The translations under genes were made by a program, and so were the position numbers. Shown in pieces: positions 1 to 64,000 of a DNA stretch of 64,000 nucleotides (within the stretch, counting starts at the first letter, position 1; each line of letters opens with the position of its first letter). The notes under the pieces were generated by a model. That model ran no database searches, was not told the DNA's origin, and saw only the letters and a program-made list of their open reading frames with translations. The stretch lies in the NCBI RefSeq assembly GCF_006345805.1, contig NC_043003.1:51956001-52020000 (forward strand). Direction: 5' to 3'. The stretch is from Octopus sinensis. Its lineage: Eukaryota.

Positions 1-1
1 T

Positions 2-344
2 TCGGTGCTTCTACAACGGCGCTTAAGGTGGTTCGGTCATGCAGCATGGCGTACAGAGGATGAGCGGATTCGCGATGTCCTCCTCCCCCTCCACTTCCCA
101 ACTGGCGCAAACGCACAGGCGGGCAGCTGAAGACCTGGGCAACGACGATAAAGGAGGACGTCTCCGAACTCTCAGGTCCGCAGGTGGTCGGTCTGCGCAG
201 ATGTAACCGCGAATGGCTCGTTATCTCCAGTGATCTAGCACAGGACCGTCGAGGGTGGGCCGCCATGGTTCGGGATGCCGTCAGGACCAGAGAAGAAGCC
301 GGCTCAACCCGCCCTGGGTGAACGCCGTCACAAGTACAAGTAAG
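2..344 (+). mobile_element. RTE-clade LINE, 3' end (ORF2 C-terminus plus short tandem tail)
   Basis: Manual translation SVLLQRRLRWFGHAAW...(frameshift)...NWRKRTGGQLKTW...LAQDRRGWAAMVRDAV...STRPG* (stop 319-321), then CAAGTACAAGTAAG tail at 331-344; typical RTE C-terminal motifs. Confidence 0.85.
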
Positions 345-957
345 CAGGTCAGGCAACGCCGATTTGATTGAAGGAGTGAGCTAATGTACCGTACATACAC
401 TTGAAGAGTATTTTAAAAAATCATTTGTGTCGGTTGTCCAGCAAAAAATTGCAGAACTTTCTTTTTTGGGTCTATGAGAGATTACCATCATGTATGCAGT
501 AGCTATTATCGACAGAAAAAGGCTTTGTAACGGATATTCATTGGCACATCCAACTTGATTTGGATGTGTTGTTTTAAACGCCGTATGCTGCTGTAATTGT
601 CAGGTAAAATTATCCCGTATAAATGTTGAGCGTTAAAAAGCGCAGATTATATCGAGATTTGGCGAGCACTGGCGAATGCGATTGCTGTATCACGTGATTT
701 CAGCGTAATTTACGCTTCCTCAGCAATAGCTAACACAGCAGTTTGGTGAAGCTTTATATCTAGCGTTGCATCGAAGTCATTATCAATTAACATATTTAAA
801 TAGATATCACGCTCTACAGTTGTAGGGAGTCTTTTTTCAGTTTAATGTTTATTAGTATGTTAATAAAAAAAAAAGAGCCGCTCATTTTTAGCTATATTTA
901 CTACATATATACTTATATGAATAATCGGATGAATGTATGTATGAATGCATGTGTGTA

Positions 958-1833
958 CGCGAAGGTACCCAAAAGAAACGGGAAACGTTTTCTGTGTAAC
1001 AAACCCGTTGTAGTTCAGGCTTCCAGCATGAGAAGCCACTTGATGCGACCCTCAGGCATCAGTATGCCGACCGGCGTCGTCGAGTGGAGTCGTATTGTCA
1101 AGAGATGCGTCTTTGTTTTGCAGTTCTCCCCTGTTTGTCGATTTTTGCGATGGCTGAAACAAAGGAACAGCAGAAGAAACAACGTACTTTCGTGAAATTC
1201 TGTTTTCTGCTAGGGAAAACGACGGCCGAAACAGTTGCCATGCTTCAAACAGTTTCCACACTTTAGAAATAATCTCTTGTTACTTGAAGACCAGCCTTGT
1301 TCAGGACGACCATCGACCTTCCGAACAAAGGAAAACATTATGAAAATTCATGAACTGATCTTTGACGACCATCACAGAACAACTGACGAACTTGTTGATA
1401 TGACTGGTGTGTCCTGGAGCTCCTGCAAAGGAATTTTGAGCAAGAATTTCCGAATGAAAAGAGCTGCAGCAAAATTTGTGCCTCATTGCTCACGGAAGAT
1501 CAAAAGCAGTCACGACACAATGCATCTCGTGAACTGAAAGAACAGTTGGAAATTGATTCGGAGCTTTTTTCGAGGGTCATTGCTTGTGGCGAAAGCTGGT
1601 GCTACGGAATTTGCAGATGTGGAAAAGGTGTAAAGAAAAAGAAAAAAATCCGGAGGCGTTAAAAGGCATCACTTTGCAAGAGTTCCAGCACTGCTTCGAA
1701 TAGTGAAAATGCGTCTGGACCGAGGTATTGCTTCAAATGAAGAATATTTTGAAGGCGATAAAAGTGTAAATAGGAAAAATTAAGGGAATAAAATTATATT
1801 GCAAAATCCCGGTTTCTTGTGGGTAACCCCTCG
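958..1833 (+). mobile_element. Internally deleted mariner transposon (non-autonomous)
   Basis: Imperfect TIRs (CGCGAAGGTACCCAAAAGAAACGGGA / TCCCGGTTTCTTGTGGGTAACCCCTCG) flanked by TA at 956-957 and 1834-1835; transposase pieces QRTFVKFCFLLGKTTAETVAML, SGRPST, AAKFVPH, SRVIACGESWCYG, then a jump to FADV...LQEFQHCF...EEYFEGDK. Confidence 0.9.
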
Positions 1834-2264
1834 TATATCTATATGTACACACACTCACGCGCACGCACTTTGGCTAAGACCGGGTAGTCTAATACAATGC
1901 AGGGTTGTTTAAAACCTCCACATATTCTGTAGATAGGTCTTTTATATGTCTGGGGTCTGTTTCTGGTTAGAACATTTTGAGCTGTTGCTGCAACACAACA
2001 CATTTCACTGTGCGTGTCAGACACTGGCGGAAGCAATTTTCTTTCCTTATCTACTTCTGCTTTATTCGGTCTCTTTAGGCCTTGTAGAAGCTTTTTGTAG
2101 CCAACGTCTTGGTATATTTTACAATCATATTTTCATTTTTCCCCCCTTTTATTTCAATAGTTCTCTTCCTTCTCTTTGCATTAACCTAGTTTTATATGTT
2201 CTTCTCTTTCCTTTTTTAATTTAGAGGAAATTTTGATCGGCCACCTACTTGGTAGCAAGGTTGT

Positions 2265-2470
2265 ATATGTATGTATGCATGTACGTACGTACGTATGTAT
2301 GTATGTGTGTATGTATGTATGTATGTATGTATGTATGTATGTATGTATGTATGTATGTACGTACGTACGTATGTATGTATGTGTGTATGTATGTATGTAT
2401 GTATGTATGTATGTATGTATGTATGTATGTATGTATATGTATGCATGCATGTATTTATGTATCTATGTAT
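2265..2470. repeat. (TATG)n microsatellite
   Basis: Direct reading. Confidence 0.95.
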
Positions 2471-2699
2471 GCGCGTGTGGGTATGCATCTGAATGTGTGT
2501 TTGTATACTATCAGATGTCAGTTGTGTCAGCCATATATATATATATACATACATACATACATACACTTATCTAAGCATACACACACACACACATATGTGT
2601 GCATATGTCTATATATATATATATATTGAGGAAGATTGTGGTGGAGCCGAGGGCAAGTTGACTAGTTGTATGTATTTTGTGTGTGTGAGACCGCACACA

Positions 2700-2765
2700 C
2701 GTTTATCCATTGAACTGTTCCAAACACACGTGCACGTGTGTTTGGAACAGCTCACTGGATAGACG
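2700..2765. repeat. 66-bp near-perfect palindrome with a perfect 36-bp core
   Basis: CTGTTCCAAACACACGTG|CACGTGTGTTTGGAACAG at 2715-2750; flanks pair with 3 mismatches. Confidence 0.9.
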
Positions 2766-3139
2766 TTAGGTCTGTCTCTGTCGGGTACAGACGGCGCCAT
2801 AAACACGAAGCTTTCAGTCAATTATTTGCTGCGAACAAACGGCAGCCAGGTTTTGCTGTAAAAGGCTCCGGGGGAAGTTGGTGTTGGCGGTGGTTAGCTT
2901 GGGTGGCCGGATATGGGATAAGGCATTGTTGTTGGTGCTATTTAGCCTAAGGTCATTCATGATCAAGCTGACCTATGTTCAAAAGCATTCCAGCCATCAT
3001 CACCCCCATTATTTTATCAGGTATAAGTTTAGCTAGGACTATAGAATCCTGTATCTCCTTCAATATTTAAGGTGGCGGATTATAATGTCTAGATTTGACT
3101 GTTATTTCTAAGAGATTGAGCGGCCTCATGAATGTACTA

Positions 3140-3265
3140 TCGCAGCAGTAATAGTAGCAGTAGTAGTTGTAGTAGCAGTAGCAATAGTAGTAGTAGTAGT
3201 AGTAGAGTAGTAGTAGTAGTAGCAGCAGCAGCAGCAGCAGTAGTAGTAGCAGCAACAGCAGCGGC

Positions 3266-3322
<57 letters not shown>

Positions 3323-3330
3323 TGTTGTTG
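3140..3330. repeat. (TAG)n/(CAG)n trinucleotide array
   Basis: Direct reading. Confidence 0.95.
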
Positions 3331-3539
3331 TGTTGTTTTTGTTGTCGTAGTTCTTGGTGGTGGCGGTGGTAATCGTGTAAGTACCTCGCATTTGTTGGAC
3401 AGGTAGATCAACCGTGTCAAGCTCACCGGTGCCAGAGGGCCTGCGAACACCAGAGTCGCAGCGTTTTCTTTTAGACCTCCCACGACGACAACAACGACGA
3501 CGACCACCACCACCACCACCACCATCACAATAACAACAA

Positions 3540-3710
3540 CAATAGTTTCAAATTTTGGCACAAGGCTAGCAATTTAGGGCAAGGGTATAAGTCGATTATA
3601 TTGACATCTCCCTCCCCTCCAGTGTTCCGCTGGTACTTATTTTGTCGACCCCGAGAGAGTAAAAGGCGAAGTCGAGCTCGCAGAATTTGAAATGAAAACG
3701 TAAAGCCAGT
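3540..3710 (-). mobile_element. SINE family A, degenerate copy
   Basis: GGTACTTATTTTGTCGACCCCGAGAG...AGTCGAGCTCGCAGAATTTGAA matches the other family-A copies. Confidence 0.7.
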
Positions 3711-4269
3711 TTGTTCGTTGTGATATCGATTCTGTCACAGTCTTCCTTTTGCTGCATCTTTGTTGACTTATAATGATGCTGTTGTATGTAGTATCTATCA
3801 TATTGGTGGTGATGGTGGTAGTGGTGGCGGCGGTGGCGGCGGCGGTGCCGGCGACGATAATGATGATGATGATGATGTTTAACCGCAAGTCTTTCCTGAT
3901 AGACTTATGGCCGTCTCGACTGCCTAGTGTGCCATTCATTATTTAAGACGACAAAACGTGAATTGTGGGAGATTTAGTTGTTATTTCTAGCACGGTGAGT
4001 GGCTACGTTGAGGCTTCTTCGTTGGCTCATGATATGTGTTACGTTGATGCCAGTGAATGCAACATTATTGCTGCTGCTGTTGTTGTTGGTGTCGTCGCTT
4101 ATCTCTTGGTCAGCTCTCATAGAGCCGAAGTATGATAAAAAAATATTCCATCCGGGTACTGTGGGCCATGCAACACTATGTTTGGTGATGGTGCTGATGA
4201 TGAAGTACCATATCTGATGACATATAAGACGCACGTTTTTATTTATAAAAACAAAAAAGTTAGAAATTC

Positions 4270-4475
4270 GTCCTGAGTCCTATATGCGAAGTTGGGGTTG
4301 AAATTTCATGCTTTACGCATTAAAATCAATACATTCAGTTGGCAAAAGTAAGTTGTACCTGTATTTCAAAGGGTCAACCTTGTTAGATTCTGTTTCACGT
4401 TAAATCTCCCTAAGAGCTACGTTAAAAGTACGCGTGTCTATGGAGTGCTCAGCCACTTGCACGTTAATTTCGCGT
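4270..4475 (+). mobile_element. SINE family C, degenerate copy
   Basis: Shares CAGTTGGCAAAA...GTACCTGTATTTCAAAGGG...GGAGTGCTCAGCCACTTGCACGTTAATTTC with 43235-43558. Confidence 0.7.
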
Positions 4476-4734
4476 CCTGAATATGCGCTGCTGAAATTAG
4501 AGTGCATCTAATATTCCCGTGTGCCTTTTATGCTATCAAATACGGTAGGTCTTATAGTGTTGGCGTTCATACTTTTTGCACTGCCCCTGTGTCAACTTTG
4601 ATCGAACAGGCCCATAGCACGCTGATTGTTGGTACTGTACACAGATCTAGAATCTCAGTAATACCATGACTTTCGCCCAACTGAGGATCACACCAGAAGC
4701 GTAGTTAGGTAGATACGATGGGAAAGGTCCACCC

Positions 4735-4870
4735 CAGGCGTTCCTCCCCGTGCAGTCCACCCCGGCCAATCCTCCCCGGGTGGTTCTCCCCGAGCGGTCC
4801 TCTCTGGGCAGTCCTCTCCGGGCGGTCCTCCCCAGATGGTCCTCTCTGAACGGTCCTCAAGCGGTCCTTT
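4735..4870. repeat. GC-rich minisatellite (~15-bp GGTCCTCTCCGGGC-like units)
   Basis: Repeated GTCCTC(T/C)C units in otherwise AT-rich DNA. Confidence 0.75.
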
Positions 4871-5046
4871 CGGATTTGCTTTATAAGCTTTATTGGTGGT
4901 GGGGACAGCAAACCGAAGGATCGCCCGAAGCAGCACACGCTCTAACTACGCCACTGGACTGTGCTACACATTCTGATATTAGACAATCTGTACCTACTTT
5001 ACTATCTCCAGTGTCTAGTACAGTGGTAGTGAATCTATAACACGTT

Positions 5047-5255
5047 GAAACGCATGGCTTAATGGTTAGGGATGCTGCACTCGTGAACGTAAGATTGTGG
5101 TTTCGATTCCTGGACTGGGCAATGCGTTGTGTTCTTAAGCAAAACACTTCATTTCATATTGCGTCAGTCCATTCAGCTGGCAAAAATGAGTAATCCTTCG
5201 ACGGACCGACGTCCTCTCTAGAGGGAAATATATACACCACAGAAACCGAGAAACA
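5047..5255 (+). mobile_element. SINE family C copy with tRNA-like head
   Basis: TGGCTTAATGGTTAGG (A-box-like), GGTTTCGATTCC (B-box-like), CAGTCCATTCAGCTGGCAAAAATGAGTA core. Confidence 0.75.
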
Positions 5256-6560
5256 TGGACTTCAGAGAAAAAGAAAATCTCAAGTTATAAAGTAAATCTC
5301 AAGTAATGTCTCGTTATAAAACCAAATACATAGACACATGTAGCGCTCCTATAACTGAATTATTACGCAAACTAATTAAAATTTAGATACATCGACGTAG
5401 CTACACCCGCACCCATTTTAGGCTACTTTCCAGTGATCTTAAATCGATTTTATATTAGCCCCAACTCACTACACGAGGTTGTTGTAGGGATAAAATGCGA
5501 TTTCATCTTCCCTCAGGACATGATTGCAAGTTAAACGGAAGCAAATGTGAATTGTGGGTAATGTGGGTAATTTGAATTCACTATAACGGAGCTAAAATGT
5601 TACACCATCACTGGGTTAGTATTTACTCCAGTAGATTCTGACGGCGGCCACATCAGAACGGGGTGGGTCGGACTCGGCCTCAGCATTAATGTTGTGCAGC
5701 AGAGCATAGCGCTAAGTGTTAATGGGGCTATAGATGTTGTTTCTATTTTCGTATGCATAGAGGAAAAGACACCGAGTCTTTTTCTTTAGATCATACACAC
5801 ATGCGCACACTCACACGCTTACCCATACACACAAACAACTTCAAGGAACATCTCTACAGAATGGTAATTGAAGTGCCACGACGGAGTAGAACCTGGCGTA
5901 ATACTGGTGTAAGAAAGAAGGTTTTGGAGATAATGGAAATAAAACCAGGGTTGAATGGCATTAGAATTCACTGGAGCATGAAATCGAAATTTAGTTTTCA
6001 AGATAACAGTTGTTACTCATTGCGAATTTCTAGTTGTCAGTGTCACGATAAGATGACGGACATCGCTGTCTGATGTGGACAATGATGACAATAATGCGTC
6101 TTATAGTAGTCTAACTAAACAGCATATAGAACAGAAAGTAATGACGCTGAAAAATTTCCCAGGGATGCTATTGACTTGCAGAACACATAGCTAAGTGCAG
6201 GTTAACATAATCTAATAACTGTTTAATCATTTGAAATGACTGCCGCTATTAGAAGAATAACTGTTAGTGTTAATGACACGAATTGTCAAAATGTCAATAC
6301 AGATTTAACTCCGAAATTTGAATCAAAAATTACATGGGGACATGAAGTGCAGAATGAATTAGTGATAACTCTCGACCTGTTTTAGTATTACTCAGATCTC
6401 ATCAGTGACGTATAATCCAACTCGTATTAGCAGATCTTAGAATAATATTGATTGTATATAGATTTGTGTGAGTGTGTGTGTGTGTGTGTGTGTGTATAAC
6501 TATTCAAAGATTTAGCTTTTTAAAATGATAACATCAGAAAATTTCCAAAGGATATCTTCA

Positions 6561-6736
6561 TAGGCGTAGGAGTGGCTGTGTGGTAAGTAGCTTGCTTACC
6601 AACCACATGGTTCCGGGTTCAGTCCCACTGCGTGGCACTTTGGACAAGTGTCTTCTACTATAGCCTCGGGTCGACCAAAGCCTTGTGAATGGATTTGGTA
6701 GACGGAAACTGAAAGAAGCCTGTCGTATATATATAT

Positions 6737-6790
<54 letters not shown>

Positions 6791-7030
6791 ATATGTATGT
6801 ATGTATGTGTGTGTATATGTTTGTGTGTCTGTATTTGTCCCCCCAACATCGCTTGACAACCGATGCTGGTGTGTTTACGTCCCCGTAACTTAGCGGTTCG
6901 ACAAAAGAAGTCAATAGAATAAGTACTAGACTTACAAAGAATACATCCTGGGGTCGATTTGCTCGACTAAAAGGCGGTGCCCCAGCATGGCCAAAGTCAA
7001 ATGACTGAAACAAGTAAATGAGTAAAAGAG
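6561..7030 (+). mobile_element. SINE family B, full length with internal (TA)/(TG) microsatellite
   Basis: tRNA-like head TAGGCGTAGGAGTGGCTGTGTGGTAAG...GGTTCAGTCCC; tail GACTGAAACAAGTAAATGAGTAAAAGAG. Confidence 0.9.
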
Positions 7031-7165
7031 TATACGAAGAATAGTTAACTTCATATCCATTAGCTTCAGACTCACTGTACGTAGCATTTCATTTCTTGAG
7101 AAGAATTTCAGTTAACGTTAATGACTTTTTTCTTCATTATAGGCAAAATTTCCATTGATTAAACG

Positions 7166-7363
7166 TAGGCGCAAGCAATGCTGTATGGTTAAGAGGTTTG
7201 CTTCCCAACCATGTGGTCTTGGGTTCAGTTCCACTACACACCACCTTTGGAAAGTCTCTTCTACTAAAGCCCCGGACTGGCCAAAGCTTTGTGAGTGCAT
7301 TTGGTAAACGGAAACTGAAAGAAAGCCGTCGCATGTGTGTGTGTGTATGTGTGCGTTCGCACG

Positions 7364-7419
<56 letters not shown>

Positions 7420-7560
7420 CGTGCGTGTGCGTGTGTGTGTGTGAATGAATGTATGCATGTATGTATGTATGCATGTCTGAGTGTCTTTTTGTTGTTTGTC
7501 TAAAACCTTCAAGGCGGTGCTCCAGCATAGCCGCACTCTAATGACGGAAACAAGTAAAAT
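7166..7560 (+). mobile_element. SINE family B with internal deletion
   Basis: Same head and tail as 6561-7030; middle segment missing. Confidence 0.85.
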
Positions 7561-7799
7561 ATATAAATGTTTAAAGATCTTCTCAGTCATTCTCAAGTAT
7601 GTTAGGGACTGGTAAATCTAAGCTTTACTGACGAAATTAAATTAGACTGAAACATGTACATATTAAAGATCAGATTCCTATCCACAGCATGGCTTTAGCT
7701 TTTGATTTTGGACTCATCTTCTTTGACTCTCATGACAGAATAATAGTCAAGTTAGCCGAATCTTCGCTCTGTGAGTGTTGTCATCTGTGAGTGTTGACT

Positions 7800-8445
7800 A
7801 CTGGAATGCATTTTTCCCTCAAAAAGCAAAATGTAAAAGCCCAAGATGTGCGCAGTGTTCTACAGTTGCTATAAGCCCCAGTAGAGCCAGCAGTTGATTG
7901 GAGTTAAAGACTTTTCTATCCAGATAGTTTAGGAATGTTTGAGACATACCAATCTGGTAAATGCACCGTGGAGAAAATCATGATATTCAAGCTGTAATAT
8001 ATATCAGAATCAGTGTAGGCATTCGCCACGTATGTCCGACCTTCCGTTGAGAGCTGCATCTAGTTTATTTCTGGTGAGACTGACCGCGCTGCACGTAATC
8101 TGGTCACTTATAGGTCTGGACTGAATTTGACCCTATGCACCTGAAATACATTGTCGATCTTAAAATCACCGATATCCAGCGTGGACATGCCTTTCAAGAT
8201 GTCGAGTTGCAGGTTTGTTCTTGTTCATGTGTGTTCTTGTTAATGTGAGTGTGTCTTACCTCTAATTCCTCCAGTATGGTAATGACCGCCTCAATTTGGT
8301 AGATGCTCCGAAGCATGGTTTTGATGTCATCTGCATATGCAAATATGACTCTCTTGTGTTCCAGTTCGAGTGAAATGCCTTCCAATGTATCTAACTTCGA
8401 TAGTAGTGACCCAGAAGCTAGAACATACCAGAGCGATAAAACGGA
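7800..8445 (-). mobile_element. Tx1/L1-type LINE reverse-transcriptase relic
   Basis: SLWYVLASGSLLSKLDTLEGI...VIFAYADD (RT YADD motif), then GVKFSPDL and QLSTEGRTYVANAY; stops and frameshifts. Confidence 0.8.
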
Positions 8446-8715
8446 GTACTTTTAATGAACCAAGCGAGTGATTTGATACGCATGCGACTAAGGATTTACA
8501 ACATAGACCCAAGCACTCAATTTCTTTCTATGTGGGACCATATAATCCATGTACTTGATCCCTGTACTTGATTGAATTCTTTTTCCTTTCCATAAGAAAT
8601 GAAACAAGAAAACTCAACCTCTGTGGGATTTGAACGTAGAACATAAAGGGACTCAACTAAATAGCGTGACGCATTTAATCCATCGCCCCAAATAATCTTT
8701 CTACTGGATCACAGA

Positions 8716-8931
8716 GCGGCGAGCTGACAGAATTGTTACCATCCCGGGCAAAATGCTTAGCAGTATTTCGTTCGTCTTTACATTCTGAGTTCAAATTCCG
8801 CTGAGGCTGACTTTTCCTTTTATCCTTTTTGGGTGGATAGAATAAGTACCATTTAAACACTGGGGTCGATGTAATCGATTTAACCCCTCTCACGGACTTG
8901 CTGGCCTTGTGCCAAAATGTGAAACCAATAT
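8716..8931 (+). mobile_element. SINE family A
   Basis: GCGGCGAGCTGACAGAA head, GAGTTCAAATTCC B-box-like, CTGGGGTCGATGTAATCGA core. Confidence 0.85.
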
Positions 8932-8959
8932 AATACTGGATCCTAACATTTAAACAATG

Positions 8960-9440
8960 ATATAGATTTGGTCGGAAGGGAAATTTATCGGACTCAGTAC
9001 TCGACTAGTACCTTACTTTGTCGACTATAGAAGGATTAAAAAGAAAATAGTTGACCGCGTCCGGATTAGAACTCAGAATGGAAAAGGATATTATTAAATG
9101 CTGCTACGCACTTAATCGGGGCGCTCGACTGATTTTACCGGGCAACATCTCTAATAATATAATTCCTTACAGAATAAGAATTACACAGGTCCACTCATAG
9201 AGTGGGGACAACAGATAAAAACGGCCGATAATAACGACTTTAATAATTGTTTCTGATCAGACTCAAGGCTAGAGCTTTTGAGGTAGAGTTTTAATAGACA
9301 TCATGGTCTTGACTCGTACTTTAATTTTATCATCGACTCTAAAAAGCATAGCTGACCTTCAGCGAGATTTGAACACGTTTTGAACTGGAACAAATACCGC
9401 AGCCCACTTTCTCTAACGATTCTGCCTAAACACTCCCTTC
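8960..9440 (-). mobile_element. Two highly degenerate SINE family A copies
   Basis: Remnant motifs GTCGACTATAGAAGGA, GAACTCAGAATG, GATTTGAAC, CTAACGATTCTGCC. Confidence 0.55.
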
Positions 9441-9702
9441 GACTTTAATAATAATAATAAAATGCTTAATCTTTAAGTTCAAAAATAATGATGTTGGTGT
9501 TGTTAATAAGCTTTAAACAGTCAGCCTACATTGATTCTCCCGGTTAAAGATATTTTTTAAATGTTTAAGAAAAGCTATCGTCTGTTTTGTTAATCAGCGG
9601 GGTGTTACGGAAAAATACCAGAGGAAAGGAAAGAAGAGCAAGGAGGATGAAATAGAGATGAATTAGAGGTGGTGGTGGTGGTGGAGTAAGCGCACACACA
9701 CA

Positions 9703-9748
<46 letters not shown>

Positions 9749-9924
9749 CAAGTATTATATGTACCTTATTACATCATTTCGTTGAGTTTTATAGAGTCGG
9801 TATCAACTAGCGAATGGGAAATCACTTTCTGATAAACATTTCTGACATTTCTATAAAAAAAAATCAATTAAAGAAAATAAAAAAATAAACGTTACTTTAG
9901 CGAGTAAATGTTGGGAAGCAATAT

Positions 9925-9937
9925 CTATCTATCTATC

Positions 9938-10006
<69 letters not shown>

Positions 10007-10031
10007 CCTGTCTGTCTGTTTATATCTCTCC

Positions 10032-10120
<89 letters not shown>
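9925..10120. repeat. Compound (TATC)n-(TA)n-(TG)n microsatellite
   Basis: Direct reading. Confidence 0.95.
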
Positions 10121-10122
<2 letters not shown>

Positions 10123-10407
10123 TGTTATATAAATTTTTACATTATGTATAAATATTAAAAAATGAAAAAGAAAAAAAGCTGGAAAAGAGAACAAAAGTTA
10201 ATTGAACGTACACAGTGAATATGTTAGACTGAAGTTTCATGAAAGCTTTAAATGGAAAAATAGGAGAGGCGTTTCGAGCATGGCTCTTCGTCGGAAAGAA
10301 GAAAAAGTCCAGAGAGAAAGAAAAGGAGGAAGGAGCAGCGTCTGAGAGGAAAAATGTGTATGTGTGTGTATGTGTATGTATATGTGTATTTGTGTGTGAG
10401 TGTGTGA

Positions 10408-10447
<40 letters not shown>

Positions 10448-10774
10448 CAGACAAACACATCCTTATAAATTAACCACAAATTTTTTGCTATTTTTTATAG
10501 ATAAATTCTATAGTTAGTGTACTAAGAAACAAACTTCCGGAATGTAAAACACAGCCTGTAATTCATGTATGTATTTTGTATATGTTCGTCTGAAAAGGGT
10601 TAAAAAGATGAATGGTAGTGGTAGGAGATAAGAACAGAGGAGAAGGCGGAGGAGGAAGAGGTGGAGGGGGAGAGAAGGGAGTAGGACAAGAGGGTAAGGA
10701 GAAGGTAGAGGAGGATTAAGAACACTACAGTTACTTTTCTATCACGCCAAAACAATACTAATTTATCATAGTTA

Positions 10775-12440
10775 CTAGCAGTATCGCCCGGCGTTGCTCG
10801 GGTTTGTTTCGACCCGCTGGAATTGTAATTTTGAAAAGTAAAAATTTTGTGAACATTTTTCTGGTCGAAATACACCGAAAAGTGGCGACACAGCAGTGAA
10901 AAAATGGTAAAAAATAGGGATTTTCATAGAAAAAAGCATCTTTTTGATGTAAATAATTTTTGGTGTTAACATGGTCCGATTTGAATTTTATGTTCTACGG
11001 AAGGAAGAGCAACCCTTCTTCTACCATACTCTCAATTTTGGTCAACTTGCGCCGCAGGGTCTCGGAGGAGATAGTGTTAGTTGAAGGTTACCATTCTAGG
11101 TGCCTGAGTAACAACCTCGCGGATTTACAGATAAATGAATTAATTACTATTTTACAGAATAAAATTAAATAATTCTTGAAAATTAATTAATATTAATATT
11201 TTTTGAACAAAGTAAATAATTTTAAAAACTTAAATAATAATTTTTTTTACACAAACGCGAACGGGGAAAAGGGGGTGGCGAATTCGATTTACATACCTAA
11301 ATTTTTTCTTTTTCATGACATTGTAGCAAAATAGTAGTGAATTATATAAATACCAGCAGTACTTTTTTTTTCTGGGGTATTTTTTTTCAACCTCGTCACA
11401 TATTTGCCCCTTTCAATTTGAACAAAGTCTTAATTAAGCAATTACGGCAGCTTAGCAATGGTTTCAATACAGGCGTGACATCTGTATCTCAATTGTTCAA
11501 AACCCTTCGAATTTTTTCGCACGTGATGATATCATAGTGAAAACTTTCAATTACGCGCGCTTAGAAGTACGCTCGCAAATTAATACTACCAAAATTTTGA
11601 AGTTCGCGCTCCGCTTGTGTGTGTGTGTGTGCGTGCTTTAGGTGTACGTAGGTATGTGTTTTTGTGTGTGTGTGTCACTGAAGCCATATATACATATATA
11701 CATACATAACCTCTCTCTCTCTCTTTTCTCTCTCAGTCACTCACTACAAAAAGTGAATAAAAAAAGTTCAGTTATTTCTGTCTTTCACTCTGTCTGTCTC
11801 TTTACACACACTAACAAAAGCACTTCACTTACACACCACACTTTCTGTGTCGCACAACCCATCAAACACACACATACACACACACACACTCACGCACGCA
11901 CACATGTACATCAATGCTTTCGGAGTGAAATGTTAAAATATTGAGTTTTCTCGAATTTTGTCTTAATTGGGGGTGAAATTGAAAGAAATATATTATGGCA
12001 TGACCGAATGGAGTACTTTGAAAAATCTTAGGTAAACTCAAATTGAAGAAATTGTGTGAGGAGTAAATCGTTATGTATTTATTTGTTTCTGTTTGCTGTG
12101 TTTTTTTATTTTTTGAGTAGTGGTTTAAATACTTTCAGTTTAGTCTTCCTCAAATCACTCTGTCGCTATTTACTTTCATTTTATTCGTTGCACACTGTGT
12201 GTGTGCGTGTGCGTGTGGTGTAAACCACATTAAGAAAAGCATTTGACATACACACCAGAATGTGAGTTTTCTGTAAATTTTGCTTAATTGGAGTTTAAAT
12301 TTTAAAAACTGGACCTGGCATGACCCGATGCATTCTACTCTTAAAAATGCTAGGTAAATTGTAATTGAAGAAATCCTATATTGTAGATTTCTATAAGTTA
12401 CAAAGGGAGGCAGATAAAATCTGCCTTTTATAATAAGAGA
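10775..12440 (-). mobile_element. Non-autonomous Helitron with both termini
   Basis: Minus strand starts TCTCTTATTATAAAAGGC (12440) and ends with hairpin CCCGAGCAACGCCGGG then CTAG (10775); sits between host A and T without TSD; internal ~300-bp duplication. Confidence 0.85.
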
Positions 12441-12494
12441 TTGATGATGATGATCATCATAATCATGATTCTCATCATGTACAATAATAATAAT

Positions 12495-12709
12495 GGTCCT
12501 TTCTGCTACAGGTACAAGGCTTAAATTCTGGGGATGGGGTCAAGTCGATTACATCGACCACAGTACGTAACAGTTATTTATTTCGTCGACCCCAAAATGG
12601 TGAAAGGCAGAGCCGACTTCGGCGGAATTTGAACATAGAACATAAGGACGGACGGAATGCCGCTAAGCATTTTTCCGGAGCGCTAACGATTCTGCCAGCT
12701 CGCTGCCTC
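12495..12709 (-). mobile_element. SINE family A
   Basis: CTAACGATTCTGCCAGCTCGCTGCC head and GTCGATTACATCGACC core. Confidence 0.85.
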
Positions 12710-12714
12710 AATAA

Positions 12715-12728
12715 TATTAATAATAATA

Positions 12729-12790
<62 letters not shown>
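12715..12790. repeat. (AAT)n microsatellite
   Basis: Direct reading. Confidence 0.95.
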
Positions 12791-12793
<3 letters not shown>

Positions 12794-13350
12794 GAGAAAG
12801 CTGCTAATTAATTAGGTACGTAACAATTACTAAAAGTACTAAAATAAAGCAATTATTAAAGGGTTGACCGTCTGGAAATATTTTTATAAATTCGTGTTCT
12901 AAGAAATTTCCAATAATTTCGATTTTTTAAGTTTCTTGGATTTTTTAAACTACAATTTTTCGCAAATTTAAATATTCATTGCATTCACTGCAGAGTAATC
13001 CATTCTCATTTGCAAAGTTTCTCACTTTCTCTTTTAAGTTTTCATTCGCTATTTGGAAAACCGACAGCTTATTCCATTAATGTATACGTAATTTATTATT
13101 TATTGAATGAACATTTTTTAAATACTCGTATAATTTTTGAACACGAGATAGCTGTGAGAAGAGCCAAGAAAGTAGACGAAGTGAAAAAAAAAAGTTACCG
13201 ACAAGTACTCGAAACTTGCACCTTATTCACAGTTTCGAAACACTCTGTACCACTAAGCCAATATATACACAAACAAGTTACACGAGCGACTTCAACAGTG
13301 ACACACTCGCGCGTACATAGATACACATACACACAAATGAAAGGCAATGA

Positions 13351-13386
<36 letters not shown>

Positions 13387-13422
13387 TTGCTGTTCACTGA
13401 CAAAACTTTGCGAAGTTTTGCG

Positions 13423-15065
13423 AATTCTAATAATTTATATATTGTACGTCTAATTATTTCTTTGTATAATAGTGTTCACTTGCTTAGTAAGTATTGCTTT
13501 CATTATTTTATGATAGTCACAATCTCTCTTTTTTTAAACAAATTTCACAGTCGTCCAACAACAGAGGGAGAAGCAGTTAGTCAAGTTTTACCTTCCCCTC
13601 AAAGCAACATAGAGATTTCAATTCAGCAGCCCTTCTGTAAGCTTTGCAACGTGTTCTCTCTCCATGGGGGCTAGAGAACATTGCAAACAATGAATGAAAT
13701 AAAGATGAAATGAAAAAATCGTATAAATAAAAGGGCACTATTACAGATTTGTACGCCCCCAACTTTGTTGCCTCATGACATCCAGAAAAATAGATACTTT
13801 TTAACAAAATACTGCGAAGTTTTGTCAGTGAACAGGTCGTGGTTTCAAAGCGAAGAAAATATTTTGACACAAAGGAAATTTTAATGTTGAAGTGAAACTA
13901 GTTCTACTTAAATACAGAAGTTCCTTAACGGTACTGCTTAAATACAGGTGTTACGTACAAAGCATTTTAAATGTACACTGTGTAGACGTGTAATGACACC
14001 GTAACCCTAACCCTAACTAACCCTAAAAGTAGCCCTAACCTTAACCCCAATAACTAATCCTAACCCTAAAACTAGCCTTAACCGTAACCCTAAATATTAA
14101 CCCTAAAACTAACCCTCCTCTTCATATCGTTACGTAGATGCATCGGGGCCTCTGTATTTAAGTCGTGCCATGAAACTAACGGTTTCTTGGTGTTCTTGAA
14201 TGGCTCTACGCTTGAATGCATCTACGCTGCAATTGTTTTTGTTTCAGCACACGATCTCAAATCAAGTCCGTTGCTATGCAAGTACATCTCCGTAATTTTT
14301 AAAAATCACTGTGGATAAATGTCAGCAATGATAAAGTGGGATGAAGAGGGAGGGGTATATAAAAAAAAGAATTTACAAAACTTTTTTCATACAAAGATGC
14401 TACCTCCCAACACATCCTTTCGAAGGCTCTGTTTTTTTTTTTTTTTTAATGAGAAAAACCCCTGAAAAAAATTTCCCCACAAATTTCTTTATAATCGTAA
14501 TCGATGCCGTTTGAAAGGGATTTGTATGAATTTTCATTAAAAGATACCCATCTTCCTGAAAGTTATGAGGGAAAGAAGTCAGATCATGTGAATTTTCCAA
14601 AACTCCTCTCTCTATCCCCTCGGAAAAATCCTTTCTCATAAATCCCTATATATTCTGAAGCCACAACATCTAAGTAGTATTTTGTTAAAAAGTATCTATT
14701 TTTCTGGATGTCATGAGGCAACAAAGTCGGGGGCGTACAAATCTGTAATAGTGCCCTTTTATTTATACGATTTTTTCATTTCATCTTTATTTCATTCACT
14801 GTTTGCAATGTTCTCTCGCCCCCATGGAGAGAGAATATATTGCAAAGCTTACAGAAGGGCTACTGAATTGAAATCTCTATGTTGCTTTGAGGGGAAGGTA
14901 AAACTTGACTAACTGCTTCTCCCTCTGTTGTTGGACGACCGTGATGTTTGTTTAAAAAAGAGAGATTATGACTATGATAAAATAATGAAAGCAATACTTA
15001 CTAAGCAAGTGAACACTATTATACAAAGAAATAATTAGACGTACAATATATAAATTATTAGAATT
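13423..15065. repeat. Long inverted repeat: ~390-bp arms at 13423-13813 and 14676-15065
   Basis: Arms are reverse complements along their whole length with scattered substitutions; ~860-bp spacer. Confidence 0.95.
13907..14162. mobile_element. Small element with short inverted ends and degenerate (TAACCC)n core
   Basis: CTTAAATACAGA (13907) / TCTGTATTTAAG (14151-14162) bracket telomere-like repeats at ~14000-14115. Confidence 0.55.
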
Positions 15066-15164
15066 GGGAATCAAATGTGAAAATATTATCAAGGGGCTAG
15101 CAGAAAACCGCCTGGAGGGCGGTCTTTCAGCGTGTAATAATAATAAGTGACAATGAATCTCTCA

Positions 15165-15372
15165 ATGCTGGAGATGTAAGAATTTCATATGACATTTTCC
15201 AGGGTCACTCTCTACCACCGCTCCTCTTTTGTTTAACCTTAATACATCTCTCAAAATTGCTCGATGACGTACCATATGGCTATAAAATGTTTGATAAAAA
15301 TATAAATCATTAAAGGAAAAATGATAGAAGCGTCCAACGTTATCCTTGACCAACAGAATGTCATAAAGGAGT
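15165..15372 (+). mobile_element. R4/Dong-like non-LTR retrotransposon RT fragment
   Basis: DIFQGHSLPPLLFCLTLIHLSKLLDDVPYGY...NINH* resembles GIFQGDSLSPLLFCL...INHL; followed by GKMIEASNVILDQQNVIKEL. Confidence 0.75.
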
Positions 15373-15542
15373 TAAATTTATTTTAATTCATGCACACAGC
15401 ATTAAGTTGCTCTATCGGGACATCTTGAAAGCGGATATTTTTGTACCCTCGTCAACATGTGCGAATTTTAACAAATAAACCACTGAACCTAATTACTTTG
15501 AGTCACTATCTGCATAAAAATCAATAGTTAAGTTGAAGTTAA

Positions 15543-16400
15543 TCTTACTATAAAAGGCGTTATGTCCGTCTGTCTGTATTCTCTTCACGGTCAAACGGCT
15601 GGACCAATGGTCACAATGTTTTTCGGTATTACAGAGGTAATCAGGCAGGTTTTTAGCGAAAACAATTTGAAAAAGTATGATTATTTAGTGGATATTGAGG
15701 GCAATTGTTCAATTTATTTCTCCACTGAATTATGCCATATACAAAAGTTTTAATTTCGGATAGCTTTGTCAAGGAATGATTGTGACGGCATTGGCTCATC
15801 TTTTACGCCATGTACGAAAGTTTTAGTTTAGGATAGCTTTATTAAGGAATGATTGTGATGGCTTTGGCTCATCTTTAATCGGTGAATGAACAGTTACCGA
15901 TATTGAGCTTTGTATTAATAAATCACCTTTGGTTTTTTTGTTAAAATTCCAACGACGTGGATTAACTCTGGATTTCACCCCTATAGTTCGTGAATTTAAA
16001 TTTATTTCCCATCGTAGATAGGCAGATTCCTAAAGATTCCGCTTGGGCATTCATAACAAACAAGGCACAAGGTCAGACTTTAGCTCGTGTAGGTGTATTT
16101 TTACCCACTCCAATGTTTACACACGGCCAGTTATACGTCACTATGAGTAGAGCAACAGATTCCAGTAATTTGAAAATTAGTGTCAACCAAACAGAAAATA
16201 TCGTCTACAAAGAAGTTGTGTAACCATATTGATATTATCGAAAGGAATATGGTTCATAATTCAAATAAGGAAATTTGTGAACTTTGAATGTATTAAGAGT
16301 ATAAACAAGCATAAAATAGTGTAAACAACTAAAATAAAAGTATACCTAAATAACATTTTTTCTTAGTACTTTTTATGTAGTGGTCAAAGGAAGCTCTAGC
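15543..16400 (+). mobile_element. Helitron deletion derivative retaining the C-terminus of the RepHel PIF1-like helicase
   Basis: 5' TCTTACTATAAAAGGC; ORF 15990-16223 RQIP...AFITNKAQGQTLARVGVFLPTPMFTHGQLYVTMSR...ENIVYKEVV* (helicase motifs V-VI). 3' end not resolved. Confidence 0.85.
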
Positions 16401-16607
16401 TTTCGTTAGGGGTGGTCCACATAACCATTCAAGATACAGAGGCTAGGAGCCTATTTCCGTTCAGGAGTGAATCATCATCACGTCACTTAGTCTCAAACAT
16501 ATGTCATATAGCTGCAACAGGATGCCGTATCACCAGCAATAATGTGATTTCTCCAAGACGTCACCTAATAATCTATCAAGTCCATTTACGCATTTCTCAA
16601 TACATAC

Positions 16608-16694
16608 CGTTGTTATGACTTCCCTCCTTCGTTTCATGCCTTCATCGTAGATGGGTAGATTTGCTAGTATATCTGATGCAGTGAAATAGAAAAT
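16608..16694 (-). CDS. Candidate internal coding exon (87 nt, phase 0-0) IFYFTASDILANLPIYDEGMKRRREVITT; protein unidentified
   Basis: Acceptor TTAATTTTTTTCTCTTTTAG, donor GTATGT, one open frame, non-repeat context. No homology recognised. Confidence 0.5.
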
Positions 16695-16859
16695 CTAAAA
16701 AGAGAAAAAAATTAAGATTAGCTCAATAGTAAAAGTTTTAGTCATTTTAGCAAGCACGAGAGATTGCTCAGTATAAAACATATACTTTCGTTTCTCAGGT
16801 ATCCATGTTACATACGACAGAAATGTATCATATACAACACATGCAACATACGCTAAGTA

Positions 16860-16899
<40 letters not shown>

Positions 16900-16905
<6 letters not shown>

Positions 16906-17191
16906 AAATAAGCAACAAGGATATCCAGAGGTAATGCAGTACGATCGTTTCAGGCGACTCCATTTAATTGAACAATGAAATCATTTCATTACATCAATTC
17001 AAAATTTAGAGCAATATTCAGCTGCACAAAGACATAGAATTTAATTAAATTAGGACATATTAGTATAATTTTACCCAAAATCTCCAAGATGATAAGGAGA
17101 TAGACAAAGAACATGTTTTACCAACAACATCACAGTTGTAACTGAAATTCTTTTCAAGAAGATACTGCTTTTCACTGATTTTTCTGTTATT

Positions 17192-17195
<4 letters not shown>
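16900..17195. mobile_element. Unclassified dispersed repeat bracketed by (TA)n; related copy at ~28260-28480
   Basis: Shared GTAATGCAGTACGA(T/C)CGTTTCA...CCATTTAATTGA...TTCAGCTGCA blocks. Confidence 0.6.
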
Positions 17196-17249
<54 letters not shown>

Positions 17250-17323
17250 ATGTATATATATATGTATATATATGTATATATATGCATATTATATATATAT
17301 ATATATATATTATATTATATATA

Positions 17324-17395
<72 letters not shown>

Positions 17396-17425
17396 GTTGT
17401 TGTTGTTGTTATTATTATTATTACT
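17195..17425. repeat. (TA)n-(TTA)n compound microsatellite
   Basis: Direct reading. Confidence 0.95.
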
Positions 17426-18179
17426 TAAGACAGCCCTGAACGGAAAGATCAATAATCAAACTTGTTCCGGACTTACAATGCTGTGTATTTTTTTTTGTAT
17501 TTCAAGGACTGTATTGTGTAATACATGGTTTTTTTTCTTTTGTTTTGTAAATTAAAGCGGTAGGTTTGATTTGAAGGCTACTATTTTTAGCAGGACAGAC
17601 AACCGCATAGACGTTTTCTCGTTAGCTTGATTTTGTTATACATAGTCTCAAAGAGACACACATGCGCACGTGCGCGCGCGCTCATATTAGTTTACTAGCG
17701 ATTTTCTAAAACAATTTGTCAAATACAATTTGTCTTGAAAATTTTGTGCTACATTCTGTGAAACTGATCTGGCAACCCTGCTGATGAGTTGAGAAAAACA
17801 CGGTGCAACATGATTGAAAAAGATATGCTAAACAAGAAGAAGGATAGAACACAGCTTTGTTTTACTCTACCACAGACTACAAAGAATTTCAACATGGAGG
17901 CTTCAAACTGCACAATAGCTCCTATATTATCACTTAGAGCTCGAATGATGCTCATATGAATACACAGGACAACTGAGCTGGTGGAGAACTTAGTGCAAGC
18001 TTGTGAGACTGGTTTTTGTTGAACGCCTCTTTACTACCACGTATTTGATATGTTTATGTTCGTGCTCAAAAGCTAGAGTGTCTAAAATTCTATTTGCTTG
18101 AAAGTTTTTACAATTTATAATATAAGTCTATTTATGCAATGTAAGTAAAGATTACAAACTCTGTTTGCTATGCACATGT

Positions 18180-18349
18180 ACATACAAAGACAAACACACA
18201 CACATGCATACATATATATACATGCATACATACATACATAGCTACATACATTGATACATGTATGTACACACATATATATATACATATAAATATACATACA
18301 TATATATGTGTGTATGTAATGTATGTATATATATATGTACATATATATA

Positions 18350-18435
<86 letters not shown>
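18180..18435. repeat. (CATA)/(TA)n microsatellite block
   Basis: Direct reading. Confidence 0.95.
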
Positions 18436-18436
<1 letters not shown>

Positions 18437-19564
18437 TTACGTAAACATATGTAGACACAAGCACTCACAAACACTCACAGACAGAAACAGAAACACAGAT
18501 ACGTATTCATATATATACATATGTGGGTATGTGTATGAGTGAGTTTGTGTATAATTCTATCAAATATCTCTTTTCGTGTGATTGGCTTTAACTGGAATCC
18601 GCCATTAAGATATAAAGAGCGATCAAGTTGCGCTTTCTTACGTAAGATTCTCCATAAATGTGAAAACCTACCTCAGTAAAATAATAACAATAACAACACA
18701 ATGAAACACACCCAATGTAACTTTAAACAACGAAACACAAGTTTTCACTTAGAGCAACAGAATAGAATGCTCTAAGAAATCGTATTTTTCTCTCTTTATT
18801 TAAACTGTTACAACCTAGTTTTCTTTTGTATGTAAAAGCAAAAGACGTCTTTGTTTTCTTTACTTTCATTTGTTATTCATCTTGAATATCCTAAAGATAT
18901 ATTACAGCAAAGGCAAAGAGACAAGGAAATATGGAAAGTGTGAGAACCACTTGTAAATTCTGGAGAGTTCTAATGTTACACAGGGGAAATTGTTTTTTTC
19001 TTTTTTTCTTAAGGTAAAGGCAGACAGAAAGCAGTGGGCAAAAAGGAGGAGATGGTGATTTTTTATCAAAGGTGTTAGACTGTAAATAAAATAACAGGGG
19101 AGAAAAGTATTGGGGACAGTAACCAATAAAACGGAGTCTTCAAAGGTAATAAGGAGAAGGATCTTGTAATTGATTAGAAAAGGACTGTCAGAACAAGGCT
19201 TTGGGAGTCGTTTATATTTTCTGAATGAATATATCTAAAGTGAAGTTTACCTGTTGCCATCTTCAATCGTAACTTGAGTGTGAATGATTAGGTCAACGCA
19301 AACCAAATGACATCCCTAAGGCTTTTGACCAAACAAAACAAATATACTAGTCTCTATTTGTATGCATTCATGTAGAAAGAGAAGCCTACACACACACACA
19401 TATATACACACACACATACACACACGCACACGCACACACGTACATGCACACACACACATACGCACACCGATATATACATACAGCGATATATAAACACATA
19501 TATATATACAAGTGTATAAGTGTGTGTTTATATTTATGTACATGTATATTATACATGCAAATAT

Positions 19565-19890
19565 GTAGGCATGGTTGTGTATAAAGAAGTTTGCTTTTCA
19601 ACCACATGGTTCCGGGTTCAGTATCACTGCGTGGCACCTCAGGCAAATGTTTTCTACTGTATCCCCAGAAACCCGTGATGTGTGTGTGTGTATTTGTCCG
19701 CAACGCTACTTTACAACCAGTGCTGGTTTGTTTGCGTTCCCGTAACTTAGCAGTTCGGCAAATAGGACCAATAGAATAAGTACTAGACTTTACAAATGTA
19801 TATGGGTCTTTTGCCCGACTAAACTTTTTAAGTCAGTGCCCCAGTATGGCTGCAATCCAATGGCTGAAACAAGTAAAATGATAAAAGAAA
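19565..19890 (+). mobile_element. SINE family B with internal deletion
   Basis: Head AACCACATGGTTCCGGGTTCAG and tail GGCTGAAACAAGTAAAA. Confidence 0.85.
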
Positions 19891-20448
19891 AATATATATT
19901 TTATAGACAAATATATTAAAAGCAACTCACGTTTCCGTTTTTTTCTTCTTTTTTTCTTTTTGTTTGCTAGTTTCCTTTTTTTCTATTTCGCAATAAAAAA
20001 ATGTGAAAGGAAAAGCAGTGGCTGTACTGAGAGAGGCAAAACAGACAGATACAAAAAGTTATAAAGAGAAGTAGATTAAACAACTAAAGAGGTGGAAGCC
20101 TGTCAGAGAGAAAGAGAGGGAGAGATAGAGGGAGAGAGAATGAGAGAATGGAAAAGTGACCAGCCTGTCGCTTATATCTAAGTCATCTCATCATGTTGGA
20201 CTGTTGACTCTGCACTTCTTTTCCTGTCTCTCCGTTTTTTCATTCTCTCTCCATTTTTTCCTCTTAATACTTTCTGTCGAAGAGCGTAGATTCGAAATGT
20301 AAAAGACTTTTCCACTATAATGGAGAGAACATATATGAATAGAACAGAACAGAGAAGTGATGTGAGAGAATAGACATTTATTCGATTCGTTTACTTTTCA
20401 TAATCTTGTTAGTTATACAAAACATGTTATATCAACATTCGGACGTAC

Positions 20449-20541
<93 letters not shown>

Positions 20542-20542
<1 letters not shown>

Positions 20543-20780
20543 TTTATTTTAAGCAGCAGAAAATTCAACAAAATCTGTTACTCTGAGTTTCTCGTTGCCG
20601 GCAACGAGAAACGGCAACGAGGAACGGCAACGTTGCCGGCAACGAGGAACGGCAACGAGAAACTCAGAGTAACAGATTTTGTTGAATTTTCTGCTGCTTA
20701 AAATAAAGCATATTACTCTACCACTGGTATTTGAGTACTCTTTTTTCCACCTTGTTTCACATTTATGTGTTTACTCCGGT
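20542..20780 (+). mobile_element. Fold-back element (perfect 59-bp arms 20542-20600 / 20650-20708), Penelope-like terminus candidate
   Basis: Exact reverse-complement arms, (TA)n on both sides, GAAACTCAGAGTA hammerhead-like 3' half in the arm. Confidence 0.7.
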
Positions 20781-20820
20781 ATATATATATATATATATAT
20801 TTATACACACATGTATATGC

Positions 20821-20885
<65 letters not shown>

Positions 20886-20899
20886 TGTAATATATATAT

Positions 20900-20959
<60 letters not shown>

Positions 20960-20964
<5 letters not shown>

Positions 20965-21480
20965 CAAAAATGGGACAAGAACGCAAAACATCCAGACAGA
21001 CGCTACAAAGAAAACAAGGACGAGTCATTTGGAGTTTTTTATCCTCAGTCGAGTTCCAGATTATCTTTGCACTTTCGGTTGGTTATACTCGAGATCGCTC
21101 CAATTCTAGCAAGCCCCAAGGAAAATCTAAGCTAAGAGCATTAGATTCCTTGGGAGAAAGCAGCGAACGTATACGAAAACAAGGACGGAAAAACAACGGA
21201 GAATGTTACACAAATACAAACACAAATAACAGGATATAACAACAGGTATCTTTTGACTAAGGACGAATTAAATTAAGCTGGCGTGTGTGGAAGTAAAGCC
21301 TTACGGCAGGGACATAAGATTTGACAGGCGCAGGAAGGAATGTAGATGTTGCACGGATGATAGTCGAACCAAGAAAGCAAGGTCAGGCTTGGCCGAACAC
21401 CTGTCACGTAGGGAGAGAAGAGAGAGAGCTAGAGCCTTCTTTCCCTCTGCATGTGTACACTCATATATACGAGTGTGCTG
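20960..21480 (+). mobile_element. Unclassified dispersed repeat; partial copies at 37915-38050 (+), 52250-52410 (-), 53350-53465 (+)
   Basis: Shared ACAAAGAAAACAAGG..GGTCATT.GGAG...CAGTCGAGT.CCAGAT..TCTTTGCA block; copies abut microsatellites. Confidence 0.75.
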
Positions 21481-21609
21481 AGAAGTAAACAGACTAGTCT
21501 TCAGAACGTTTCATGGTAGTCCAAAACATCAATTCTGAGAGAATCTATCGAGATCGGCCGAAAATTCGAGGAAACTTAAACGTGCTCTACATTTAAGGCT
21601 TCGAGCATA

Positions 21610-22010
21610 GACGTCAAGTCAAACATTAATAATGGTTTTAAATTCTGGCTCTTGACCAGTTACTTTGGTGGAAGGGTATTAGACGATTACATCGAACCCA
21701 GTGATCAACTGTTACTTATTTTATCGATCCAGGAAGGAAGAAAGGCAATGTCGACCTCGGTGGAAAGTATAGAACCGGAAGAAATACCGTTAAGTATTTT
21801 GTCCAGCGCGGTCTCGATTCTGCCAGTTCACCACCCTTTCATGAAATAGGAATTCTTACTATTATAGGCACAAAGCCTGAACTTTGGGAGAAGAGAGCTT
21901 GTTGAATACATCGCTCAAAATGCTCAACAAGTACTTATTTCATCGACCAAGAAAGGATGAAAGATAAAGTCGACCTCGGCAGAATTTGAATTCAAAACGC
22001 AAAACCGGAA
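21610..22010 (-). mobile_element. Two tandem degenerate SINE family A copies
   Basis: CGATTACATCGAACCCAG, GTCGACCTCGG and GAATTTGAA motifs occur twice. Confidence 0.75.
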
Positions 22011-22064
22011 AGAAGCAGTTTATCCTTCGCGTTAAATTAATCAGCGGTGATAAAAATTAATTAG

Positions 22065-22191
22065 CTACAATTGAGAAAAACCTACTACACAATCCATTCA
22101 AGACATGGCAACAGGCACTTCCAGTTGTAATTGGATTGGATACTCCGGGATTAGAGAAAATGGTGTTTTGCTGTTTCACTGCATTTCCGTT
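22065..22191 (+). CDS. Weak candidate exon TIEKNLLHNPFKTWQQALPVVIGLDTPGLEKMVFCCFTAFP
   Basis: Strong GTAAGT donor at 22192 and an open frame, but poor acceptor (AATTAATTAG). Confidence 0.2.
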
Positions 22192-22313
22192 GTAAGTAGA
22201 TTCATTTTGAGCTTTCATTCAGGAGAGGATTTTGAACTTTTAAAAACTAAGTGAATGTCACATCTATTTAGGAATATGTTGTTGCTGTTTATCTTTCCAG
22301 CCATAAGCGCGCG

Positions 22314-22360
<47 letters not shown>

Positions 22361-22761
22361 GAAGAAGTGACGGGTGTCAACCGAATTAACTAACACACGT
22401 GTCTTAGTGCTGTATGTGCGTATGCGTGAGTACATACGTGTGCGTGTGTGTATGAATATATAATGTAGATGTAGATATGTGTATGTGTATGTATGTGTGT
22501 AACTATGAGTGTGACTATATGTGTTTGAATTTGTGTAGTTGTGCGTGTTCATAAGTGTTAAGACGCTAAATACGTTAATACGTTCTGAGCTTGCATAGAG
22601 GAAAGAGGGGAAGCAGATAAAGATTAATGATGTCTATGACCGCAGCTATTGGAGCCTGACGAATTGTATATAAGGCTAAGCGCTTCATGTAAATACGTCA
22701 TGTCTGTAATTTTTAAAGTATGCCTCTTTTTCATATATATATATGATCCACACGCGATATC

Positions 22762-22852
<91 letters not shown>

Positions 22853-22855
22853 GGC

Positions 22856-22893
<38 letters not shown>

Positions 22894-22983
22894 CCTGTCT
22901 GTCTGTCTATCTATCTTTCTATACATATATACATGTCCGAATGTTTTATTGTCCTCTATTGCGTTTTTGTTCCATATACTTTT

Positions 22984-23188
22984 TTACTCTTTTACTTGTT
23001 TCACTCATTTGACTGCGGCCATGCTGGAGCACCGCCTTTAGTCGAGCAAATCGACCCCAGGACTTATTCTTTGTAAGCCTAGTACTTATTCTATCGGGCT
23101 CTTTTGCCGAACCGCTAAGTTACGGTGATGTAAACACATCGGCATCGGTTGTCAATCACAGACACACAAACATACACACACACACACA

Positions 23189-23258
<70 letters not shown>

Positions 23259-23414
23259 GACGGGCTTCTTTCAGTTTCCGTCTACCAAATCCACTCACAA
23301 GGCTTTGGTCGACTCGAGTAGAAGACGCTTGCCCAAGTGCCACGCAGTGGGACTGAACCCGAAACCATGTGGCTGTTAATCAAGCTACTTACCACACAGC
23401 CACTCCTACGCCTA
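22984..23414 (-). mobile_element. SINE family B, near full length
   Basis: Reverse complement of the 6561-7030 head, core and tail. Confidence 0.9.
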
Positions 23415-23614
23415 TATATATATATATATATTATATATATATATAACAAAAGGGACATTAGCCATTTGAATGTGGCTAGGGACAGGGCAGGGCGGTGGGG
23501 GTATTACTGATGCATTTAGCCCCAGGCGATCATCAACGTCACCAGATAGGCTGACACCATCACGGTGTCCTCTATCCTGCAAAGGGAGATCATTCCCCGA
23601 AGAAGCGGATGCCA

Positions 23615-23659
23615 CATACGGACCCAGGTTTCAAGGTGTTTGCCTCTCGTCAACGTATG
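23615..23659 (-). ncRNA. Minimal type I hammerhead ribozyme (C3U core variant)
   Basis: Minus strand CATACG TTGACGA GAGG CAAACA CCTT GAAAC CTGG GTC CGTATG: 6-bp stem I, 4-bp stem II, short stem III, GUC cleavage triplet. Confidence 0.7.
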
Positions 23660-24339
23660 ACGAACGACTCTCTATGCAGGATATTTATATATAGATTTTC
23701 ACGTATGTGGCATCCGCTTCTTCGGGGAATGATTTCCCTTTGCAGGGAAAAATATATCTTAAAATTTTTAAATATACATATACATACACACATGACGACT
23801 TTATCCAATGTATCTTTCTGCTTTTTTTTTTTTTGTTTTTTTAAACTGTAAAGTATAATTTGATAAAGATGTACTTATTTCAGGAGAGTCAAGCGACTGT
23901 GTAGACTCTTCTTTATTGGATCTTTTCAAAAGTCTGTTGGCAGGGTTGATTACGTCGTTACTAAACTTCACGATTGCCGACCTAATCAGCTTGCATTCAA
24001 TGTTAACTTCATATCTGACAGGATAAGGATGACCGGAAGTGCCGAGATGTTCTGAAGTGATTAACCTTTGTTTTACACCACCCCCACCACCACCACCCTC
24101 GCCTCCCATTTTTAAGGCTCCGGTCATAGACATCACAAAATTGTTGCTTAAGCTATCATTAATCTTTACCTGTTTCCCCACCTCTTTTCTCTATGCAAAA
24201 TTAGAATGTATTAACTTGTTTAGCGTCTTAACACGTTATGAACACGCACAATTACACATATACACATAGTCACACACATACATACATGTACATATATTCA
24301 CACATATACATTCATATACATTTATATATATACATACAT

Positions 24340-24353
24340 ACATACAAGCATAC

Positions 24354-24384
<31 letters not shown>

Positions 24385-24730
24385 CATACATACATACATA
24401 CATACATACATACGTACATACATACATACATACATACATACATACATACATACATACATACATACATACTTACATACATACATAGATGCGTACACGCACA
24501 CACATGCATATGTACTCACACATATGCACATACAACACTAAACACACATGTAAGTGTGTTAGTTAATTCGGTTGACACCTGTCACTTCTTCATATTCCAG
24601 AAGAAAACCTTGCTTTTTATCTTGAAGCGTAACTTCAGTTGAATGAAAGCTTTCAACTAATTAGCAAACAGTATTTCTGGGAATGTGCCACACGCAGATC
24701 TAAAGACCCAATATTCAGTGATGCAAGAGA

Positions 24731-24767
<37 letters not shown>

Positions 24768-24781
24768 TAATAATAATAATA

Positions 24782-24858
<77 letters not shown>

Positions 24859-24909
24859 ACAACAAGAACAACAATAATAATAATAATAACAATAATAATA
24901 ATAATAATA

Positions 24910-24945
<36 letters not shown>

Positions 24946-24960
24946 TAATAATAATAGTTG
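24340..24960. repeat. (CATA)n, (AAT)n and (TAG)n arrays
   Basis: Direct reading of 24340-24480 and 24730-24960. Confidence 0.9.
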
Positions 24961-25354
24961 TACTAGACCTGAGAATAGCAGAAATTGTAAAATCTTTTTT
25001 AGACTGCAATGCTGAAAAAAATTGACTTATAGAATAAGTTTGAAACCGAACGACTGTACTTCCTTTAGAAAAGAAGGTGGTAGACAGCTATAGAGCACTA
25101 GTTTATTAATGTCATCACTAACTTTCCAATTCAGAAAAAGGCCTTGCTACGTGCTCTTGTTAACCATGTTTATAAAACCGTAACAAATCGCTGATATTCC
25201 ATAGCAACAAATTGTCAGAAGTTTAAACCTTCATATGAAGCAAAACAACATTCACAACTCAACTGAAATAAGTGCATATCTCGTGGTTGTTCAGGAATGA
25301 GTGTCGTTAACCGTAATTTTACTGATGACTGCCACAATCCATCCATCTATCTAC

Positions 25355-25394
<40 letters not shown>

Positions 25395-25479
25395 TTTCTG
25401 TCTACACACACACACACATTATGTGTGTGTGTGTGTGAGTGTGTGTGTGTGTAGGGAAAAGGGGAATAACAAATAGTAG

Positions 25480-25650
25480 CATAGATTTACATCAACGAAA
25501 TTTTCCTCAAATATTCTCACAAAGTGGTGCTCAACGTTGGATTAGTAGAGGACACTTGTCCAAGTTGCCTTGTAATGAGATTGAACCTGAAACGACGTGG
25601 CTGCAAAGCGAGCTTCTTAAAAACACACAGCCATACCTATGCCTATAGCT
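25480..25650 (-). mobile_element. SINE family B 5' half, degenerate
   Basis: GACACTTGTCCAAG...GATTGAACCTGAAACGACGTGG...CACACAGCCATACC. Confidence 0.7.
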
Positions 25651-26524
25651 GCACCTGTGCTTAAAACAAAAACTGCAGCTGATATAAATATATTATGAAA
25701 GATGGTTATAGACTTTAGAGAAGTAGTAATTCAGGGGAGATAAGTAATTCAAATTTTCCTTAAAACATAAGATGAGCCTTCCGTAAACCTGGTAGTCATA
25801 TTGTCTATTGAAAGAACTAAATTACATTGTAATAACAAACAAAAATCTACATAACCATGCGCGAAATTACACTGGCCTGTCTCGTCTCAAGATAATCTTG
25901 TATCCATCTTAGAGTGAACTATTTACGTTTGAGTTACGGCACACAATTCTCTCAATGTCAGCATTTTATTCCCCTTATCTAATTTTTTTATATATAGAGC
26001 CTCCCCTCTTTATATGATGTTTATTATGTCTCACACTTTAAATTGGATCTTTACGCTTGAGAGATAAGTTGGTCAAGAAAATCTCTTTCACTTGTATGTA
26101 CAAAAATCCATTCAAGCGTCGAACCAATGAGAGTACCTCTACGTAGTAGGCTAACACGTTAGAAATAGCAGCTAAATTCACTTATATTACTCCATAAAAC
26201 CGGAAAAATGTTTTTGGACAATAAAACTATGAAGGTGGCCAATTAAAACAATGTGTGTGTATGATTTTACGTAGCGTACGTGTGCGTACAGATTATATAT
26301 ACATATATTTATATATAATAAGTGAAATTGTATGTAAGTTTTCTGTCCGTTAGTGCATTCATTATAAGTTTTTTCGTTTGTGCATTAATTGTACATTTTT
26401 TCTCAATTACCCAAGTAATGGAACACAACGTACCCTGGTTTTTATTAACAGCAAGTTGTACATAACAAAGTAAAAGCAAATTCTAAGATTTTCACAGCCT
26501 TCTGTTTTATATGACATTAAAAAA

Positions 26525-27000
26525 TACTTTCTACTCTAGGCACAAGGGTTGGAATTTTCGGGCTGAGGCTAGTAGATTACTTATTTCTTTACTACCCACA
26601 AGGAGCTAAACACAAAAAGGACAAACAAAGACAGACAAACGGATGAAGTCGATTACATCGACCCCAGTGCGTAACTGGTACTTAATTTATCGACCCCGAA
26701 AGGATGAAAGGCAAAGTCGACCTCGGCGGAATTTGAACTCAGAACGTAACGGCAGACGAAATACCGCAAAGCATTTCGCCCGGCGTGCTAACGTTTCTGC
26801 CAGTTCGCCGCACTAGGCTAGTAGATTACTGCAACTCTCAATGCTTGACTGATAGTTCTTTTATCGACCCCGTAAAGATGAAAGACAAAGACAACCTCGG
26901 CGGGATTTCAACTCAGAATGTAGAAGGAAAAGAGATGCTTCGGAATATTTTGTGCGGCATGCAAGTGATTTTGTCAGTTCGCTGCTTTTATATGACTAAA
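26525..27000 (-). mobile_element. Young SINE family A (26581-26810) nested in an older family A copy
   Basis: 15-bp TSD AGGCTAGTAGATTAC at 26566-26580 and 26815-26829. Confidence 0.9.
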
Positions 27001-27673
27001 TAATATCACCTTCCATACTGTTGTTGATATTTGGCACTAAGCCGCCGATGTCGAATTTCTCTTTCATCCTTTCGGAATCGCTAAAATAAATACCGATTGA
27101 GATTTTGTGCCCAAATTAGGAAGGATTATTAAAGGCGGCGAGCGGGCAGAATCGTTAGCAAAGCCGGACAAAGTGCTTCGCGGCATTCCTTCTCCTTTGT
27201 GGGAACGTAAACAAACCAATATCGATTGTGCACCAGTAAGGGGACACAAACAGAAGGATACACATATTACTTACATATGACACACATATGACACACACAT
27301 ATACATATATGCATACATACATACATACTTACATACTTACATATATACATACATACATTCAGGTATACAGACACAAACATACATGCATACATTCAGGTAT
27401 ACAGACACAAACATACATGCATATATGTACATACAACGTACATGAAATTCATGTTTGAAGCTCTGATGAAACTGTAAGATGTTACTCAGGCACACATCTT
27501 ACAGTGGAAATAGCCGTAAGCTAATGAAGATCATAAGACAATTGTTTATTAATTTGTCCTTATTACCGTTCTGTACTCAACCAACGCTTCGTTCAGAGAT
27601 ATGCGTATATTGAGTTCTACACCAGGTTATTAGTATCGCGATGCCTAAGCGAGATATTAAAGCACAAAAAGCA

Positions 27674-27674
<1 letters not shown>

Positions 27675-27766
<92 letters not shown>

Positions 27767-27787
27767 GTCTGTCTGTCTGTCTGTCTG

Positions 27788-27820
<33 letters not shown>
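27675..27820. repeat. (TATC)n-(TGTC)n-(TA)n microsatellite
   Basis: Direct reading. Confidence 0.95.
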
Positions 27821-28168
27821 TTCGTTTTTGTATTTGGTCTGCTAGATTCTTTATGTGAATTCGTATGTTGAAGCATGTATTATTGTGTCTAGGGAGAGTC
27901 ATTCTGTTTTAATGCCTTATTAATTAACACACTCACCGGTTCGATTTCCACTCATTTACTTATTTATTTTTTAATAAAATTTTCGTTGCTTCTTGCAACA
28001 TCTTCAATAGTCATTGACCCCGTCTGTTATCGGAGTCAATGACTATTGGAGATTTTGCAAGAAGCAACGAAAATTTTAGAAAAAATAATTAAGTAAATGA
28101 GTGGGATCGAACCGGTGTATTAATTAATAAGGCATTAAAACAGAATGGCTCTACAATGACACAATAAT
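27821..28168 (-). mobile_element. Fold-back element (arms 27879-28018 / 28035-28168) with hammerhead-like core
   Basis: ~135-bp inverted arms, 16-nt spacer, (TA)n both sides; minus strand TTGAAGA T GTTGC AAGAA GCAAC GAAA. Confidence 0.7.
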
Positions 28169-29639
28169 ATATATATATATATATTTCAGTTGAATTAGGT
28201 ACTTAAGTTGAAGCACCAAGTCATTCCGCTATTATCCGCACAGCTCGAACTAAGGCGAATAAAATCAAAATAATTACAAGTAGTAATGCAGTACGACCGT
28301 TTCAAGAGGCGCCATTTAATTGATCCATGCAACTATTGCATCAGTTTAAATGCAGTGCTATCTTCAGCTGCAGAAATTATAGAATTTTTTAACAAGTAGG
28401 GCACATTAATATAATATTTCTTAAATATTTTAACAGAGTAAGAAGATGGAAGAAATTCACATCGCTATTGTGGCAAAGTGGCTAAGAATAGACTACAATT
28501 TTCTAGAATCGCATGGAGCATAGTGGGGTCATTGGTGTCAGCTATATATATATATATATATATATGTAGCTGACACTTTAAATTTAGTGTCTTTGTGTTT
28601 CACGAGTTAACACATTTTGCTTCTGTCCTCTACATTCTCCTTGTGACTAAGGGTCTTTTCACTCGAAATATGAAGAGTATCTAATTTTTTTCTCGTTTAT
28701 TTTTTTCTTGGATGGCGGACCCAAGTAATGTACATACAAATATCACAGTACGACACAGTATGATTAAGAATGGCAAAACTCACTGAATGTGGAATGCTGT
28801 TTTTATTGACACAGACGCATACACACACATACATATACAGACACACACATAAACAGACCGCAGAACTATACGTACCACTTATTGAATACTGTTTTCTGTA
28901 ATTCGGTATTGTTAACTAATGATACTCCCACCCGCCTGGTTTGAGAACTTCTAATCGTCGCTGTATTTTATATATATTCCCAACTGCATTATCGTGGTTT
29001 TATAAATTACTAACAACTTTTTTGTTTATATATACTCGGCAACGTTCCCAGCAAGCTATAAACGCATACGTACGTACACACACACATACATACTTACATA
29101 TATACATATATACATACATACACATTCACAAACATACATACATGCGTGTGTGCGTGCATGCATGATTTCATACATACATACGTACATGCATACACACGTA
29201 CATACAAACACACGTACATACAAACTCACACACACATCTATATATGTATATATATATATACAGATACGCACAAACTGGTTGAGGTTGCAATTATACGATA
29301 TTTATAAAGTATAATGTTCACAAATTTGTATAAGATTGTTTATGACGTGGTGGAAACATAAGTTCTAACGTTACTTTATTAACTGATTTTTCTTTTTGCC
29401 GACGCAGACCACCTCCACTTTTCCTTGGACTCTTGTGGATTTTATATACTATAACTGTGCATTCTCTATGTGTGCGCGTATGAATGTAAGTGTGTATGTA
29501 TGTGTATGTGTGTGTGAGTGTGTGCTTTGTGTGAGCGGGGGTGGTCGTGTGAAACGACTATATTCAATTGTACAAGGGTAAAAAGGAAATCATGATAAAC
29601 AATATCCGGGCAACTTGATAGAAGGGAAAGATAAAAGCG

Positions 29640-29945
29640 GGAGGACGGGAGGTTGGATGAGGTTAGGTGGCGCTGTGAGTTAGCACAAGAAATGGATAAT
29701 AAGGTTTCAGTGTGGGTAGGTGAGTGGTTACGTACACAGAGAAGAAAGCAAAGATGTTTATAAGCGAAAGGGGTAGGGCTGTGAATTTTGGGATAGACAA
29801 GTTGGAAGGTGAGACGTTTGCATAGAGAGAAATGGAGATGTAGAAGAAGGCAGTGTTCTTAAATGAAGAGAATGGGTGAGAACTGAACTTCTGATGGAAT
29901 GAAGATATGAAGGACTTAGTGGTAGAATTACTAGGTTGAAGCAAC
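29640..29945 (-). mobile_element. Possible CR1/Jockey-type LINE 3' relic
   Basis: KNTAFFYISISLYANVSPSNLSIPKF loosely resembles the SFF.RT..LWN.LP..VFP...FK terminal motif; weak. Confidence 0.25.
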
Positions 29946-29989
29946 CGGATTAAATGATTTTTCAGTATTTATTACGTCTATAATCTGAT

Positions 29990-30095
29990 TTGTATGTGGG
30001 TAATATTAAGTCGTGTGAATAATACATTCACTTCGAATCTACGTGGTTTCGGGTTATTTCCTGCTGCGTGGCATCTTGAGTTAGTGTCTTCTCCC
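29990..30095 (-). mobile_element. SINE family B head fragment
   Basis: CGTGGTTTCGGGTTATTTCCTGCTGCGTGGCATCTTGAG...CTCGGGCCGA resembles the family B head; degenerate, orientation and limits uncertain. Confidence 0.45.
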
Positions 30096-30477
30096 ATAGT
30101 CTCGGGCCGATCTGAACTTTGTGAATGAAACTGAGAATGTGGAACTTCTTGGATGCACTGTAGTAATGATTCGAATGTCAAGTTTGTTATACAGTGTCAC
30201 GCTACTTCTGCCTGATGATTATGTTATGAATATAAGTGCTCTATGGCATTCTTAGTCGCTCATAATTTTACAATTAGTATTACAATTTTATTTTCAATAA
30301 TTACAATATTATTACAATATTGTTAATTATTGTAAAATACCAATATTATGATTAGTACTTAATTCCTGTGAGCGAGTAAGTGGATTACTCATTTGTCGAA
30401 ATCAGCATGAGATCTATTAAATTTTCTTTTCTTTTTTTTTTGTGAGTTTGAAATTCATCACATTCAGTTTTACTTAC

Positions 30478-30519
30478 CACACCTAAATTGGATTCGATAT
30501 CATAAAATGTATTTTCCCA
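30478..30519 (-). CDS. Weak candidate exon (42 nt, phase 0-0) WENTFYDIESNLGV
   Basis: GTAAGT donor; acceptor CTAACATCACATTAG with branch-like CTAAC but little pyrimidine tract. Confidence 0.25.
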
Positions 30520-30534
30520 CTAATGTGATGTTAG

Positions 30535-30870
30535 ATACATACATACATGTCGTGCATACATACGTTCAAGCACACATACATACATACGTGCATACATATG
30601 TACATGCATACATATATACATACATACGTGCATACATACGTAATGCATACATATATACATGCATACATGCATGTATACACACTTGCATACATACATACAT
30701 GCATGCATACATACATACATACATACATACGTGCATACATACGTTCATGCATACCTATATAATACATACGTGCATAGATACGTACATGCATACATACATA
30801 CATGCATGTATACATACATACATGCATGCATACATACATGCATGCAAGAATACATGCATATATGCACATA
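30535..30870. repeat. Degenerate (CATA)/(CATG) array
   Basis: Direct reading. Confidence 0.9.
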
Positions 30871-31389
30871 TGGATACAAGGTGCTGGAGGCCAAATTGTG
30901 ACTAATACTTATTAAGCGAGTAAAACCACTTCCTAAATTCCGTAAACACGTGCAAGCGTTCCAAAAGTCCAAGAAGATCCTGTGGATGAATTTGTATTGA
31001 GTGGAAAAGTGCTGCACAGCACTGACCTCACTTTTCGGCACAATCACCTATAACAATGGCATAAGAAAGTTTTAAACAACCAGAAATCAACTAAGCATCA
31101 GTTTTTTTTCATGAGTTTACTTTGTCTTAGAAGGAATTTCTTAATGAGAATTAAGGGTTCTCTCCCTTCACCCTCAGTGCTTCATATGCTAATTAACCCA
31201 TATATGGGACCCTAACAAGTGCTACTATCCCAGGTCAGAGTAAACCTGGGAAAAGTAGTGGTTAAGCGGTGGTTCCACACTCCTCAAAAACCTGGAACTC
31301 CTGTATCAGAGCCACTCTGCCGGATGCAGTTTAAAGTTGTACCCAAGACATACATACATTTACATGTGTGTGTATGTGTGTGTGTGTGA

Positions 31390-31440
<51 letters not shown>

Positions 31441-31541
31441 CGTGTGTATGCGCGTGCGTACGTATGTATTTGAATAGTCTTATCTTTATTGCCTGCTTCC
31501 GCTACTTAACTGAGCGTAACTTTGTGTACCACGGCCACATG

Positions 31542-31596
<55 letters not shown>

Positions 31597-31771
31597 TGGT
31601 TTCGTTTTACAATCTATTTTAAGTCTTAGGATTTTGATTATTTTGTTGCCTGTCTCGTTTTTTAATAATTTCCAAGACGCCTATTATCAGAAAGAAACTC
31701 ACTGCTTTCAGTTTTTACATTCTGATTATCTCTATCACCAGATCTTTATATCTGGATGTTTTTTCTCTCAG

Positions 31772-31792
31772 TTCTTTGAGCAATACATTAAG
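31772..31792 (+). CDS. Candidate 21-nt microexon FFEQYIK
   Basis: Acceptor GTTTTTTCTCTCAG and donor AAG|GTATGT; could be chance. Confidence 0.25.
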
Positions 31793-32199
31793 GTATGTTG
31801 AAACTGATGTGTCGTTCATGAGACATTTCTTTTCATGAAGTTAACTGACAATAATACCAGGCGGTTTTCGTCAGTTTCTCTACGTGAATTGGCACATACC
31901 AAAGTGGGGGCATTTTGAATTTCTCTGAAACCTATTGCAACCTATATTCCCTCCATATTTTCTCTCAAACCATGTTCATGTCCGTATTTTATGATGTCTG
32001 TACCATTCTCACCCCCATCCGGTATTTCACATTGCTAGCATACATTTCAGTTTATGAAAACTCAAACACTGCTATGCTTGTGCGCGCATGCGTTCATACA
32101 TGCATGCACACACACACACACACATACGCACACACTCTTTTGTTAAGACTGTGTGTCGTCAGGCGTTCAGTGCTCTCTACCAGACGGACAATGTGGTAG

Positions 32200-33510
32200 G
32201 CCGATCGTATTGAGAACTAGTTGAGTGAAAGAGCGACGATGTCCTTGAGGAAACTCTGAGCAAACTGATTGGGCTGTTCCGAAGAACTTTCTGCCCGGGA
32301 ACGACAAAAGGCTTTAGCCTGGCAGTGCTAAGGATTTCTGAAGGGGGCTCTGCCGGTTCGAGATAAACTCGACAAGCACGGAAGACCTTGTAATCGTTGC
32401 CTTAAAAGTGCAGCATAGTGATGAAGAGATAGCTCGCTTCCTGAAAGTTGCTCGACGTTTCGTTGTCAAAGTTCGGAAGGAGCTGGAAGCAGGTAATTTG
32501 GATCCAACATTAGCAGCTAAGCACAAAGCGCATGCGCAGAGTCCCAATACCATCAGAGCTCAACTTTATAATAAAGGTCTAAGAAATAATCGATAAATAG
32601 ATAGATATGCACACTTACATACATACATACATACACACACACGCACACACACATACATACATACATACATACATACATACATACATACATACATACATAC
32701 ATACATACATACATACATACATACACACATACATACATACATGTTTGTTGGTGTTCGCGCGCATAGATTCAAAAGAGAATCGTTCGACCCGTAAAAAGCA
32801 CTTACTAAACAAGTTAAAACACCAAAAGACTGGAATGCATTGTTTTTTTTTCTCCGATGAGAAAACCTTCAATTAGGACCAAAAGGTAAATCGAAGGATC
32901 GACAAACGGTTGTACAGAGACCTGAAATGAAGTTCCAACGGTCATGCATACTAAGTTCGCAGTAATTCTGATGGGTCCAGGAGTTGTCAGCAACGAGGGA
33001 AATGTCATGCTTCCTCATTTTTTTTCACAGGTCTTAAGAGTCAATGCCACTGTGTTATGCAGAGGTGTTGCAGAAAGCTGTGAGGCCCTGAATAAATAGA
33101 GCACGCAACGGAAGACAGTAAGCTTCCGATAAGATTCTGTGGTGTCTCATAAAGCTAAGACAACCCAGTTGTGGAAGCATGTCAATCTCCATGATCATGT
33201 TCTCCCAGACACATGGTCACCTAGCTCGCCAGACCTCAATCTACTGGACTAGTACGTATGGAACATAGCTGAGAGAGAGGTCAGTCAACACCTCCATATC
33301 GCCATACAGCCTCTCAAGTTAGCCAGAACCAAATCCCTCATAACCAGCATTATGTCCAAAATTGTTAAAGATCATCTGATTCGGGCATGATAACACTATT
33401 GGCCTCGTATTGATGCAATCATTGATGCCAACAGTGGATTCATTAAATAGGTGTAAGAAAAGGATTCTCAAGAATATTTGTACCAATTTGTTTTCAAATA
33501 CAGCTTTCTT
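32200..33510 (+). mobile_element. Tc1/mariner-superfamily (maT/DD37D-like) transposon relic interrupted by (CATA)n
   Basis: VIVALKVQHSDEEIARFLKVARRFVVKVRKELE; FFSDEKTFN (~32850); VVSNEGNVMLPHFF; WSPSSPDLNLLD*YVW (33214); many stops and frameshifts; TIRs not identified. Confidence 0.85.
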
Positions 33511-33646
33511 CTTCTTCTTCTTTTCTTCTTCTTCTTCTTCTTCTTCTTCTTCTTCTTCTTCTTCTTCTTCTTCTTCTTCCAATCAGGACTCACGCCATGT
33601 AGATATGCTCGCATGCACGCACACACACACACACAACACACACACA

Positions 33647-33700
<54 letters not shown>

Positions 33701-33830
33701 CACACAACACACACACGCACACGACATTGACCAATCCCGGCTGGATTTGTGCGAGAACACAAAACTCTGGGATTAATATCGCATGGTATTTCAGCAACGA
33801 GCTTGAATTCAGTGTTTTTCCCTCGTTTAC

Positions 33831-33927
33831 CAAATTACAGTTACATTCGCAGGGCTTTAGCAGTCCCATGACTGCAAGCATCTTTCCAAAGCGCGGTTCA
33901 GTAAGAACGAACCCGTAATTATCTCTG
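33831..33927 (-). CDS. Weak candidate exon RDNYGFVLTEPRFGKMLAVMGLLKPCECNCNL
   Basis: Acceptor CCGTTTTAG, donor GTAAAC, open frame, GC above background; unidentified. Confidence 0.25.
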
Positions 33928-34199
33928 CTAAAACGGTGTATTCCAATAGTGAAAAATATAGGATTGCCAAAACAGAGAACGAAATATCTAAACTTTTGCC
34001 ATGATAGTATTGATATGGTTGTTGCTATTACTGTTGTTGTTGTGGTTGTTGCTGCTTCAGTTGCTGCTGCTACTTCTACTGCTGTTGTGGCTTAGACCCA
34101 AGACAGACATGATTACGTAGACATATGTTCAAATGCATTCCAGTCGTAACGTTTCTATCTTTTCCAGGCACAGTATACATAGGATTGCATTATTCAAAG

Positions 34200-34390
34200 T
34201 GTCGGCGAGATGGCAGCATATCTTCCAGCTTTACGTTCCGAGTTCAAATGCTGCCGAGGTCAACTTTGGCTTTTATTCTTTCTGGGTCGATAAAATAAAG
34301 TACCAGCCAAGTACTGGGTTGATGTAATCAACTAACATCCCCTCTCTACTGAAAATGCTTACCTCGTAACAAACGTTTAAACCATTAATT
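34200..34390 (+). mobile_element. SINE family A with deleted head
   Basis: GAGTTCAAATGCTGCCGAGGTCAACTTTG...GGGTCGATAAAATAAAGTACC. Confidence 0.8.
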
Positions 34391-34859
34391 CAATGTACCC
34401 AATTTTAAGTCGGTAGAGTACAGCTTGAGGGAAATTGTCCTATTATTTCTAATAGTTCGAGTGGCTAAGGTTGAGCTTTTCTTCGTTGGCTTGTTGGTAG
34501 TTAATAGTGGGTCGTTGGTGGCAATGGTGGCGAAAGCGGTGTTGTTTTCCTTAGAGGTAGTAACGGCGATGCTGGTGGTGATGAGGCAGAAAACGAAAGA
34601 GGGGCAGAGAGGGAGGCTTAGGAAGAGGGGGATAAATGATGTCTTGGCAAGACGTAGAGATCAAAGAGAATTGACAAGTCCACACAGCAAGAGGAAATGT
34701 AATTTAAAAGTGCTTAAAAAGACAAAAATATGTGTATGTGAGTGTGTATATACACGTGTGTGCATGAGAGGGGTTTGGAAGAGGTGAGGACTCAACGTGG
34801 GCCGAAACTAAAACTGTAAACGACGAGGCAAAACTCAATCAATCAGACCAATTAGACGA

Positions 34860-35363
34860 AGGAACAAAAGTTTAGAAAGAAGCGAAAATAGATAGACAGA
34901 AAGAAAGAAGCAATTGAATAAAGATTAGCGAAAGAAAGCCAATTTGTAAGCGGGGGAAAGACAAAAACGTAAAGAGAAAGAAGGAAACGAAACGAAGAAA
35001 TGGGGGGAGGGAGCGATGACGGAAAGAGAGAAGTGAAGATACAAGAGAAAGAATGATGTGAAAAAATAAAGAGAAAGAAAGAACGAGAGAAAGAAAGGAA
35101 TATTGATAGTAGTTAGAGAGAGAGACAAAAAAGAAGCAAAAAATGGCTATGTAAATGAATGAATATGAGTATGAATGAATGAGAGATAGCAACTGTATAA
35201 ACTGAAAGATGTTTCTTGAAGTGTGTGCAACTTTTAACTTAAGACCACCCACATAGATTCAAAGAATTTTGACCGATCTTAATTGAATATGAAAATGATA
35301 TAATTATCGTAAGTGTGGTTTGAAGTTGAAGAGGGAGGGAGACAGAAATATAGATAGATAGAT

Positions 35364-35411
<48 letters not shown>

Positions 35412-35590
35412 AGGAAAGAGAGAGAATGATGGGAAGAATGAGAGAGCTGTGGAGGAGGCAGAAAGAGAAAAGAAGAAGCAGGAGTGGCGGAAAAGAAAGC
35501 GAGAAAGCGAGAGTGAAAGAAAAGGAACGAAGGAAATAAAGAAAAGAAAAAAAAATAAAAATTAAAAAATGTATATTTAAAAAAAAAATC
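34860..35590. repeat. Purine-rich low-complexity tract including (GA)n
   Basis: Direct reading. Confidence 0.85.
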
Positions 35591-36619
35591 ATTTTTTCCC
35601 GTCATGATAACAGCAACAGCTTTGTAGTATAATAAACAATGTTAAGAGTACGGGGTGTTTGTAAGAGGTGGTGGGGGATGTAATGGAATGATTGCGTGGT
35701 GAGATGAGGTACGGGGAGTGGAGACATAGCGATGGTGGATGTGGTGTGGGAGGGGTTATTTGGTGGGTGAGGGCTCTCGGTGGGCGTGGGGGTGATAGAT
35801 GTTTCAGATATGATATAGCTGGTGGAATTAATTCCTCGGAAGAAAAAAAAAAATTAATTTTAACAAATGAATTATATGTACATGCCAAGCATACAGTAGC
35901 ATGTTGAAACATACATACACATAAAATAATGCGCGTATGGGAATGTATCTGGCACACACATACACACACACACACATACAATTACATACATATACTTACA
36001 TGCCCTCACAGACATGGCGCATAATATGTTGGGGTTGGGCTTACGTACCAATTAAATACAAACATAAGTAAAATGTATTTTAAAATCGTCTTGGGCATGT
36101 TTTCGTTTGAAATATGAAAAATTGGTAGCTTAATTATACTACGCGCGCATACACACGCATATACATAGATACACATAAGCATGTATGTAAAAGTGCTTTA
36201 CATAAATACACACGTACCTACACAAGTAGATAATCAATGAAAGAAAAATATACATAGGTTATACTTCAACCTAAATATACACAATTAGTCGCAGAAATAC
36301 GTACGCAGTATCACACATACTCACACACACACACAACACACACAACCTGACATGTACAAACATGCGTACATAAACACTCGCACCGACACAAAGACACACT
36401 CATACACACAGAGGTGTATATATAACTTCCATGCTTATACACGGACCACCATGAGAGAAAAGATTTTCGAGCGGATTACTGTATGTAATTGCAGTAAAAC
36501 TAGAGGGGAATTTTATTCCCTCTTCACCACCTACCGACATCACTGCCCTCATACTCTTTTATTCTTTAGCTGGTTCCAGTCATTGGCTTGCGGCCATGTC
36601 AGAATACCGCCTAAAAACG

Positions 36620-37060
36620 GTTTATACCGATTATATCGAACGGCAGTTTTTAACATAATTTCTAGGTAACTAAAAAATTTTTAACTTCGTATAGTGGTAG
36701 AATGTGTTTATAAAACATCTTTTTCTCTTGGCTTTATTGAGAAAATTCTATAGTTTGTAAGATATTTGTTGTTTTTTTCGTTTTCAATTTCTGCAATTTC
36801 AACCAATCACTGACGTCTATTGAGTCAAAAAACATTCTGTGCCGTATGAATATGTCTCTCGTTAAAGAAACAGATTGGGTTTATTGACATTTGTGAAGAA
36901 AAAAAGATACCCTTTCCCCACTCCTAACCCTAACCCTAACTAACCCTAATCCTAAAACAGATTGAAATGCAATAGATCGATACTAGGGTCATAATTATGG
37001 GTGACAATTTCATATGACACCGCTAGATGTAACTGCCGTTCAAACCGAAAAGATCCCAAT
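36620..37060. mobile_element. Element with subterminal inverted repeat and (CCCTAA)n patch
   Basis: GAACGGCAGTT (36638-36648) / AACTGCCGTTC (37031-37041); CCTAACCCTAACCCTAACTAACCCTAATCCTAA at 36923-36955. Confidence 0.55.
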
Positions 37061-37175
37061 TAAAGAATAAATTATTCACGTTGCAAAAGCCTGTCCTACT
37101 TCTTATGCAAATTAGGCATGCCAATTTAATTTTGTCTGAGTTTGTGTATAATGTAAATAGCTACAAGCTGCTATA

Positions 37176-37208
<33 letters not shown>

Positions 37209-37465
37209 GCGCGCACTCTCTCTCTCTCTAGGAAAATATGTAAAAGATTTCTGATGAAGCCTTAAAAACACTGAAACTAGTCAGTTAAATTTCTTTTTCT
37301 GGCCGCGTAAAGAAAAAACATGACATGATTTAATCATAGTATATACGTATTATGTGCATACTAAAAACACATGCTCGTACGTTTACCTTACATCACTCTC
37401 ATTCTCTCTATGTATGTATGTATGTATGTATGCATGTAAGTGTACATATCTATCTATTTATCTAT

Positions 37466-37501
<36 letters not shown>

Positions 37502-37813
37502 ACACATACAAGCGTTTCGTGTTACGCTTAGAAACAATACACGTCAATACAACTTCCAACTCGAATCGAATAGAACAAACCACTCCAAATCCTAGTAATT
37601 GTATTTATGTAAATGGAGTTAGGACTACCTAGTTTGCACTGACATAAAGTCGTATAATATATAATAATCAAGTAAGACCAAGTAACGATGTCTTAACTGA
37701 GGAAGATTTTGTGTAAGAAGCGAAATTCCCTTTTCATTTTTTGCGTAATTATCTGAAACGTACGTATTAAATGCATATGATAGTTTCAAAATATTACTCG
37801 GTTTGACTTCAGG

Positions 37814-37860
<47 letters not shown>

Positions 37861-38049
37861 CGTGTGCGTGTGTGTATATATTATTATTATCATCATCATC
37901 ATCATCATAATTAGTATTATGGAACAAGAACAGGCAACAACAAAACATTCGGACAGTTAGACAATACAAAGAAGGACAGGGAAATACAAGGACGGGTCAT
38001 TCGGAGCTTTCAATCTTCAGTCGAGTACCAGATCGTCTTTGCAGTTCCG

Positions 38050-38215
38050 GCCGCTCAGTGGTTAGAGCGTCAGACTCACAGCCATGTGTTGTGTTCTTGA
38101 GTAAGGCACTTTATTTCACGTTGCTCCGGTCTACTCGGCTGCAGAAACGAGTTGCGACGCCATTGGTGCCAAGCTGTATCGGCCTTTGCCTTTCCCTTGG
38201 ATAACAACGGTAGCG
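38050..38215 (+). mobile_element. SINE family C with internal deletion
   Basis: CTCAGTGGTTAGAGCGTCAGACTC head; GTGTTCTTGAGTAAGGCACTTTATTTCACGTTGCTCC core. Confidence 0.75.
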
Positions 38216-38396
38216 CATGGCTAATCTAAAAGTTAAACCCAGCGGACCAGTTCAAATTTTCTAACACCCACCACCAAGAGAATTATCGAATTATTTTATT
38301 GCTAAATATGCAAATGGTTGTTGTTAATAGAAATTCAAACTCGCCGGTTTCAAATCCCCGTAAACATATACAATTTTATTACAACCATTTTTGTTT

Positions 38397-39050
38397 CTAT
38401 ACACTTTCAAAAATGGTAGACGAAAACCTATGGCTGCACAAAGAGATCACCTCAGTAAATTTATTTAAAGTTTTTGACCCCAAAGACTTAAGGATGGCAA
38501 GGGATTCCCTTACCCATAACTTACACTTATTGATATTTATTCTGAAGTAAGGGGCCCTCGAAATAACGGATCATTCAAGAGAATATCTTTTCTTATTCCT
38601 CTTTAAACCGTGTATATAAGAAGCAAGTGTAGTAGAATTGCAGTATTTTTCGTTCGAAAACGAATTCATATGGGCCATATACCTAACTTTAAAATTTACC
38701 GTACTGCCTATATAAAATTTATCTAAATTACCCTCCTCTTTAACAACGCATTTATATATTGCATTAGCTAATGAGACAGAACCCATCAATGGGGCATAAC
38801 CCAGGGTTTCTACAATTACATGATTTGCCAGAGCCATCCCTAACCTTATTGTTACTACCAGCATTATTCACCTGGCCTCCCACATTCTTTCTTTCACCTA
38901 TCTCATTACTGGGGTTTGGTACGACCGGTGGGAGCGATAAATCTGCCATCAAAATTCTCTTACTCAGTAATGCCAAATTTTGCCTCCTTTATTGCATCTA
39001 TTAATAGAAACAAGTTAAGTGGGCAAGGGCATTGAATGTGTTTTTCTACT
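38397..39050 (-). mobile_element. Penelope-like element, GIY-YIG endonuclease C-terminal region (decayed)
   Basis: KSCNCRNPGLCPIDGFCL (Cys motif), IYKCVV...KFYIGSTVNFKVRYMAHMNSFSNEKYCNSTTLASY, then *SVISRAPY...CKLWVRESLAIL...LNKFTEVISLCSH; one frameshift and stops. Confidence 0.85.
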
Positions 39051-40291
39051 GGAAACCCCAGTACTGGGCAAATAAGCTCTAGTACGCCTAAGGTTAGTGC
39101 TACTAACCATTTGCTCCCACCGGTCATGCTTCGGTATATAGAATACAGCAAATAATATGTTCACTGATTGCTTTCCCAATACAAGTAAATTTGTTAATCA
39201 CTGTTTTCTGAGATTTTCTCTCAGACAAAAACCACAGCATTGTGTCTTTTTGATAAACAGATAGTGGTATCATTTCAGTGTTGTTTCGGTGGTGTTCCCT
39301 GATTTTTTAAAGCAGCCTCTCCGAATCCTAGGTATTTTTTGTCTTATTGGCATCAAATTCAAGTTATATTAATCCCCATCGACCTCAACAGCAATGAGAT
39401 AAGTCTGCAAATGAAGTGCTTTGAGCACTTGGCCTCTTTCTCGAGCAATTGGAAAAAGAATAATTTTTCAGTAGAAATGCGTTTATTGCAATCTAGAAGT
39501 ACGGAAACTCTGTAAATTCGAAACTCCTATGATGTAATCGAGGATTGAATAAATGATGCAATGAAGAGAGGCATAACAGAGAATGGTAGAGGGGACAATG
39601 TTAATTTTAAAGACCACAACACTATCATATTGTTCCTCTTAAATTAACAGAAACCGTTATTTTCTCTGGATGAATGGATGAATGGATGGATGGATGGATC
39701 GATCGATCTCATTTTGTGAAACAATAACTTTGAGTCGACTATGATTTGTGAATGAAAGCTGTGCAGAAAATCCTATGTATTCTTGCATCGTGGGCTTAAA
39801 CCGTCGTCCAGTTTAACATCACCGCCATCTTCCCCTTGAGTTCACCCCTTGGCAAACATCAGGAGCAGAACTCTGGTCTGAGAATATCAACGATAACTAT
39901 CCTTTTCCTCCACATCAATTTCAGAGTTTCGGTAAAAGTCAAGGGCGCTGAATTTTCTTCCCAGGAAAATGTATTCCAACATAGATAAAACTATACAGAC
40001 TGACACGGTATTTTGATAGTTTTCCTGATACTCACTTCATACTCTACATTTAAAATTCTCATCTAGTTTCTCGTATCCACAATCGGGTATCGTGTAACGA
40101 TGATAAAACCTTCACTTTCTGATTTTAGACCAGAACTGTTGCGTGAAGGTTAGCATTTGCATAACTTAATGACAGTATATTCCCCGTCTCCCTTTAAGTC
40201 TAACCTCAAAAGGTATATGTTGCTATCTTTGTATTAGCTTATCATTCAGCTCTATTCTTATATTTTAGTATCTTTTTATATTATAGATTTT

Positions 40292-40331
<40 letters not shown>

Positions 40332-40379
40332 ACGAAAAAACCGACTGTAATCAGGTCTAGAGAAAGATGAGGTTGACAT

Positions 40380-41450
40380 ACCTAATACACGCCGTTTTGT
40401 CACAACAGCACCCCTACGACTCTACCAGAAGTCGTGGGGCCAACACATGACAATACTTTGGGTATATATTGACTCTAATATGACTGAAACATGTCCGGAG
40501 TTGTCACTTTAATACGATGCAAGAAGTAAAACAACGTTAGTCACGTACTAATATTGCTTTTACTTCACCACATAATCATTTCCTGGTAGATTTTAATGCT
40601 TCCGGCATTAAACATGTTAACACTGCCTTATCTTTGATTGTTTGGTTGACTCTCTTCGTTTTGTTTGACTACGTTTTCAACTGCTGTGAAGTTTTTAAAT
40701 GTTTCTTCATATTTCATTTGCTGGATTTGTAAACCTTTACCTGCCTTAATTTTGTTAGTCGTTGTTAGTTTATATTGGTTTTAATTTAAGAGGAATTTCT
40801 CTCAGCTCTTTTATGTTCTTGTAAATATATTCCCTGAATTCTTCGATTGTTTTTCTTTGCGTCTCTAATTGGTTTTCATCCCTAACACAGAGGGATGGCT
40901 TACAATAATTGTAGTTTCTTCCAGGTGGGCTTAGGATATCTATTATGGGTGTCAGTACCAGTTAAAATGTTGAAGTGGTGGGTGATTCGCATTGTGAAAC
41001 GTTACTCCTTTTAAGGGAATCAGCATTTGTTATCTTGCTTTATCATTTTAACTACATTCCTATTTTCCCCTCTCGTGCCCTTTTCTTGCTATAAATCTTT
41101 AATACTGGAACTACTTTATCAATATGACGTATCTTCAGTTTCTAAAAGAGTGATGTGCTTTATATTTTGTGATATTCTTCCAGTATCACTGTTGATGCAT
41201 TCCACTATTATTCTTATTCCTTTTGTTTTTCTAGTATGATACTTTATTTTCACTGACGGTTTCCCTTATCTCTCTCTCTCGAGTATTCCCTTATTTCTTC
41301 TTCAAAGCTTTTCCGTCAGCTTGTATTTTTTCTTTCTATATTATTTGATTTCCAATACAGTGATTTAGGATATCTTGAAAGTAGTATATTACGTCTAAAG
41401 ACGTTCGTTCGTATATTTTAGTCCAATGACTGCGCTCTGACTTCGCTAAA
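40380..41450 (-). mobile_element. Possible highly decayed Penelope-like ORF
   Basis: A-rich minus-strand pseudo-ORF with fragments such as GVTFHNANHP and LLSRYPKSL resembling the PLE linker; not secure. Confidence 0.3.
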
Positions 41451-41482
41451 ACAACCTTCTGAAACTTCTATATTTTTAAATA

Positions 41483-41555
<73 letters not shown>

Positions 41556-41776
41556 GTCTTTCTTTCATACAAATTCCTTTCTTTCACTCTCTCTCTTTTT
41601 CTCTCTTTTATATATATATAAAAGAGAGAAAAAGAGAGTGTGTTTGTATGTGTTTGTGTGTGAGTGTGTGAATATGCCCATATGTGTGTGTACACACACA
41701 CACACACACACACACAGACACACATATATATATATATATATATAATTTAGGTATAAGTCAATTCGTGTGTTTAGAG

Positions 41777-42178
41777 GGCGGGGAGCTGGCAGAAGCGTTA
41801 GCATGCCGGGCGAAATGCTTAGCTGTATTTCGTCTGCTTTTACGTTCTGAGTTCAAATTCCGCCGAGGTCGTCTTTGCTTTTCATTCTTTCGGGGTCGAT
41901 AAATTATGTACCAGTTACGCACTGGGGTCGATATAATCGACTTAATCCGTCTGTCTGTCCTTGTTTGTCTCCTCTGTGTTTAGCCCCTTGTGGGTAGTAA
42001 AGAAATAGGTATTTCGGTTGCCGTTACGTTCTGAGTTCAAATTCCGCCGAGGTCGACTTTGCCTTTCATCGTTTCGGGGTCGATAAATTAAGTACCAGAT
42101 ACGTACTGAGGTCGATGTAATCGACTTAATCCCTTTGTCTGTCCTTATTTGTCCCCTCTATGTTTAGCCCCCTGTGGG
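41777..42178 (+). mobile_element. Tandem dimer of SINE family A (second unit lacks the head)
   Basis: GGCGGGGAGCTGGCAGAAGCG head; core GAGTTCAAATTCCGCCGAGGTCG repeated at ~41850 and ~42033. Confidence 0.9.
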
Positions 42179-42479
42179 CAATCGACAAATACCTGTTGTC
42201 GTCCGCAGACTGATGTGTCGAAACATATGTTGTACACAATTAAGGTTTAATATTGAATTCATCTCCTGTTAATTAACATTATATATACATATATATACAC
42301 ACATACACACTCATATTTAAGTACGTTAGACACACACACACACATTGATGTACCACAGAGTACAATCTTGTGTTGAATCAGAGCTGTTGAAATTTTCCCA
42401 GTGAGCAAGGTTATTCAGTACTTGGTTACGTCACCAAGCATACTCTATAGGGGACAATTTTCACTTATTAATGTTACTC

Positions 42480-43190
42480 TATTCACACCGTCTAGTACCG
42501 GTCGTGGATAGAAACTAAACATACACCGCTTTCTGAAAGAATCGCAAACTCGCTGGTTCCATTTTCCACTACATTTTCAGTTCTCTCTCTCACTCTCTCT
42601 CATACTTGGCTGTAAATATTGGTTTTCTAACCATTAATCTTTTTGCTATACGCTACTCCTCTTCAAAGTGGCGAATTTCCGTGGTCACAATATCCTGCTG
42701 CCTTTGTTATTCTGTCAACGTATCAATTTGATCCATGTCTATCCTGCCCTCCAACCCATGTTATCTGTACTTTATTTATAACTGTTCATTTCCATGGTGG
42801 GTTTTCTTTTTCCTCAACAGTTTTTTCTCACGCTCCATTAGCTGATTCATATAAACAATGACCTCACTAGAATCCTGTAGCATCATACGGCAAAGGAGTT
42901 TTGATATTAAAATCCTCTTCCGGGTGATGTTGAAGTGTTTGTGCGAGAGCACTAATGCAAACCATCTTTCGCAAAGCTTACTTAGTAGGACACGAAGCCG
43001 CTTTTGTAGGAACCTACTGGCACACATTTCTCTTCTTTCCAGTTATGTTAATGGTATTTCATACACTTGGAGAAGCCATTAGAGCATTGGTAAATGACTA
43101 TGTTAGTAACAACATGCCTTAAAGCTTTTTGTCAAGCCCCACAATACAATAGCAGCGCAACAGTTATTTCAGCTTGATCTCTGTCTTAAT
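42480..43190 (-). mobile_element. Possible RTE-type LINE 3' relic
   Basis: NQLMER and QITWVGGQDR fragments resemble RTE QRAMER and LRWAGHV.R motifs; heavily decayed. Confidence 0.35.
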
Positions 43191-43234
43191 ACTGCCTCTC
43201 TTGGCATCGTTTAGAAGTACTGAATAGATACGCG

Positions 43235-43558
43235 AAGGCGCGTGGCTTAGTGGTGTTGGTATTCAGCTCTCCCTGCCGTAAGGGCGTGAGTTCGATACCT
43301 GGCGTCTTGTTGAGCCCTTAAGCTAGACACTTTATCTCACGTTACTTCAGTCCATTCAGCTGGCAAAAATGAGTAGTACCTGCATTTCAAAGGGCCAGCC
43401 TTGTCACATTCTGTGTCACGCTGAATCACCCTAACAACCACGTTAAGGGTACGCGTGTCTGTGGAATGCTTAGCCACTACTTGCACGTTAATTTCACGAG
43501 CAAGCTGTTCTGTTGATCGGATCCACTGGAACCTTCGTCGTCGTAACCGACGGAGTGC
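43235..43558 (+). mobile_element. SINE family C, near full length
   Basis: GGCGCGTGGCTTAGTGG A-box-like, GAGTTCGATACC B-box-like, conserved core, tail CGTCGTAACCGACGGAGTGCC. Confidence 0.85.
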
Positions 43559-44039
43559 CAGATTACTTCTTCCCTGGTCCTTGGCGTCATCTCTCCTCCA
43601 ATTTTATCTAAGGACAAACTGCGATTTTCTTCTTTTGGTTTTGGTGTGCAACCGATATTGCCTGCCGTATTAGCTCATCCAAACTATATAAGAGAGATTT
43701 TCTCCTTTTTTTTAAAATTTCCAACTTGTTAGTAATGTTACACTTAAAAGCACATAATTTTGACAATACCAGATCCCTTTAGCATTCACTTTCTCCGAGC
43801 AGTTTCTTATATTTCTTAGTTCCAATTCAACAGCAAATGCGAAGAAATAGGATATATCATGATGCTTATTTCTAATACTTACCAATTGACCGTGAAATAT
43901 TTGTTAATGAACCACATGATCACTGACGCGTGTTATGCTACTTAAAGGTTTCTCTCACGTCCGTAATATCAGAAAGACAAAAGGTCTGAAGCTGTGTGTG
44001 TCAGAGCACAGGAAACTGCGTCATAAGCATTTGTTTTCA

Positions 44040-44574
44040 TACATATGTGACTGTGTGTTAGGAAGTCTGTTTACTAACCACATGATTCTGGTTCCAGTCC
44101 CACTCCGTTGAACCTTGGGCAAGTGCTTTCTGCTATAGTCCAGGGCCGGCCAAAACCTTGTGAGTGGAGTGGAATTATGGATGGAGACTGAAAGAAACCC
44201 GTCGTATATGCGGCGTGCTCCTGTAATCCAGCTACTCGGAAGCCTGGTTGGCTGGTTGGCCGGTTTGAGGACGGGAGTCCTGGTAGTCAGCCTTCTATGG
44301 CGATCGGGTGTCCGATGCTAAGCTCGGTATCAGTATGGTGCAGGAGAGGGAACTCGTCAGGATCAGGTTGTCTAGAGAGGATCGATTCGGTCCAGGGTGG
44401 AAACACAGCAGGTAAAAGAACCAAGGTTGAGCAGTAGTGGGATCATGCCTGTGAATAGTTGTCGGCTGGCAGCCTGTTCGATACAACTGAACACCAATCT
44501 TCTTTTCTTTAAGGCGGTGCCCTAGCACGGCCAGTCATACGACTGAAACATGTAAAAGAATAAGAGAATAAAAG
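44040..44574 (+). mobile_element. SINE family B head (to ~44207) and tail (from ~44508) flanking a 7SL copy
   Basis: Head ...CCTTGGGCAAGTG...GACTGAAAGAAACCCGTCGTATAT; tail TTTAAGGCGGTGCCCTAGCACGGCC...GACTGAAACATGTAAAAGA. Confidence 0.85.
44210..44506 (+). ncRNA. 7SL: 7SL (SRP) RNA copy, near full length, 5' ~10 nt missing; gene or retrocopy
   Basis: Colinear with metazoan 7SL: CCTGTAATCCAGCTACTCGG (Alu domain), CTATGGCGATCGGGTGTCCG, CAGGGTG GAAA CACAGCAGG (helix 8), CAGTAGTGGGATC.TGCCTGTGAATAG, ends TCTTTT. Confidence 0.93.
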
Positions 44575-44739
44575 TACACACACACACACACGCACACACA
44601 CACACACATACATACATACACACACACATACATATACACATATGTATATGCATATCCTTTACTTGTTTCAGTCATTATCTATATCTATATTTTTGTCAAA
44701 TTACATTGGCAATACATCATTTCCACATCAAATATATGT

Positions 44740-45100
44740 TACTCACAAATCATTTCTTGGTCTTTAGTGTATTTCCAATGAGGTGTCTGCGTATAATACT
44801 TTGAATTAAATGACATGATTGGATCTGCGGGACTGATGCCCTTACCAGCATAGACATCCTCTTTATGTTCACTTTTCTATGTTCGATAGCTTGAACATGT
44901 CTGTCGTATAAATAATAATTGTATTCCATCTGGCATGTGGCTCAAGAGGCAAAGGTCGTCTGCTCCTTCGATAGAAGGATGTTTGTATGAGTAACTCGCA
45001 AACGATCAACATGAGCCTTGTCACTTCAGAAACAGCTGCAGACAACAGAAGTCTATAGAAACAGTAAATGTCACAGGAATTAGGATTCGAGAGTAAAACC
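44740..45100 (-). mobile_element. LINE (RTE-like) RT fragment
   Basis: GADDLCLLSHMPDGIQ (RT catalytic ADD region) followed in another frame by HRKVNIKRMSML. Confidence 0.65.
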
Positions 45101-45253
45101 AAAATTAACTAAGCTACCAAGAGTAATTAATGTCTTCTCATACAAAATCCACATGTAACTCAAAGAACACCAATCTTTTATATTGCAAATCTGCGATCGA
45201 GGCTGCAGGTCGAGGATTGGTTCATAATCATTTCAAAATTATTCCTCCCCACC

Positions 45254-45475
45254 AAGGCGGTGAGCTGGCAGAAACGCTAGCACGCCAGGCGAAATGCTCA
45301 GCGGTATTTCGTCTGTCTTTATGTTCTGAGTTCAAATTCCGCCGAGGTCGACTTTGCCTTTCATCCTTTCGGGGTCAATAAATTGAGTACCAGTTGCGTA
45401 TTGGAGTCGATCTAATCGACTGGCCCCTCCCACAAATTTTGGGCATTGTGTCAAGAGTAGAAGAAAAAATTCCTC
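45254..45475 (+). mobile_element. SINE family A, full length
   Basis: AAGGCGGTGAGCTGGCAGAAACGCTAGCACGCC head through GGCATTGTGTCAAGAGTAGAAGAA tail. Confidence 0.9.
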
Positions 45476-45479
45476 CTGC

Positions 45480-45895
45480 CTTCTCTCCCTCCTCCTCCAC
45501 CTCCTCCTCCCTTCTTTCTCCTCCTTCTCCCCTTCTCGTTCACATCCCTCTCCACTTTCTCCTCTTCTTCATCCTCTTTTTCTTCACCTTCATCCTCTTC
45601 GTCCTCAACTGCGTCCTCTTCTTCGTCCTCTTCTCCATCCTCGTCTTCATCCACTTCTTCATCCTCCTCTTAGTCGTCGTCTTCATCCTCCTCTTTATCC
45701 GCTACTTCTACATCTTCTACACCCGCCTCTTCGTCCTCTTCTGCCTCCTCTTCGCTCCTTCTTTATTCTCCTCTTCTTCACCTCCTTCCTCCACTTCGTC
45801 CTTTTTTTCATCCCTCACTTCATCCACCTCTTCGTCCACCCTTTCCTCCTCCTCTTCATCATCCTCTTCATTCACTTCACCACCACCGCCACCAC
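45480..45895. repeat. (TCC/TTC)n pyrimidine low-complexity tract
   Basis: Direct reading; explains ORFs 45394-46071 and 45451-45654. Confidence 0.9.
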
Positions 45896-46394
45896 CGTTG
45901 CTGGCGATTGCGCAACCAAAAATTTTAGGTCCTATAAGGCTTGCACAACACTTCACAGACCCCCTATCCAACCGATATAATCCAGAGACAGACCACGGCA
46001 AGCAAAATATCCCCAGAATGTTCAATGCCATACCCTGCATATCTGGTTTTATATCAGTGACCGTCTCCTAGAGACATGCTTTAACAAAGGCCGAGATGTG
46101 CCCCACACCCAGTGGTCTTCCCACACATCAGACACCAACCCAGAATTTCTGAGGGCCTGTGATATAACTAGATAGTCGCTAAACCTACACTAAATTCACT
46201 CGTCCTTTTGACAGGTTTTGTTTTTAGTCCTGCTGAGTTTCTAGCGTCCCTCCTCATCAGTCAGGCCTATTGGGGGTGTTGGTTCAGTCGCCAACGAACT
46301 GGCCACAGAACAGGTTATACTGCATTCCATGTTACCAGTAGCATTCATGAGACACGTCATAGTAGCACTCATGAGACCTGACACATAATCCCTA

Positions 46395-46994
46395 ACAAAT
46401 ACATATATACATACATACATACATACATACATGCATGCATGCATGAATACATACATACATACATACATACATGCATGCATGCATACATACATACATACAT
46501 ACATACATACATGCATACATATATACATACATACGTACATATATAATACATACATACATATGTATGTATTATTTATAGCCTATCTGCTTCAAGATCCAAC
46601 GTTTCAAGAAAAGAATTATTTCATGTTCTCTTGGATTTTTTAGATTCTGACATCATCATCACCAACAACGCATACACGCTTTTAGTAATGCCTGCACTAA
46701 TGTGTGTGCCTGCGTGTGTCCATAGGTGAGTGTCCATGTGTGTGCGTATATGTTCATGTGTGTGTATGTGTGTTCATGTACGTTTGTGTCCATGTGTGTC
46801 CGTGTGTGTGTGTGTATGTATGTGTGTATGTGTGTGTGTCCATGTGTGTGTGTGCCCATGTGTGTGTGCCTGTGTGTGTCCATATGTGAGTGTCAATGTG
46901 TGTGTGTGTGTATGTGTCCATGTGTGTCCATGTATGTGTCCATGTGTGTGTATGTGTGTTCATATATGTTTGTGTCCATGTGTGTCCATGTGTT

Positions 46995-47040
<46 letters not shown>
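46395..47040. repeat. (CATA)n array plus (GTGTCCAT)-type complex minisatellite
   Basis: Direct reading. Confidence 0.9.
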
Positions 47041-47897
47041 TGTAGTTGTATTATTTTTCTGTAAATACGTGTAAATCCTTGGGCATTTGCCTGCTTCGAG
47101 CAAAGGCGGTACCGTAACCAATGGACTAAATGTGAGGCGTGTTCATTGCAAGTTGAAAACTATATATTTGTCTGCGTCTCGGTATTCTTTTTTCCATCAT
47201 TCCCAAGGCGCCTATTATTAAAAGGATTATTTCTGTTTTCATGCTTACATTCTACATAACTTTATTTCCATTATACCATCGTCCTGTATCTAGACTGCTC
47301 CATGTCTTTAAAAATAATTGTGGTAGAAGGCTGTATGTAAAGAATATTTTACAAGTTGTAGATAATAAAAAAAACAAAAAACGTTTCATTATTTCTTAAT
47401 GAAACGTACAAAGCGTTATTCATTGAGATTAGAATTAATAAGGGGCAATCTATAACTTTTTTGGAGCTAGTTATTGCTCTCCGCGTGCTGGAAATTTGTA
47501 AATGTTTTCGACTTTTAAGACAAGCAAAGAATACAAAAATACATGTGTGATAACTTTAACATCAAGCATAATTAAATCTCAGAATGAGATTGAAACAGTA
47601 ATCGCTCGATAATGTAAAGTATAGAAGCCATCTTATCATGGCTAACCACATTGGGGAGGGGGTGTTACTGTAGCTTTATAGCCCCAAGAGATCTTCGTCT
47701 CTAGCTGGCTTTAGACACAATATCTGTGTCCTTGGAGTATTTGCAAAGGGAGGCCATCCCTTCCTCAACATCTTTTTAAATATTCTGTCCTCTATCTTTC
47801 ACTTGTTCCAGTCTTTTGTCTGTCGCCATATTGGGACATAGCCTTGATGGGTTTAGTCGAACAAATCGACCTATCAACAAGAGGCAATTTATATATA

Positions 47898-48897
47898 CGG
47901 TAACACCTCACTTTACGAGGACACGCTTTACGAGATTCCGGGTTTAGGAGTTTTATTTTTCAAGCACAAGATCCAAATTTTAAACGAAGTGCAAAAGTTT
48001 CTACTAAAATAACAAATGCCTTCTGCGTCTTACTGAGAAATTTATAGAGAGCAAAAAAAAAAAAAAAAAAAAAACGCTTCTTTTAAGCAAACATCTTTAG
48101 ACTTGTTTTTTTAAAACAAATCAACAAGGCGTAGGAGTGGCGTGTGGTAAGTTAGCTGTAGCTTGCTTACAACCACATGATTCGGGTTCAATCCCACTGC
48201 GTGGCACCTTGGGCAAGTGTCTTCTACTATAGCCTCGGGCGACCAAAGCCTTGTGAGTGGATTTGGTAGACGGAAAACTGAAGAAGCCCGTCGTATTATA
48301 TGTATATATATATATATGTATGTGTGGGTGTGTGTGTGTGTGTGTATATGTTGGTGCGTCTGTGTTTGTCCCCCAGCATCGCTTGACAACCGATTCTCGT
48401 GTGTTTAGGTCTCCGTAACTTAGCGGTTCGGCAAAGTGACCGATAGAATAAGTACTAGGCTTACAAAGAATAAGGCCTGGGGTCGATTTGCTCGACTAGA
48501 GGTGGTGCTGCAGCATGGTCACAGTGAAATGACTGAAACAAGTAAAAGAGTAAAAGTGTAAGTCCGTCTACGAGTGCTTGTGAATCTAGGATCGCGTCTA
48601 CAAGTGATGGTGTGCGCGAGTCAAGTGCGAGTGAAAGTGATTCAGAAAACGATTATAATAATAATATAAATGATCTTGACATTCTTTTTACTTTACATAA
48701 AATATTCTTTACATTCTACTGTTGTTTTGTTGCCATTTATTTAAGATTATTATAAATTTTAGAGGTAAAATATTTTTCTGGGAGCAAATTACAATTTATA
48801 ACATTGCTACTATGGGAAATTATTGCTCTGCTTTACGAGTTTTCGCTTTACGAGCGGTTTCCGGGAACAAATTATCTCCTGTATCGAAGTATTACGG
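47898..48897. mobile_element. Probable Tc1/pogo-type MITE with an inserted SINE
   Basis: TA|CGGTAACACCTCACTTTACGAGG ... CTCCTGTATCGAAGTATTACGG|TA, weak TIRs, internal repeated CTTTACGAG at both ends. Confidence 0.5.
48127..48557 (+). mobile_element. SINE family B, full length
   Basis: Head, internal microsatellite and GAAACAAGTAAAAGAGTAAAAG tail. Confidence 0.9.
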
Positions 48898-48929
<32 letters not shown>

Positions 48930-48941
48930 ATATATGTGTGT

Positions 48942-49295
48942 AGTGTAATAAATAAAATATATGCATACATACAAACATATATGTACGTACCTACATCTAC
49001 ATGTATATATACATGCATATATAAATATATATACGTGTGTACAGGACACCACAAATAGACGTAGAACTCAACGAGAAACGAAAAAGTAAAAACAGCATGG
49101 AATGGACCATTTTTTTAACAACGAAAAAACAGAGTACAATACAACTACACAAGGAAAAATCCCCTTCATCAGCTGTCCCTAGTTCAACTCCAGCGTGTAC
49201 ACACGTATATATATTTATATATGCATGTATATATACATTTAGATGTAGGTACGTACATATGTTTGTATGTATGCATATATTTTATTTATTACACT
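48942..49295 (-). mobile_element. Fold-back element (arms 48942-49043 / 49196-49295); same family as 54087-55265
   Basis: ~100-bp near-perfect inverted arms; minus-strand CTGATGA at 49166-49172 in the spacer. Confidence 0.75.
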
Positions 49296-49365
49296 ATTGT
49301 ATGACTGAGCGCCCTCGCGTCGATTCGATTCGATTCGTTTCGTTTCTTTTCGTCTTCTCTAAGCT

Positions 49366-49418
<53 letters not shown>

Positions 49419-49544
49419 TTTTGGAGTTAGTTATTGCTCTCAACTAGTGGAAATTTCTAGATGCATCAATTTTTTTTAACAAGGAAGGAATACAAACATA
49501 CATGTGTGATAACTTTAACATCTATTTAAATTTTAAACTTTCAT

Positions 49545-49810
49545 CTTTCATCTTTTATTTGTTCCAGACAGTGGCCATGCTGGAGTACAACCTTCATGGG
49601 TTTCGGCGAATAAATCAATCTCTGTGTTTATTAGTTTTTATTTCTGAGCTTGGTTGTTATTCTCTTGTACTGAAGTTACGAGACGTGAACAAAACAACAC
49701 CAGTTGAAAAGCGGGGTACGAAGACAAAGACATGCGCGCGCATACAAACACATATGTATGACGGGCTTCCATGCAGTTTCCGTCAACCAAATTCTTTCAT
49801 AAAGCATTGA
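49545..49810 (-). mobile_element. SINE family B, degenerate 3' part
   Basis: GGCCATGCTGGAG and CAGTTTCCGTC motifs. Confidence 0.7.
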
Positions 49811-49838
49811 AAATACTGTTACGCAGTAAGATTGAAAC

Positions 49839-50610
49839 TGTTGTGGTGAGAGTCATTGACACCCCTGGCGGACTGGAGAATGGACTAGCCGAACTCTTAT
49901 AGAAAGTAGAGGCTGGTAGTAGTCGGGGGAGAACGTTTTTGGTAGTCTCGCGAGGTATGTCATGTGAACACATTGATTAAATCTCCGCTACCTAATTTAT
50001 CTACACCAGGATATAAAAGTGGCGACGAGATATTCGAAGCTTGCGTCGGACGTTTAAATTTTTTTTTTTTTTTTTGGTGCGAAACCAAAGAAAAAATGAT
50101 TTAACATGGAAGACTTGTTGGCTCGCATGGTGCAGTTGCAACAGCAACAACAACAGCAACAACAGCAACAACAGCAAATACAAAAACAACTACAACAGCA
50201 ACAACAACGATACCAACAGTTACTAGATGTAATGTTGAAGAAGTCTGAAAATACTTCAGGTTCATTCTCGTCAGACAGCGTAACAAATTCAAATGGAAAA
50301 TTTATTTATAACCCAGAAGAAGGTACTACTTTTTCTTCATATTTTAGAAAATACGAAGAAATCCTCAGAGAAAGATGTAAAAATTTGAATGACGAAAAGA
50401 AGGTGCAACTACTTTTAAGAAAGTTATCCCCAGCCGAACACGAAAAGTATTGCAGCCCCTGTTCAATACACGTTGGCAATGTTTAAATTTAGTTAAAAAG
50501 AGATGAAGATTTCGTCGCCTATGCTGGGGTCGTTGATAGAGAGTGTGAAAATTCAAATTAAATGAATTAACCCAGTTTTGTTCAAATGTCTGAAAAGATG
50601 CTGATATACG
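49839..50610 (+). mobile_element. Ty3/Gypsy LTR retrotransposon relic: putative LTR, PBS and truncated gag
   Basis: TGTTGTGG start, PBS-like TGGCGACGAG at 50020; ORF 50106-50486 FIYNPEEGTTFSSYFRKYEEIL...DEKKVQLLLRKLSPAEHEKY, then EDFVAYAGVVDRECE. LTR limits tentative. Confidence 0.75.
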
Positions 50611-50642
50611 TTCCCCTATATTAACAAAATTAAAACATTAAA

Positions 50643-50715
50643 GAGCTCATTTGGAGTTCGAACCAGGGACGTCTCGCATACAAATCGAGAATCATTACCT
50701 CTTGACCAGCGTGCC
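50643..50715 (-). pseudogene. tRNA-Pro-derived pseudo-tRNA (anticodon reads TGT)
   Basis: GGCACGCTGGTCAAGAGGTAATGATTCTCGATTTGTATGCGAGACGTCCCTGGTTCGAACTCCAAATGAGCTC is colinear with eukaryotic tRNA-Pro; acceptor, anticodon and T stems have mismatches; T-runs follow. Confidence 0.75.
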
Positions 50716-51164
50716 GCAAGCTCAAACATCCTAAATCTTTCGACTGTACACTTTCTCGATTATTATATTTTATTTATTGTTTATTTATATTGCTTTTGGG
50801 AAACAAATTCGTTATTGGATATTAGTTTCCAACAGTCACTGGTTCATTGGATATTTTTGACAGTAAGCGTGAGGAAGACAGGGATCGTTTGAGCAATTCG
50901 GACAGAACAAATACCACACATTTTTTCCATTTGAAAACACACCCCACCTTAAAAAAAATTTTTGTTTACCTCGCCAATGTTTACATCATTCATCGTCATA
51001 TATCGACGAGCAAACTCGAGAACTATATGAAGAAGAAGAAGAACTGGCACTTGACCAGGAAGATCTATGATCAAGCCGTTTTTGTTGTTTGTGTTTTAAT
51101 AGTATGTGTGTGTGTGCGTGTGAGTGTGTGTGTGTGTATGTATGTGTGTGTATGTGTATTGTTT

Positions 51165-51360
51165 TTTCCCCCACCACCATTTGATAAACGGTGTCGATGT
51201 GTTTACATCTCCGTAACTTAGTGGTTCAGCAAAAGTGGCCAATAAAATAAATACTGCGCTTAAATAAAGAGTGAAGTCGATTCGCTTGACTATAAAATTT
51301 CTCGAAGGCAGTACCACAGTCAGGCCGCAGTCTGACACTGACACAAGTAGAAAATGAAAG
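51165..51360 (+). mobile_element. SINE family B 3' half
   Basis: GTTTACATCTCCGTAACTTAGTGGTTCAGCAAAAG...GACACAAGTAGAAAA. Confidence 0.75.
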
Positions 51361-51405
51361 ATATATGCCTCTATATCTATGTATGTATACACATTATATA
51401 TATAT

Positions 51406-51880
51406 ATATTCTATAATTATATACATAATTATAATCAGAGGTCAGCTAATTGCTTCGCCACGCACTGAATTAGAAAATAGACGTCAATGTCTTTTCCACT
51501 GCCATAAAGATCCCCGGGAGAGTAACAAACATTTTTACGTAGGCAAAAAGAAAAAATAATGAATCCACACGACTCAGATTAGCTGCATACGCGTTTCGAT
51601 ATTAAAGTAAAGTTATATTTACTTGCATGCTGCACTGAAGATGAGAAATAAGTAAGAAAATATAAGTTAATATATATACTTTAATCTCGAAACGCGTATG
51701 CAGCTAATCTAAGTCGTGTGGATTCATTATTTTTTCTTTTTGCTTACGTAAAAAAGTGTGTTACTATCTCGGAGATCGTTATGGTAGTAGAAAAGGCATG
51801 CGCATCTATTTTCTAATTCAGTGCGTGGCGAAGCAATTAGCTGACCCCAGATTATAATTATATATATAATTATAGAATAT
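51406..51880 (+). mobile_element. Fold-back element (204-bp arms 51406-51609 / 51677-51880)
   Basis: Arms reverse-complementary with moderate divergence; AT-rich flanks. Confidence 0.85.
51629..51704 (+). ncRNA. Type I hammerhead ribozyme
   Basis: GCTGCA CTGAAGA T GAGA..[long loop]..TCTC GAAAC GC GTA TGCAGC: 6-bp stem I, intact core, palindromic minimal stem III, GUA triplet (cut after 51698). Confidence 0.8.
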
Positions 51881-51976
51881 CTGTATAATTTTCCTAAAAA
51901 GGTTATTTTGACGTACTGACTACTTGTAAAATTGTAAATTATTAATTAATTAATTTTACCCTTTTATTATTATTGC

Positions 51977-51979
<3 letters not shown>

Positions 51980-52052
<73 letters not shown>

Positions 52053-52056
52053 TAGT

Positions 52057-52091
<35 letters not shown>

Positions 52092-52157
52092 CCAGATAGA
52101 TAGATAGATAGATAGATAGACAGATAGATAAATAGACAGACAGACAGACAGACAGAC

Positions 52158-52226
<69 letters not shown>

Positions 52227-52418
52227 CGCATGCATACTTTCAAACATATGTTCATATCGAGTGTAACCGGCCGAAACTGCAAAGACGATCTGGAGCTCGA
52301 CTGAGGATAGGAAGCTCTGAATGATCCGTCCTTGATTTTTCCTGTTCTTTTTTGTATCACCTAACTGTCCGAATATTTTGTTGTTGCCTGTTACGTTCAT
52401 GCTCCATTTTTTATTTTC

Positions 52419-52490
<72 letters not shown>

Positions 52491-52498
52491 TTATATAT

Positions 52499-52569
<71 letters not shown>

Positions 52570-52570
52570 A
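51980..52570. repeat. (TA)n, (GA)n, (GATA)n and (TA)n arrays around a dispersed-repeat fragment
   Basis: Direct reading. Confidence 0.9.
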
Positions 52571-52814
52571 TGTGTGTGTTTATGAAGTATATAAAATAAA
52601 CCTATACGTATTCGTGTATATATTAATGTACTCATGTTTGTTGTGAAACCCAATAGCAGTGAGTAAGACAGTGCAGTTTTACATGTATGAACGTGTGCGT
52701 ATGTGTGTGTGTTTATGTAGTGATGTGAAACAAAATGCCGGTCTGTAGTCAGTATTGTAAAATACGACATATATAATGTACATGCGTGCATGTGAGTTGT
52801 GTGTGTGTGTGTGC

Positions 52815-52882
<68 letters not shown>

Positions 52883-53751
52883 GTGTATTGTAAAACCTCA
52901 TACGCGAGAGTAGAAACTGCTTGTATAGTTCTATTTGTTTCTCAAATGATGTCTGATATTCTCATTGACATTCCGCTTTGGATCTGTCTGTCTGCGTGTA
53001 TGGTCATATATACATATCTATATGTGCGCTCGTGAGTATTCGCGCCCATCGTGTGTGTGTGTGTGTTTTGGTGTATTGCGAACAAAAGTATTTTCGTCTT
53101 TTCTTATCGAAGTCTATGGCATGTTTTTAGTTCTTTAGGTTGTTTTCTGGTTATCACAGCCAGGTTCATGTTGGAGGACAATCTTTCAGTGTTGAATGTT
53201 CTATGGCTTTTGCGTCATCTCTGCACATAGTAAGAGATCAAATACTACTGTTGTTGTTTTGTACATGTATGTAAGTATGTGTGTGAGAGCGCGCGCGTGT
53301 GTGTGTGTGTATGTATGTATGTATGAATGTATGTATGTATATATATAAAATACAAAATAGGACAACAAAACATACAGATAGACGATACAAAGAAAACAAG
53401 GTCGGGTCATTCGAAGTTTTCTTTCCTCAGTCAAGTACCAGATCATCTTTGCAATTTCGGTTATATACATACATATACATGCAAATATACATGCATACAT
53501 ACATATGCATATGCATATATTTATACACATGCATATATATATATATATATATATATACGTGTATGTATAATGTAGAAGACATATATTCGTACATATTTTG
53601 ATATATTCATACATATCCACATAGACACGAGCTTACAAACACTTTTATAAATATACATAATATTTGAGTACCTTCAATTACGAAGTGCTGCAGATGAATA
53701 AAGGTAAATATAATTTAAAGTTATACATATTTTTTTCATAAATATGGGAAT

Positions 53752-53827
53752 ATACTGCTGAAGATTGTAGTATGTAACAAATTTTAATTATTTAATCTTT
53801 TCACTAAACATGAAACTAGTTCAGTAT
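53752..53827 (+). ncRNA. Hammerhead-like motif
   Basis: ATACTG CTGAAGA ... GAAAC TA GTT CAGTAT: 6-bp stem I and core present; stem II irregular. Confidence 0.5.
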
Positions 53828-54086
53828 TAACCACTGTAATTTTAAAATAAACTGTATTCATCTCTCCCGCTTTTACAGTTATTTCGTAGTCAAGGCAAAT
53901 TGTTGACGTTTTATTTAAACATCCTTTATTCAACATGCATAGAAGCTAAGATTTTTAACTGCTCCCTTCCCTCCCTCTCTTTTTCTCTCTTTCTCTCTTT
54001 CTCTCTTTCCATCTTTTCCTCTCTCTCACACACACACATCTCTCTCTCTCTCTTCTCTCTCTCTCTGTGTAAATATATATATATAT

Positions 54087-55259
54087 TTTAATTGATTTGC
54101 TTTTCGCGGGAGGAAGTTTTCTTCGAAGTATACGTCTCGCTTTTATCCTTCGAAACGTTTAGTAGATGAAACCTTAGCGACTGAAGAAGGGATTTTCGTT
54201 GTGCTTATTGTCCTGTATCTCTCTTTTTTTTGCTTGTCTTGTTCCTTGGTTTGTGTCTATGTGTTTCGTCTCTCTATTGTTCGACGTCTTTTTGGTGTCC
54301 TGTACACATATATGCGTGTATATGTACATGTAGAGGTAGGTACGTACATATATGTTTATATATATGCATATGTTCTATTTTATTAACATATTATACGACT
54401 AAACGCACGCACCCTATTAAGTAAGATTGTTCTGTTTATCAAGTTAGCCTTGATATTAACTCTCACGCGACTCTGCATCTTCTTTCTTTCTCTCCCATTC
54501 CCTTTTTCGTCTTTTTTTTTTTCCCTCACTTAACTTGTCTCTTCCTCTCTCTCTTCTATTCTCTCATCTCTCTTCTCTCCCTTTCACCATTCTTCATGGT
54601 CTCCTCGCACCATTCCCCTTCTTCTCTCTCTTCCTCTTGCTCCCCTCCCCCTTCCCGTCGTCCATCTGCGACGATACTTCCGTCGTAACTGCTATCCTGT
54701 CTTTTCTCGCCCGCCTTCTAAGGCTACTGGTCGACACATTTTCTCTCTCTCGTCGTCCACGATAATCCAGCGTTTGCAATACTTTTTTCGTTTGGCGTTA
54801 ACAGCCCTTCTTATCTTGTTCTCCTTGTCCTGTCTCTCACTGTTATATTTTTATTTTTCCACTGTTTATATATATATTTTTTACTTTTATATGTTTGTAC
54901 TGTCGTTACCGTCTTGCCTTTTTTTTTTTTTTACCCCTCTGCGAAAAGATCTCAGATTTTAATTGATTTGCTTTTCGCGGAAGGAAGTTTTCTTCGAAGT
55001 ATACGTCTCGCTTTTATCCTTCGAAACGTTTAGTAGATGAAACCTTAGCGACTGAAGAAGGGGATTTTTCGTTGTGCTTATTGTCCTGTATCTCTCTTTT
55101 TTTTGCTTGTCTTGTTCCTTGGTTTGTGTCTATGTGTTTCGTCTCTCTATGTGTTCGACGTCTTTTTGGTTGTCCTGTACACATATATGCGTGTATATGT
55201 ACATGTAGAGGTAGGTACGTACATATATGTTTATATATATGCATATGTTTCTATTTTAT

Positions 55260-55265
<6 letters not shown>
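54087..55265 (+). mobile_element. Element with ~305-bp direct repeats (54087-54391, 54958-55265) and a non-coding middle
   Basis: Near-identical repeats offset by 871 bp; no ORF between; CTGAAGA and GAAAC motifs in each repeat. Confidence 0.75.
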
Positions 55266-55282
<17 letters not shown>

Positions 55283-55294
<12 letters not shown>

Positions 55295-55607
55295 GGCAAA
55301 ATGTCTGTGTGTGTGTATTCTTTATACAAATCGCACTTTCTATGGTCATTCAAAACCGTCCAAGGGTGGTCGTGCACATCTTTACATTTCCCCAGTCACC
55401 CCGCAAAGCCATTAAAAAGTCAATAGAAGTGACTTTTTTGTGAATTTTCTATCAAAATGCCCGAAATTTGATACGCCAATCGAATGCCAGCTAGCTGTAA
55501 GTGATTGGTCGGAGATTTGGACAGTACTCGTGTGTATGTGCGCACGCACGCAGCTGTATATGCATGCACTAGCACTATGACCCGGCAACACCGGGTCATA
55601 ATGCGAG
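55283..55607 (+). mobile_element. Short non-autonomous Helitron-like element
   Basis: TATATAAACGGCAAAATGTCTGTGTG start; terminal hairpin TATGACCCGG CAACA CCGGGTCATA then CGAG|T. Confidence 0.7.
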
Positions 55608-55978
55608 TATATGTGTGTGTGTTTGTATTGTGTGTGTGTATTATATATCAAGAGACTTAAAACGAGGGGCATGTTGGTTGAGATATTCTATGAAAATACA
55701 GATAATAAACCACTGCGCAAAATTATTTGTTGATTAAAATAATCTGCGTTTATATATTTTCTTCTCAGCAAATGCTGAACGGATGTATGTAAAACGGCAT
55801 TCAACGAAAGAGAGCGCCGAGTTACAAAAGTTTGAAAATCACTGCTCTATTGCGTTGAGGCGCTCTAACTGGAAAGCACTTTCACATACACTATGAAGGC
55901 TTTAGTTATGCATTTGATGTTTATTAGTAGAGAAAAGTGTACGTTGTAATGTGTTTCTCTGATGTGTTTATTAACTAG

Positions 55979-56086
55979 GCTTTGGTCAGTGTTGATGAAA
56001 CAAATGCATGGTGGAGATTAATAATGGTGTATGCGCTAACGTACTTGATGTGGTTGATGGACACGATAATTTCACTTCAACGTGAG
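55979..56086 (+). CDS. Candidate exon (108 nt, phase 0-0) ALVSVDETNAWWRLIMVYALTYLMWLMDTIISLQRE
   Basis: Acceptor TGTTTATTAACTAG, donor GAG|GTAAGG, single open frame; W/M-rich composition may reflect TG-rich chance sequence. Confidence 0.3.
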
Positions 56087-56347
56087 GTAAGGTAAATAGT
56101 GTTGAACAATGATTATGTCAAAGAAAGAAAGACAAAGGCGACCACTAAAAGTAAAAAGTAAATAAAACGAACTGAAGCTCCAGAGTCCCAAATAATTATG
56201 GTTACAAATGAATAATGTGGATATACTGATCTATAGCAAAGCATGTTGACAGCTACGGTTTAGACCTCTTCAGTGAAATATACCCAAACCGAGTAGGATA
56301 TTTGAACATTATTTCTAGCAAATTTAGCGTCTTCTCAGTGACTTCCT

Positions 56348-56748
56348 CTCTCTTTTACTCTTTTATTTGTTTCAGTCATTTAACTGTGGCTATACTGGAG
56401 CACTGCCTTTAATCGAGCAAATCGACCCCAAGACTTATTCTTTGTAAGTCTAGTACTTATTCTATCGGTGTCTTTTGCCGAACCGCTAAGATACGGGGAC
56501 GTAAACACACCAGCATCGGTTGTCAAGCGATGTTGGGAGGACAAACACAGACACACAAACACACACATATATATATACATATATACGACGGTCTTCTTTC
56601 AGTTTCCGTCTACCAAATCCACTCACAAAGCTTTGGTCGGTCCGAGGCTATAGTAGAAGACACTTGCCGAAGGTGCCACGCAGTTGGACTCAACCCGGAA
56701 CCATGTGGTTGGTAAGCAAGCTACTTACCACACAGCCATTCCTGCGCC
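56348..56748 (-). mobile_element. SINE family B, full length
   Basis: Reverse complement of head, core and tail. Confidence 0.9.
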
Positions 56749-56773
56749 TAATTATTTTGATAATAGACAAATA

Positions 56774-57113
56774 TGCGTGGCACCTTGGGCAAGTGTCTTC
56801 TACTATAATCTCGGGCCGACCAAAGCCTTGTGAGTGGATTTGGTAGACGGAAACTGAAAGAAGCCCGTTGTATATATGTATATATATGTGTGTGTTTCTG
56901 TGTCTGTGTTTGTCTCTCCAACATCGTTTGACAAGTGATGCTGGTGTGTTTACGTCCCCGTTACATAGCGGTTCAGCAAAAGAGACCGATAGAATATGTA
57001 CTAGGCTTACAAAGAATAGGTACTAGGCTTACAAAGTCCTGGTGTCGATTTGCTCAGCTAAAAGGCGGTGCTCCAGCATGGCTACAGCCAAATGACTGAA
57101 ACAAGTAAAAGAG
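56774..57113 (+). mobile_element. SINE family B, 5'-truncated
   Basis: Starts at TGCGTGGCACCTTGGGCAAG; ends GAAACAAGTAAAAGAG; local duplication of TACTAGGCTTACAAAG. Confidence 0.9.
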
Positions 57114-57384
57114 TATATTGTATATTGTTTATTTATTTCATATTTGTATGTTCACTTTCTGTCACATTTGGTCCCTTGTTCGTGGGAGTGATATTATCGT
57201 TAAAGGCGCGAAATTGCCGAGATACTTTGGCCGATAATTGATGAGGATTTGACGACCTTATGTGTCTGTCTTCCGTTTGTTTGTGCTTATATTATGCTTT
57301 TTAACTTATTATTTAACGGAAGGGTATACAGTGTCTCTTATTTTGTTTATGATAGTGAATATATATATATATATATATATAAAA

Positions 57385-57768
57385 TACTTGTTTCAGTCAA
57401 TAGACTGCTGCCATGCTGGGGCACCGCCTTCAAGAACCTTTTGGTCGATCGAATCGACCTCAATTTATTGTTTCCAAAGCCTGATACTTATGTACTTATT
57501 CTGTTGGGTACTTTGCTGAACCGCTAAGTTAGCGGTTACGTAACACACAAACGCGGGTACGTAAACACACCAACACCGGCTGTCAGGCGATAGGGGTGGA
57601 CAAACACACGCGCGTGCGCATATGGGGTGCCTCTTTCAGTTTCCCCACTACCAAATCCACACACAAAGCTTAGGTCGGTCCGAGGCTATAGCAGAAGACA
57701 CTTGCCCAAGGAAACATAGTGGGACTGAACCTAGAACCATGTTGATGAAAAGCAAGCTTCTTACTGCA
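57385..57768 (-). mobile_element. SINE family B
   Basis: CTTGTTTCAGTC tail, GAACCGCTAAGTT core, GGGACTGAACC head. Confidence 0.85.
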
Positions 57769-57769
57769 T

Positions 57770-57802
<33 letters not shown>

Positions 57803-58418
57803 CACACTTGTGGCATATATGTATGCTTACACACAATCATATTCCTAATAGGTGTGTGTGGTATGTATGTATGTATGTATGTATGTATGTATGTATGTAT
57901 GTATGTGTATGTATGTATGTATATATGTTTGTATGATTGTGCGTGTGTGCACATGTGTCTATGAACGTGAGTGTATGCGTCCATATGCCACGGCCGTCGT
58001 CAATACAACGTCAATACAGTTTGTAAAGCAATTATTTCTGAAAAACAAAGCAAGACAAAACAAAACAAAACAAAACAAAACAAAAAAAAAAGAAAACTCA
58101 CCAAAAATGCACAGCTTTATGTCAACATAGGAGGGATGGTTATAGGAGAGTCAGTGTGTTGGGGGTGAGGAGAAGTGGTCGGTGTAGGGGTGGGGGAGAA
58201 AGATTCAGAGGGGAGGGAAATAGGTGTCTGGGAGGGTTAGGAAAAGAGGTGGAGATTTGGGGAAGATGAGAAATATGCGTAAGCGCGCGCACGTACACAT
58301 ATATAGGTGTACACACACGCACTTATGTGTGTGTGCTTGTGTGTATGAGTGTATGTGTACATGCACCTTTGTCTATCTGCCTGTATGTAGTTATTTCTAC
58401 ACACACACACGCACGCAC

Positions 58419-58457
<39 letters not shown>

Positions 58458-58729
58458 TGGTTTGATATATGTATATGCATGTTTATGCTTATACGTGAAG
58501 TTGTATGTGTATATAAGCAGGTATGTACATGCGCATATACGTAGTATGTATGTATGCATGTATGTATGTATACTTGTACATATATTGTTGATATCTACAT
58601 TTGTATATTGTAAATATGTCTGCAAATATGCAATAATATATGTGTGTGTATATATATATATATATGTACATGTAGAGGTAGGTACGTACATATATGTTTA
58701 TATATATGCATATGTTCTATTTTATTAAC

Positions 58730-58803
<74 letters not shown>

Positions 58804-58899
58804 TATTTATATGTACATGTATATGTGTGTTACTATCTGTATATACGCATGTGAATGTATGCGCGCACACTTGTACATACACACATGTATGAGCGTGTC

Positions 58900-59320
58900 T
58901 GTTGGATATACAACTACTACAAATGCCACCACCAAAGCTACTATTAATACTAATACTACCCACCACCACTACCACCACCACCACCACCACCACCACCACC
59001 ACCACTACTACTACTATTACCACAACTTCGTTACCTGCAAGTGATTGTAATATGATGATAGTGATGATGATGACGAGGAGCAGGATGAGGAGGATGAGGG
59101 AGATGATGATGATGGTGGTTGTGGTGGTGTTTTTGATGAGGATGATGATGACAATGATAATGATGATAGTGGTTGTGGTATTGGTGGTGGTAATGATGAC
59201 GATGATGATATTGATGATGATAGAAGAAGAAGAAGAAGAAGAAGAAGAAGAAGAGAAGAAGAAGAAGAAGAAGAAGAAGAAGAAGAGCAATAGGAACATG
59301 GACAACAACAACGACAACAG
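58900..59320. repeat. (CAC)n, (GAT)n, (GAA)n and (CAA)n trinucleotide arrays
   Basis: Direct reading; explains ORFs 58595-59329 and 58902-59336. Confidence 0.9.
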
Positions 59321-59857
59321 CAATAACAAAACCTAACTAGAGCAAGATGAATAAAAAAAGTTGTAGCGATAGAACTGGAAGAGAAGGGATGTAGTAGAAA
59401 GAAGAGGGTGAGGGAATAAGTAGGAAGCAAAGCGCCCTCTGTTGGCAAGATGAAGAATGGCAGAATCAAATGACTGTTTATTTTTCTCAGCCAACTATTT
59501 ACTGTTAGTGAGATGTGAGAGGGACAGACAGACAGACAGACAACCGATTCAGACAGCGACCACCCACGAACGGACGGTTGGCTGGTTGAATGGATGGTGG
59601 ACTGGTTGGCTGGTAGGTGGTGTGGTTAGTGCGGTGGGTTAATGGGTTAGTATGGCAGGTGGGTGGGTTTGTATTTCTCGGTGTAGCTGGTTGTTTTGTG
59701 GGCTGGTTAGTTGGCTGGTTGTGACTGAGTGTGTGGTTCTTATTGATGTTGTTGTTGTTGTTGTCGTCGAACAGCACTTGGTCAGTTGTGGGCGAGTAAA
59801 TCTTTGGTACGCCAAACGACGAAGTGCTACCCAGAGATCTGATAATTTTTTCTTCAG

Positions 59858-59879
59858 TTTTACCATGGCCTCCGCTGAA
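59858..59879 (+). CDS. Candidate short exon carrying a start codon (ACC ATG GCC TCC GCT GAA; MASAE)
   Basis: Acceptor ATAATTTTTTCTTCAG, Kozak-like ACCATGG at 59862-59868, donor GTGAGG. Confidence 0.3.
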
Positions 59880-60370
59880 GTGAGGGCTGATCAGGCTATA
59901 CAATCTGCTTCTATGTTGTCGTATGCTTGCTAAAATAGCAACCAAACCTCCCTCATGAACTAATTCTGCTGACCAAAAATTATTCGCAACAGTTTTTTTG
60001 CATGTAAAAATATTGTGGCAAGATGATAAGCTAGATTTGTGTAGACTCTACAGTGCTGATATTATTTACTGGTCTGAAACACTTTCATACTTCGTCATGT
60101 GCGACAATACTAATATTAGTTTAAAACAACAATTAGTGTATCATACCTGAAGCAGATACATTGTTGAAATGTATCTGCTATATATATAGGGAGAATTCAC
60201 GAAGACAGGTGGTGTAGAAAACAAACAGATGTATTATAAAGCTTGGGAATTAAAAAAGTCTTTAACGTTTCGAGCCTACGCTCTTCCACAGAAAGGAATA
60301 CAGAAAGAAACAAGGAGAGAAAAAAAGGAAAGAAAAAATGTGTAGTGGCTAGCGAAATATCATGGCGAAT

Positions 60371-60401
<31 letters not shown>

Positions 60402-60522
60402 ATATAGGATAAAATTTTTCGAAAAAAATTTTATCAATGGCCAGCATATTAAAAAATACCGTTAAAGGTTAAATTTATAAATTTATAAATAAATAAATAT
60501 ATATATATATATATTATATATA

Positions 60523-60564
<42 letters not shown>

Positions 60565-60566
<2 letters not shown>

Positions 60567-60650
60567 GATGGGGTTCCACACAGCCTCTGTCTACCAAATT
60601 CACTCACAAGGTATTTGTCGGCCTAGGGCTAAAGTAGAAGACGCTTGCTC
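60565..60650 (-). mobile_element. SINE family B fragment
   Basis: TCTACCAAATTCACTCACAAGG...GTAGAAGACGCTTGC. Confidence 0.7.
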
Positions 60651-62618
60651 AGCAGACTTCGTTAAACTATAACTCTACTAACGAATTCTAATATGCAAAA
60701 GCATGTACATTGTTGTCTGTTGCCTAAAATCAAAGATCAGAATTTCCTTCCTCTATGACTGTAAATTAACTTGGTGAGATTATCCCCTAGTTTTTTGAAA
60801 TTATCGCCTCTTTCACTTCAGATTCACGGATATAATCTGGACGAATTAGGTTCTGATTATAAGTGTGTACGAAGTCGATTTTGCAAAATATAATTCTTCC
60901 ATGCAATGAAACTATAAACTCTTGCATATGTGGCGATAGTCAGACGTAACGATGTTATCAATATTTAAGGTGCGAGAGTGTCCACTTCGCTTCTTGTTTC
61001 CTAGACTTTCTAGGTATTACGCGAAGAGCTGATGACCAGTCGTTTGAAGAGGGTCGAATGCAGTGCTCTTGTATCTTATGCACAAACTCTCCCTTTGCAA
61101 CGGTTTCTCGTTCGGAGTCTCTTCTTTTTTTTTTCCTTTCTATGAATATGAATTATGACTTCCGTTCAATCTGATGTACAACATTATGAAATACAGGTGC
61201 GTTGCCTGATAGTGGTGACCGATGTGACTGCGCTGAAAAGCTTGGCATACTCAGGTGTGATTGTATAATGCATGTACATGAACCCTGCGAAGAGTTTTGT
61301 TGTCACTTCTAGAAGTTTATCAGCCAATTTCGCCGGAATGTTCAAATTGTATCAGACGTTGCTTATCATTTTGAGGATTTTCTGGTAATCACTATACAAA
61401 AAGTCTACACAGTAGTTGTTTCTTAATAGGACTATCATTGCTACATGGTGAGCAGTAGCAGAGAAGGTTTTAAAGTCTCAAATTATTTTATTTATTCGTA
61501 GCGGGATAACGAATATATATATTGACGCTTGCCATCGGATTTCGTAGTGCGTTTGATGAGTAAGTCTTTTAAGCTCTCATACTGGTCGCTTGATAATGTG
61601 AAATGGTGCAGTGAATTTGCACGAGGAAGATTTACAAAAATAATAAGTCATATTTTGTTCGTTAGTGGCTAATATTTTCGAATTTATTTGCTTATGCAAA
61701 ACAAAGGACAAGGTCCGTTGTCTAAAGAGGATAGGGTTTTATAGTTATAATAGCTATGATAGAAATTGTCAAGCATGTAACACAGTCGCTAATTATGGAG
61801 AATATGTGAGGGCGATAGACAGCCTGAACCTGGATAAGTAAGGTTGATGAGTAAACCGCAAAGAGTTCCACTGAAAGCAAACCAAGAAGAATTACCAACC
61901 TCAATACCGAACTAGTTATAACCAGTGCTGGTGGAAGAAATCATGTTCGAGCAGTGGCAGCTCGTATATAGGCACTGCAGAACTGCATCACCCCCTATTT
62001 TCACTCGATATTGTCGATAACACTCAATATGAGTCCTTTTTTCTTTAATTCTCTCTTTATACTTGTACATTATATAATCCTTAAGCTTAATGTCAGTAAC
62101 CATCCCCTAGTTTATGAAAAAAATACAAAAATCTTTATATAGAACTGTGCACATCACAGTTCCAGCGGTGTTTCGCTGTTGTGCCCAAGCTCACATGTCC
62201 GAGATAGGAAACCTCACACTAGGAGAGACAGCACTGTCGTTCACGCAGTACCGGTGAAAGGTTTGACTCCGGTGTGTTGTGCTTAAAAACGTGTTTATAT
62301 TCTTGAATGTGATAAAGTGTAGAATTAGATTATTATCCTGCTTCTAGCTTCAGTGTTGCTTCCAGGATTTAAAACATTTCCCCACTTTATTTTGTGATTT
62401 AGTGGGGAGGTTGAAATACAAGGGGGAATTCGCGGTGGTGTTCAGTGAACAAATTATACACATTACCCAGCAGTAGCTAAAACGCGAACCGATTAAGTTT
62501 ATGTATAAATATTCTTTTTATGTGTTTGTTTCCTTTTACAGAATATTAAAAGAATGGCTAAAAATTTTCTGAAGCAGCACCCCAACTAATTTTATCTACG
62601 AGCCGCCACTGAGTTCGA

Positions 62619-62813
62619 GTCACCAATATGGCGTTCGAAACTCGCTGAAAAGTGAGTAGAATGGATTTATTGACGGTTAGGAACGTCAGACAATTCACAG
62701 ACTACTGGTTGCTAATTAGTTAAGAAGTTGGCGATAAATAACATTTCACCCGTCAATCAAAGCGAGAGGCAACGAGATCACATCGCAGTCACGTCGGTAC
62801 AATATTTATAACA
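62619..62813 (-). mobile_element. Putative short LTR with adjacent PBS-like motif
   Basis: Minus strand begins TGTTATAAATATTGT, contains AATAAA (62666-62671), followed by TGGTGAC; no second LTR or internal ORF seen. Confidence 0.4.
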
Positions 62814-63117
62814 CCAAGGCTGAACTAATCCGTAAATTGTTACAATGATTTAACCACCGCCCTCATCACGCCACCAGCACCACCAGCAAAATTACCAGCG
62901 CTGTTTTCACCACCATATATATTAAAACGAGTAAACATACACTTGTAAACGCATACACACATAAGAATAATTCTTAGAAAAGTAATAAACGTACCAACAA
63001 CCGGGAAGCTGCTAAGAGGTCATAAGAAACAGTAGCAAAATATCCTACAAATCAGAAACTAGCGTCTTAAAAAGAAGTCATATTTTAGCTTTAGGTATGT
63101 TATATACCATTTACCGT

Positions 63118-63329
63118 TGACTTATTTCAGTGATTAGACCGCAGTATTGCTGGGGCACAGCCTTGAAGAATTTTAGACGAACGAATCGACCCCAGAACAT
63201 ATTATTTTTTTGTAAATCCTGGTACTTATTCTATAGGCCTCTTTTGCTGAACTGCTAAGTTACGGGAAAGTATACACATGCGGGGCGGAAGACAAACACA
63301 GGTACAAAGACATACACACACACACACAC

Positions 63330-63408
<79 letters not shown>

Positions 63409-63585
63409 CACACATCACACAAGTCGGGCTTCTTTTCATTTCCGTCTCCCAAATCCACCCGTACGGCTTTGGTCAGCCCGAGGTTATAGTTGAATAGATT
63501 TACTCAAGGTGCCACGCAGTGGGACTGAACCTAGAACCATATGATTAGGAAGCAAACTCTTACCACTCAACCATGCCTGCCTGCG
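63118..63585 (-). mobile_element. SINE family B with a long internal (CA)n
   Basis: Tail, core and head motifs all present in reverse complement. Confidence 0.85.
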
Positions 63586-64000
63586 CATATATATGAAAAA
63601 ACAAAAAACAAAAAACAAACAAAATGGATGATTCACTGCTGGAATGCTACTCGTCATAAATTTTCCCCATTGAAACTGCATTAGAATACCATGACGATCT
63701 AGTTGGTTTGGCTGCCATCATTTCGAAAATTAAACCTTATCGAAAATTTTAAAATTTGGCACATCAACATACTTTTCCAAGCTGAATTGCTGGAGTTATT
63801 TCACTTTTTCTAGAAAAAAATGTTTTAAAAAAGTTATAGAAGTTTAAAGTTTGATCATTTTCACCAAGTCAGGAAACAAGATTTGGAAGGTGCCATTTTA
63901 TGTGTGATTGCACATTTTGTCGTTAGCATTCTGAAAATAGCACGTGTTGTCAATATTTGTAAACATCACGTGTTTTGTAGTTTGAAGCATTCAATGTGCA

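What the first reader, a model, noticed from the sequence alone, without database searches (positions are those of the whole stretch)
44040..44574. 7SL RNA sandwiched between the head and tail of a tRNA-derived SINE
Seen: a near-complete 7SL (44210-44506) starts right after the point where family-B SINEs normally enter their microsatellite, and is followed directly by the SINE 3' tail in the same orientation. The SINE's middle ~150 bp is absent. Helix 8 (GTG-GAAA-CAC) and the long-range pairing GTAGTCAGCC/GGCTGGCAGC are retained. Established: 7SL-derived and tRNA/7SL composite SINEs are best known from Euarchontoglires and hagfish. Inference: either a one-off double template switch or insertion with target deletion, or a member of a composite tRNA-7SL SINE family in a mollusc. 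The upstream SINE head could supply Pol III A/B boxes.
Basis: partly seen in the sequence, partly recalled or inferred. Interest (0 to 1): 0.75.

Follow-up and report, generated by a model that had tools for sequence, protein, structure and literature searches.

The report
7SL RNA pseudogene inside a SINE
A dead, reverse-transcribed copy of the signal-recognition-particle RNA (7SL) replaces the middle of an old tRNA-derived SINE; it is most likely a single accident of retrotransposition, not a new family of mobile elements, though the family test could not be run here.

Summary
Rfam places a metazoan SRP (7SL) RNA at 44210-44502 (154 bits, threshold 70). It is flanked in the same orientation by the head (44047-44209) and tail (44511-44576) of a tRNA-derived SINE that has at least 8 other copies in the window. 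The 7SL replaces the SINE's internal microsatellite and its ~190-bp body.

The copy is not a working SRP RNA gene:
- It lacks the first ~10 nt.
- It has 12 more broken base pairs than a bona fide 7SL, which scores 256 bits.

It ends at the natural RNA 3' end (T4 run at 44503-44506), so it was made from RNA. That T4 run is a Pol III stop signal ahead of the SINE tail. Normal SINE copies have none, so the element should not be able to propagate.

The 7SL part looks about 5-8% decayed, while the SINE flanks differ at ~22-26% of otherwise invariant sites. I therefore favour a later 7SL cDNA insertion into an old SINE with target deletion (~0.4) over a single double-template-switch event (~0.3). 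A composite tRNA-7SL SINE family (~0.13) is not excluded, because no collection I could reach holds this genome. Taking both one-off routes together, a one-off event is about 0.7-0.75 likely. Interest is modest.

The parts
44038..44046 (+). Candidate left target-site duplication CATACATAT, directly 5' of the SINE head (weak)
   Evidence: A 9-nt exact match to 44627-44635. Both copies lie in CATA/CA low-complexity sequence, so this may be chance.
44047..44209 (+). SINE head. It is 5'-truncated by ~9 nt and contains a tRNA-like part (A-box-like TGACTGTGTGT at 44048-44058, B-box-like GGTTCCAGTCC at 44090-44100), a CORE-like motif CCTTGGGCAAGTG (44113-44125), and the last bases before the family's microsatellite (...CGTCGTATAT).
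   Evidence: blastn to 8 other window copies; alignment A1. It differs at 19 of 73 columns where all other copies agree.
44210..44506 (+). 7SL (SRP RNA) retrocopy. It lacks about the first 10 nt, keeps both the Alu-domain remainder and the S domain, and ends in the Pol III terminator T-run (44503-44506).
   Evidence: Rfam RF00017, 154 bits. Comparison with a bona fide 7SL at 256 bits. This is the only T>=4 run in the element.
44505..44510 (+). 3' junction overlap TTCTTT. These bases could belong either to the 7SL oligo-U end or to the old-subfamily SINE sequence ...GGTTCTTGAAGGCGG (5-nt microhomology).
   Evidence: Alignment A2 with copy 57480r. The blastn tail match to that copy starts at 44505.
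44511..44576 (+). SINE tail (AAGGCGGTGCC...GACTGAAACATGTAAAAGA ATAAGAGA ATAAAAGTA), ending in about three degenerate octamer repeats
   Evidence: blastn E=2e-12 to copy 6971-7032; alignment A2.
44577..44654 (.). (CA)n/(CATA)n microsatellite following the element. It contains the candidate right target-site duplication at 44627-44635.
44655..44676 (-). A 22-nt fragment of the SINE tail in inverted orientation (TTTACTTGTTTCAGTCATT...)
   Evidence: blastn at 91-95% identity to tail positions of three reference copies.

Best explanation
This is an isolated, non-functional 7SL retropseudogene lodged inside an older copy of a CORE-type tRNA-derived SINE.

Proposed sequence of events:
1. An old SINE copy, 5'-truncated, already sat at this locus.
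2. Later, a cDNA of a 7SL transcript joined into it in the same orientation. The cDNA was complete at its 3' oligo-U end and stopped about 10 nt short of the 5' end.
3. At the right-hand side, priming or joining used the TTCTT microhomology just upstream of the SINE tail block.
4. At the left-hand side, joining fell at the first repeats of the fragile (TA)n microsatellite.
5. The microsatellite and ~190-bp body in between were lost. This is a target-site deletion, or DNA-break repair that captured the cDNA.

The product cannot act as SRP RNA, because half of the Alu-domain hairpin is missing. It cannot spread as a SINE, because Pol III would stop at the 7SL T4 run before the tail.

Shown: the anatomy, the RNA-level 3' end, the truncation, the terminator and the unequal decay.
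Inferred: the order of events and the joining mechanism.
For: (1) Anatomy.

(2) RNA-mediated origin: the 7SL part ends exactly at its terminator T-run. Compare L001, where the gene ends ...CTCTAATTTTTTTT.

(3) Unequal decay:
- The SINE head differs at 19/73 (26%, CI 17-38%) of columns invariant in all other copies, and the tail at 7/32. Old copies show 15-22% and young copies 2-5%.
- The 7SL has only 12 window-only broken pairs out of ~98, against 4 in the bona fide L001. That implies about 5-8% substitution.
- P(<=12 broken pairs) is 1e-4 if divergence were 20% and 0.009 if it were 15%.
- A relative-rate count gives 38/197 window-specific changes against 27/186 L001-specific changes.
- The 7SL shows no excess CpG decay. 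The head has lost 3 of 7 consensus CpGs to TG/CA (read).

(4) No direct repeats flank the 7SL itself, there is no A-tail, and there is a 5-nt microhomology at the 3' junction.

(5) Another copy (7165-7560) also lacks the body next to an expanded microsatellite, so this region of the SINE is rearrangement-prone.
Against: - Both breakpoints sit at module boundaries of the SINE (start of the microsatellite, start of the conserved tail block). Under a random deletion that is something of a coincidence.
- The 'old flanks' argument fails if head and tail came from a SINE subfamily not otherwise sampled in this 64-kb window. Their private differences would then be source differences, not decay.
- The SINE tail ends in octamer repeats, which suggests (inference only) a partner LINE that starts only on its own tail. 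That would make direct priming on 7SL RNA unusual.
- The bona fide 7SL of this species was not available, so the 7SL age is indirect.
Confidence: 0.42

Rival explanations
1. A single-event tripartite chimeric retrocopy. A LINE reverse transcriptase started on the tail of a SINE RNA. It jumped to the 3' end of a 7SL RNA and copied it to about nt 11. It then jumped to a SINE head RNA, possibly a processed head fragment ending at the (UA)n tract, and the whole cDNA was inserted at once.
For: - All three parts lie in the same orientation and are colinear with the SINE.
- The 7SL is complete at its RNA 3' end and the tail is 5'-truncated, as in known template-switch chimeras.
- There is a TTCTT microhomology at the first jump.
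- Both junctions lie at module boundaries.
- There is a possible 9-bp target-site duplication around the whole element.
- Double template jumps are documented in a fungus and in mammals (PMC2104539).
- If the partner LINE initiates only on its own tail, template switching is the expected route for any 7SL retrocopy (inference).
Against: - The parts should be the same age, but the SINE flanks look about 3-4 times more diverged than the 7SL. This model then needs a divergent SINE source not seen among the five young copies in the window.
- The candidate target-site duplication is low-complexity and lies 50 nt beyond the tail.
- Two jumps are rarer than one event.
Confidence: 0.3
2. A member of an unrecognised composite SINE family (tRNA/CORE head, then 7SL, then LINE-type tail) that amplified in this lineage. 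The 'private' differences in the head and tail would then be the family's own consensus.
For: - The modular head-body-tail layout matches how SINE families swap modules.
- Hagfish SINE1-1_EBu arose as a chimera of 7SL and an older tRNA SINE (PMC7245038).
- The mismatch between diverged flanks and a fresher 7SL would be explained.
- Meeting such an element in one 64-kb window is more likely if copies are numerous.
Against: - Only one of ~11 SINE copies in the window carries 7SL.
- The T4 run at 44503-44506 lies upstream of the tail, while five ordinary copies have no T4 anywhere.
- The 7SL is nearly full length with its S domain and lacks the 5' strand of helix 3. The Alu-domain fold thought to help 7SL SINEs therefore cannot form.
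- In this copy the A box has three mismatches to the consensus A box TRGCNNAGTGG, against one for the family consensus.
- The literature searches that combined 7SL and SINE terms with octopus or mollusc turned up no 7SL-containing SINE in molluscs.
- Copy number could not be tested.
Confidence: 0.13
3. The bona fide SRP RNA gene of the organism, flanked by SINE fragments by chance.
For: It scores above the Rfam threshold, and the helix 8 GGAA-type motifs and the terminator are present.
Against: - It lacks about the first 10 nt, including helix 2 and the 5' strand of helix 3.
- It scores 154 bits against 256 for a real gene.
- It has 12 extra broken pairs, three of them in helix 6.
- The sequence immediately upstream is SINE rather than a promoter region.
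Confidence: 0.01
4. A DNA-level artefact or rearrangement: a misassembly, or ectopic recombination joining a 7SL gene and SINE fragments.
For: None directly. The region is rich in microsatellites, which are prone to assembly and recombination errors.
Against: The right boundary coincides with the RNA 3' end of 7SL, not with arbitrary gene-flank DNA. Both junctions are clean and colinear.
Confidence: 0.05

Closest known systems
Chimeric retrogenes made by LINE reverse-transcriptase template switching, including tripartite ones (Gogvadze et al. 2007, PMC2104539; 7SL/LINE-1 chimeras in bioRxiv 10.1101/2025.02.02.635956)
   Same: A small Pol III RNA is copied through to its natural 3' end and fused in sense orientation to a 5'-truncated retroelement 3' part. 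A third segment lies at the 5' side.
   Different: The same SINE supplies both outer parts in colinear order. The host appears to be an invertebrate with a non-L1-type tail. The parts do not look equally old, and the target-site duplication is not convincing.
7SL retropseudogenes and tailless retropseudogenes; LINE-mediated insertions with target-site deletion
   Same: A 5'-truncated, decayed 7SL copy with no A-tail and no flanking repeats of its own, joined through short microhomology, with host DNA lost at the site.
   Different: It landed inside a SINE in the same orientation, with breakpoints at the SINE's module borders, so it mimics a composite element.
7SL-derived and composite tRNA/7SL SINEs (Alu, B1, tree-shrew Tu types, GarnAlu, hagfish SINE1-1_EBu; PMC7245038)
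   Same: 7SL sequence combined with tRNA-SINE modules and a LINE-type tail.
   Different: In those families the 7SL part is a processed Alu domain at the 5' head, without the S domain or terminator, and copies are numerous. Here the 7SL is internal, nearly full length, carries its terminator, lacks part of the Alu domain, and only one copy is seen.
CORE-SINEs of octopus (OR1/OR2, Ohshima and Okada 1994, as cited in PMC4758252 and PMC4824008)
   Same: The host SINE has a tRNA-like head followed by a CCTTGGGCAAGT motif that resembles the CORE domain. That resemblance is from my own recollection of the MIR/CORE consensus and was not tool-tested.
   Different: Identity with OR1/OR2 was not checked, because no reference sequence was available.

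Membership tests
Metazoan SRP RNA (Rfam RF00017), functional gene | Covariance-model score at or above the gathering threshold | tested here: met
   154.1 bits against 70.
Metazoan SRP RNA (Rfam RF00017), functional gene | Complete Alu domain (helices 2-4, with 5' end intact) | tested here: not met
   Model positions 4-13 are deleted. The copy starts at about nt 11 relative to L001.
Metazoan SRP RNA (Rfam RF00017), functional gene | Base pairing preserved as in bona fide genes | tested here: not met
   12 window-only non-canonical pairs against 4 in L001, three of them in helix 6. Score is 154 bits against 256.
7SL-derived SINE (SINE1) / composite tRNA-7SL SINE | Many dispersed copies sharing the same junctions, each with its own flanks | not testable with these tools
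   There is one copy in the window. The DNA collections hold no host DNA: even the abundant SINE head gives 0 hits. The protein collection gives no candidates for the consensus SINE ORF.
7SL-derived SINE (SINE1) / composite tRNA-7SL SINE | 7SL part is a processed Alu domain able to fold, with the S domain removed | tested here: not met
   The S domain (helices 6 and 8) is present and the 5' strand of helix 3 is absent.
7SL-derived SINE (SINE1) / composite tRNA-7SL SINE | The whole unit, including the 3' tail, can be transcribed by Pol III (no internal T4) | tested here: not met
   TTTT at 44503-44506 lies before the tail. Five ordinary copies have no T4.
Template-switch chimeric retrogene (bi/tripartite) | Parts in the same orientation; the 5'-lying RNA is copied to its natural 3' end; the 3' part is a 5'-truncated retroelement | tested here: met
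Template-switch chimeric retrogene (bi/tripartite) | Target-site duplication flanking the whole chimera | tested here: inconclusive
   The only candidate is CATACATAT at 44038-44046 and 44627-44635, within low-complexity sequence and 50 nt beyond the tail.
Template-switch chimeric retrogene (bi/tripartite) | All parts of the same age | tested here: inconclusive
   Flanks show ~22-26% private differences against ~5-8% inferred for the 7SL. The flanks' true source consensus and the species' true 7SL are unknown.
Retropseudogene insertion with target-site deletion into a pre-existing SINE | No A-tail, no direct repeats around the insert, microhomology at a junction, host sequence missing | tested here: met
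Retropseudogene insertion with target-site deletion into a pre-existing SINE | A pre-insertion allele or orthologue with the intact SINE | not testable with these tools
   No related genome could be reached.
tRNA-derived (CORE-type) SINE, host element | Repeated dispersed copies with a tRNA-like head (A and B boxes) and a shared tail | tested here: met
   At least 8 copies in the window. ARAGORN calls no tRNA, so the tRNA-like reading rests on box motifs read by eye.

The most novel reading that the evidence does not exclude
The element is one copy of a so-far undescribed composite SINE family in a cephalopod, in which a near-full-length 7SL RNA replaced the body between a tRNA/CORE head and a LINE-type tail. 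That would be the first 7SL-containing SINE in a protostome and a third independent recruitment of 7SL by SINEs.
Probability: 0.13. Interest if true: 0.75.

Novelty: new member of a known kind. Interest (0 to 1): 0.3.

Why it matters
If it is a one-off, it is a clear invertebrate example of how reverse transcription of a cellular Pol III RNA can swap a module inside a SINE. That is the step thought to create new SINE families such as hagfish SINE1. This example stalled: the captured 7SL brought its own terminator and lacks a foldable Alu domain.

It also serves as a caution for annotation. The locus passes the Rfam SRP threshold but is not an SRP RNA gene.

It would be a notable finding only if other copies share the junctions, because 7SL-containing SINEs are so far known only from Euarchontoglires and hagfish, with a putative marsupial case (PMC7245038).

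Tried and rejected
(1) Looking for other copies through translated junction ORFs.
- The 3'-junction ORF found only P0001, an antisense ORF over a bona fide 7SL gene from marine metagenomes.
- The 5'-junction ORF found no word-sharing candidates.
- In the representative library the 5'-junction ORF found only antisense ORFs of tandem 7SL arrays from other organisms, two SINE-head ORFs from Logan runs, and chance repeat proteins. None spanned the junction.
- The control with the consensus SINE ORF gave no candidates. The protein collection therefore does not cover this genome's repeats, and these negatives say nothing about copy number.

(2) DNA pattern scans for head-then-7SL adjacency in metagenome and genome contigs, and for the SINE head itself in metagenome, genome and viral contigs, all returned 0 hits. 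These collections hold no host DNA.

(3) Exact look-ups of three window ORFs, intended to reach the same locus in other assemblies, were not on record.

(4) A literature search for SINE sequence strings found 0 papers. The searches for 7SL SINEs in octopus or mollusc found nothing relevant.

(5) Bipartite 7SL-tail chimera inserted into an old SINE microsatellite: rejected. No body or tail of the old SINE lies downstream in + orientation.

(6) The target-site duplication search gave only a low-complexity 9-mer.

(7) The microRNA-model hits across the window at relaxed threshold (mir-297, mir-466, mir-3149 and others) fall far below their family thresholds. The sequence I read at two of them (46926-46996 and 7409-7477) is TG/TA simple repeat, so I treat the whole set as noise.

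Full report
**What is there**

The stretch 44040-44580 was read directly. Rfam's metazoan SRP RNA model matches 44210-44502 on the + strand at 154.1 bits (gathering score 70, E=6.9e-40), spanning model positions 1-299. It is the only 7SL-like sequence in the 64 kb, both by self-BLAST and by a relaxed-threshold Rfam scan.

The sequence to the left (44047-44209) and to the right (44511-44576) belongs to a repeated element with at least eight other copies in the window: 6572-7032 +, 7188-7560 +, 19576-19661 +, 23403-22984 -, 48164-48556 +, 56738-56351 -, 56776-57115 +, 57742-57385 - and 63558-63454 -.

Ordinary copies consist of four modules:
- a ~170-nt head with tRNA-like A/B-box motifs and a CCTTGGGCAAGT motif;
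- an internal (TA)n(TG)n microsatellite;
- a ~190-nt body;
- a ~65-nt tail (AAGGCGGTGC...GACTGAAACAAGTAAAAGAGTAAAAGAGTA).

In the element under study, head homology runs to ...CGTCGTATAT, exactly where the other copies enter the microsatellite. The 7SL follows, and then tail homology resumes. Two corrections apply: the missing middle is the microsatellite plus a ~190-nt body, and the 7SL is not quite complete.

**State of the 7SL copy**

A translated-ORF search happened to retrieve a bona fide 7SL gene from marine metagenomes (L001-L004). That gene scores 256 bits on the same model.

- Aligned to it, the window copy starts at about nt 11 (GCTGGGAGTT|GTGGCGTGCTCC in L001, against ...CGTCGTATAT|GCGGCGTGCTCC here). 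Helix 2 and the 5' strand of helix 3 are gone.
- Of the model's 120 pairs, 36 are non-canonical in the window copy. Eight of these come from the deleted strand. Sixteen are at positions that are also non-canonical in L001, which are natural loops. Twelve are specific to the window copy, against four specific to L001, and three of the twelve are in helix 6.
- The copy is therefore a pseudogene, not the organism's SRP RNA gene.
- Its right end is ...CCAATCTTCTTTT, the counterpart of the L001 gene end plus terminator T-run. The copied segment thus ends where the RNA ends, which points to reverse transcription of a transcript rather than duplication of gene DNA.

**Junctions**

At the 3' junction, the bases TTCTTT (44505-44510) can be read in two ways. 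They could be the 7SL oligo-U end. They could also be the sequence that older SINE copies carry just before the tail block (copy 57480r...GGTTCTTGAAGGCGG). That is a 5-nt microhomology.

At the 5' junction, two and a half TA repeats of the SINE microsatellite remain.

No direct repeats flank the 7SL itself. The only candidate target-site duplication for the whole element is CATACATAT (44038-44046 and 44627-44635). It lies in low-complexity DNA, 50 nt beyond the tail, so I do not rely on it.

No remnant of a SINE body or second tail lies downstream in + orientation.

**Can it work as a SINE?**

The only run of four or more T in the element is the 7SL terminator at 44503-44506. Five ordinary copies have none. 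It is established knowledge that Pol III stops at T4 or longer runs. A transcript driven by the head's internal promoter would therefore end before the tail that the partner LINE must recognise.

The A-box-like motif has three mismatches to the consensus A box TRGCNNAGTGG, against one for the family consensus. The truncated Alu domain cannot adopt the fold that the hagfish study argues is needed for 7SL-SINE propagation.

This copy is dead on arrival as a mobile element.

**Relative ages**

- At alignment columns where all other window copies agree, the head differs at 19/73 (26%) and the tail at 7/32. Clearly old copies show 15-22% and young ones 2-5%. Adding related SINE heads from Logan contigs (L005-L007) did not turn these private states into shared ones.
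- For the 7SL, 12 window-only broken pairs out of ~98 correspond to about 5-8% substitution under a simple model. Twelve or fewer would be expected with P=1e-4 at 20% divergence and P=0.009 at 15%.
- A relative-rate count against the Rfam consensus gives 38/197 window-specific and 27/186 L001-specific changes.
- CpG sites show no excess decay in the 7SL.

The 7SL therefore appears several-fold fresher than its SINE flanks. The caveat is that the flanks' private differences could be inherited from a SINE subfamily not sampled in this window.

**Interpretation**

I rank the explanations as follows.

1. A later 7SL cDNA insertion into an old SINE copy, with loss of the microsatellite and body (about 0.42). 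It explains the unequal decay, the lack of an A-tail and of flanking repeats, and the microhomology.
2. A single-event tripartite chimera by double template switching (about 0.30). It explains the module-precise junctions and has precedents. It would be the expected route if the partner LINE initiates only on its own tail. It does not explain the age difference without an unsampled source SINE.
3. A composite tRNA-7SL SINE family (about 0.13). The terminator, the retained S domain, the truncated Alu domain and the single copy argue against it, but it could not be tested.
4. A functional gene (about 0.01) and a DNA-level artefact (about 0.05) are unlikely.

Taking the first two together, an isolated event has roughly 0.7-0.75 probability.

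**Why the family test could not be run**

- Pattern scans for 'SINE head then 7SL' found nothing in metagenome or genome contigs. Scans for the SINE head itself, which has several copies in this window alone and must be abundant in the source genome, also found nothing in metagenome, genome or viral contigs.
- Junction-spanning ORFs found no chimeric relatives. A consensus SINE ORF also found nothing, so these negatives carry no weight.
- Exact ORF look-ups failed.
- The literature tools returned no report of a 7SL-containing SINE in molluscs. According to PMC7245038, well-defined 7SL-derived SINEs are known from Euarchontoglires and hagfish, with a putative marsupial case.

**Comparison with known systems**

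The element works like a chimeric or nested retropseudogene, not like Alu, B1 or the composite tRNA/7SL SINEs. It fails three defining features of the latter that I could test: a processed Alu-domain head, transcribability through the tail, and a foldable Alu domain.

It meets the structural features of template-switch chimeras. It fails, or at best leaves open, the equal-age expectation.

The host SINE resembles CORE-SINEs, which the literature reports in octopus. That resemblance and the mollusc origin are not tool-verified.

**Verdict**

This is a real and neatly structured locus, most likely a one-off accident and a new example of a known kind. Interest is modest (0.3). It would rise to about 0.75 if genome-wide searches show that both junctions are shared by many copies.

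Noticed in passing
window 47092-47251 (+): A U4 snRNA-like sequence just below the Rfam threshold (42.8 bits against 46, E=2.6e-6). The first ~75 nt align well and the rest is decayed. It is probably a U4 pseudogene 2.6 kb from the 7SL copy, and it follows a long (GT)n tract. Two small-RNA retrocopies in 64 kb suggest that such copies may be common in this genome.
   Followed up: partly
window 44655-44676 (-): A 22-nt fragment of the SINE tail in inverted orientation. It is separated from the chimera's own tail by a (CA)n/(CATA)n microsatellite, giving a tail-to-tail arrangement of unknown origin.
   Followed up: partly
window 7165-7600 (+): A SINE copy with head, a very long (TG)n/(TGCG)n microsatellite and tail, but almost no body, and with an internal T5 run. 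This is a second case of loss of the SINE middle next to the microsatellite.
   Followed up: partly
window 56351-56745 (-) and 56776-57115 (+): Two SINE copies lie head-to-head about 30 bp apart, the second one 5'-truncated. A third, diverged copy follows at 57385-57745 (-).
   Followed up: no
window 50106-50486 (+): An ORF with Pfam DUF7083 (E=3e-13), preceded by a polyglutamine run. It looks like a retroelement gag-like remnant. A weak GIY-YIG hit at 38571-38864 (-) falls below the Pfam cut-off.
   Followed up: partly
window-wide (e.g. 2263-2465, 30589-30875, 46399-46579, 58283-58714): More than 100 relaxed-threshold Rfam hits to microRNA families (mir-297, mir-466, mir-3149, mir-1277 and others), all far below their gathering scores. 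The sequence read at two of them is TG/TA simple repeat. They are best treated as false positives that would pollute automated ncRNA annotation.
   Followed up: yes
L001 769-1066 (-), also L002-L004: An identical, apparently functional 7SL gene (256 bits) recurs in four independent marine metagenome/Logan assemblies, including one from TARA. It is only 70% identical to the window copy but nearly identical over nt 11-36. The source organism is unknown.
   Followed up: no
L005-L007 (Logan runs SRR11869384 and SRR11869390): Short contigs carry SINE heads ~77% identical to the window's SINE consensus, each followed by a TA-rich tract. They come from a related SINE in an unidentified sample.
   Followed up: partly
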